From the NCBI GenBank assembly GCA_964016885.1, contig OZ024740.1:111538001-111602000 (forward strand): a DNA stretch of 64,000 nt. The letters run 5' to 3'. Origin of the DNA: Eledone cirrhosa (taxonomy: Eukaryota). The notes under the pieces were generated by a model. That model worked only from the letters and a program-made list of their open reading frames with translations, was not told the origin of the DNA and ran no database searches. The translations under genes were made by a program, and so were the position numbers. Of this stretch, positions 1-64,000 are shown piece by piece. Each line of letters begins with the position of its first letter. The stretch's first letter is position 1.

Positions 1-2229
1 GCAGTATGTATGTGGTATCACTGTACCCATCCATTAACATTGATTTTGCTGTGGAAAAATGTGTGGAGATGATCATTGAGAGTGAAGTGGAGTTCTGCAA
101 CGTCAACACAGACGAACTGGGCCTCCTACTTAGACTTAGCTACGACACTGACTACCTAGACAGCCATGACCTTAGACGTTTCTGCCCTAGTAGACCCATA
201 AGAGGTAGACCTCCCCACCATAACCTCAGTGGCAAAAAAACTCCCATGGGAAGGTGGATTGGGTGGACAAAAGCTATACGGACCCCCCAAAACAATGATC
301 AGGTAAGAAAAATGGTCGCACATGCAATAGGGGCTAGTATCAAAACTACCCTAAAGGGCCACATATTCAAATTCAACGAGAAGATTTACAATCAAAACGA
401 GGGACCAGCCATTGGTGTCAGCATAGCTGGTGACGTTGCGAACCATTTTATGGTATGGTGCGAAAGGAGATTCAAATATCTCCTTGATGAGAGCTCTATA
501 GACCTCATCATGTACTCACGTTACGTATACGACATCAATATAGTAATAAGGACATCCCCACAAGAGAGCACTAACAAGTTTAATTTAGAACGTAGCACAA
601 TGGAAAGCATCCAGCAGATAGCTAATTCCATACACCAGAGTATAACTGTAACTATCGACTACCCTTCCAAACACCCTAACAATAGACTACCTGTATTAGA
701 CACGGACTAACTCTGGATTAACGCTATAGACAAGAGAGCCGAATTTCTCCACTCAAACTATGCTAAATCCATGGCCTCCTAATACCTGATACACAAAAAC
801 TCAGCAATATCCAGTAGTGCTAAATTTAATATTCTAATCTCAGACTTGGTACGAGTGATGAAGAACGTGTCCCGCATGTGCGACCCAACAGAAATGGAAA
901 GATACATCCTACACTACATCAACCGCATGCAGTTCTCTGGCTACAACCAAAGAGACAGAATCAGAGTATACGAAGGAGCCTAGGAGAATTATAATACCTT
1001 CATAGAAATGGATATGAAAGGAATTTGCCCATTATACAGGAGCAAATCATGGAATAGCTTAGATAGGACTAGACATAAGATAGGGAAAGCCACCTCCTGG
1101 AACGACAACCAGAGATACCAGAGTGTCATGTTTGTGGACGCTACCCCTGGAGGGAAATTAGCTAACCAGTGTAGAAAGGCCCTGAGAAAGACCCACTTAA
1201 AGATTAAGGTGGTAGAAAAGCCAGGAACCACCATAAAATCCCTGATCAGCAAAACCTACCCTTTTAAGAAAACCCACTGTACTAATAGGAAATGTATCAT
1301 AGGTAGAGTAAACCCCCGGATAAACTGTAAAACTAGAAACGTAGTCTATAGCATAAGATGTACAGAGGGTACTTGCAGAAACATGACAACAACATACATA
1401 GGCGAGACAGCTCGTAGCATAGTTGAAAGGATAGACCAACACTGGGGGGAACTAAAAGGACGAAAAAACGGTTTAGTACTATACGAACATGCTAGACAAC
1501 AACACAACGGTAATATAGACAACATAGAAATTAGAATAATATCTAAACATAGAAATGACCCAGCAGATAGGCAAATCAGAGAGGCCAGCGTAATAGAACT
1601 TAGAAGGCCAATGCTAAACAGAAAAAATGAATTGAATAACAACACCCAAACAAACAACACTGACCCAAGAGAAGTAGAAATAAATAAATAAATAAATAAA
1701 TAAATACACAAGCACAATAACAACGAACACATATAAACACACACTAGTAAACTAAGATAGAATACATTAACCAATACACAGTCACCCAAACAAGAACACA
1801 CATGAAACAAAACACTATACACACACGCAAACGCATGCACAGAGAAGACATAAAAAATAAATAAATAAAATAACCAAATAAATAAATAAATAAACAGACT
1901 AAATATAGATGGCGTAAGCATACAATGCAACGGGAGGAAACATAATAGCAACACTGACGATGTTGCAGATGTACAACGAAAGAACTTTGATAGACTATAT
2001 ATGTGTTTGTGTCTGTATTGTATCTGTATTTTTGACCGTTGGTCAGTCAATGGCAACATGAGGACCGAATAAATTAAATTAACCGATATAAAAGACACAG
2101 AAGCGAAAACCAACCAAACAGTGAGTGTGTTCTGTTATTAATTCTGGCAATATTATTACACAAATATGACCCTCCTCAAGTATAACAATATTTGTTTCGA
2201 CACACGATTTCATATCAAAAACCTCGCAA

Positions 2230-2232
<3 letters not shown>
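1..2232 (+). mobile_element. Decayed Penelope-like element, family A (RT + GIY-YIG + 3' pLTR), ending at (TA)n
   Basis: ORF 6-710 has PLE RT motifs (VSLYPSI, GPAIGVSIAGDVAN, YSRYVYDI = mutated YVDD, RLPVLD). ORF 1008-1691 has a GIY-YIG domain (NVVYSIRC...YIGETARSIVERIDQH...RQIRE...LNRKNE). Stops and frameshifts lie between them. The 3' region matches 43560-44070. Confidence 0.9.
1951..1990 (+). ncRNA. Minimal hammerhead motif in family A pLTR (other copies 43760-43799 +, 42716-42755 -)
   Basis: CTGACGA-t-GTTG..CAAC-GAAA-gaac-TT. The 43.7 kb copy has a perfect stem II GTTGCA/TGCAAC. Stem I is weak. Confidence 0.55.
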
Positions 2233-2302
<70 letters not shown>

Positions 2303-2318
2303 TATATATATATATATA

Positions 2319-2438
2319 TAGGAAAAGATTCAGGACCCCGACGGCAGAGCTCAAGCCGTTTCGACGTCTATTTCTGAGTCCAGAAATAGCCGTCGAAACG
2401 GCTTGAGCTCTGTGATCGGGGTCCTGAACCTTTTCCTA
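2319..2438. repeat. Fold-back hairpin (about 55-bp arms, 4-nt spacer) made of the 3' half of the HHR seen at 15644-15737
   Basis: caggaccccgacggcagagctcaagccgtttcgacg...ctg-agtc-cag...cgtcGAAAcggcttgagctc...TCggggtcctg. Confidence 0.85.
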
Positions 2439-2549
2439 TTACCCACTTTACTACCCAAAGTATCGAGTACTCTAGTGCGTTATAGTCCACCTGGTTCCTA
2501 ACCACACTTCCTTCGTTTTATATATATATATATATATATATAAGTGGGT

Positions 2550-3390
2550 CCGGGTAAGCTTTTTACATTCATATGATTTATTGATTTATTTATATTTTAT
2601 CTAAGTGACCCGAATCTTCCTGATCGTAATTTTTCGGTCGTATGGGTGATTTTAGACATAATCTTTGTGTGTTGGTATTTTAACGATAGTTATAGCTCTG
2701 ATTTATCTGAATTATTCAGCCCTCTGCCACTCATGTCGAATTTGTTTATCGTGAACTCGTGTGCCGATTTTTCGATACTCGATTATTCTACTATATTTAG
2801 CTCTAGACTTAGCTATTGACCAGTTAATTTTATTGTTCATTTTTTGTCGATTCTATTAAATGATGAATAGCTCCTGTTTATTTTAACATGTCTATTGAGC
2901 ACTCTTATTCGATATGTGATTTCCCACATTTCCGAATATCTTTCGCGGATATAGAGGTTATCTCCCTTGCTGGATACCATGTGCGTCTCAACTAGGGTTG
3001 GCTTTTTTATTCGTTTGGACAAAGCCCGTTGATAAAGTATTCCCGTCCGCCGCTCTCTAGAAGTCTTATATATTTTTATGTGGGCTGATAGGGGGCGGAT
3101 TAAGGATTTACAGAAACCCAAGAAGCTAGATTTACCATCTTTCTAGTGTTTCCGGGTAAGCTTTTTACATTCATATGATTTATTGATTTATTGATATTTT
3201 ATCTGAGTGACCCGAATCTTCCTGATCGTAATTTTTCGGTCGTATGGGTGATTTTAGACATAATCTTTGTGTGTTGGTATTTTAACGATAGTTATAGCTC
3301 TGATTTATCTGAATTATTGAGCCCTCTGCCACTCATGTCGAATTTGTTTATCGTGAACTCGTGTGCCGATTTTTCGATACTCGATTATTC

Positions 3391-3395
<5 letters not shown>
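2550..3395 (+). repeat. Partial-tandem repeat with about 600-bp unit, flanked by (TA)n; family also at 57425-58115 (+), 24477-24977 (-), 23236-23405 (-)
   Basis: 2550-2795 is repeated at 3151-3395 (offset 601). Colinear diverged similarity to the other loci. Confidence 0.75.
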
Positions 3396-3448
<53 letters not shown>

Positions 3449-3537
3449 TTGCAAGGATTTTGATAGGAAATCGTGTAAATATATATGTATATATATACAT
3501 ATATATATATATATAGATAGATATATATATATGTATA

Positions 3538-3614
<77 letters not shown>

Positions 3615-3644
3615 ATACATACATACATATATATATATATATAT

Positions 3645-6472
3645 TCAGGTTTGAGGTTCACCACTGTATAGAGCTGGTCTATTCCCTATGGTCAATCGTG
3701 ATGTAATAATATAGAGAGTACTCAACGTAAAGCAGTTCAACCGTCTTTGTTTTTGTAGTTGGTGGTGCTATTACGGAGTTAAATATTATAATGAAATGAC
3801 AGGAGGCTGGATTTGTGTAAATCCTTGAAAGGTTTATTATACTATGATCATTTCAATGACCGGGTTCCGTATGAATCTGGTGATATCATCAGGTATTCGA
3901 AATATAATACGTGAATGTAATAGATAAAATCCATGGGGCTGAACATCGAGGACCCGAGGGCGACCGCTATCTTGCACCCTCTACCTTAGCCGGTCGCCCT
4001 CGAGTGACGTGGCTAAAGCTCACAGTGTGCTACTACCGGTCAGATAAAGGAAAACAGAAAGGGATGGGAACATAAGTTACGAGACAAAAGAAAGAAAGAA
4101 AGGAAGGAGAGAGAAGAAGGGGGAAGGAAGAAGAAGAGAAGTCAGGGTTAATATCAGCTATAGGAAGAAAGACAGAAAGAAAGAGGAAGGAAGGTCGGTA
4201 TTACTGTCAGGCCAGGATTTTCGCGAAGAAACTTTTTTATTCCACGGGACACGTATCTAAACAACTACTACGAACAAAAAGGGGGAAGGAAGATAAGTCT
4301 GCGGGAGGAAGAAAGAAAGAGGGGAGAAAAGAAGGAAGAAAAGGAAGAAGTAGAAGAGTAAAGGTTGATGGCTACAAGAGGGAAGATAGAAAGAAAGAGG
4401 AAGAAAGGTCGATATTAATGTCAGACTACAGTCAGGCCAGGAGTGGCGCGAGAAAATGTTCACAGGGACCCGTATCTTAGCAGAGGTGAATATAGTGGGG
4501 GTCAGTGTGTTATAATGTGTGAGCAGAAGATTGAAACGTTACGTTTTTGTTTAGACTTATAGGATGAAGTCAAAGATTAATAATTAATAATTAATATCAG
4601 AGAAATTAGAAAATTTAAAGTTATACAGTTTAACATTTTAAGGTTGATATATCTAATAGTTCTGATTTGGTCTGTAATTTAAAGGTACTATGTGGCGGTT
4701 AAAAACCGGCCGCGCTCCGGGCCCCTCGGAGCGAATTAAGCCACTCCGAGTATTTTCATTTACCGAAAGAAGGGGAAATATATTTTTCCAAGCCCTCAAG
4801 GTAGGCCCTTGCCTCAGGGGGCTGGTCGCGCCGCCATTAAAACCCACCAAACAGTCGGACAGAAAGTTGGAACTTTAAAATATAGTTTAAATTTATAGGA
4901 TGAAGTTGAAGGAATTCAGAATAACATTATAAAATTAAAGAGAAAGAAAATTGAGAATTGAACAAACAGAAAATTGAAAATCAAACCTTTAAGAAAAACT
5001 TCTATAATGTTTTGGGTTGCGGGGTTTAATTAAAGAGAGTCTTTTATGAAGAGACGTTAATTGTATTATGTAGATCTATAATTTATCCTAGTGGGATGTA
5101 GAGTACGGGATATAGTCGGGTAATATTTTTTTGTTCTCATGGGGAGACATTCTAGTGTCATGTGCTAATGGGTACAAGTGAGCAAAAGTCCCAATAGGAG
5201 GAGTAGAAATACATGGATACTTAGAAGTGGAATACGTGGAAGAGCACATTGATAAAGCAAAGGTATAAATATATAAATATATCAATATATAGGTATAAAC
5301 ATGTAAATAAACCAACAAGAGTGGTGTTGGAGTAAGATGGAGAAAACAAGACATAGTAGAAGTACAATATAGTTCAGGTTGCAGTATTAATGTTCCCAGG
5401 GGGAGACATTCCAGTGTCGTGTGCTAAGGGTACACGCGAGTAAAAGTCCGAATAAGGGAAGTAAAAGTACATGGATGTATAGAGGTAGAATACGTGGAAA
5501 AGCATTAATACAGCAAATAAAGATATAAAGATATAAATAAACAGACAAGAGTCGGGTAAATGGATAGTTCAAGACACAGGAGAAATACATTATAGTTCAA
5601 GTTGCAGTCAGATAATGCATATAGATGTGGAAATTGAGTCAGTGTGTGTTCGAATTCAGTGTGAGTTATACATGCCCCGAAATATAGGGAAGCTAATTTA
5701 GTTAATACAGTGCAGTACAATACATGTTATGGTATAATCCGTAGAGTTTCGTCGAGATCCGAATATTCTGAGCAATGGGCCAGGTTGGCGGTAGGCGAAA
5801 ACACCGAGTAGCCACAGTCCGAATGGTGGTTAGATATATTCAGTCCCATGCCGCTGTGAACATTTTCTCGCGCCACTCCTGGCCTGACTGTAGTCTGACA
5901 TTAATATCGACCTTTCTTCCTCTTTCTTTCTATCTTCCCTCTTGTAGCCATCAACCCTTACTCTTCAACTTCTTCCTTTTCTTCCTTCTTTTCTCCCCTC
6001 TTTCTGTCTTCCTCCCGCAGACTTATCTTCCTTCCCCCTTTTTGTTCGCCTATATCTGACCAGTAGTAGTTGTTTAGATACGGGTCCCGTAGAATAAAAA
6101 AATTTCTTCGCGACAATCCTGGCCTGACTGTAATACCGACCTTCCCTCCTCTTTCTTTCTTTCTTTCTTTCTTTTGTCTCGTAACTTATGTTCCCATCCC
6201 TTTCTGTTTTCCTTTATCTGGCCGGTAGTAGCACACTGTGAGCTTTAGCCACGTCACTCGAGGGCGACCGGCTAAGGTAGAGGGTGCAAGATAGCGGTCG
6301 CCCTCGGGTCCTCGATGTTCAGCCCCATGGATTTTATCTATTACATTCACGTATTATATTTCGAATACCTGATGATATCACCGGATTCATACGGAACCCG
6401 GTCATTGAAATGATCATAGTATAATAAACCTTTCAAGGATTTACACAAATCCAGCCTCCTGTCATTTCATTA

Positions 6473-6480
<8 letters not shown>
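3645..6480 (-). mobile_element. Non-coding PLE-like element with about 650-700 bp inverted arms (3783-4480 / 5848-6480), bounded by (TA)n
   Basis: Arms are near-identical reverse complements and each carries an HHR. Diverged internal tandem duplication at 5131-5386/5391-5609. No credible ORF. Confidence 0.7.
6365..6422 (+). ncRNA. Type I hammerhead ribozyme (inverted copy 3839-3896 -)
   Basis: atac-CTGATGA-tatcACCGG..CCGGTcatt-GAAA-TGATCA-TA-gtat: stem I atac/gtat, palindromic stem III. Confidence 0.8.
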
Positions 6481-6525
<45 letters not shown>

Positions 6526-6541
6526 ATACATACATACATAC

Positions 6542-6634
<93 letters not shown>

Positions 6635-6993
6635 TATAATGACACATACATTTGTGTGTATATGTAAATGTGTCGGCGTACATGTATCGTACCTGTATCA
6701 GCATATTGTTCACTTCCGGTAAATTTATGTTACAAAAATTCTCAGAAATGTATGTTATATTCTGTTTCTGGTGAGAACAGAGAGCGACAAATGCATGACC
6801 CATATGGTGTTTGTGATGACAGAGCACTCTATAGCGTGTGGACATTAGCCGTAGCATATTGGTCTCATCTTAAACTTACCAATTGCTCTCCTCACTTAAA
6901 CAAGGAATGGAATTTAGCCGATATTTTTCTGATTAAAGGATGTAAACAAATACATATAATTCAAGTCAATAAAGTAACTATCGTTACACTAAA

Positions 6994-7087
<94 letters not shown>

Positions 7088-8321
7088 GTTTCTCCCAATC
7101 TGTTTCTCTCTTTCTCTTTGTGTTTAGTTAAGAAGAGCAGAGAGAGAGAGATAGGTTTATTCGGAACACATTTGCATTGACGAAAATATATCCCTTGCGG
7201 TGCTGTATCAAATGAAATACGGCGTAACTAAAGTACAATTATTAACAAAAGCAAAGACCAACATTCGTAGTTTGATTAGTACAATGTATTGTACCAATAT
7301 GCAGTAACATCACTAACAATGTTATTACGACAATACTGAATTGAACGCATGATAAAATCTTAATTGTTGGTATCAAACTACAGAAACAACTGACTCCCTC
7401 AAGCAACTTCCGGAACAACAGAGATATTTGGCGGATCGGAAGTCAAGCGGAAGTAAAAAAAATTAAAAGGATAGAACATACAATAAACAACACTGGTAAT
7501 ATCGTATGGATGCTGTCTTTGGACAGAAAGTGTGGACTATTAGAATGAACAAGTTGAGTAAATATTTAGATATAAAGTAACTATAAATCTTGGGTGACAC
7601 CGTAAAAGAGTTGACAGAAGTTCGTAGGATTGATATCTAGGGGAATGGTATTGATTTGCGTTGGCAAGGCATGAGTTCAATCGTTTGTATAAGAACAATG
7701 TAGCCAATGAAATATATCCGACGACCATATTACTGTTGAATACTTTGTGCAATTCCATCCTGGATGAGTCATTTTAGCCATTCAAAATATACACAATAGG
7801 TGTAAAAGTTTTCGATTATATCATCGTGTCAAAATATTTAAGTCACACATGATGTGACCAGGTCACTGACATACTTCCACGGCATCTGTTGTTTTGTGTC
7901 TTTCTCTAATGGCTAAAACGTTTCCTCTACAATGTGATAGCTTCAGTTTCAACAACCGGTCTCAAATCAAGTTACTTCAGGGTCCCTCAACATCCTGATA
8001 TTAGCAGTAGAGTCTCTCCCAAACCAATCTCTAGCGTCTATTTACAATATTAAGGGGGGGGGGGGATAAACTGTGAAGGCGGGATGGCCATGCATAACTG
8101 AAATATGTTTGATAATGTCAGTGGGCTCACACAGACACATATACGAACACATACACGCACACACACACGCACACATGAGCATTCACCTACATATATGTGT
8201 AAGTGCCCGGGTAAGTCAACTGTGCAGGTGTCCTCGGGCATGAATGAAGGAAGACAGTGAAGTTCACAAGAGAAACACATGAAAACTAAGAGATTTCTTT
8301 ACTCAAGAGTTTTCCATGCGT

Positions 8322-8432
<111 letters not shown>

Positions 8433-8630
8433 CATAATAAACAGCACAATTATCTAATACTTGTTTTGTCTGACTAACGAGCTAGATGTTTCTGTAAGAA
8501 TCATCTAGTTTATCGAAACCTTCGGTAATGTAATAATTATATTGTGTTGTTTATTATGTAATTAAACAGCTCTGTACAATACATACAGCATTTTTCTTTC
8601 ATTTACCTTTTCTACGGAAATACTTAACAC

Positions 8631-8711
<81 letters not shown>

Positions 8712-8748
8712 GAGACCGTTGGAGAGAACACGATCATGGATCTCGGGG

Positions 8749-8794
<46 letters not shown>

Positions 8795-8798
<4 letters not shown>

Positions 8799-9828
8799 CC
8801 CCGAGATCCATGATCGTGTTCTCTCCAACGTCTCTGTCCTTCATCATCGCCGCTATGTCCCGGAGACCAGTGTCTGTTCTTAGGGCATCAACATATGTCA
8901 ACCTCGGTCTCCCGCTTCCAGTGTGTCCGTGTAGAAGCCCCCAGAAGACAACTGAATGCAGTGTCGAGTCTGAATGTCGGTGAGCATGTCCAGCTAACCT
9001 GAGTCTCCTCTGTGTCACTTTCAAGCTGACCTTTGTGAGGCTCCCTTATAGCTCTGAGTTTTTCACCCTCAATGCGTACTGATTAATGTTCAGAGCCATC
9101 TTCAGCATCCTCGTGTTGCCCCAATCTACTATCTGAGTGAGTGCCTTGATCAGTGTCCAAATCTCAGACCCGTACAGCGGCACAGATTCCACTGTAGTAA
9201 CGAGGAGTCGGATCTTCAGTTCTTTACGAAATTGCAACTCCCACACCGACCACAAAATGTGACACGTTTTTTTTCTTCCTCTCCACTACATCATCCTAAG
9301 TGTTCCTAATCTTTGCTCCCAGATACAGCTCTAGCGCTTCCCACCCGCATTCAGAATCTTCTCTGGCTTCTTAATGTTCTCTACCAGATACTTCGTCTTA
9401 CTCTCATTCACTCTCAGCCACACATTCATCGACACAGTCTCTACCTATTCCATCAACTCATCTGCCTCCTTCACCGTGTTTATCACCAGAGCTATGTTGT
9501 CAGTAAATTCAGCATCTGATAACCTTATAGCCTTAACTCGCCTGCTCTGAGTCGGTGTTACAGTAAAGCCAGAGTTCTGGTGTTTCTGCAGTGCCATGAT
9601 GAAAAGTTAGGGAGCCAAGGTATCACTCTGGAGCATTCTAGCCAGAATCTCAAAAACTCCGTCATCCCGTCGGGTGAGATGAGTTGGGCTCTGCTGTTAG
9701 TGTAGAGCAGTGATACCAGGTTCAGTATCTTCTTGGGGATTCCATGCGCCTGTAAGATCTTCAACAAGTAGTGTCGGTCCACAGAATCAAAGGCCTTCCT
9801 GAAGTCAATGAAAACCACACAATACACA
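8795..9828 (-). mobile_element. RTE-clade LINE fragment (RT and C-terminus), decayed
   Basis: VFIDFRKAFDSVDR..LLKILQAHGIP, KIRLLVTTVESVPLYGSEIWTL, QRRLRLAGHAHRH...GRPRLTYVD. Confidence 0.85.
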
Positions 9829-9831
9829 CAC

Positions 9832-10913
<1,082 letters not shown>

Positions 10914-11989
10914 CCCACTAGGTTCTTATGACTGATATGGTCAGAAACACACACTGTTACAGCTTATATAGACACAACAAAAGAAACATACACACACATC
11001 TCTACAATTACCTTCACAGCTCTGTACGGACTAACACACACAAACATACCCTTATATACACACACACATTCTCACAGCTTCGTAATTACAAGCACACAAA
11101 CACACACACATACGAGCGCGCGCGTATACGCAGGCACCCACCTACAGCTCTATCTATACGAATAAAAAAAATTATACTGTTCATAAAGTTTCTAAGTCAT
11201 ACATAAGAGTTTAGAATATATAATTTACGAATAATTATACATATTTCACTAAAAATTATTTTAAGTCGAGATATTTTTTAAAACAATTATTAATGGACGA
11301 TTAATTCAATGATGAAAGAAGTATTTTTTTAAATGTTTATATCTTCATGAATTTTCAAGATTTTTCTAAACTGTTAACAATTATTTACGCTATATATGAT
11401 TTTCATAATTTCTATGTTAGAAAAAAAACATTTTAAAAATAGAATTGCATCGAACCAAACTATTGTTTTATTTTTATTGTCATCGTTTAAAAACGGACGC
11501 CATTTTAACGCATCTTCACATATACGTTCAAACAGTATATGTATTTTTTGCATTATATTTGTGTGCGCGTGTTTGATTACGTTTAGTTTGTACAGAGAGT
11601 TGAGCAGCCGTGAAAACTAGTATATTAGTTCACCCTTGTTATTGGATATCACGTTTGATTTTGTATATACATTATTTGGGCAATTAAACAAAATGAAAGA
11701 GAAATTCTAGAAGCTGTCAACAGTTTAACAACTACCATTATGTACACACCATCCTCCCCTTGCTCAGGTTTTATGACATTATTTAGCTCCCTTTTTATTT
11801 TCAACTAAGCTATTTCTTTCGTACCTTCTCATCATACAAATCTCTTCTTTATTTTGTTTTCTATTGTCCAAGTTAATTTGCAAAAACCTGTAGCACACAA
11901 AGTTCACACACAGTACGCACACACAGACACATACACATACACAAACATACAAACACAAAACACACACACACAACCTCCCCTTCCCATTT

Positions 11990-12473
11990 CGGGACAGTGT
12001 GAGAATTGTTTTTGTAGAACTGCTGGACTTTCAAACTAAGCGGCTCTATCTAGCACTGACGGTGATTATCGCTAAATATTAATATTGAATTGGTTATTAA
12101 TATTGATGTTACTTAGGCATCCCACTGAAGAGTTATAAGAGCCCACTTGCATGGGAATCCATTGATCTTATGCAAGCTTCTACATAACTACCTCACTTTT
12201 CTCCCACTTTGTAGAAATCTTATAATGAAACGATCGTATAGGGAATGAGATTTATTTAATTATTTCTCATATAAAATAATACAGCCGATAATCCACACAA
12301 TACAATATAGTTGGAACCCCAAACGTATAATTGGGAATATACTTAGGTATTTCTTAATGTTTGTTGGGTGAATTGGAAATTGGTCGGAGTATCGCTAATG
12401 GCTTTCTCTGTTAATGTATGAAATATATATATATATATTTGTATATATATATATATATATATTTGGATTACCC

Positions 12474-12535
<62 letters not shown>

Positions 12536-12960
12536 TATCGGAGAAAGCTTTTTAGCGATACTCCGGTCAAATTCCAACTCACTCAACAAACATTAGGAAA
12601 TAAGTGAGTATATTCCTAATTATGCGTTCGGGGTGCTAACTAAATGTATTGTGTGGAAAATTGGCTGTATTATTTCATATGAGGCATATCGAATATATCT
12701 CTTCCCAGAGGGACGTCTCGTTTCATTATAGGATTCCTACAATTTGGGTAAAATTATACCAATTTATATAGGAGCTTGTATACGATCAACAGATATATTC
12801 AAGTGGGTTCCTATAATTCATCAGTGGGTGCCCAATAATACTAATATTAATAATCTAACCAATATCAGTATTTAGCGATAATCACCATCAGTGCCTGAGG
12901 GATCAGTTAGGTTGCTATTCCAACAGTTCTAAAGAAACACTCAAACCGATTCAAAAATGA
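11990..12960. repeat. Old diverged inverted pair of HHR-bearing units around a (TA)n tract
   Basis: 12053-12420 is colinear with the reverse complement of 12530-12897, with many substitutions. Confidence 0.75.
12121..12243 (+). ncRNA. Type I hammerhead with about 77-nt loop II (diverged copy 12704-12828 -)
   Basis: ccca-CTGAAGA-GTTATAAGA..TCTTATAAT-GAAA-CGATCG-TA. The second copy reads CTGATGA-ATTATAGGA..TCCTATAAT-GAAA-cgagacg-TC, with a compensatory stem II change. Confidence 0.7.
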
Positions 12961-13294
12961 GAAGTAAGTTACCGGCAAAAAAAAAAAATACATGCGCAGA
13001 CATTGAACTCTAAAAGGAATTCAGGCCACGTGCTAGAACTCAATTGGAACTTGAAAAAATATCTATGTGTGTACAACGTTTGATAACACAGATATTTTCT
13101 CGCGCAAAATAACAGAATGAGATACAAGAAAACAATCAATATTCATATATAAAAAAATATTCATATATGAAAAAAATAAACAAAGAAAGTCTAACCTTAT
13201 ACCGGGAATTTCATATCTGTTGCACCAAGAGTAAATAAATAAACCGGAGGTCACAGATCTTATAGGATTATTCCTTATAGCCAAACTCACCGAT

Positions 13295-14443
13295 ATGTTT
13301 CCTGCTTTCGGGGGTGGATTGTATCGTGATGATGGGCTCCTTACCCTTAAAGGGTACAACCCCAGTAGTACAGATCGGGTCCGTAAACAATTAATCAGCT
13401 TCTTCCGCGACTGGGGATTTAAAATAACCCTACAAACGTCCCTGACCCGTGTTAATTTCCTGGACGTTACCCTCGATCTCAATAATGACCTGTACTACCC
13501 ATACAGGAAACCCAATGACAACCTGCACTACATCCACCGCCGATCTAACCTTCCTAGGAACATCACCAACAACCGGGTCAAAAACATCTCCCTCCGCATA
13601 TCCCGTTTGTCAGCTAATGAGAAGATATTCGATGAACATGCGCCTTACTACAACCAGGCCCTCAAGCGGAGTGGTTTCCGGGAGGAAATATCCTACTGTC
13701 CAGCTCCCATTAGCGGAACCAGCAGGCGACACCGCCGCTCACGCAATGTAACATGGTTCAATCCTCCCCACAACGCCGAGGTGACAACTCCCATCGGGAA
13801 AATTTTCTTTAGGCTCATTGAAAAACACTTCCCACCACAACACCGCTACCACAACATAATTAACAAAAATACCACCAAACTCTCTTACAGCACTACACCT
13901 AACTTCGCACAAAACATCGTCTCCTCCAACAACAAAAAACCCAACCTCGATGGAAGAAACAACCTAAATAGCAGTGGAGAGCCGACCAGGAGGTGCAACT
14001 GTCCTGATAGATCCAGTTGCCCCCTCGACAACAGATGCAGAGACCGTAATGTGATCTACCAGTGCAACGTGAGCACGGACACCTCCAAAAAAGCTTATAT
14101 AGGATTAACCGCATGTGACTTCAAGACCCGGCTATACCAATACAGAGATACCTTCCGAAACCCGGCTCGGCGTCACGCCACTACACTTTCGCGCCACATA
14201 TGGGACCTCAAGGACAACAACATCAACTATGATCTCACTTGGAAATTACTGTCCAGAGCCAACTCTTACACGGGAGGACGCCGTCCGTGCAATTTATGCT
14301 CGGAGGAAACTTTACAAATGCTGTTTTCAACGGACCAACTCCTAAACAAGAAAGATGAACTGGTTACTGCATGTAAACACCAATTACGTAAGACTTACCT
14401 CGCCTTCAAACCCCATAATGACCCGGGGGGGGGGGGGGGGTAG
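13295..14443 (+). CDS. Truncated PLE reverse transcriptase/GIY-YIG endonuclease
   Basis: 382-aa open frame with RT motifs C-E and GIY-YIG. RT motif A and the N-terminus are missing. Confidence 0.85.
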   Translation: MFPAFGGGLYRDDGLLTLKGYNPSSTDRVRKQLISFFRDWGFKITLQTSLTRVNFLDVTLDLNNDLYYPYRKPNDNLHYIHRRSNLPRNITNNRVKNISLRISRLSANEKIFDEHAPYYNQALKRSGFREEISYCPAPISGTSRRHRRSRNVTWFNPPHNAEVTTPIGKIFFRLIEKHFPPQHRYHNIINKNTTKLSYSTTPNFAQNIVSSNNKKPNLDGRNNLNSSGEPTRRCNCPDRSSCPLDNRCRDRNVIYQCNVSTDTSKKAYIGLTACDFKTRLYQYRDTFRNPARRHATTLSRHIWDLKDNNINYDLTWKLLSRANSYTGGRRPCNLCSEETLQMLFSTDQLLNKKDELVTACKHQLRKTYLAFKPHNDPGGGGG

Positions 14444-15643
14444 ACTAGGGCTATAACACCCCACTTGCCTATTTTGTAATGGGTAACCCCTGCTTGCCAA
14501 TGGAGACGTAAGATCTTCTTTTACATTCTTTTATCGCTTCCTCTATATTTCCTCCTTCCCCCCATCCCCCCTAGTCCTTCTACCCCAGTTCCTTTTCTTT
14601 GTCGTCGTCTTTTTCTCGCCCACCCGAGGTAGCCCCTCGGTCCCTTGTAGCTGCAGCACCCCCACCCCTCTCCCCTATTCTATGATAGATTTGGCTGACT
14701 CCGCTCTTTATAGCAGAGGTGTTAGACTTCGAATACTTGCCACCTTCTCCGACCGCTGTCCCTTTTTTCCGTGCCTTCTATATTTCTTAGTGGCATCTTT
14801 GCTTTAATTTCTCGTTTATCCAGTATTTCTTTCTTCTTTTTCCCTTTTTTGGGGGGGTAGGGGTGGGGGGGGGGGGGGGGGGGGGTTCTGTATTAATTTT
14901 CCGTTCTTTACTTTTACTTCGTACGATCTTTCATGTAGCTTGTATAAGACTTTTTGTTTCGTGGCGGTACCCTTAGAGTTAGCACTAGTATTTTTTTGCG
15001 GGACCCCGAATTATATTCTCGTACTAGTTTATTTTCTTGCATTGGGTGGTTGCTGGCCCTGTGATTGGGGTAGAAACCTTTATTATTTCGTGGTAGTCTC
15101 TTTAGTATTTTGCCCCTCCCCCCTCTTTGTTGACCCGTCACCGTACGATACACGCACTTATACCTCGTATAAGGGTCCCTTTATTTCCGTCTCACCTAGT
15201 TTATTTTTATTATTATTATTTATTTTTTTATTCTTCATTATATATATATATATTTTTTTTTAAATTCATTTATCTATTCTTTTATTCACTTATTTGCTTA
15301 TTTATTTATTTATGTATTTCTTTAGCCTAGCAATAGCGAGAAACTTAAGTCTTAGTAACCAGACTTTGCTTTTTATTTTTCTCTCTCAGTACTTTTTATT
15401 ATTTTACCCTTCATTGTTCTGCTTACCGTTTCGTCTTCCTCCCCCTCCCCCTCCCCAGTATCCTCTTTGACCTCACGCCCAGCTGTAGCCGGCACTACCA
15501 ACGGATGAATGGGTCTACTCCAACCCCTCTCCCTACCGGCAGGTTTAGCTACCTCTTCCCCCACCAATTTGCCATCACAGATTTACTACTAACTTGTGAT
15601 GTGACCAATCCTGGTGATTATCTCTTTGACCATATATGGAATT

Positions 15644-15737
15644 ACCCCTTGATAAGCTCGGCTATTTAAATACCAGAATAAATTTTCATTCAGTCCAGAA
15701 TTAGCCGTCGAAACGGCTTGAGCTCAGCCGTCGGGGT
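15644..15737 (+). ncRNA. Type I hammerhead with U3-A8 core (TTGATAA)
   Basis: acccc-TTGATAA-gctCGGCTA..TAGCCGtc-GAAA-CGGCT tgagctc AGCCG-TC-ggggt. Confidence 0.8.
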
Positions 15738-15750
15738 CTTACTTGTTCCT

Positions 15751-15841
15751 ATGATAGCGTACCAAAATTTTTGGTACCCTTGAAATATATATAATTGAAT
15801 AAATATGGTTTTATATATATAGTTTCCATTTATTTAATATC

Positions 15842-15888
<47 letters not shown>

Positions 15889-16200
15889 ATATTAAATAAA
15901 TGGAAACTATATATATAAAACCATATTTATTCAATTATATATATTTCAAGGGTACCAAAAATTTTGGTACGCTATCATCAGATAAAATACAAAATGTTTT
16001 ATAAATATTTGACATGACCAAGGATTATATACGTTAACGGTTCAAGTTATCCCTTTAATATCAATTAAATACTTACTCCAGAAATCTGTCGAGTGCTTGG
16101 AATCAGTTGAAACCATCTATATTTGTTGGATTTCCAACAAATTAAATATCTCTTATACATATATATATATATATATAAAAAAAGAGAAATAGGATTTTGC
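15751..16200. repeat. Fold-back copy of the 61.6-63.1 kb HHR family around (TA)n
   Basis: 15751-15843 is inverted at 15886-15981. The minus arm has CTGATGA-tagcgtaccaa..ttggtaccctt-GAAA-tatata-TA. Confidence 0.75.
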
Positions 16201-16221
16201 TTCAAGCATAGCTTTATACAA

Positions 16222-16718
16222 TATGTATAAATATTTCGTATCTCCAAAGAAATACGGTTTTAGGAAGCCGTAACTATGCAAACAGCGGGGGGCTGACGCC
16301 CTCTGGTGATGTCCAACAGAAGCAAGGGGGACAACTGTCTATGTATTTGAGTCTTAACTGGCCTTCGTCAGGACGGTCCCTCCCACCGCTTGCGACTGCT
16401 GGACTAGAAGACAGGCGAGAATTTATACTTTTCTTGTCTGTGTAAAGTTGAGCCAACTTATGCAGCTTCATATGCAAATGAGATTAATCACCTCATTTAT
16501 ACAGACGAGAAAAGTATATATGCTCGCCTGTCTTCTAGTCCAGCAGTCGCAAGCGGTGGGAGGGACCGTCCTAACGAAGGCCAGTTAAGCCTCAAATGCA
16601 TAGACGGTTGTCCCCCTTGCTTCTGCTGGACATCACCAGGGGCATTAGCCCCCCGGTGTTTGCATAGCTACGGCTTGCTAAAACCGTATTTCTTTGGAAA
16701 TACGAAATATTTATACAT
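16222..16718. repeat. Inverted repeat with about 200-bp GC-richer arms, decayed HHR-like motif and central octamer
   Basis: 16222-16419 is the reverse complement of 16523-16718. Motif CTGACGA-aggcc..ggctt..AAAA-ccgtatttc/gagatacg. ATGCAAAT at 16472. Confidence 0.75.
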
Positions 16719-16747
16719 ACACATATATATATATATATATATATACG

Positions 16748-16779
<32 letters not shown>

Positions 16780-16796
16780 ATATATATATATATATA

Positions 16797-16887
<91 letters not shown>

Positions 16888-16898
16888 CTATATATTCT

Positions 16899-18500
16899 TA
16901 TTGCCAATAAGAAACACACGCACCAGTTGCTTCACTTCAATTTATTATAAATTAAATTTATAAATTTATAAAATTCCGGTTGGTTGGTTGGTTAATTGGT
17001 TCCACAACCAGATGATTGTTCATATATTGTCAAAGTTCTTTCGTCACACATTCTGTAACCTCTTCAGTGACTGGGCATTCTTTTCTTTGTTTGTGTGCCC
17101 CTCCTTTGTTCTGTCCTACGCCATCTTGTTTTTGTGTGTGTGTTGTGTGCTTAGTGTGCGCATGTCTTACATCCGGGTGTCTGTGTGTGTTTATATTTGT
17201 TTATTTATTTGTTTATTTACATGTTACTGGTTGGTTGTTTGTTCTATGTGTGTGTGCGTTTTCATTTTGTCCTTAATTGTAAGTTGTGATGTTGCTGTTC
17301 CATTCATGTTCTCTATTTAATTTTGGTTGGAGTTCATTTATGTTTATTGCCTCTATGATTTGTCTAAACATTGGGTCTTTTCTTTGTGTAGATTCTATTT
17401 TTATTTCTATGTTCTCTAATTTACCCTTATGTTCTATTTTAGCATGTTGGTGGAGTACAGATGATTCTTTACTATCTTGAAGCTCTCGCCAGTGTTCATT
17501 TATCCGTTCCCATATACTACTACGATCTGTCTCACCTATGTATACTATATTCTTATCTCTACATTGTCATTTAGTACATCTGATGCTATATACTACATTT
17601 CCAGTTTTACAGTTAATATGGGGGCTTAATTTACAGATTATACATTTCTTATCTCTACAGGGAGGTCTTTGAAAAAGGTATGTATTGCTAATAAGTGTTT
17701 TTATGGAGGTACCTGGTCTTTCTACTATCTTAATATTGAGTTTATGTTTATCTAGGGCCCTTCTAAATTTGTAAGCTAATTCACCTCTAGGGGTTGTATC
17801 GATGAACATTACACTCTGGTATTTATTGCTATCATGCCATGAGTTTATTCTATTAAACTTATTCCTAGTTCTTTCTATTCTATTCCAAAATTTGCTCCTA
17901 TACAAGGGGCAGGTCCCATTTGTATCATTATTTCCCATGTTTTCCCATTTGGTTCTGGCTCCTCTATATACTCTGATTTTATCTCTCTGATTGTAACCAG
18001 AGAACTGCATACGGTGGATGAAGTGTTGTATGTGTCTCTCTAGTTCTTTGGGTTGCATATGTGGGACACGTTTCTCATCACCCGTACCAAATCCGCAATC
18101 AGTATGTTGATTTTGGTATGGTCCGAAACAGCTGAGTTTCGGTGGATCAGATATTTGGAAGTCATAGGGTTGGCATAATGGGAATGGAGGATCTGTTTTT
18201 TTTTGTTTTTAATGGTATCTAACCAGAGCTCTGTGTCTAGTACAAGTAATCGGTGGTTGGGGTATTTGCTCACACAAAAACTAGATGGCGTAGGACAGAA
18301 CAAAGGAGAGGCAGAAAAACAAAGAAAAGAATCCCCCGTCACTAAATAGGTCACAGAATGTGTGACGAAAGAACTTTGACAATATATGAACAATCATCTG
18401 GTTGTGGAACCAACCAACCAACTGGAAATTTATAAATTCCTAAATTTAAAAATTTAATTTATAATAAATTGAAGTGAAAGTAACTGGTGCGTGTGTTTCT
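16899..18500 (-). mobile_element. Truncated Penelope-like element family B with inverted pLTR (18270-18500)
   Basis: ORFs 18040-18393 and 17567-18058 (RMQFSGY, CPLYRSK, IVERPGTSIK, NVVYSIRC) are homologous to family A. 18270-18500 is an inverted copy of 16910-17135. Confidence 0.88.
17029..17071 (-). ncRNA. Minimal hammerhead in family B pLTR (also 60033-60075 -; decayed copy near 18338-18380 +)
   Basis: gtca-CTGAAGA-g-GT(T/C)ACA gaatg TGTGAC-GAAA-gaac-TT-tgac. Confidence 0.75.
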
Positions 18501-18501
18501 G

Positions 18502-19225
18502 CAGCCCAGATGCTGAATTCGAGCCCCAGGCTCTTTCTCTAGTCAGCCATTTCATCCGGAGAGGTTACCCCACTCCCTCGTCCACACCATCCTCACTCGC
18601 GCCCGTGCTGTCCACCGCTCCACCGCCCTCACCCCACGCCCCCGCACCCCTAGCCACCGTCTCCCCTTCCCTCTCACCTACCGCCACTCCACCCTACCCC
18701 TCTCCTCCACCGCACCATCCCCGCTTCTTCCGACGCCTCCAGTTCGACCCCTCGACCTCAACCATCGTCCCATCCACCCCTCCTTCAAACGCGCGTGTCA
18801 TCTCCGCTCCCTCCTCGTCCGCAGCTCCCTACACCCGAAACCACGTTCTCCCCCCCCCCCCCCCCCGGTTTCCTTCCCTGCTCCAGGCATCGCCGTACAC
18901 CTGCCACCACATCACCAACATCACCACCTTCCAAGGTCCCAACAGCCACTCCGCCTTCCGCTGCACCTCCTCCAACCCCGTCTATGGACTTCGCTGCACG
19001 AGGTGCAGCGCAACCTATGTCGGACAGACTAGAAGTCACCTGGTGGATCGGTTCACGGAGCACCTCCGGGATATTCGTATCGGCGGGAGTTGCCTCATCG
19101 ACCGCCACTTTGGCTCCCCTGGACATTCCGCCCACCACCTCACGGTTGTGGCCTGATTCAATGTCATGGGACACCCGCCACCCGCCTCACAGTCGAGCAA
19201 CACACCATCTTCACCCATACTTTCC
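18502..19225 (+). mobile_element. GC-rich decayed PLE fragment (thumb/GIY-YIG region)
   Basis: FIRRGYP, FRCTSSNPVYGLRCTRCSATYVGQTRSHLVDRFTEHLRDI. Confidence 0.8.
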
Positions 19226-19227
19226 TT

Positions 19228-19680
19228 ATGCAAATTAACGGCTGAGCAGCCTAATTTGCATATCGGGTGAGTTTAGTCGACTGGGCGCACCGAAAACGAT
19301 AAATGGAATATATGTATGTACGTATACATACATACATACTTACATTTAAGTAACTGCCGTACTAAGAGTGCGAAAGTATATACTTTCAGACGTTCAACCA
19401 TCTGGCAGGAAGGTATACGATGCTGACGATAGCTAATAAGCTTGGAACTAGTACATCGTTCCTGTGTCAGTGTTGAACAAAAAGGTGACGTGGTTGCCTA
19501 AACACTGTACGGCGTAAATCAGGCTGTTTGATTGTTTACAAACAAACAAACCGAGCATTATAATGTCCGGTAATCCGATACGTGCATATATATATATGTG
19601 TGCATGTATGTATATATATACATACTACTGTACGTCTGTATACATATATGTATGTACGTATACATACATACATACTTACA
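19228..19680. repeat. Rearranged copy of the 420-bp HHR repeat family (see 34743-35830)
   Basis: cgatg-CTGACGA-tAGCTaataAGCTt-GGAA-CTAG-TA-catcg at 19418-19458. Flanks match the 35-kb array. Confidence 0.75.
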
Positions 19681-19891
19681 TATATATATATATGCGTACA
19701 TATATAAGTGTATGTGTATGAGAGCATGTGTGTGCCTTCTTTCTTTACACAGGTTATTTTTTTCACTATTATCTTGCTATTGGTTCTGTTCCTCATATAA
19801 TTACATTCATTCACTCCGCTCCTAAATACCACCCCTCCAAACCATTTCTGCCTAACCCCTTACTCCCCTTAATCTCTCTCTCTCTTTCTTT

Positions 19892-20006
<115 letters not shown>

Positions 20007-20298
20007 TCTCTCCTTCTATTCCATTCTCTTCGTCACCCAATCCCTCATACCCCGCCATCATATCAACGTGCATACATCATTGTATTATTATTCGCTTAGC
20101 TCAGCTTAAGCTAAATTATAACAGTGTATAGCGCTGCTCTTCAACATCATTTCAATATTAACACCGGGATGAAAACATGTGAAAACTCAACCAAACAACA
20201 AACATTGAAACTAAAAAAAAAACCGATTCACCGACTTTATCCTCACCCATAAACAACTTGGTTTACTCACACATAAACATGCGCATTGTGCCATTTAT

Positions 20299-20332
<34 letters not shown>

Positions 20333-20333
<1 letters not shown>

Positions 20334-20846
20334 AGTATTAAAATATAAGTATTAATAAAATAGATGTTCTTTTGATCAATTACATTTTATTATACATATT
20401 TCGGATGTACAACAGTACGTCCTCATCAGACAAAATATAATGATACATGACATAACCTGAGATGTTAAATGGTTAAGATTTAATCAAGCTAGTACTACCT
20501 TGATTAAATCTTAACCATTTAACATCTCAGGTTATGTCATGTATCATTATATTTAGTCTGAATTGGCAGTACCGGTAGAGGGTTGGACGCCATGCTTTCT
20601 AGCATAGTTACGTTCCTTTACAGTCTGAGTTCAAATCCCGCCGAGATTAGCTTAGCCTTTGATCCTCACGGGGTCGATAAAATAAAGTACCAGTAATGTA
20701 CTGGGTATTTGCTGGCCTTATGCCTAAAGTAGAAACAATTATATTTTGTCTGATGAGGACGTACTGTTGTACATCCGAAATATGTATAATAAAATGTAAT
20801 TGTTCAAAAGAACATCTATTTTATTAATACTTATATTTTAATATTA
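20333..20846. repeat. Fold-back element with an HHR in each arm, right arm interrupted by a SINE
   Basis: 20333-20488 versus 20499-20561 plus 20738-20846. HHR CTGATGA-GGACGTAC tgtt GTACATCC-GAAA-tatg-TA at 20750-20786. Confidence 0.8.
20562..20740 (+). mobile_element. tRNA-derived SINE family 1 (other copies 33960-34068 +, 34483-34612 +, 36331-36510 -, 37815-38005 -, 38010-38193 -, 45633-45791 fold-back, 46865-47005 -, 62174-62357 -)
   Basis: A-box-like TGGCAGTACCGG, B-box GAGTTCAAATCC, conserved GCCTTTCATCCTTACGGGGTCGATAAAATAAAGTACCAG core, tail AGTAGAAACAATT, about 15-bp target duplication. Confidence 0.85.
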
Positions 20847-20942
20847 ATAACTCCTGAAAATTATTTTTTCGTTGAGTGCTTCCAATCTATTGTAAAACTC
20901 ATTCTTTGACATAATCATCGAATATTGTTTAACAACTTAATA

Positions 20943-20994
<52 letters not shown>

Positions 20995-21654
20995 AATATA
21001 TGTATGCATATATGTGTGTGTATGTGTGTGCGTGTGTGTGTATATATATATGTGTATATATATATATATATATATTTGTATACATGCATATACAAATACA
21101 TACATACATGCACACACATACACAGACACACACACATACACACACACATATATATATATATAAGAGAAAGAGAGAGAGAGAGGGGCTATTTACAAAGTCC
21201 TTTTTTATCAGTAATTTCTATTTTATTCTTAAATTTTGTTTTCATTCGACCTTATGGTTTTCTAGTTGATGTGGCCATTAGTGTTGTTGTTGCTGTTATA
21301 GTAGTAGTTGTTGTTGTTGTTGATGTTGTTGTTCTCGCAGTATTATGTAAATGCAAAGCGCTGCTAAACGGTTCCTCTTGACGAATCAAGAACACATTAT
21401 AACATCATGTCATCTGAGGCGGCGAGGTTCGAGAAGGTAAGAATGAGTGTATGGCAATAGAGGCGGCAGGTGGTGTGGAGTTTGTGTTGTTCTGTGTATG
21501 TCTCTACCGATATGTACGCCCTTGTGCATGAACACATACACATACACATATATACCCTAAACACTCATACTGACACACACACACACTATATTATATATAT
21601 ATATATAAACTTATATATAAATATATATATAATTGCACACTATATATATATATC

Positions 21655-21872
21655 GACAGTCGATCGACTTTCGTCAAATGGACACCGAGGAAACAATGTT
21701 TCCATCGGTCTTTCCAATTGCTAATACTATCTATCGGTTGCAACTCCAGGTAGAAGGAGCAACGTGAAATAAAGTGTCTTGCTCAAGGACATAACGCATC
21801 GACTGGTCTGGGAATCGAACTCACAACCTCATAATTGCGAATCCAATTATCTAACCACTCAGCCACGCGCCT
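21655..21872 (-). mobile_element. tRNA-derived SINE family 2 (second copy 54218-54425 +)
   Basis: A box TGGCTGAGTGG, B box GAGTTCGATTCC, then CCTTGAGCAAGACACTTTATTTCACGTTGCTCC (CORE/V/Meta-like central domain). Confidence 0.85.
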
Positions 21873-21951
21873 TCATATATATATATACATTTATATAATT
21901 TATATATATATATGTGTGTGTGTATATATATATTTACATACACACACACAT

Positions 21952-22057
<106 letters not shown>

Positions 22058-22617
22058 CTGTGTGTGTGTGGTGTGGGTGTGTGTGTGTGTGTGTGTCTGT
22101 GTGTGTGGGTGTGTGTGTGTGTGTGTGGGGGGGGGGGGGGTTGTATGCGTGTGTATGTCTGTGCGAATGTTTAGGATAACAAAGTACTTGAAGCATTATG
22201 AAAATGTTTTGTGTTTTCATTCTTATTACCATTATTATCGTTGCTGTTGATTATTCTATTTTTTTATTTTTCTTAAATAGTTCATTGGTCGAATGAATGA
22301 ACTTGCACGGCCGGTTGGGTTTGGTGCAGTTGTGGTTGGTTTAACATTGGTTGTTCTACGGTCGATAATTATTGGTTGAGAGTGACGAAAGTCGTAATGG
22401 AGAATACAGCTTCAATGGAGAAGTACGGAAGTACTGCAAAGGAAGAAAAGCAACCATCTCGAATGAACTGTATTGTAACGCCATGTTACATGCTTTTGTT
22501 CGCCATTTTTATGGATTAAGTACGCATATATATATATGTACGTATATGTAAATACGCATATATTACATATCTATATGCACACACACATACATATACATGC
22601 ACCCACACGCACACACT

Positions 22618-22791
<174 letters not shown>

Positions 22792-23512
22792 AGGGTTGAC
22801 GGACCCACCATATTTATCAATGCTAGGACCGGTTGTATCTCAGCGCACTCAATGGGCAATGTAAGATACATTACCAGAGCATACACATAGTTATTTGCAT
22901 GTACATATGTATGAATATATATATATATTGTTATATATATATATATATATATATATTTGTATATATGCATATACAAATACATACATACATGCACACACAT
23001 ACAGAGACAGACACACATACACACACACATATATATATATATATATAAGAGAAAAATATACCTTTTAAAATGATTAATCTCCCTTGTATATATTTCATTA
23101 AAGAAATATATTTCACCATCAATCGATGGGTAAATCACAGTAATCCAAAACGGATTTTCAACAAGGGAGATGATTTAACTATCTTTATTTACACAGCAAA
23201 TGCAAATCTGCGAATGATCAGTAGCACGTGTTGCATTTACCCGGACCCCTGAATGGTTGGTAAAATCCAGCATTTGGGTTTCTGCGACTCCCAAATCAAG
23301 TACTGTCCGCTTACACAAATGTTAGGCTTCTGGTAAGATGATTGAACAAGGAAGCCACTTTTTCAACAGGTTTTAGTTCGAGTGCTAATTTAAGGAATGA
23401 CCGTTAGATATATATATATACAAAATTAAATTAAGGCTGTCATGTCCGAGAGACATGAGCCATATCCACTGTAGAATATGCTCAAAGATTCCAATGAATA
23501 GATCCGAGCATT

Positions 23513-24442
23513 TTATATCAACTAGAAATCGATTACATATATATATATATATATCTAAAATAAACATATGAAACAATCACAGGTAATAATTTGTAAAGTG
23601 TGTAAGCACACACAGCTAGGTAGGTAACTAATTAAAGTTTAACTAGAACTTTAAATATACTTTTTAAAATGATTAATCTCCCTTGTATATATTTCATTAA
23701 AGAAATATATTTCACCATCAATCGATGGGTAAATCACAGTAATCCAAAACGGATTTTCAACAAGGGAGATGATTTAACTATCTTTATTTACACAGCAAAT
23801 GCAAATCTGCGAATGATCAGTAGCACGTGTTGCATTTTTTTTTTTTTAATACACACATCGTACCAGCGTCATCCCAATGGCGTGAATAGGATTATCGACA
23901 ACTAGAAATAGCAGCCGAGTTCTTTCAACTGAGTTAGCTCTACAATTAAGGGGCCGTAAATATATTCAAAATTAAATTAAGGGAGTCATGTCCGAGAGAC
24001 ATGACACCCTTCATTTAATTTTGGATATATATATGGCCCCTTAATTATGTTGAAAGGACTCGGCTGCTATTTCTAGTTGTCGATAATCCTATTCACGCCA
24101 TTGGAATGACGCTGGTACGATAAGTGTAAAAGAAAAAAAAAATGCAACACGTGCTACTAATCAGTCGCAGATTTGCATTTGCTGTCTAAACACAGATAGT
24201 TAATACTTCTCCCTTGTTGAAAACCCGGGGTTTGACTACTGTGGTTTACCCATCGATTGATGGTGAAATATATTTCTTTAACGAAATATATACAAGGAAG
24301 ATTAATCAATTTAAAAGGTATCTATATTTAAAGTTCTAGTTGAGCTTTAATTAGTTACCTACCTGCTTACACACTTTAAAAATGATTCCCTGTGATTGTT
24401 TCATATGTTTATTTTAGATATATATGTCAATCAATTTCTATT

Positions 24443-24448
<6 letters not shown>
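23513..24448. repeat. About 940-bp imperfect palindrome centred near 23995; part duplicated directly at 23057-23237
   Basis: Arms are colinear reverse complements with scattered differences. Central hairpin gtcatgtc-cgaga-gacatgac. Confidence 0.8.
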
Positions 24449-24479
<31 letters not shown>

Positions 24480-26850
24480 AATATAAATTAGCGAGAATCG
24501 TATTACGGCTTAGGACTTAACGAAAAACAACTTCCGAGATGTGTGGCAAGCGGTCAATGATTCACATGAACCAGAGCTACAACATACGTTAAAGGCCAAA
24601 TGCACTGAGACGATGGTTAAACAATCATCCGCACAGCCATAAAAACGACCAAGTAATTCGGGTCAAACAAATAAAAATATATGTGATTGAAAATTTACCC
24701 GGACCCCTGAATGGTTGGTAAAATCCAGCATTTGGGTTTCTGCGACTCGACAAATCAAGTACTGTCCGCTTACACAAATGTTAGGCTTCTGGTAAGATGA
24801 TTGAACAAGGAAGCCACTTTTTCAACAGGTTTTAGTTCGAGTGCTAATTTAAGGAATGACCGTTACCGACCCCACGTGGGGGCTCGGCAAGGCAGGCAAC
24901 TCTTATTTTAGACGGATGAAATTCAGTATGTGTATATTATTGCAAGAATGCAAAACATCACAAAACGAATTAAGCTCTCATATATATGTGTGTGTATATA
25001 TACATATATATATATATACACACATATATATATACATACATATATATACATGACCCTCCCAAAGCATAACAATATATATGTGTATATATATGTGTATATA
25101 TATGTGTTTATATATGTGTATATATATGTATATATATATATATAGTATTAGTTAGTATTAGTTATACTATTTATGGTTATGTAAACACAAAACCTTAAGC
25201 AGTTGTAAGTATTTTACACACACCCTAAATAGTGGTAGGCAGTAATGTATTACTACCTTATTACCAGTAAGTTAAGTAGCTCAATGTAAAAACATCAGAT
25301 GATTTACAGAGCAGTTATATGAAATATAAGAATCAAAGAACTGTTCAAAACATTATTGTGCTTACAGCTGTTTCCTCCAAACCGAGGTTTGGATTCTTCG
25401 GAGCAATTTATTAATGCATGGACAGTTATATGACCTCCTTTTCAGCCGAGAGACATACCAATACATATTCAAACATTGATACATATTCAAACATTGTGGG
25501 TCAACATTCATTACAGAATTTAGAGTGGCAGTACACACTTCGAGATTACATTTATATTAATAGGTACAATCAAAAATCAAAGATATAGGTTAAAGTACAA
25601 CATGAAGATAAGTGGTTATATAGTGCAAATGTTATATGTGTGGCACGCATGTGCGTCTTGTTTATATAGTGTGGCAGAGAGATATGTGTGGTAGAGGCAC
25701 TTAGGTAGGTAAATAAGAGTGTTAGGTTGGTAGATCTGGTGGCAAAGTCTTTATATGATTGATATAGTCTGTGTGTGGAGAAATATTATAAGCATTAAAG
25801 ATAGTGCAAGCATTAAAAGTGTTATAAGTATTGGAGATGCACAGCGCAGGGATGTCAAGTAATTCGTGTACTTCGGCATTTTCATGGTCAAGGGAGTGTA
25901 TATTTCGATTATATGCCTTTCACATAATCCACGACAATCCAGTTAGAGATCGTAGTCTGGTGTTCTTTAGTTCGATACAGGAGGTTGTTACGTTTCGAGA
26001 AACGCCATTGAATACCGGAAGTGTGTGTGTGTGGCTAAGGGGAGTTAATGCATGCGGGGAGGTAACTCTGGGGTTTCTATATCTAGCCATTAAAATGTGT
26101 CCCAATATAGACCCTAAATTCTATGGTGAGGTGCACCTTCCAAGAGAGACTTTTAAAGCATAAAGTGTACTAACTATAGAGTAGTTTAACTAAATTATGC
26201 TGAAGGTGATCATATTATTATTAAGGTGGATTAACCCATCTTAAGGTGCTACAAATGGAAATTATAGATGATGAGCGAGGATTCTAAATTAATGATCTCT
26301 GTGGTTGTAGTCTGCTCATATGACCAGGCGCGGTGATTGCAGGATTGCTTCAGGACCCAATGATCTCTGGTAAGATCTGGGTCATCGCTTGCTACATTGG
26401 ATGTCGAAAGATAATCGTCCCCAGGCAGGCCAAAGGTCAATCCGCAGTCCTCGCGACCCCTCTCTGACCGTCAGATCATCCATATACGTACAACCCGCAC
26501 GGCAGTTGCATTGCATTCACTCACTGCGCTCAGCAGCCCGGTCCTACTGGTCAACAGCGCTACTCGATTAAATCATTTTACATCTGTCTAAGGAAGGTGT
26601 TTCCTCTGCCCAACACCATCCAACCGATCAATTCATGCTCAAATTACCCTTAGAGCGGTGTAGTGCCGTCCAAGTGGGTGGATGTTGTCACACCTGCCGT
26701 AGAGGTATAAATGGGTATTTTCCCTGCGAAGGGTTCCAGAGGGATGTCGTTGTTTGTGTTATAATGGATCAGCTAGTGTTGGGTATGTAGTATAGGGTGT
26801 GTCTCTGGTGTTTGATGCTAGATGTGGTGTTAGGTTCCAGTCCGACATTG

Positions 26851-29310
26851 CTATATATAGGGCTTAAAGTTTTGGAAGGAATGTCTGAGGCGGTGCTGGC
26901 AAGTTGCAAACACCTCAGATTTTTTGTTAAGTAGGTTACGGTTGGAGAAGATAATATTGTGTGTCTCTAGTATACAGAGGTTACAGAATTTATTAGGTGG
27001 TTTGTACGAGGTCGCGCTGCCTATTACTTCCCATTTGAGTGTGTATGGTTTATTTTTAGATTTTAGATAGTGTATGTAGCTAGAAAGTGAGGTGGAGTTG
27101 GCTAGGCTGTGCTTTTTGAACGAGTGGATGTGCGAGTTATATCTGATTTTGAAGCAGTTAGAAGTGGAGCCTACATAGGTTTCTGAAGAGTTATTAGTCG
27201 TGACTGTGCATGAGTATATGACATCCTTGGTTAGGCATTTTTTATCTAAAGGGCAGGTTCTATTAGCTCTACAGTTACAATTATTCTGTGCGTTAGTCCG
27301 CTGGTTATAATGCAATGCGGAAGTCTGTGTGGTGGATATAGGATTTTGGGTGTTCGGGTTGGCAACCCTGGTGTTATTACTTATACTAGTGTTATTTCTA
27401 TTGTTACTGCCGTTGCTATTGTTGCTTGCTACAGTGGTATTTAGAGGGTTTGCATCCCGTTGTGATTTTGTTTGTTGGAAGTAAGAACTAATTTTACTAT
27501 TATTGCTGCTAGCTATGTGGTATGCTAAGTTAGGCGTCGTAGAGTATGAGATTTTAATGGTGTTTTTGTTTAAGAGGTTGTGGTACTTGTGTCCTAGAGG
27601 GAAGTTTTTATCTAGTAGTGAGAAGAAAGCCCTAGGTATGTTGGTGGAGACATTTAGGTTGAAAGGAGGGTTGAAAAATGTATTATTTCTTCTTCTATTT
27701 TTGCTTTTAGTGTTTGGTGTGTTGCTTCCTCCTAAGGCCTCACAGTAGTTTCCATGGTAATGGTTACTTCCTGTGGCACCCTCCGCTTTGGTGTACTTGT
27801 GGTTGCTATTCCTATTATTAGATTTCCTCATGGACATGTTGTGCGAGATTATGTTGTAGCTATGTGTTTTCTTAGGTAGGAACTCAATTTCTATATTATG
27901 GCCGGAGCTAGCTAATGCTTGATTGTAATATTGTGAGTTTTTGCTAAATATGTTTGCGTCATAGGACAGACTAGAGATTCTATTGGACACCCCCTTAGAG
28001 ATAGAGTTTAATATTGATCTAGGGTGATTAGACTTGGTATCTACGTAAATAAGTTTCTCATTAGGCTTATGGAAAGGTGTATATATTTTTGAGTCTAGGT
28101 ATAGTGTGGCGTCTAGGAAGTTAACATTTTTAGTGTTTTTGTCCATGGTGATACTAAGGTTAAAGTTTTTGAATGTCTTATGCAGTTGTTTTCTAGTTCT
28201 TTCTATATTAAATTTTTTATATTCTATGAGTAGAAGTGCATCATCGCGGTACAAACCACCGTTGAGGTAAGGGAGGTCTTTATGGATTTCATTGAGGAGG
28301 TATAGGCCGACCAAATCAGTGACCTGCGCCGAGTCACTAGATCCCATGGTTATGTCGAAGTTGTTGTGCGTATCCTTGCGTGTCCATAGTTGGTCCTCGA
28401 AGGTGATTATGGTTTTACGGGCCGCAAGGATGACATCAACCTGGGCTCTAGTCAGGTCGCTATTGGTCATGGCCATGATAAGTGCCTTATTTAATAGGAT
28501 AGGGGAAATAGAGGTGTAGTATGAATTGATATCAAATTGAATAAATTTTTTGTTCTTATTATTCTTGATATCCTTAAACCATTCAATTACTTCACCCGTA
28601 TTTCCCCATTGTTTAAGGTGTATCTTGTGTTTAATTTGTGGGATGATTTTATCCAAAATCTTCTTGCTGATAATACCAATGTCGGACTTGGAAGGGCAGA
28701 TAAGTCTTATCGTGGGGTTGCTGATGAAGTTCTCCTTATGGTCCTTCAGAGAGAATCTAGGGGGGTTCGGAGTGAAAGGTTGTGTATGCCTCTGTAGTCC
28801 TAGTTTAGACACTATATTATAACCCTCTACATTAATATCTTCTAAGTTTTTCAAGGTGGTTTTTTTGTAGCTTTTATGTAGTTCATTATATATAAACTTT
28901 CTATAAGTAATATAATCTAGGCTGTATATGTTATTAGTTTTATCTGCGTGTACAATAATTTTATTACTAGTTTTGAATCCACTAATAGAAGTGTTAAGTT
29001 TGTTTAAGAAGGTGTTGCTTCTAATATGGTGCTTATTGTATTTAATGTTCTTAACTAGTTTAACTAGGTCATTTTCAAAGGAGTTAAGTAGAGTGTTATG
29101 AGGGGGGCTTTTAAAGGTTTTAAAGCCGAAGGAGTCAAAATTGTTAGTATTATTCAAGTTGTTAGATTTGTTTCTATCATAATGGAATGTCCTCCATCTC
29201 ACTCTATTGATAAATGAATTTACACTGTTGATCAGCAATTTCTCATATGTATTCCTGGATGGTATTGGTATGTTCTTGGTTGACATGGGGAGTTGGTCTT
29301 TGATTAGCAT
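26851..29310 (-). CDS. PLE polyprotein: reverse transcriptase + C-terminal GIY-YIG endonuclease (819 aa; probably Hydra-clade-like)
   Basis: KNIPIPS..FINRVRWR N-terminus, FIQFDINSYYTSI, ITMGSSDSAQVTDLVG, GGLYRDD, VNFLD, CNC..CPLDKKC..VIY..YVGST..FKIRY.SH..CNLCILE..LLNKK. The clade call is inference. Confidence 0.95.
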   Translation of the reverse strand: MLIKDQLPMSTKNIPIPSRNTYEKLLINSVNSFINRVRWRTFHYDRNKSNNLNNTNNFDSFGFKTFKSPPHNTLLNSFENDLVKLVKNIKYNKHHIRSNTFLNKLNTSISGFKTSNKIIVHADKTNNIYSLDYITYRKFIYNELHKSYKKTTLKNLEDINVEGYNIVSKLGLQRHTQPFTPNPPRFSLKDHKENFISNPTIRLICPSKSDIGIISKKILDKIIPQIKHKIHLKQWGNTGEVIEWFKDIKNNKNKKFIQFDINSYYTSISPILLNKALIMAMTNSDLTRAQVDVILAARKTIITFEDQLWTRKDTHNNFDITMGSSDSAQVTDLVGLYLLNEIHKDLPYLNGGLYRDDALLLIEYKKFNIERTRKQLHKTFKNFNLSITMDKNTKNVNFLDATLYLDSKIYTPFHKPNEKLIYVDTKSNHPRSILNSISKGVSNRISSLSYDANIFSKNSQYYNQALASSGHNIEIEFLPKKTHSYNIISHNMSMRKSNNRNSNHKYTKAEGATGSNHYHGNYCEALGGSNTPNTKSKNRRRNNTFFNPPFNLNVSTNIPRAFFSLLDKNFPLGHKYHNLLNKNTIKISYSTTPNLAYHIASSNNSKISSYFQQTKSQRDANPLNTTVASNNSNGSNNRNNTSISNNTRVANPNTQNPISTTQTSALHYNQRTNAQNNCNCRANRTCPLDKKCLTKDVIYSCTVTTNNSSETYVGSTSNCFKIRYNSHIHSFKKHSLANSTSLSSYIHYLKSKNKPYTLKWEVIGSATSYKPPNKFCNLCILETHNIIFSNRNLLNKKSEVFATCQHRLRHSFQNFKPYI

Positions 29311-31236
29311 ATTGGCAATATTATATGTCAGCTCAACGATATGGAGCAGTTAATAGTATTAGTTATACTATTTATGGTTATGTAAACACAAAACCTTAAG
29401 CAGTTGTAAGTATTTTACACACACCCTAAATAGTGGTAGGCAGTAATGTATTACTACCTTATTACCAGTAAGTTAAGTAGCTCAATGTAAAAACATCAGA
29501 TGATTTACAGAGCAGTTATATGAAATATAAGAATCAAAGAACTGTTCAAAACATTATTGTGCTTACAGCTGTTTCCTCCAAACCGAGGTTTGGATTCTTC
29601 GGAGCAATTTATTAATGCATGGCAGCGCGACCTCGTACAAACCACCTAATAAATTCTGTAACCTCTGTATACTAGAGACACACAATATTATCTTCTCCAA
29701 CCGTAACCTACTTAACAAAAAATCTGAGGTGTTTGCAACTTGCCAGCACCGCCTCAGACATTCCTTCCAAAACTTTAAGCCCTATATATAGCAATGTCGG
29801 ACTGGAACCTAACACCACATCTAGCATCAAACACCAGAGACACACCCTATACTACATACCCAACACTAGCTGATCCATTATAACACAAACAACGACATCC
29901 CTCTGGAACCCTTCGCAGGGAAAATACCCATTTATACCTCTACGGCAGGTGTGACAACATCCACCCACTTGGACGGCACTACACCGCTCTAAGGGTAATT
30001 TGAGCATGAATTGATCGGTTGGATGGTGTTGGGCAGAGGAAACACCTTCCTTAGACAGATGTAAAATGATTTAATCGAGTAGCGCTGTTGACCAGTAGGA
30101 CCGGGCTGCTGAGCGCAGTGAGTGAATGCAATGCAACTGCCGTGCGGGTTGTACGTATATGGATGATCTGACGGTCAGAGAGGGGTCGCGAGGACTGCGG
30201 ATTGACCTTTGGCCTGCCTGGGGACGATTATCTTTCGACATCCAATGTAGCAAGCGATGACCCAGATCTTACCAGAGATCATTGGGTCCTGAAGCAATCC
30301 TGCAATCACCGCGCCTGGTCATATGAGCAGACTACAACCACAGAGATCATTAATTTAGAATCCTCGCTCATCATCTATAATTTCCATTTGTAGCACCTTA
30401 AGATGGGTTAATCCACCTTAATAATAATATGATCACCTTCAGCATAATTTAGTTAAACTACTCTATAGTTAGTACACTTTATGCTTTAAAAGTCTCTCTT
30501 GGAAGGTGCACCTCACCATAGAATTTAGGGTCTATATTGGGACACATTTTAATGGCTAGATATAGAAACCCCAGAGTTACCTCCCCGCATGCATTAACTC
30601 CCCTTAGCCACACACACACACTTCCGGTATTCAATGGCGTTTCTCGAAACGTAACAACCTCCTGTATCGAACTAAAGAACACCAGACTACGATCTCTAAC
30701 TGGATTGTCGTGGATTATGTGAAAGGCATATAATCGAAATATACACTCCCTTGACCATGAAAATGCCGAAGTACACGAATTACTTGACATCCCTGCGCTG
30801 TGCATCTCCAATACTTATAACACTTTTAATGCTTGCACTATCTTTAATGCTTATAATATTTCTCCACACACAGACTATATCAATCATATAAAGACTTTGC
30901 CACCAGATCTACCAACCTAACACTCTTATTTACCTACCTAAGTGCCTCTACCACACATATCTCTCTGCCACACTATATAAACAAGACGCACATGCGTGCC
31001 ACACATATAACATTTGCACTATATAACCACTTATCTTCATGTTGTACTTTAACCTATATCTTTGATTTTTGATTGTACCTATTAATATAAATGTAATCTC
31101 GAAGTGTGTACTGCCACTCTAAATTCTGTAATGAATGTTGACCCACAATGTTTGAATATGTATCAATGTTTGAATATGTATTGGTATGTCTCTCGGCTGA
31201 AAAGGAGGTCATATAACTGTCCATGCATTAATAAAT

Positions 31237-31283
31237 TGCTCCGAAGAATCCAAACCTCGGTTTGGAGGAAACAGCTGTAAGCA
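31237..31283 (+). ncRNA. Hammerhead with CCGAAGA (U4C) core in the pLTR of the intact PLE (copies 25359-25405 -, 29560-29606 -)
   Basis: tgct-CCGAAGA-aTCCAAACCtcGGTTTGGAg-GAAA-CAGCTG-TA-agca. Confidence 0.75.
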
Positions 31284-31314
31284 CAATAATGTTTTGAACA
31301 GTTCTTTGATTCTT

Positions 31315-31414
<100 letters not shown>

Positions 31415-31430
31415 TATATATGTATATATG

Positions 31431-31510
<80 letters not shown>

Positions 31511-31979
31511 TTCGTACATGCATATATATATTAACAGATATTATTTTCATGCAAGAATTTACTCACAAGTGACGAGATAAAATATGTAGAAATGAGAGAT
31601 GAGTATACATACACATCACAAATATATTTCTGTGTGAATGTGTACACATCTACACATGCAAGCAGGTATGTATATCTATGTGCCTAAGTATGATTGTAGT
31701 TGGAAGGGGTTGTGTGTAAGTGTCTATAAATAGATATATGTAAAACCTTACATAAATAAATATTGGCTTCCAAATACAGGAATTTTTAAATACAGAATGT
31801 AGCCATTGAAGCATAAATATCCATAACTATATTGTATATGTTTAATTGTGTACGTGCATACATGTATACATGTATACATATATACATACATACATACATA
31901 CATATATACATATATACATACATACATATTTACATACACACATACATGTTGGTGCATATACGTGTATATACAAACATGT

Positions 31980-32270
31980 CAGGTCACAACTTGGTGCTAC
32001 TGGTAACATGTATCCCAGTACAACCTGTCTCATGGTCGGGTCGTTGGCGACTAAATAGGCAACCCCACCAAGGTTACTTGGTGAGGAGGGTGACTTTGGA
32101 CATCCTGCGGGACTAAAAACAAAACCTGTCAAAGGGCAAATGAGCTCTTAAGAGTCAATGGCCATCCAAAATCACCAGGAGAGATGACCCCTTAGCCTTT
32201 GTCAAGGCAGAATTCTAGGAGAAGGAAAACTCTGATATAACACCTGCAACCCTAATAGTATCCAATGATG
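31980..32270 (+). mobile_element. Probable RTE-type LINE 5' UTR relic
   Basis: Contains ctaggagaaggaaaactctga, which I recognise as typical of RTE 5' regions. No ORF. Confidence 0.35.
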
Positions 32271-32661
32271 TTGACTTGTTCTTCTTTTTGGTAAATATCA
32301 TCTCGATTAAGAGAGTGGGACTGGCTTTGTGCAGTGCCTGTGCTCACTATAAAAGCTTCACGGCACAGGCATTGCTTTATATCTGGAGGTCTCTCTGCAC
32401 TTGTCGTTACATGGTACCATGGGCCCATCACTATGTGTCAATAATTGTCAATAGTGTAGTGTTTGTACCAAAGCTTTCAAGTCGCTGGCTGGACTAAAAA
32501 GTCACACTCGTTCAGCGCATCGGTAGGGGTTCTCCTACATGGATATAAAGTAGTGGCCGTACTCGAAAACGTGTTGGCAGCCACCATATACAAACATATA
32601 TATATATACATATATATAGATACCTATATATATATCATATATCATATATATATATATATAA

Positions 32662-32837
<176 letters not shown>

Positions 32838-33469
32838 GCATACAATTACATGCCTGCCTTTCTACTTACCAACCCACCTACTTAACTTCATACATACATA
32901 TATACATATACAAATGCACATTATCATTAGATGTAAAGATGGGCAGTTAATAGTTACATTTGTCTGAATTGAATGCTTCTATATGAAAATATGTAAAAAC
33001 ATAAAAATCATCGCCCAACAGCCAATTCAGAAATATATGAAAGGGCCATATTTTTCAGAATATATATAATAGGAACGAGCCCCCGCTGTAAAAAGAAGCT
33101 CTTTTTTCATATTGTGGCAGTTATTTTTCCTTTTATACAAATACATTGCTTTAAACGTCGTATTGTTCTCTCTTGTATGCAGGGAATTACGCAGAAAAAA
33201 ATCCTTTTTTTTTCATTTTTTCGAAACTATTTGTGCGTTAAAATATATGCATGCTTCATCCGTCTAGCCCATATATTTTAATGTTCGTTTGTTGTCAGTT
33301 TATTCGTATGATGTGTTATGTATGTTATATTATATAATATTATATTCACTGGCACAGCTGCTGCACACACATACATGCACACACAAACATGTACACACTC
33401 AAACACACAGACGCACATATATATATATAATATAAATATAATATCTATCTACATATATATATATATATA

Positions 33470-34673
33470 TAAATGTAATCTGAGTTTTTCGTATATTAAT
33501 AATAACATTCGATTCGCTCGCAATTATGCAAACAAGCCTCAATTTTATAGCCATGTCAGCAGAATGAACCCTTCATTCTTGCTCTTGTGTTGGCATGTGA
33601 ACAGAACTGCAGATACTAATGTTTCTGGGTATCACGCTTCATCAGTACAGCTCACTGTTCACCTGCCAAACTGTCTGAGCTAGTGAAAATATATGCTATT
33701 TTCAAAAATACACAGTGACTGATTGACCTGATTTGCATATTAGCAGACTGGCTGATCAGTCAGATCTGCATAATAGCAGATCTTCTGATCAGCCAGATTT
33801 GCATATCAGCAGACTGGACAGTCAGTTTCCTGTATACGAGCGATAAATAGCCGGCTTTGCCAAATTCAAATAAAAAAGAAAATGTTCGCTCTACATGGAT
33901 GAATCAAACGTTATTATTAATATCAGAATGGCAAGGGCCGCATAGAGTTACGGCCCTTGCCATTCTGAGTTCAAATCCCGCCGAGGTTAATCGTGCCGTT
34001 CATCCTTACGGGGTCGATAAAATAAAGTACCAGTAATGTACTGGGCTTGTGCCAATAGTAGAAACAATTATTAATATTCGAAAATCTCAGATCATGTTTT
34101 TTTGTATTCAGCCATCTAGAGCGAAAATTTTCTTTTTTATTTGAATTTGGCAAAGCCGGCCATTTATAGCTCGTATACAGGAAAGTGACTGGACAGTCTG
34201 CTGATATGCAAATCTGGCTGATCACTGGATCTGCTAATATGCAAATCAGGCCGATCAGTCACTGTATTTTTGAAAATAGAATATATTTTCACTAGCTCTG
34301 ACAGTTTGGCAGGTGAATAGTAAGCTGTACTGATGAAGTGTGATACCCAGAAACATTAGTATCTGCAGTTCTGTTCACATGCCAACACAAGAGCAAGAAT
34401 AAAGAGTTCATTCTGCTGACATGGCTCTATAAAATTGAGGCTTGTTTGCATAATTGCAAACGTATCGAATGTCATTATTAATACGTCCCTTTACGATCTG
34501 AGTTCAAATCCCGCCGAGGTTGACTTTGCCTTTCATCCTTACGGGGTCGACAAAATAAAGTACCAGTAATGCACTGGGTATTTGCTGGCCTTGTGCCTAA
34601 AGTAGAAATAATTATTAATATTCGAAAAACTCAGATCACATTTATTGTATTCAGCCATGTAGAGCAAACATTT

Positions 34674-34680
<7 letters not shown>
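33470..34680. repeat. Inverted plus tandem array of an HHR/octamer unit (about 530-bp period including SINE inserts)
   Basis: 33490-33900 is inverted relative to 34080-34485. 34065-34140 is repeated at 34610-34680. HHR-like ctgta-CTGATGA..accca-GAAA-cattag-TA at 34325-34368 and 33607-33650 (-). Confidence 0.75.
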
Positions 34681-34736
<56 letters not shown>

Positions 34737-34742
34737 TATATA

Positions 34743-35748
34743 AACGGAAAAAATGAAACGAAATTTCATTTCCCGCTCTTAGTACGGCTGTCACTTAAAT
34801 ATAAGTATGTACACGTACATACATATATGTATACAGACGTACAGTAGTATGTATATATATATATACTTACATGCACACATATATATATGTACGTATGGAT
34901 TCACCGAACATTTATTATAATGCTCGGTGTGTTTGTAAACAAACATCCCGTATTAAGCCGTAGTGTCCAGCAACCATCGTTGCTCGTTTGTTCAACACTG
35001 ACAAAGGTACGCTGTACTAGTTTCAAGCTTATTAGCTATCGTCAGCAACGTATACCTTCCTGCCAGATTGTTGAACGTATATACTTACCTTATGCATATT
35101 AACTGTTGAGTAGCCCAATTTGCATATCGAGTGAGTTAGTCGGCCGGGTTGACCGACGATAGCTAATAAGCTTGAAACTAGTACAGCGTTCCTTTGTCAG
35201 TGTTGAACAAACGAACAACCATGGTTGTTGGACACTACGGCTTAATACGGGATGTTTGTTTACAAACACACTGAGCATTATAATAAATGTTCGGTGAATC
35301 CATACGTACATATATATATGTGTACATGTATATATATATATATATACATACTACCGTACGTCTGTATACATATATGTATGTACGTGTACATACTTATATT
35401 TAAGTAACAGCCGTACTAAGAGTGGGAAATGAAATTTCGTTTTTTCCCCCGTTTATCCTTTTCGGTGCACCCGGCCGATTAACCCACTCGATATGCAAAT
35501 TGGGCTACTCAGCCATTAATATGTATCAGGTAAGTATATACGTTCAACAATCTGGCAGGAAGGTATACGTTGCTGACGATAGCTAATAAGCTTGAAACTA
35601 GTACAGCGTTCCTTTGTTAGTGTTAAACAAACGAGCAACGATAGTTGCTGGACACTACGGCTTAATACGGGATGTTTGTTTACAAACACACCTAGCATTA
35701 TAATAAATGTTCGGTGAATCCATACGTAAATATATATAGGTGTGCATG

Positions 35749-35783
<35 letters not shown>

Positions 35784-35824
35784 TACTGTACGTCTGTGTA
35801 CGTATATGTATGTACGTGTACATA

Positions 35825-35830
<6 letters not shown>
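34743..35830. repeat. Retrozyme-like 420-bp HHR repeat: one inverted and about 1.6 tandem copies, bounded by (TA)n
   Basis: HHR cores at 35153 and 35573 (spacing 420) and inverted at 35010-35050. Confidence 0.8.
35568..35608 (+). ncRNA. Minimal type I hammerhead
   Basis: cgttg-CTGACGA-tAGCTaataAGCTt-GAAA-CTAG-TA-cagcg. Confidence 0.8.
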
Positions 35831-35920
<90 letters not shown>

Positions 35921-36107
35921 AAACATGAGAAGAAAGAGGAATACTGCGTGGTTGCACATGGGTTACATATTATAAAATTAGTCCCTCGTCAGTTATTTGC
36001 CAACCATCATTGGTATTTCATCGCATTAAAAATCATATACCTCAGGTTGGTGCGAGCAATAACTAAAAAAAGCTTTTGGGACAAGTGAGTCGCGTAAAGC
36101 GAGTGAG

Positions 36108-36199
<92 letters not shown>

Positions 36200-36277
36200 A
36201 TCTATATATATAATATATATATATACACACACATGCACACACATATATTTATACATATATATATATATATATACAAA

Positions 36278-36334
<57 letters not shown>

Positions 36335-38327
36335 GTTTCCACTTTAGGCACAAGGCCAGCAATTAACCAGTGCATTACTGGTACTTTATTTTATCTACCC
36401 CGTAAGGATGAAAGGCAAATCAACCACCTCGGCGGGATTTGAACTCAGATCGTAAAGGGACGTAACTATGCTAGAAAGCATGGCGTCAGACCCTCTACCG
36501 ATACTGCCAATCTAGATGAAAAATGGCGTGCTGTGTTGTTTCAAATGTGATATACAAATTAAAATGAAGAATTAGAAATAGAAGCCAGGACTATCCATCA
36601 TCAGTGGTCTACTAGCCATCATAGGTATTTCTTCGCATTAAAGACCAGATACCTCAGGCTAGCGCGTACAATAACTAATATAAGTTATAGGGATAAAAAG
36701 AATTGGGTGGAGAAAGAGAGACAGGTAAATAAACACGAATGGCGAGACAACGTAAAGAGAGAAAAAAAGTTAAATTATAAAAATAATAAAAGTAAATTAT
36801 GATAAAGAATTGAAACATTACAAAACATTATTTTGCCACCATCTCTGCTTGCTTTGCTTTGCTTCAACTTTTGTTTGCCCTTTTTTTGTCATTATTTTTG
36901 AGTTCACCAATTGACTGACTGCTGCTGCTGTGTACTCGTGTTGTTGTTAATGCTGTTGTTGTGGGTGTGTTGGCAGACGATATGAAGACATCAAAGGATG
37001 CTGAAGAAATGACAAAGAAAAACAAACAATTTATGAAGTGGTGAGTGAATGCCAAAAGAGTGAGGAAACAGATGGAGAAGAAAAGTTGAAAAGAAAAGTA
37101 GAGTGGAGTCATTAAATTTCAACGAAATAATCAAGTTTCTTTGCCAAACAGTGTTGATTTTTCAAACATCATATGGAGATTTGAAAAAAGAGATGGAAAA
37201 TAAAATTAAAACTGTAATATAAATTAAATTAAATACAGTATAGTTCAAAAAGTTCTTATGAAAAGAAAGAACAAAAAAGACTTGTTTTTCTATTTAAAAT
37301 AGACCTGTTAGTAAAATCCAGGGAGTAGGGGGAAATAGTTCGACGTAGGCATGTAATATTGTTGAGTGAGAGTAAGAGGAGGCGAATAAAGATGAATGAA
37401 AGGGGGAGGTAAAAATTGTTTAAATAGATTTGAAGAATTTCAATAATAGTGTTGTGTTGGGGGTGAAATGGGAGGAAGGGAGATGTAGGGAAAAGCAGAG
37501 ACAGCAGAGAAAAATTTAATAAAATTGAATTGGGAATTAAAATGAGAGTAAATAATATACACATATATGCGCGCGTGTGTGTGAGTATACGCTCACAGAC
37601 ATACACACAAACTCGCACACACACACACACACACACATACACATATACATAGGGATGGATTGAGAGTGCATGTGTGTGTGAGAGAGGGAGTGTATGTGTA
37701 AAAACAATGAGAAGGAGAGAGATTTCACTTATTGGCCACAAGCGAAGAAGACGCTGGATATAGTTAGTACATAATGATAAAAATTCATAAAATAATAGTT
37801 TCTCATTTAGACACAAAGCCAACAATTTAGGTGAGGGGACAGTCGATTAAATCGACCCCAGTGTGTTATTGGTACTTTATTTTATAGGTCCCGTAAGGAT
37901 AAAAGGCAAAGTTAACCTCGGCAGGATTTGAAATCAGAACGTAAAGGGACGTAATTATATGGTGAAAAGCATGTTGCCCAACGTTGTACTGATACTGCAA
38001 ATCCAGTATTAATTGTTTCTACTTTTGGCACAAGGCCAGCAATTACCCAGTGTATTACTGGTGCTTTATTTTATCGACCCCCGTAAGATGAAACTTAACC
38101 TCTATGGAATTTGCACCCAGAACGTAAAGGGCCATAACTCTATGGTGCAAAGCATAGTGTCTGACGCTCTACCGATACTGACAATCCACTGCCAATAATA
38201 ATGTATAATATATCTTGCTAATTCTTTTACTTAATTGTTTGATGTTGTTTCAAAACATTTATTTACAGAACGAAACAAACAAGCAATAGCAATAACAAAA
38301 AACACATACCTATCCACAACTAACACA

Positions 38328-38377
<50 letters not shown>

Positions 38378-39635
38378 CTTTTTGTGTGTGTGTGTCTGTG
38401 TGTGTGTGTGGAATGGGGTCTTTGTGTGTGTTTTTGTGTCTGTGTGTGAGTGTGTGTGTGTGTCTGTATGTGCATACGCTTCTGATTCTTTAAATTTATT
38501 TTTAAAGATTTATAAAATAAAATGAAAAATTAAAGTAAAGTAGTTAAAATCAATATTGAATGAATTAACAATTGCAATTGGCATCTCTTTAGCCTCCTGG
38601 GTACATTCTCATTCCCTTTTACTCTCTTCCTCGATTCAGAATTTTAATTTCACTTTTAATTTATATTTAAAAAAAAAAAAATTATTTTTATTTTTATTCA
38701 TTTAATTTTGTATGTATTTATTCCGTTTTTTCCTTCATATCAGTGTTTGTCACTTTAATATCTTCTCCATATGTGCTCTCACTGTTGTTTGATCTTCATT
38801 TCTAAAGCATATAAAAATCTCTCTTGCTCTCTCTGAAACCACAATTCTTTGGGATACTCTTCATCTTTTGTTTATAGATTATCCCATGTCGTCATGTCTT
38901 TGACGATTCTTTAATTTCAAAATTTGGAGGAGGAGAATTACGTGAAACCAGTCTTAATTTCTATAATTTTGTCTATTTTCTTTATGCTTTATTTTATTTA
39001 CTTTATTTTATTTTATTTTATTTTTTGTTTTGTTTTCGTCTTTGCGTTTCTTGCTCTTGCTCATCAGAACTTTCTTTCTGCGTCAATCAGAAGTAATATT
39101 ATATTCATAAAGTATTAAGCATTGTTCAGATACTCGTTTTCTACCCACAAAAGTCACAAATAACAAACAAAAATAAAAATGTACAAATAAGTCGTAAACT
39201 GAAATTAACTCAGTAGCATCTTTCATCGATAAAAGGTAACTAGAGCGAGCCGGTTATTGGGTGTCAATAAACAAAGGCTTATCGATTATCACGAGAAAAG
39301 GGCATGTCGGGTGTCAAAACCATGCGTGTGTTGGGTGTCTATACCGAGGAATTTATTGGATAATTTGAAAATCAATCATAATATCGAGGGAAATGGAAAA
39401 AAATGAAAAAACAAAACATCAAGAAATTGGATAGACAAACACATAGATTGTAGCTATCTAGCTACATAGATTGCTAGGTAGCTAGCTAGATACATAGCAA
39501 GATTGGTAGATAGGAAAACAGCTAGCTAGATAAATAGAAGCAGATACATAGGTAATAAATATATTAAAATCGAATGTGGGAAAATGGAAAAGAGAAAACG
39601 TAAAGTTGATCACTACAGAAATATATATACATATA

Positions 39636-39708
<73 letters not shown>

Positions 39709-39824
39709 GGTGAGGGTGTGCGTGTTCGTGTCTGTGTGTATGTGTGCGTGTGCGTGCGTATGTAAGGGAATAGATTTTATAGAGATAGAAATATATGGCG
39801 AACCAAAAGATGAAGCAAAAACAA

Positions 39825-39902
<78 letters not shown>

Positions 39903-39911
39903 TTATACATG

Positions 39912-39965
<54 letters not shown>

Positions 39966-39981
39966 CATGTGTGTATATGTG

Positions 39982-40052
<71 letters not shown>

Positions 40053-40384
40053 AATTAGTATATCTACCAACATATATATATACAGATGTATACCTATGCA
40101 AGCAAATATATAGGTTTTGTCTTAGTAATTTTGTAGTTCAATGCAAGGGGATGCAGAACAATTATATGAAAAACGTAAAATAAGAAAATTATAGTAATTA
40201 GCTTACTTACTTAAATTTCACTCCAACTAATTAGTTTCTGAAAGGGAATATACATAGTCTCCAAATGGAAACCATGGAGAAACCTTTTCGTCATCAGGGA
40301 GTCATTCTCCGCTAAGATACCTGGCGATGTGCGGACACAGGGAACTTTACAAAAATATTCTTTTCCATCCACTGAATATTTTGT

Positions 40385-41375
40385 TTATTGACACCCAAAC
40401 TCAACACAAATATTAATTTTACAATGGAATACAGCCTTCAACAACTCCCCTTCCTCGACATCCTCATTAAGATTCGTAACAAAAAAATAGAAACAGACAT
40501 ATACTACAAGTCCACAGACTCCAAGCAATATCTTCCTTTCAATTCATGCCACCCTAGACACGTTAAAATTAATATTCCCTACAACTTAGCCTAGAGAATC
40601 TGTACTATAGTTTCCAATAAAAACACCTGTTACTTACGTCTACAAGAACTAAAGGACACACTCATAAGCAGGGACTACCCTACATCACTAATTGACAATT
40701 GAATCCAACGTGCCCTAAAACTCAGTACCCAGGACCTTAGACACCCGAAAGTTAATCAACCGAAACTAAAAGCTCTTCCATACATTTCCACACACAAACC
40801 CCTCAACAATGAGGCCTTTGACACCATCCTCCAGAACATCCCTGTTATTAAAAAAGGACCATATAATGAACCAAATCCTTCGAACACACGATATCATAAA
40901 GAGCAAAAGACAATTTAAGTCAATGAAAAACATCCAAACACATGCCAACCACAACAACGAAACCCACAGTAAAAAGATGCGGTAGACCCAACTGTGGTAT
41001 GCATCAACCTAATAGAGGGTTCGGAATTCTATTTCAAACAAGGACAACGCTTTATTGTAAAACACAATTTCACATGCGCATCAGAAAACCTATTATATGT
41101 ATTAACTTGCTCAGGTTGTCGAGAACAATACATAGGCCATAATAAAAACAGCCTCCACCAACGCATGACTGTCCATAGATCCCAAATAAAAATACGGGAA
41201 TAGAGAAAAATAGCACTGAGTGAACACATTGATACCTGTGCCGCCCAAAATCATCCCAACTTTAGAATTTTTCCCCTCTACAAATATAAAGATAATCCCA
41301 CCCACATCCAGCGCATCAGCAAGGAATCTCACTTTATTAACAAATACGGACCTCGTCTAAACACTTTTTCCTAAG
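40385..41375 (+). mobile_element. Decayed PLE fragment (RT thumb + GIY-YIG), Neptune/Poseidon-like
   Basis: INFTMEYS..LPFLDILI..TDIYYKSTDSKQYL..SCHP..IPYNLA and FTCASENLLYVLTCSGCREQYIG..LHQRMTVHR. Confidence 0.88.
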
Positions 41376-42467
41376 ACGAACCCACAACATATACACGTTG
41401 ACATACATACCTACATCAACATACATCCTACATAGATCTATCCACATATAAACACAATGACATACGTAAACACACATGTTCTATGGTGCAACACAAATAT
41501 ACACAAATTTTCATACTTTTTGATGTTTATAGATATACACGTGCCGACATTGCACATTGATGGGTGCATATATATTTGTACACAAGTATCCAATACGGCA
41601 GGGCCTAATAGATTCCCCTTGCAGTACGTACAATCTGGACTCACACACGCCTTGTTGTTATGACAATACTATACATGATTTCACCTCTTTTGTTATTGAT
41701 GTTATTGATGTTCTTTTGAAAGAAACGTTTTTGCAAATGACTGAAAATATCGAATAATGTACGCCATTTTTACCAGTACCACAAAAATACTGGTCCATCC
41801 ACACACACACACGCGCATGTTTCAACATGTTAAAATACCCCCCCCCCCACACACACACACACACTTCTCCGTATAAGACAAGAACTGAAAAATATGTTTC
41901 AACATGTTAAAATACCCCCACCCACCCCACACACACATTCCTACTGACCGATTCATTTCCATTATCACAACAATGAACCACTTTGCAACACACACACACA
42001 CACACATATTTGTCTTAATAGACACCTGAACTGTTAACATCTCAACATGACTGCAACTCAATCAAGTGGAAAAGGACACTCTTCGACAAACATACATTTG
42101 GCGCGAAACCAGTTCGCGCTAAAATCAATTTAAACATTCGCGTGACTTCCACCGACCAATCAAAATAGTTTTGACTACAATAATTTTGGCAATATGAATT
42201 GGCGCGAAATTTATAGTGCTTATTCACGTGGCATTCAACAACCAACCAAATTTTAATACCTTCCAAGCCACTTTTTCACATAAAACAGGAAGAATTTCCA
42301 AAACTGATCAGATTAGAGCAAAAAGCATGAGCATAAGAAATGCGCAACCGGTAAAAACTTAAAACTAAAACTGAATACTAACTAATACTTATTACTAATT
42401 TATACTTATTCCTAATTAAACTATTTTTCACTGGGAAAAATTTGTCAGCCTTTTCTTTTCCTTTTTA

Positions 42468-42504
<37 letters not shown>

Positions 42505-42510
<6 letters not shown>

Positions 42511-44066
42511 ATACTTGGGGAGGGTCCTATTTGCGTAATATTGCCAGAATTAATAACAGAACACACTCACTGTTTGGTTGGTTTTCGCTTCTCGCTGTCT
42601 TTTATATCTGCGATCTAACTTACTCGGTCCTCATTGTTGCCATTGACTGACCGACGGTCAAAAATAATACAGATACAATATAGACACAAACACATATATA
42701 TAGTTTAAATAATTTACATAAATCTTTCGTTGCACATCTGCAACATCGTCAGTGGTGTTATATTCTTTGTTCCTCCTGTTGTGTTGTATGTCTACGCCAT
42801 TTTTTATTCAGTCTGTCTATATATATATTTATTTATTTGCTTGTTTGTTTATCTTATTTTATTTTGTCTTCTTTGCGCATGCGTTTGCGTGTGTGTATAG
42901 TGTTATGTGTGCTGTGTGACTAGTGTGTATAGTGTTGTGGGTAGGTTCTTAAAAGGGTAGCTAACCAGTGTAGAAAGGCCCTGAGAAAGACCCACTTAAA
43001 AATAAAGGTGGTAGAAAAGCCAGGAACCACCATAAAATCCCTGATCAGCAAAACCTTCCCTTTTAAGAAAACCCACTGTACCAATAGGAAATGTATCATA
43101 TGTAAGGTGAACCCCCGGATAAACTGTAAAACTAGAAACGTAGTCTATAGCATAAGATGTACAGAGGGTACTTGCAGAAACATGACAACAACATACATAG
43201 GTGAGACAGCTCGTAGCATAGGTGAAAGGATAGACCAACACTGGGGAGAACTAAAAGGACGAAAAAACGGGTCAGTACTATACGAACATGCTTGACAACA
43301 ACATGACGGTAACATAGACAACATAGAAATTAGAATAATATCTAAACATAGGAATGACCCAGCAGATAGGCAAATCAGAGAGGCCAGTGAAATAGAAATT
43401 AGAAGACCAAAGCTAAACAGAAAGAATGAGTGGAACAACAACAACGCCCAAACAAACAACACTGACCTAAGAGAAGTATAAATAAGTAAATAAAATAAAA
43501 TAAAATAAGATAAATAAATACATACACAAGCACAATAACAACAAGCACATAAATACACACTAGACACCCAGCAGACACAACACTATACACACTAGTCACA
43601 CAGCACACATAACACTATACACACACGCAAACGCATGCGCAAAGAAGACAAAATAAAATAAGATAAACAAACAAGCAAATAAATAAATATATATATAGAC
43701 AGACTGAATAAAAAATGGCGTAGATATACAACACAACAGGAGGAACAAAGAATATAACACCACTGACGATGTTGCAGATGTGCAACGAAAGATTTATGTA
43801 AATTATGTAAACTATATATATGTGTTTTTGTCTATATTGTATCTGTATTATTTTTGACCGTCGGTCAGTCAATGGCAACATTGAGGACCGAGCACGTTAG
43901 ATCGCAGATATAAAAGACAGCGAGAAGCGAAAACCAACCAAACAGTGAGTGTGTTCTGTTATTAATTCTGGCAATATTACGCAAATATGACCCTCCCCAA
44001 GTATAACAATATCTCTTTCGACACACGATTTCATATAAAAAACCTCGCTAAACTAATTCATCGCCG

Positions 44067-44068
<2 letters not shown>
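42505..44068 (+). mobile_element. Truncated PLE family A (GIY-YIG + pLTR) with inverted pLTR at 42505-42940, in (TA)n
   Basis: 43008-43295 is nearly identical to the protein of 1008-1691. 42505-42935 is the reverse complement of about 43575-44010. Confidence 0.9.
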
Positions 44069-44132
<64 letters not shown>

Positions 44133-44769
44133 ATTACTAAAAATAGTATGAAGTTGTTGGATGACAGAGTAATATTTTTCAGATTACCCATAATTAAAAT
44201 AGCTGCTGTGACATCAGCTTTAATGATGTCAGAAACAATTTATAATGAGTTATGAATACGGTGACGATAACGGCGATAATGATAATAATATGCTAGGAAA
44301 CAATATGGCGATTGCATTAATAGCAAATGATAAAGTAAAAAAAAAATTAAATTTAGTAATAAAAAAATGAAATCATGCAAACTCACAAAACTGAGTTGCC
44401 TTTGATTATAAGAAATCAACTTTGTCGTCTTTGATTTTTGGCACTTTCTCCCAATGGCATCAGTTAAAGACAAGCAAGCATCTTCCGAATTCCTCGCTTT
44501 TATTTGGTAGTTATCAAAAGAAGAGATAGAAAGAAAAATAAGATATAATGATGAAATATAGTAATGTATTTTTTATTTTTATTTGTATTTTTTCTATTTT
44601 TCTTAATTATTTTCGACTATGTTTCAACGTCTATAATTATGTTCTTTCTTTCTTTTACAGACAATCTTCTTCTTCTTCTTCTTCTTCTTCTTCTTCTTCT
44701 TCTTCTTCTTCTTCTTCTTCTTCTTCTTCTTCTTCTTCTTCTTCTTCTTCTTCTTCTTCTTCTTCTTTC

Positions 44770-45040
44770 AAATTTATCATGGTATTAGAATGAAATAGTA
44801 TGGTAGAATATTAAATGTTAAGTGTTAACTGAACAAGTACTTTCATGCTTTCGCAATCTTCAGGTTCATAATATGTGGTGACAGTCAAGTTTGCAATTTT
44901 CAACAGTTGAAAATTGCAAACTTGACTGTCACCACAAATTATGAACCTGAAGATTGCGAAAGCATGAAAGTACTTGTTCAGTTAACACTTAACATTTAAT
45001 ATTCTACCATACTATTTCATTCTAATACCATTATAAATTT
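44770..45040. repeat. Near-perfect 271-bp palindrome (1-nt spacer at 44905) with an HHR in each arm
   Basis: ...ttttcaac-a-gttgaaaa... with about 135-bp arms and only a few mismatches. Confidence 0.92.
44942..44980 (+). ncRNA. Minimal type I hammerhead (inverted copy 44830-44868 -)
   Basis: tgaac-CTGAAGA-tTGCgaaaGCAt-GAAA-GTAC-TT-gttca: GNRA-capped stem II and palindromic stem III. Confidence 0.85.
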
Positions 45041-45140
45041 TAAAGGATTGTAAATAAAACGAGTAAATCAGACAAATTTGGAATTCCTTTTATTTATATA
45101 ATCTTCTATACACAATCATACACACCCGTGTATCTCTCTC

Positions 45141-45258
<118 letters not shown>

Positions 45259-45414
45259 AAGGAACATCATCAACACCATCATTTTCAACATCACCATCAA
45301 TACTAAAATACCACTACCTACCACCGCGACTATTCTGTCACTATAATCAGAGATAATAATAAAACACACACTACCAACAATACCAACAGAACCAAGGGAA
45401 TTTCAACATCAATC

Positions 45415-45625
45415 CATATATTAGCAGTGGAGACGTCTGGTTTCCTTGGCTCTAGGACCACCTCCTTACTCACCACCACGGGCACAGAGTTGGCTAAACA
45501 CATGTCTGAGCCTCGCGAGCTGGAATGGTTCTTATAACGAATCTCCCTCATCACCCTCCAGGGAAACATCTTCTCCATTCTGTCCACCGGGGCCTATCGG
45601 CAGCCAGCGCGTAGGCCCCCATTTG
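45415..45625 (+). mobile_element. 3' fragment of an RLE-type (CRE-like) non-LTR retrotransposon
   Basis: Translates LAVETSGFLGSRTTSLL..G.ELAKHMSEPRELEWFL*RISLITLQGNIFSIL, resembling the CRE C-terminal (A)VET.G..G ... QRLS..QRGNA motif. Confidence 0.6.
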
Positions 45626-46390
45626 CTTATAATAATTGTTTCTACTTTTGGCACAAAGCCAGCAATTACCCCAGATAACTACAGGTATTTTATTTTATCG
45701 ACCCCGTAAGGCTGAAAGGCACAGTTAACTGTGCCTTTCATCCTTACGGGGTCGATAAAATAAAATACCAGTAGTTATCTGGGGTAATTGCAGTGAGAGC
45801 GGGAATTTGATTCCATTGTGTACAGACATAACGTATATATATATGTATTTATTTACCATAGGAAGGTTTTATTTCCTTTGTTGTGTTGCCAAACAGTCTT
45901 GAAGAATACAGTTTTCTGGAGGTCGTCTGCTATTGTCAACGTTAACAAAATCCTCATTTTTGAAGTTGAAAATGAAAAGATATATCAAACATTTACATTA
46001 TGCACTGCTCCAGAGTGTTGTAATAGCATACCCTCTCCCTCCCTCCATCCCAGACACACACTGTAGTCTTGTTTTGTGTACACGAAAATCCCATTTTCTG
46101 GGTTCCAACAAGGAGGGGCTTCGTTGCTGAAAATAGCAGCCAAATCTCCTTCTAATCACACTCACAAACATCAAGAAGAAAAGTACAGAGTGAATAATTG
46201 TTCACTGGGTAGACAGGTATGAAAACAGACGCATACGCACACACACACCAAACACACACACACACACACACGCACACACATGTGTGCGTGTGTGTGTGTG
46301 TGTGTAAAAGGTAAACAGAAATAACAACACAATCGGTACAGTATATGGAAGGAATATATTAGGTTAACGCTTGAAATAGCAGGAAGAGGA

Positions 46391-46426
46391 TCTTAACGTT
46401 TCGGACGCTAGTCTTTCATCGGAAGA
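46391..46426 (-). ncRNA. Isolated minimal hammerhead motif (CCGATGA core)
   Basis: Reverse strand tctt-CCGATGA-aaGACtagcGTCc-GAAA-CG-TT-aaga. Confidence 0.55.
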
Positions 46427-47301
46427 AAGCATGAGAAATAAGATAGATTCAAGGGACGGGCGCGCCGACTTTGCTGTAAACAGACGTAAAGCACTCTACG
46501 ATTGGTATTCCTTAGGATTTTCTAGGTAAGATAGCAACCGGAGTTTCAATATTGTGAATAAGAGAGACGGTTTTATTCGTACATCTTTTTTTTTTTTACA
46601 TAATTCTATTATGTAATAGAAAGATGTATGAATAAAACCGTCTCTCTTATTTATTATATATATACATATTTAAACTGTCGGTAACGGTAATTTATAGATA
46701 ATTTTATTCCAGATAACCCCAAATAGATGAGATGGTCGTGTTTTGCATTCCACTGTATGGGGCTTTAAACTCCTCGTGTCTTCGACAATTCATCTTCTCC
46801 GAGGATGATCAGCCAATATCTCTCAGGAAAAAAATAAGAAAGAAAAAGAAATAGGCAAGAATCAACGGCAGTCGTGATCTGGTACTTTATTAATAGATCT
46901 CGAACAGTTGAAACACAATCTTAACTGGGCAGAATTTGATCTTAGAGCACAGCCGGAATGAATACCGCAATTTATTCCATCCGATGTTCAAACAACTCAA
47001 CCAATACCCAGTTTTCTAGCTTTATTATATCGTGTTGTACCCTGCAATAACACTCCACCTTTTCACCTTGCTTTATCGATTAATTTATTATTTGTCTGTG
47101 TGTGTGTCTGTGGCAGGGTTCCTTCTTTGATATGGCTGAGTTTCATTGCTCTGTCCCTCTCAATGGGATACTTTTTGTTCAAATAGTCTCCCCCCCCTTC
47201 TTTCCGCTCTCTTCTCTTCCTACACACATACACACACGCACACACGCACGCACTTACACTCACACACACACACGCACACACACACACACATATATATATA
47301 C

Positions 47302-47343
<42 letters not shown>

Positions 47344-47385
47344 GCATATGTATATATTTATAAATATATATATATATGCATATGT

Positions 47386-47480
<95 letters not shown>

Positions 47481-47484
47481 AATG

Positions 47485-47540
<56 letters not shown>

Positions 47541-47549
47541 TATATATAG

Positions 47550-47621
<72 letters not shown>

Positions 47622-48610
47622 GTGTGTGTTTATACATATTTATAATGAAAAAATAGCCATTATAAATTTAAGATTATTTTAGGAAGATAGCTAGATAGAA
47701 ACAGAGAGAATGATTTAAATATATATATATTCATGTTGCTGTCGTTATTTATTTTCTTATATCACTCTCCCTCTTTCTATCTGACTATCTTCCTACTTCT
47801 ATATATCTTTCTCTTTCATTTAATATCTCATTTTCTCTGTACTACACTCTCTATCGCTCTATCTATATCTCTCAATCCATGTTTTGCTCTTTCTCCCCAT
47901 CTCTATAATACTACCATCTTATCACCACCGCCACCACCACCACCACCACTCACTAATATGTCTCTCTATGTGTCTCTATATACATAGTACATACCTCAAT
48001 TTCTCGTTTCATCATTCATATATTCCTCTCAATCAAATACTCTTAACATTACCCCCACTATAAAAATCTCCACCGCCACCATTAATAACTCACTGTTTAT
48101 CTCTCACATTCCCACGCACAACAAACTACTCTCTCTATCACGCACTCTCCCTCCCCCTCTCCTTCCCCTTCTCTCTCTCTCTCTCCCCCTCTCTCCTTCC
48201 CCTTCTCTCTCTCCTTCCCTTTCCCTCTCTCTCAAACACACACACACTCTCTCCCTCTCTCTCCCTCTCTCCCACCCTCTTTCCTTCCCTCTATCTATAT
48301 CACACCGCCACAAACAATTCCCGCCGGTGTCTTTGATCTCTGCCTCGCTATTCGATATGAGTGTGTAATATATAATAAACCAACTGATGATGTGCGTGAT
48401 TCAAGCAGAATTCTAGCAAACATGTCTTTTTCTTTATTGTAATAAAGAAATCATTATTATTGCTGTTATTATTGTTGATGTTGCCGATGTTTAGTTATTG
48501 CTCACCTCACCCTACTACTCAATGTAAAACCCTTTATCTTTTATGGTTGTCTTCTTCATTTGATGACACCCTAGTGGCAAATAAAAGAAATCATCATCCT
48601 CAATATTGTT

Positions 48611-48641
<31 letters not shown>

Positions 48642-48952
48642 TTATTATTATTATCAAAAGAACTCTGTCCTATTGCGCGCAATAGATTGGATTATAAGAG
48701 ACCCTAAGATACAAAATATAAAGTTCAAAAGCTACGCCTGAACAAATCAGTATATTTATACAGTAAGGAAACTCACATACACATACACACACGTGTGCAC
48801 TTGAAGCAACAGTAAGGAAAAGCATATATGAAGCAATAGTGAGGAAAATATGAAATATATATATATATAGTGTCATCAAGTATGAAATTTGTAGAAATTT
48901 GTAGAAGAAAAAGAAATTTCTACAAATTTCATACTTGACGACCCAATATTTA

Positions 48953-49037
<85 letters not shown>

Positions 49038-49294
49038 ATGTGTGTGCGTGTAAACTAATATAATAACCAAAATATCAGCAACAGTAACATTACAAAGAAG
49101 ACCCAAAAAGAGAATTCATAAGAATAAGCAACAATTGCTAATAACCGATGTCAGCAAAGGTGAAGAAATAATGATGAATACTATATGTTATTTGTATTAG
49201 TTTTGTTATTACTATTGCTACTATTATCCTTTATTAATGTAGTTGCTATTTATTGTCCACTATATGTAGGCCCTTGTGGCCAATAAAGAAATTA

Positions 49295-49346
<52 letters not shown>

Positions 49347-49699
49347 GTACTTTTTGTACTTTTATGTACTTATTAGGTACTTTTTTTTTTTCATTGTTGA
49401 TATTTCAATTGGGTTTTGTTGATTTTTACACGACCACATAAAAAATCCAATGCCATCCCCGCACACAATCTCCTTTTGTATCTGATACGTGTGCCGTCAT
49501 AATTATCTTTGTGTCCCTTGTGACAAAAAGAGAAATGATTATTGTTATTATTATTATTGATGATGATGATGATGATGATGATGATGAGGAGGAGGAGGAG
49601 GAGGAGGAGTAGGAGGAGGAGGATGTTGATAAAGCTTGGTTATTACTCATCCTACCCTTTAACTTCCATGTAACTCCAACGCTGTTTCTCATTTTCCTC

Positions 49700-51800
49700 T
49701 GTGCTTCACTTTTGTACAGTTCTTAAACATCCCGGGCAATTGAAGCCTTATTTTGGCCTGAAAGGCCAGCCAGTTTTCCTCTGTCCGTTGGCTATGGCGA
49801 ACGAGATTGTGCGATGGAGAGGGCTGAAAACAATGAAGGACACATTCCTCTTCGGGCAAGCCCTCAACGACGTTTCAAAATCTTTAACACCGCTGTCACA
49901 TTCACAAGTACAATAAAATATATCTAATGCACAAAAACAACAACACTAGTCCGACATCATCACCACTACCAATAGCAAAAGCAGCTCAACCACCACTACT
50001 ACAGCACAAAAGCAATGATACAAATACTAGCAACGCTATAAACAACAAAAATAACACTAACGCAACACAAACACCAACAACAGCGACAACAATGAAAAAA
50101 GCAACAACACAATCGAAAACAGTGAAAAATGGATAACATGAACAACAGCAAAATAACAAAAATGTTTTCAATACGTCCATTAATACTGGAAAGCAAAAAC
50201 GCCGAATTGGCTCAAGCCAGAAAGATCATAAGATTTGAATGCGAGAAGGCAGCAGTAATTGTGTTACCCAAAATACTAGCAGAAAGGGCAGAATTAAAAC
50301 AAACGGTCTTCTAGTGAAGTGAGTTCCTACGGAACCGAGGAGCCTAACCTGCAAATATCCAAGTGGAGGTGGCCCTAAAAACGCAATGGCAGATGTGGCC
50401 CAGACAGTTTGCCAGCGTCGAGGTCCTCTTCAAAAACGAGGATCTCGCACGAAAACATTCGGTGGTCTCCCGTTGTAGTGAAGAGTTTGTACTATATCTG
50501 ACATACATCTCAAGGAGAACGATCAGGCTGAGATTATCGGTGAATTTTGGCCTATGTTGTCCTTGGGGAGCCGGACTCATTCCTTGAGGTCAAACGTATC
50601 GATAGACAAAGTTGGTTCTGAATAAACATAGAGATCCTGATTAAGATAAAGTCAAAACAGATAGAAAATATCCCGGACCTAATACTGTTGCACAACAGAG
50701 TGGAGCAGAAAATAATCATTGAAGGCAAAAATCAAGAATGCAATCTGTATGGAGCCACAAGCCTCCTAAGAGCCTCCTGTCCTCCGAATATAGGAGCCAT
50801 GGATTGTCGCTATTACCAGCATCGCGCCCTCAAGGGAAACAAGAAAAACAACGAAGGCTAGAATAACAATAAAACACCAACAACTTCACCAGTAGGTATA
50901 AAACTAACAAGATAAATAGCGGCGACATCAACAACAAAAACAGCTGAAACAACGACAGCATCAAGAACAACAGAAGAAGCACCACCAACCACAATACGAA
51001 CGCCTGTGAAACACATTCCCTTCCCTGGCCTCACCCAGTTGAACATGGGTTGAGACGAGCGTGAAGAATGGCAAGTCGTATGCTACAAGAACAATAAAGA
51101 AAAAAAAAGAAAAAGTTCCTCGCTTTTCCCCTAAAAAAAAAGCGAAAGAGAAAAAAGCTAAACCATGAGGCAACTATTGCCACACCCACAAAAACCTCAC
51201 CATTACCACAACCATCATCACTGCCATAGCAGACACGACAGACACCACCAACATACCGAACACAATCAAACCCACAATCACAACAAACACCAACCCAACA
51301 AAAAGAAGCAAACCGTACAAATCACACAGTCATAAACACAACCAACAATAAGCTAATGTACGACATAAAGCACAACACCACAATTACAGAAAACGACTAC
51401 ATCACCCCCCGAAACCCCGCACTACCCTCATATATACAGATAATATAAATCACACAACAGTAATACACTAAATTAAAACAAAAATTCCCTGATGCAGTTG
51501 AAGATTTCCGAGGGATGATCCCCAAAATAATTTGCAGTGATCAACCGTTCTTCCTCCACACGATTGAGGTAAGTGGTCCTTCTCACTTGTTTCTCATCTC
51601 CATTTAACAAGACCTTACTCAGGATAAGCAGAGTAAATGCATGTGTTCTGGTGTCGTCGTTGAAACGGGGTCACCAGCTCAACCACGCCAGGTCACTGAA
51701 CATATATGTGGTGACCATCAACGAGACCAGACTTTTCGATTCCCGGCTGCAAGTTTTGTCCTTGAGGAAGCCATTTTTGTCTCACTCTACACCAGTTCAC
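49700..51800 (+). mobile_element. Decayed Tx1/L1-like LINE 5' part (ORF1 relics and start of APE endonuclease)
   Basis: A-rich ORF1-like fragments at 50129-50800. RISRVNACVLVSSLKRGHQLNHARSLNIYVVTINETRL resembles the APE N-terminus (N..G..K...QET). Confidence 0.5.
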
Positions 51801-52455
51801 TCAGCTGGCTAAAATGAGTTGTACCTGCAATTCGAAGGCCCAGCCTTATCTCATTCTATGTTACACTAGATCTCCCTGGGAAAAACGTTAAGTGTACGCA
51901 GCCATTTTACACATTATTTTAACCAGCAGGCTGTATCGTTGATCATATCAACTAGAACCCTCGTCGTCGAACCGATGGAGTGCCAGTGTGTGTGAGAGAA
52001 ACGACGAAAATATCTGTAACACATAAATACACACACATACACGATGAAGAATACACAAGAGAGATATGAGAGAAAGACAGTAACAATACAGTGATGGAGG
52101 TTATATAAAAGGTGTGGATGAAAAGTATTCGTGATTAAGATACATTAGCAACAGAGGTTGTTTATTTCATACTGAAATATCATACTTTTATGACGAACGC
52201 CCTAAAAGAATGAATATCTGTAACCAAACAACATCTCAATCTTGTTACAAGCAATAGCTGAGAAAGCTCTAAATACCATTAATGTTTCTATATGCAATTG
52301 TAAAACAACAAATAATAGGAAGAAAGAAAACAACGTTAAACGAATTTTCACATATAAATTGTTTAAATCTGCAGTTGTTACCTTCTAGTTTAGCAAAATA
52401 TAACACAACATCTAGTCACCCATTCCTTTCGAACACCTATTATTTCTATCTATCT

Positions 52456-53364
52456 AGGCGGACACGGCTCTCAGTGGAGACTCCACCTCGACATTCTGTA
52501 GAGGGCTGGTACGCAGCAGGTGCGACGACGCCCCCGGAGAAGCCCTAGGGAGGGAGGAAGACGAACTGACCAGCCTTTTCGGTAGGACATTTAGCCCGGG
52601 ACCCATGGACAACTTCCAGAGGTCCCTGGCCTGGCAGTACTACCGAGGGGCTCTGCCCGTTCGAGAAAGTCTCTACAGATACGGGCGCCCGGGTAGGGAC
52701 CCCTCGAAAAAGATCTGTCCCAGATGCGTGCGCGACGAGGAAACCGTCGCGCATGCATTGGTACACTGACCGGGCGTCGCCGATCTGTGGGGCTATGTCG
52801 AACGACTGCTGTCACGGTTGGGATCTATCCGGTTGACGACCGAGTCCATTATAACGATCAAGCCCCCCCCCCCCCCATCAAACATGAAGGAGAGGCGGTG
52901 TTTCTGTGCGTAATAGCCATGGTGAAAGCGGTTGTATGGTGGATGCGTTTGAAAGGACTGAGGTCAGACACCTTTCTCTCTGGCCAACAACTGGTCCTTT
53001 TCTTCCTATATCATTTCGGAAGAAGGATCAGGATGGAGAGAGAGGTTCTCCACCCTAGCCAGTTTTATGAAAGGGGGGTGAAAGTGGCGAGAATGGCCCG
53101 TTTGAATGGGCCTTCTCTCTATATCAGCCTGTAGGTGAAAAAGATCGAAGAACAAGGGATCACCCTCTCTCTGTGCTCCTGAGGAGAAGGGTTACACACT
53201 TTTTCGGGTGTGTGTGCGACCCCCAAAACGCCTCCTCCCTATTGAGGACTTTATTGTTAATTTTATATTTGTTATTTGGTTTGTTTTTACTCGTTTTTTT
53301 GTGTAAACTCCGCCCTTTGTATTTGTCCCCTTCTTTTGCGCCCTCGTGGCAATACATAGAAACT

Positions 53365-53365
<1 letters not shown>
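52456..53365 (+). mobile_element. Tx1/L1-like LINE 3' part (zf-RVT region and 3' end) between (TCTA)n repeats
   Basis: AWQYYRGALPVRE, CPRCVRDEETVAHALVH, IAMVKAVVWWMR. 3' end ccctcgtggcaata, with similar ends at 48568, 49268, 49513 and 55265 (-). Confidence 0.7.
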
Positions 53366-53395
<30 letters not shown>

Positions 53396-53502
53396 CTATC
53401 TATTTATTAATATAATTGTATGATGGTATTTCATATTATCCCTCCTCTTGTTCTGAGTTCTGTTTATAGCTAACACACACACACACACGCACACACACAC
53501 AC

Positions 53503-53575
<73 letters not shown>

Positions 53576-53702
53576 GTAATAATAATAAATGTGAAGACAA
53601 AAATCCAAAGAGGGCTCGTTAAGGATAAATATATATCAAATATATAAGAACCAAAGAGCAAATATTTATTAAAATAACAGATTAAAGTTTAAGCAAAGAA
53701 TC

Positions 53703-53817
<115 letters not shown>

Positions 53818-53896
53818 CGATTCTTTGCTTAAACTTTAATCTGTTATTTTAATAAATATTTGTTCTTTGGTTCTTATATATTTGATATATATTTAT

Positions 53897-54024
<128 letters not shown>

Positions 54025-54102
54025 GATTCTTTGCTTAAACTTTAATCTGTTATTTTAATAGATATTTGCTCTTTGGTTCTTATATATTTGATATATATTT
54101 AT

Positions 54103-54191
<89 letters not shown>

Positions 54192-54699
54192 TCTACATAT
54201 ATATATATATATATATATGTGGCTGAGTGGTTAGAGAATTGGATTCGCAATCGTAAGGTTGTGAGTTCGATTCCTGGACCAGGCGATGCGTTATATCCTT
54301 GAGCAACACACTTTATTTCACGTTGCTCCTTCTACCTGGAGTTGCGACCGATAGATAGTATTAGCAATTGGAAAGACCAACGGAAACATTGCTTCGTCGG
54401 TCCGATTTGACGAAAGTCGATCGTTCCTTCCTTTTATATATATATTAAAATAAATGTATATATATATGTATATATATATGTATATATATGTATATATATA
54501 TATTAAAATATTATGAGTTCATGCAATTGACTTATTTTTCGTCACTATTTATATATATAATGGAGGGAGAAAGGGAGAGACCCCAGCGAGATTTGAACAT
54601 GGAATGTAGAATGTCGTAACTAAATGTGAAGCATTTAGTTAGATGCTTTAACAAGAATGAGAACAATAATAATAATAATAATAATAATAACAACAACAA

Positions 54700-54733
<34 letters not shown>

Positions 54734-55190
54734 GATAACAATAGAAAGTCCGTTCAGTAACTCATAGCGTGATTTGATTTGTCGATCTCTGAATACGTTC
54801 AGTCCCTCAATATGTGCAACGGTCGCATGTTTCTTCTCTCTGATTGACAGTTTAAAGTGTACTGTGTCGTCAGTTGAGCTATTAGCTTTGACCAAGAGGT
54901 CAAATGTTGTAGGCTGAATTGTGTCACTTGTCTGACAACATGTTATCTATTGATCCACCACCTTATCTATCCAACAAAACCCTCTTTTAAAGTCATGGGA
55001 AGGGACACATTGGTTGGTACAAGAGTAGCTGTTATTGAATGCCTGCTGAACTAGACAGAATGCGGTAAGGGAATTGTGTTGTTGAATAAAGAATAAAGTC
55101 AAAATAACCAGTTTGCTATAGAAACTGAGGCAAAAAGCGCACAAAACCGAAAGTTAAAAGAATGTTCGAGTTTGTGAGATAGATAGATAA

Positions 55191-55261
<71 letters not shown>

Positions 55262-55402
55262 TAGATTTCTTTATTAGCCACAAGGGCGCAACAAGAAAAG
55301 GGGACAATGCAAAGACATGCCGGGGATTTTACATACAGTCGTGTAAAAAATATAAAAACAAACAATTTCAACAATCGAAATCCCCAATAGGGGGGAGGCG
55401 CC

Positions 55403-55468
<66 letters not shown>

Positions 55469-55730
55469 AATAGATAAAGAGACAGACAAAAGACAGACAT
55501 ATATTATAGGTAGATAGATGATTATATATACATATATATACAATTGAAATTGCCTCTGTGTGTATGTGTGTGTGCCCCCTAAGTTTTGCAAAGTCTATAC
55601 AAATCCACATTTCTACTCCGATTGTCTTCAAACTTGCATTTTATATTCCTTGCGGTCTAAAGATATTAACTGCATCTTTTATCTTTCAATTTTCTGTCGT
55701 TAAAGGCGTGTTAGGCGCCGGTTATCTCTC

Positions 55731-55819
<89 letters not shown>

Positions 55820-56099
55820 ATTAGTCTGTCTTTTTAGATAGATACATAGCTATAAGGTCGCGCCCTTATAATATCTGTCTGTATGTCTGGCTGTCTGGAT
55901 TACCACATTATGAAAAAAATTGTTCTCATTGATGACATATTTTCTTCGCTACTTTCCGTTCATTGCCAGGGAACGTCTTCACGAACCAAAGTATCGTCTT
56001 CCTGTTTTCCTCCGTTTGCAACGTTTTTCGAAATATTTACTTCTGCGTTCACAGATTGATTTGTTTAGTTTCAGAAGATCCCGTTAAGGGTGAAAGCAC

Positions 56100-56994
56100 A
56101 CGTTGTAAGCAATGTCAATGTTACTGCTGCTACATAGGACTCCCATTACCACTGAACTTTCAGCTTTGCGTTGTGCATTTCCATCCGCAAGCCAACATGG
56201 AATGGTCTTCATTGTAGTCAGTTTATTGAGGGAGAAACAGAAGGGTCTCGAATTTGCCGTCCAAAATACCCATTGACAATAACAAAAACCGCTAACATCA
56301 ACGCAGAATGATACATTGTAGGTCGCTTTAACCCGTCTTTTATTAATCAAAAAACTTCTTGCCAATAAACATTAACCCTTTGTGCGCCATTCATCTAACT
56401 GTAGACCAGCAAATACCAACCAAACGGAGCGTTAACAAGAACGATGGCGAATGAATCCTCGAGGTAAGGAGTTTCCTCCCGAGCTGTTAGTTCACGCTGG
56501 ATTCTCTGCTACATCTTTTCATAATAATACCGAACACCCTACTGCTGGTCACTCCTTCCTCCAAAAGCCGTACAAAGCGGACATGTGCATCGGGCAGATG
56601 GATCGTGTGCATATCTATACCAGGCCTGCGCGAAAAATTCGCAAGAGTCTGCACCGAGAGGGATAGAGAGAAAGAGTAACTTAGTGGAAAGAGTGTGAAT
56701 GAACTTTTGAGGTAAGTAGCCTACGCCTTACTGCTATGACACTGCAACCTTCTGCCAACTTAACCTGTGACTTTCTCTTTCACATTTACTCCAATAGACC
56801 AACACAGAGTGGAAACGCCGGGGAACAACTGTCACAGAAGGAGTATGAAATGAAGGGGCTCAACAATATTTCTATGAACAATGCACGTAGACAGCTAAAC
56901 TGTACTTTCAACTTCTTAATTTTCTCCAAATAAACGTCATTGGAGGGGCTATTACCAATGTTCTTACCCGTGCAACGCCGGGATACACTGCTAG
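56100..56994 (+). mobile_element. Helitron-like non-autonomous element; only the 3' end is well supported
   Basis: Hairpin CCCGtgcaacgcCGGG about 8 nt before the terminal CTAG (56991-56994), followed by T. The 5' boundary is a guess. Confidence 0.5.
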
Positions 56995-57306
56995 TATATA
57001 TATATATATATATATATATAATAAGAGTATGTGTTCCTACATGTAAAAATTACATATAGGGATACAAGTATTGTCCAACCGTATGACAGTGTTATTTTGG
57101 CAGGTTAATACATTAGCTAGCCAGAACTTATAATATCAAGGTTTAGCAAATAGGAAAAAAGTTTTAAAATAAATTTCAAAAACTTCACTGTACTTACTAT
57201 ATGTGCCTTTACCGCGGTTTCCGCAGGTTAATAAATTAGCAAGCCAGAACATATAAAATCAAGATTTAGCAAATAGAGAAAAGGTTTCTCTATTTGCTAA
57301 ACCTTC

Positions 57307-57419
<113 letters not shown>

Positions 57420-57424
57420 AGAGT

Positions 57425-58115
57425 ATGTGTTGTAGCTCTGATTCATATGATTCATCGAGCGCTTGCCACACATATCGGACGTTGATTTTCGTTAATTCCT
57501 GAGCTGAAAACGATTCTCGCTAATTTATATTTGTATTAATCTCCAGAGTCTAGCTATTGAGCAGTTAATTTTATTGATTTTTTTCAGTTACATATATTGA
57601 CTGTTGAATGGCTCTGTTATATTTAACAATTCGATTTGTGATATTTTGCATTCTCGCAATAATACACAACTGAATCATTCGCTTAATAGAGGTGTTACCT
57701 CCCTTGCTGAATCCCACGAGGGGTCAGTAATAGCTACACTATCTATAGCATATTGGAGTAAAACCCGTTGAAAACACGACTGCCTTGTTCATCATCTCAC
57801 CAGAAGCCCAACATTCTTTATGTAGGCGGACAGTACCTGATTTGGAGTCGCAGAAACCAATACTGGATTTTACCATCAGTCCAGGGTCCGGGAAAGTATC
57901 AACACATATATTTTTATTGTTTGACCCGAATTACTTGGTCGTTTTGATTTTGGCTGTGCGGATGATATGTTTAGCCATCATCTCAGTGTGTTTGGCCCTT
58001 AACGTATGTTGTAGCTCTGATTCATATGATTCATCGAGCGCTTGCCACACATATCGGACGTTGATTTTCGTTAATTCCTGAGCTGAAAACGATTCTCGCT
58101 AATTTATATTTGTAT
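57425..58115 (+). repeat. Partial-tandem repeat with about 580-bp unit, in (TA)n (same family as 2550-3395)
   Basis: 57428-57536 is repeated at about 58007-58115. Confidence 0.8.
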
Positions 58116-58263
58116 ATATATATATATATATATATAGGGAGAGAGGGGGAGAGAGAGAGAGCTAAATAGATAGATAGATCAATACATACATGCATGTTAC
58201 GAGAAATGAGAGGCGAAAAAATAAAGAAATACAAGATAAGTAAAAAGAAAAGAAGAGAAAAGA

Positions 58264-59778
<1,515 letters not shown>

Positions 59779-59869
59779 ATGATATTAAACTATATTTATA
59801 GAACCATATTTATTCATTTCGTTTCTGAATTTGTTTAGCAAGATTCTTTATCTGAAAACGTGTGTTGAA

Positions 59870-61620
59870 ACCGATATTGTTATAATTGGGAGGGTTATGT
59901 TGCCAATAAGAAACACACGCACCAGTTGCTTTCACTTCAATTTATTATAAATTAAATTTATAAATTTAAGAATTTATAAATTTCCGGTTGGTTGGTTGGT
60001 TGGTTCCACAACGTGACGGTTGTTCATATATTGTCAAAGTTCTTTCGTCACACATTCTGTGACCTCTTCAGTGACTGGGGATTCTTCTCTTTGTGTTGTG
60101 CCTCTCCTTAGTTCTGTCCTACGCCTTCTTGCTTTTGTGTGTGTTGTGTGCTTAGTTTGCGCATGTATTACATCCGGGTGTATGTGTGTGTTTTTATTTG
60201 TTTATTTATTTGCTTATTTACATGTTACTTGTTGGTTGTTTGTTCTATGTGTGTGTATTTTCATTTTGTCCTGAATTGTAAGTTGTGATGTTGCTATTCC
60301 ATTCATTTTATCTATTTAATTTTGGTTGGTGTTCATTTATGTTTATTGCCTCTGTGATTTGTCTAAACATTGCGTCTTTTCTGTGTGTAGATTTTATTTA
60401 TATTTCTATGTTCTCTAATTTGCCCTTATGTTCTATTTTAGCATGTTGGTGGAGTACTGATGAATCTTTTCTATCTTGAAGCTCTCGCCAGTGTTCATTT
60501 AATCGTTCTTCTATACTACGAGCTGTCTCACCTATGTACACTATATTCTTATCTTTACATTGTCCTTCAGTACATATTATGCTATCTACTATGTTTCTAG
60601 TTTTACAGTTAACATGGGGGCTTAGTTTACAGATTATGCATTTCTTATCTATACAGGGAGGTCTTTGAAAAGGGTATATATTACTAATAAGTGTTTTTAT
60701 GGAGGTACCTGGTCTTTCTACTATCTTAACATTTAGTTTAAGTTTATCTAGCGCCCTTCTAAATTTGTAAGTAATTCCTCTCTAGGGGTTGTATTGATGA
60801 ACATTACACTCTGGTATTTATTGCTATCATACCATGAGTTTATTCTATTAACCTTATTCCTAGTTCTTTCTATTCTATTCCAAAATTTGCTACTATACAA
60901 GGGGCAGATCTCATTTGTATCATTATTTACCATTTTTTCCCATTTGGTTCTGGCTCCTCTATATACTCTGCTTTTATCTCTCTGATTGTAACCAGAGGAC
61001 TGCATACGGTCGATGAAGTGTTGTATGTGTCTCTCTAGTTCTTTAGGGTTATACATGCGGGACACGTTTCTCATCACCCGTACTAAATCCGCAATCAGTA
61101 TGTTGATTTTGGTGTGATCTGAAACAGCTGAGTTTCGGTGGATCAGAAATTTCGAAGTCATGGGTTTGGCATAATGGGAATGGAGGATTTGTATTTTGTT
61201 ATTAAATGTTTCTAAGCAGAGCTCTGGGTCTAGTACAGGTAATCAATGCTTGGGGTGTTTGCTTGGGTAGTCTATAGTAACTCTAAAACTCTGGTGGATG
61301 GAGTTAGCTATTTGCTGGATGCTTTCCATGGTGTTTTTCTCTAATTCCTGACTGTTCTCTAGTGGAGTGTTTTTATTACGATGTTTATATGATCAACGTA
61401 GCGAGAGTACATTATCAGGGTTAAGAGGTTGCTGTCTTCTAATTGTTCTTTAAGTTTATTGTCCCATCATACCATGAATAGGTTAGCTATGTCACCTGCA
61501 ATGCTAACACCAATGGCTGCTCCCTCCTCTTGAGCATATGTTTTTCCATTAAATTTGAACATATGTTCCTTAAGGGTTAGTTTTATACTGGCCCTCGCCG
61601 CATGTGAAATCATTATCTTT
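59870..61620 (-). mobile_element. Decayed Penelope-like element family B (RT B'-E, GIY-YIG, pLTR)
   Basis: ORF 60748-61161 matches 17567-18393. The upstream part encodes EGAAIGVSIAGDIAN. pLTR HHR at 60033-60075. Confidence 0.88.
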
Positions 61621-61621
61621 A

Positions 61622-63112
61622 GATATGTATTCAATTATATATATTTCAAGGGTACTAAAATTTTGGTACGCTATCATCAGATGAATTATAAAAAGTTTTA
61701 TAAATATTTGACATGACCAAGGATAATATACCTTAACGGTTTAAGTTATCCTTGGAAAGTTATAATATACCTTAACGGTTCAAGTTATCTCTTTCCAGGG
61801 ATAACTTGAACCGTTAAGGTATATTATCCTTGGTCATGTCAAATATTTATAAAACTTCTTGTATTTTATCTGATGATAGCGTACCAAAATTTTGGCACCC
61901 TTGAAATATATATAATAGAATAAACATGGTTTTATAAAGATAGTTTCCATTTAATATCATTGAATATTTACTCCAAAAGTCTGTCGAGTGCTCTGAACGA
62001 GTTATAAATATTTGTTGTATTTCCAACAAATTAAATATCCCCTCTACTTATATATATATATAGAGAGATATGCAGCAGTTATATTTAATTTGTTAGGATT
62101 CCAACAAACTTAAAAGTTTATAACTGATATAGAGCACTCAACAATTTACTGGAGTAAATATTCAATATATTAATAGTTTCTACTTTAGGCACAAGGCCAA
62201 CAATTACCCAGTGCATTACTGGTACTTTATTTTATCGACCCCGTAAGGATGCAAGGCAAAGTCAGCCTCGGTGGGATTTGAACTCAGATCGTAAGGGGAC
62301 GTAACTATGCTGGAAAGCATGGCGTCCGTCCCTCTACCGATACTGCCAATCCACCCCTATTCAATATATTAATAAATGGAAACTATGTTTATAAAACCAT
62401 ATTTATTTTATTATATATATTTCAAGGGCAACCAAGGCAGTCTTGGTGCGCTTTCATCAGATAAAATACAAAATTTGTTTTATAAATAGTGACATAACTG
62501 TCAAGGTTGTTTTCCACGGTTATGTCACTATTTATAAAACAAATTTTGTATTTTATCTGAGGAAAGCGCACCAAGACTGCCTTGGTTGCCCCTGAAATAT
62601 ATATAATAAAATAATTATGGTTTTATAAATATAGTTTCCATTTATTAATATATTGTATATATATATACATCAATTATATTAATAAATGGAAACTATATTT
62701 ATAAAACCATATCTATTCTATTATATATATTTCAAGGGTACCAAAACTTTGGTACGTTCTCATCAGATAATATACAAAGTTTGTTTTATAAATATTGACA
62801 TATCCAGGAAAGAGATCTTAATGGTTCAAGTTTTTCCTGCATAGTTAAACTTAAATAAACTTGAACCGTTAAGATCTCCTTCCTGTATCTGTCAATATTT
62901 ATAAAAGAAACTTTGTATTTTATCTGATGCTGATGAGAGCGTACCAAAGTTCTGGTACCCTTGAAATATATATAATAGAATAAATATGGTTTTATAAATA
63001 TAGTTTCCATTTATTAATATCATTGATATTATACGCCAGAAAGCTGTCGAGTGCTTTGAATCAGTTATAAATATATATATTTGTTGAATTACCAACAAAT
63101 TAAATATCCCTT
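61622..63112. repeat. Cluster of three fold-back units of one short HHR family (six HHR arms), with a SINE insertion
   Basis: For example tttat-CTGATGA-tAGcGTACCAA..TTGGcACcCTt-GAAA-TATATA-TA-ataga at 61865-61919. Hairpin centres near 61790, 62510 and 62845. Confidence 0.8.
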
Positions 63113-63126
63113 CTGCTTATATGTAT

Positions 63127-63190
<64 letters not shown>

Positions 63191-63529
63191 GTGTGTATAT
63201 ATTTGTATGTATGTATGTATGTATGTATATCTACCAATGCATGATTTTCCTCTCGAACAAAGAAACACGACACATGAATTATCACTCTAAAATAGTTGTG
63301 AATAAATCGAGACATTAACCATTGAAGCGGGAAAAAGTGTTACGAGGTTAATATGGTTGGGAATGAAGGTTTGATTTGACGGCGAGGTGTTGCGTTTGAC
63401 GGACGGGGAAATTCAAGCAGGACAGCCTAAGCCAAGATAACCAAATAGTTTCAAAATCATGCGCTAAATGGAAATAACATCAATTGTTTTGGCAAAGGCG
63501 AATTAGACATAATGTGATTGTTGATGTAA

Positions 63530-63799
63530 CAGCGGTTCTCAACTTTATATCCGACGATTCCTGGCTGATCCACAAAAGTAGAACTGAAGGTTTGTTAGTT
63601 AAATTCAAATGTTCAAGTACACATAGTATTCACATAGTATTAGGTATACAAGAATAAACATTTGACTATGTTTATTGTTATTATCACTGTAGAATAATCT
63701 AAGAGGGAAGTAATTGTAGCGGGAGATGGGTTCATGGGAAACATTTATTTAGCAGTAAATAAAAGGGGCACTTGGGAGAGAAGATTTGGGGAACCACTA
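63530..63799. mobile_element. Possible hAT/Charlie-type MITE
   Basis: Imperfect termini CAGCGGTTCTCAA ... TTGGGGAACCACTA. TSD not confirmed. Confidence 0.35.
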
Positions 63800-64000
63800 A
63801 TATAACATATACAGAGACTTGGTCTTGATTAATAGTACTGACCAATTGGTGCAAGATCTCTGTGATGTATTCTTGTAGTTTGTGATAGTTATTGAAGAAA
63901 TAATATGAGGGGAGGATTCTGATTATGTGTATCCCACTTCTAAATGTATGAAAGAATTAATGGCTTTTGATAAGCATCCGTAGCAAGGTGTTTTGAGGTC

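What the first reader, a model, noticed from the sequence alone, without database searches (positions are those of the whole stretch)
15644..15737. The same U3-A8 hammerhead variant at the 3' end of a protein-coding PLE
Seen: acccc-TTGATAA...GAAA-CGGCT..AGCCG-TC-ggggt about 1.2 kb downstream of the RT/GIY-YIG ORF 13295-14443, with a long near-palindromic stem III and about 37-nt loop II. The sequence differs from the 58.7-kb HHR, but the variant core and long loop II are shared. Inference: this PLE lineage is the candidate autonomous partner or ancestor of the 591-bp mini-element.
Basis: partly seen in the sequence, partly recalled or inferred. Interest (0 to 1): 0.75.

Follow-up and report, generated by a model that had tools for sequence, protein, structure and literature searches.

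The report
Retroelement hammerhead copied from inside itself
This is a self-cutting-RNA (hammerhead) motif at the tail of a very abundant jumping gene: its unusual core pair is an already published variant, but the family kept multiplying while that pair was mismatched, and most copies begin at one spot inside the motif rather than at its cutting site, so the element likely copies itself from uncut RNA that probably starts within the ribozyme.

Summary
The motif is real: a type I hammerhead (U3-A8 core, 54-nt domain II, near-palindromic stem III) in the pseudo-LTR of a Hydra-clade Penelope-like element. The window copy is 5'-truncated; intact 3.5-kb units exist elsewhere. U3-A8 is published, also for PLEs. 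An ORF tree shows U3-A8, then a long mismatched C3·A8 phase (about 1,000 copies), then U3-A8 again; this scan noted that before on other copies of this family, and I re-derived it. New here: in a sample chosen only by the tail sequence, 54 of 90 arms start 35-47 nt upstream of the cleavage site, inside loop II at an initiator-like motif. None start between -121 and -47, and 4 start at the cut. Most templates were therefore uncut, and probably begin inside the ribozyme. The link to the 591-bp element is weaker than proposed. The two share hammerhead type, (TA)n targets and insertion layout, but no alignable sequence, and the mini-element has its own old non-coding lineage. Partner is possible; direct ancestor is not supported. 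Cleavage and transcription start are untested.

The parts
13245..15752 (+). 5'-truncated copy of a Hydra-clade Penelope-like element ('family A'; full unit 3,531 bp elsewhere in the genome)
   Evidence: blastn to other copies starts at 13245 and stops at 15752; aligned to the intact tandem unit
13295..14443 (+). C-terminal half of the RT/GIY-YIG ORF: YRDD, WFNPP, CxCX5C linker, GIY-YIG-like core, CxxC and CxH
   Evidence: about 94% DNA identity to the intact ORF over the 3' 909 nt
14444..15643 (+). 3' UTR / pseudo-LTR, pyrimidine-rich; length varies by subfamily (638-1,227 nt from ORF end to hammerhead)
15644..15737 (+). Type I hammerhead motif; predicted cleavage after 15732
15649..15655 (+). 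Core strand: U3 at 15649, A8 at 15654. Position 7 takes all four bases across subfamilies, position 3 is C in older subfamilies, position 8 stays A
15663..15670 (+). TATA-like octamer in loop II, 29 nt upstream of 15692; degenerate in older subfamilies and absent in sister family A2
   Evidence: read from sequence and alignment; function inferred
15686..15698 (+). Zone where most short genomic copies begin (-47 to -35 from the cut). It holds an initiator-like motif with A at 15688 and 15692, and may also pair with the GGA just 5' of stem I
   Evidence: inversion joints at the same place in contigs of runs X1 and X4; possible pairing
15714..15730 (+). Near-palindromic stem III; two copies form a duplex of -30.7 kcal/mol. 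Its arms repeat the stem II arms, which allows an inactive swapped fold
15738..15752 (+). First element end (+20 from the cut), normally joined to (TA)n; the second end lies at +103 (83-nt tail, absent from this copy)
58303..59630 (+). 591-bp non-coding tandem element used for comparison; U3-A8 hammerheads at 58717-58804 and 59308-59395
   Evidence: (5,741 exact matches of a 29-nt pattern)

Best explanation
This is the pseudo-LTR hammerhead motif of an abundant, (TA)n-targeting Hydra-clade Penelope-like retrotransposon that likely copies itself mainly from uncut RNA whose 5' end probably lies inside the ribozyme's long loop II, which would make the ribozyme slow and accessory rather than an obligatory processing step. 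Shown: the motif sits at a fixed place between the 3' UTR and two fixed element ends (+20, +103). Its core is conserved except at positions 3 and 7. The lineage amplified through a C3·A8 phase between two U3-A8 phases. Most copies are short and begin at -47 to -35, not at the cut. Inferred: the GIY-YIG domain nicks (TA)n and the RT starts at the two internal sites, as shown in vitro for an anole PLE. On an RNA that starts at about -45/-41 the RT runs off after 60-150 nt and leaves the small inverted pairs. Long copies pass this point, so they would come from a second template pool: multi-unit read-through RNA, or circles made by occasional cleavage and ligation, perhaps in the stem III dimer. 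The 591-bp element is a separate old non-autonomous lineage that borrows some (TA)n-targeting PLE protein, possibly this one.
For: Linkage in 28 of 30 loci. Hydra motifs in the intact 717-aa ORF. 4,100 U3-A8 copies; 1,501 older-subfamily copies, about 69 of the first 100 C3·A8 and none with G8. Ladder-shaped ORF tree of 28 rows: U3-A8 basal, C3·A8 grade, young U3-A8 clade at 100/100; sister family A2 is U3-A8 in 4 of 4 full motifs. 5' ends of tail-bearing arms: 54 of 90 at -47..-35, 0 at -120..-48, 5 further up, 4 at the cut. Opposite arms: 45 of 58 at -45..-33, 0 between -79 and -45, 2 at the cut. 23,294 tail matches against roughly 5,200 with the 5' core half. Long copies that reach the ORF start mostly run past -47 (14 of 17 rows). 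Literature: hammerhead mutants do not affect insertion in vitro and uncut RNA is the dominant substrate (PMC11167929); single and double mutants of the CUGA region other than C3G/G8C had low activity in one construct (PMC9901934).
Against: No RNA data, so neither the RNA 5' end nor cleavage was observed. The -47..-35 zone also covers a segment that could pair with the GGA before stem I (3 of 5 pairs kept in 14 of 15 rows, no compensatory change), so an RT road-block is not excluded. The TATA-like box is not conserved in old subfamilies or A2, and the known Penelope promoter is TATA-less and internal (PMC2377424). The other core positions stay fixed through all subfamilies, so selection on the core did not lapse, and C3·A8 might still cleave with protein help. 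End positions can overshoot by a few bases at AT-rich junctions. The 90 arms all come from the first 27 Mb of one contig. In one search some stops are alignment breaks or hit the flank limit, and one locus is counted twice. The tree root rests on one ORF fragment linked to A2 only by inverted adjacency; L137 and L149 are one locus.
Confidence: 0.6

Rival explanations
1. Road-block model: the RNA starts upstream of the hammerhead and the -47..-35 boundary is an RT stop at protein-bound or tertiary-folded domain II of the primed hammerhead. The motif acts mainly as the RT-binding fold.
For: The boundary covers the one loop II segment conserved out to A2, which is complementary to the invariant GGA before stem I. 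The anole PLE hammerhead is protein-assisted.
Against: A stop at a helix is expected at its 3' edge, not past it. Both arms end at the same sharp upstream limit. If the block acted at every hammerhead, most full-length copies should stop there too, yet 14 of 17 rows run past (one copy, L035, does start at -45).
Confidence: 0.25
2. Efficient, essential ribozyme: U3-A8 is a compensated active core, cleavage and ligation make circular templates for all copies, and C3·A8 is tolerated in this context.
For: U3-A8 covariants are natural and reported active (PMC3088659). All other core positions are conserved, and U3 was regained. The dimer fold is the hammerhead fold in the model. Tandem arrays of near-identical units exist.
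Against: A circle has no end at -45. Only 4 of 90 and 2 of 58 arms begin at the cut. About 1,000 copies and several successive tree nodes carry the mismatch.
Confidence: 0.12
3. One reading: the 591-bp element descends from this family's pseudo-LTR and is specifically mobilised by it.
For: Same core variant, long domain II, 5-bp stem I, GUC site, (TA)n targets, two fixed ends and inverted arms. Both have very young subfamilies. Families B, C and D have C3-G8 cores with short stem II.
Against: No alignable sequence. No model-score excess. End positions differ (+20/+103 against about +80/+245). Mini arm starts are scattered in a biased sample of 21. None of 30 mini-lineage loci has an ORF linked as in an autonomous element.
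Confidence: 0.3

Closest known systems
Hydra clade of Penelope-like elements (Craig et al. 2021, PMC8557442; passages, section 11, supplementary Files S1-S2 read)
   Same: C-terminal GIY-YIG, RWK-like and DKT motifs, CxCX5C linker, CxxC/CxH, (TA)n targets, inverted 5'-truncated arms, tail, hammerhead in the pseudo-LTR.
   Different: All 26 Hydra hammerhead rows in File S2 have C3-G8 cores and short loops II (3-10 nt). This family has A8, a 37-nt loop II and a 17-nt stem III palindrome; its unit (3.5 kb) and tail (83 nt) are longer than described (<3 kb; 30-40 nt).
U3-A8 minimal hammerheads of Schistosoma mansoni Cercyon PLEs (Cervera and de la Pena 2014, PMC4209133; parts 1-2 of 4 read, supplements not read)
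   Same: U3-A8 core covariation in a PLE pseudo-LTR hammerhead, 4-5-bp stem I, palindromic junction suited to dimers.
   Different: Those are minimal motifs without a real helix III and with a 7-8-bp helix II. No mismatch phase or 5' boundary inside the motif is described in the parts read.
Anole Poseidon element PAc (PMC11167929; passages and second half of main text read)
   Same: Two RT start sites downstream of the hammerhead defining a tail; AT-rich targets; uncut RNA as template.
   Different: PAc has a canonical C3-G8 core and an ORF that starts in stem II; no template end inside the hammerhead is reported in the parts read.
Metazoan non-LTR retrozymes (Li, Clavereau and Pollet 2026, bioRxiv 10.64898/2026.07.22.740005; part 1 of 5 read)
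   Same: Fits the 591-bp element: tandem non-coding units with a type I hammerhead, proposed to derive from PLE pseudo-LTRs.
   Different: Here the retrozyme-like lineage shows no sequence link to the one autonomous family that shares its core variant.

Membership tests
Hydra-clade PLE | Single ORF with RT then C-terminal GIY-YIG endonuclease | tested here: met
   717-aa ORF from the first Met in an intact unit, assigned by motifs; Pfam gave no hit
Hydra-clade PLE | N-terminal RWK motif and DKG modified to DKT | tested here: met
   RWR (conservative variant) and DKT read in the intact ORF (definition)
Hydra-clade PLE | CxCX5C linker, CxxC and CxH around conserved E and N, no CCHH | tested here: met
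   read directly from the translations
Hydra-clade PLE | Insertion into (TA)n with pseudo-LTR, inverted arm and tail | tested here: met
   junction listing; the window copy itself abuts another repeat instead
Hydra-clade PLE | RT phylogeny inside the Hydra clade with published references | not tested
   no tree with the published Hydra proteins was built
Hydra-clade PLE | Canonical hammerhead in the pseudo-LTR (descriptive trait) | tested here: not met
   hammerhead present but A8 with long loop II; families B and C also deviate, at position 4
Type I hammerhead ribozyme | Core CUGANGA / GAAA / UH in a three-way junction | tested here: met
   met with the published U3-A8 covariation; older subfamilies break the 3-8 pair
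Type I hammerhead ribozyme | Helices supported by covariation | tested here: inconclusive
   family A/A2: 87% paired, one clear compensatory pair, not above shuffles (61 of 500); mini lineage: 11 of 18 pairs with two-sided changes, 0 of 500 shuffles
Type I hammerhead ribozyme | Self-cleavage after position 17 | not testable with these tools
   needs an assay; genomic ends show little enrichment at the site
Autonomous partner of the 591-bp element | Shared terminal or pseudo-LTR sequence | tested here: not met
Autonomous partner of the 591-bp element | Shared target and insertion architecture, overlapping activity | tested here: met
   not specific to this family

The most novel reading that the evidence does not exclude
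The long loop II is a promoter: transcription starts inside the hammerhead, so each mRNA begins with half a ribozyme and ends with a whole one. The palindromic stems III join the two ends of the RNA, and rare end-to-end cleavage and ligation make the circles that yield more-than-unit, transcribable copies, while run-off from the capped end litters the genome with about 20,000 short inverted pairs. The U3-A8 to C3·A8 to U3-A8 path is then a dated natural record of a ribozyme core tuned down and back up.
Probability: 0.25. Interest if true: 0.75.

Novelty: new variant of a known kind. Interest (0 to 1): 0.52.

Why it matters
What PLE hammerheads do in vivo is an open question in the papers read: activity is low in vitro and dispensable for insertion in the one reconstituted system. 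This family gives two genomic read-outs that bear on it. A catalytic-core mismatch was carried through successive active subfamilies, and a sharp copy boundary shows that the usual template was uncut and probably starts inside the ribozyme. Intact young copies and natural U3-A8, C3·A8 and rare C3-G8 alleles in one sequence background make cleavage, start-site and trans-mobilisation tests simple. The U3-A8 core by itself is not new.

Tried and rejected
Rfam scan: no hammerhead among the 150 listed of 241 matches. Pfam: no hit on the truncated or intact ORF. A DNA search with the mini-element returned nothing, probably because common words are skipped; a pattern search worked. The pattern was one base short and found 80 indel variants; not used. 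The 3'-UTR tree dropped 66 of 130 rows for low coverage and had no outgroup; the hammerhead-region tree did not converge; only the ORF tree is relied on. RNA: no RNA holder listed, which is no evidence either way; the three runs laid were contigs and show no starts or ends. An RNAalifold-based model held only 5 pairs and was replaced. The sigma-70 promoter scan does not apply to this host. Search for an autonomous element with the mini's pseudo-LTR found none, in a small sample. End surveys of families B, C and D (2, 28 and 17 arms, partly ORF-selected) are too small or biased to serve as controls; A2 (9 arms) has 3 at -42..-40. Whether junction bases carry a cap signature remains open. Lunse et al. 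2017 on PLE hammerhead variants was not held, so prior description of C3·A8 or long-loop forms there cannot be excluded; the Cervera supplements were not read. Literature searches showed no report of a start site inside a PLE hammerhead.

Full report
OBSERVATION. The motif is at 15644-15737 as described: 5-bp stem I, core with U3 (15649) and A8 (15654), a 54-nt domain II with a 37-nt loop, GAAA, a 17-nt near-palindromic stem III and UC, with the predicted cut after 15732. It begins 1,201 nt after the ORF stop. My descriptor scan of both strands of the window gave 8 hammerhead-like hits, three of them U3-A8: this one and the two units of the 591-bp element. A pattern over stem I and the U3-A8 core matches 4,100 times in the genome, with 0 for the reversed control.

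THE ELEMENT. The window copy spans 13245-15752 and lacks its 5' half. Intact copies have a 3,531-bp unit and a 717-aa ORF; one locus holds four in tandem. The protein has RWR, DKT, YRDD, CxCX5C, a C-terminal GIY-YIG-like domain and CxxC/CxH. These are the diagnostic features of the Hydra clade; membership rests on motifs, not on a tree with published references. Copies end in (TA)n at two fixed places, +20 and +103 from the cut, and are often paired with an inverted, truncated arm. The hammerhead follows the ORF on the same strand in 28 of 30 loci chosen by the protein alone, and precedes the next ORF start in tandem units.

THE CORE. U3-A8 is known: in natural hammerheads generally (PMC3088659, section read) and in about 1,300 Schistosoma PLE motifs (PMC4209133). 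It is absent from the 26 Hydra rows in File S2 of PMC8557442. In copies close to the window copy, 92 of 92 cores are U3-A8 and position 7 varies. Older subfamilies give 1,501 matches; of the first 100 listed I count by eye 69 C3·A8, 31 U3-A8 and none with G8. Only 13 copies differ at both positions, and C3-G8 (5) is no commoner than C3-U8 (5). An ORF tree of 28 rows, rooted on a 71%-identical fragment, is a ladder: U3-A8 at the base, then a series of C3·A8 branches, then a U3-A8 clade (100/100) holding the window copy and the youngest subfamily. Sister family A2 is U3-A8. So the pair was broken and later restored while the lineage kept amplifying. Two earlier notes of this scan (e1-10307551, e1-10308940) say the same for other copies; I saw them, and they are not independent support. 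In one mutational scan, every single and double mutant of this region except the C3G/G8C swap had low activity (PMC9901934, passages), so both forms may be slow.

FOLDING. As a monomer, the hammerhead fold (-22.4 kcal/mol) is less stable than a swapped fold (-24.9), because stems II and III share their arm sequences. The modelled probability of stem III is 0.33 here, 0.08 and 0.36 in two C3·A8 copies, 0.75 in the youngest and 0.92 in the oldest copy tested. Two molecules pair through stem III and give the hammerhead arrangement at -63.1 against -49.8 for two monomers. Covariation within A/A2 is weak: one clear compensatory pair, not above shuffles.

WHERE COPIES BEGIN. A 24-nt tail pattern has 23,294 matches, against roughly 5,200 copies that include the 5' half of the core. 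I took the 30 loci returned plus 60 of the other 70 listed places, which gave 90 distinct arms from the first 27 Mb of one contig. Their 5' ends relative to the cut: 5 beyond -120, 0 between -120 and -48, 54 at -47 to -35, 7 at -30 to -24, 15 at -20 to -3, 4 at the cut and 5 further down. The opposite arms agree: 45 of 58 at -45 to -33, none between -79 and -45, and 2 at the cut. Contigs of runs X1 and X4 show inversion joints at the same place, though these may come from the source material. The boundary coincides with an initiator-like motif (A at 15688 and 15692; fly consensus in PMC10290830, passages) 29 nt after a TATA-like octamer. The initiator-like segment is kept out to A2; the TATA-like box is not. 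Long copies that reach the ORF start mostly pass the boundary (14 of 17 rows, some of them alignment breaks or limited by the flank), and one starts at -45.

MECHANISM. The cDNAs of 81 of 90 arms extend at least three bases upstream of the cleavage site, so their templates were uncut there, or re-ligated. This matches the anole PLE, where RT starts at two internal sites, uncut RNA is the main substrate and hammerhead mutants insert normally (PMC11167929). A shared sharp limit on both arms is best read as the template's end, most simply a transcription start inside loop II (about 0.55), or else as an RT stop at folded or protein-bound domain II (about 0.3). In Drosophila Penelope the start lies upstream of an intron that ends at helix I, so this layout would differ. 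Cutting the 3' hammerhead would remove the RT start sites from the ORF-bearing RNA, which would favour a slow ribozyme and explain why a mismatch was tolerated. The otherwise fixed core suggests some remaining use, such as making circles for long copies or serving as the RT-binding fold. These steps are inference.

THE 591-BP ELEMENT. It has 5,741 exact pattern matches, (TA)n targets, tandem and inverted arms and two ends at about +80 and +245. It does not align with family A (best E = 0.05). It belongs to an old non-coding radiation with well-supported helices. A model of that radiation scores family A hammerheads no higher than unrelated canonical ones. Three other Hydra families (4,150 motif matches) have C3-G8 cores and short stems II, so family A is the only sampled autonomous lineage with the same hammerhead type. 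That keeps a deep relationship or a trans partnership open but does not show either; a recent derivation is unlikely.

VERDICT. Observation confirmed; interpretation partly supported. This is a new variant of a known kind. The headline core variant is already in print. The mismatch phase and the copy boundary inside loop II are what make it worth a bench test. Interest 0.52.

Noticed in passing
window 25160-29600 (-): Second Hydra family (B), intact-looking ORF 26857-29301 with 40% identity to family A. Both pseudo-LTR hammerheads read C3-G8 with C at position 4 and a short stem II.
   Followed up: partly
L240:3880-3980, L241:3900-3980: Hydra family C (53% identity to A; the commonest family among the first 100 hits) has a hammerhead-like motif with A at position 4 and a UU cleavage site. 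Three of four Hydra families examined deviate from the core consensus; family D is canonical.
   Followed up: partly
window 15753-15989: A 250-bp palindromic repeat abuts the element's 3' end in place of a (TA)n target. Its minus strand holds a canonical-core hammerhead like those at 62404-62770.
   Followed up: no
window 20379-20804 and 62404-62770: Further canonical C3-G8 hammerheads in inverted pairs, with short AT palindromes as stem III.
   Followed up: no
L259-L288, L189-L193, L204: The 591-bp element belongs to an old radiation of non-coding elements (658 pattern matches against 10 control; candidate tandem periods about 440-620 bp), nearly all U3-A8. They have a covarying extra helix in loop II and a 5' flank complementary to a loop II segment (possible pseudoknot; the loop segment was fixed by my pattern).
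   Followed up: partly
L198-L201: A repeat family with a U3-A8-like core strand and long domain II but no stem I partner right after stem III; possibly a permuted or split hammerhead.
   Followed up: no
L061-L062 (G000:C1:437197000-437216999): Tandem array of four near-identical intact 3,531-bp units with an inverted arm; a likely source of multi-unit RNA.
   Followed up: partly
window 17567-18208 (-) and 18473-19156 (+): Two further retroelement-like ORF fragments, the second with a weak GIY-YIG match; neither is similar to the Hydra proteins.
   Followed up: no
run X5 (organism B): Contigs of a second coded organism cover 23 of 30 bins of the family A unit, some at 99% or more, which suggests a close relative or recent transfer.
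   Followed up: no
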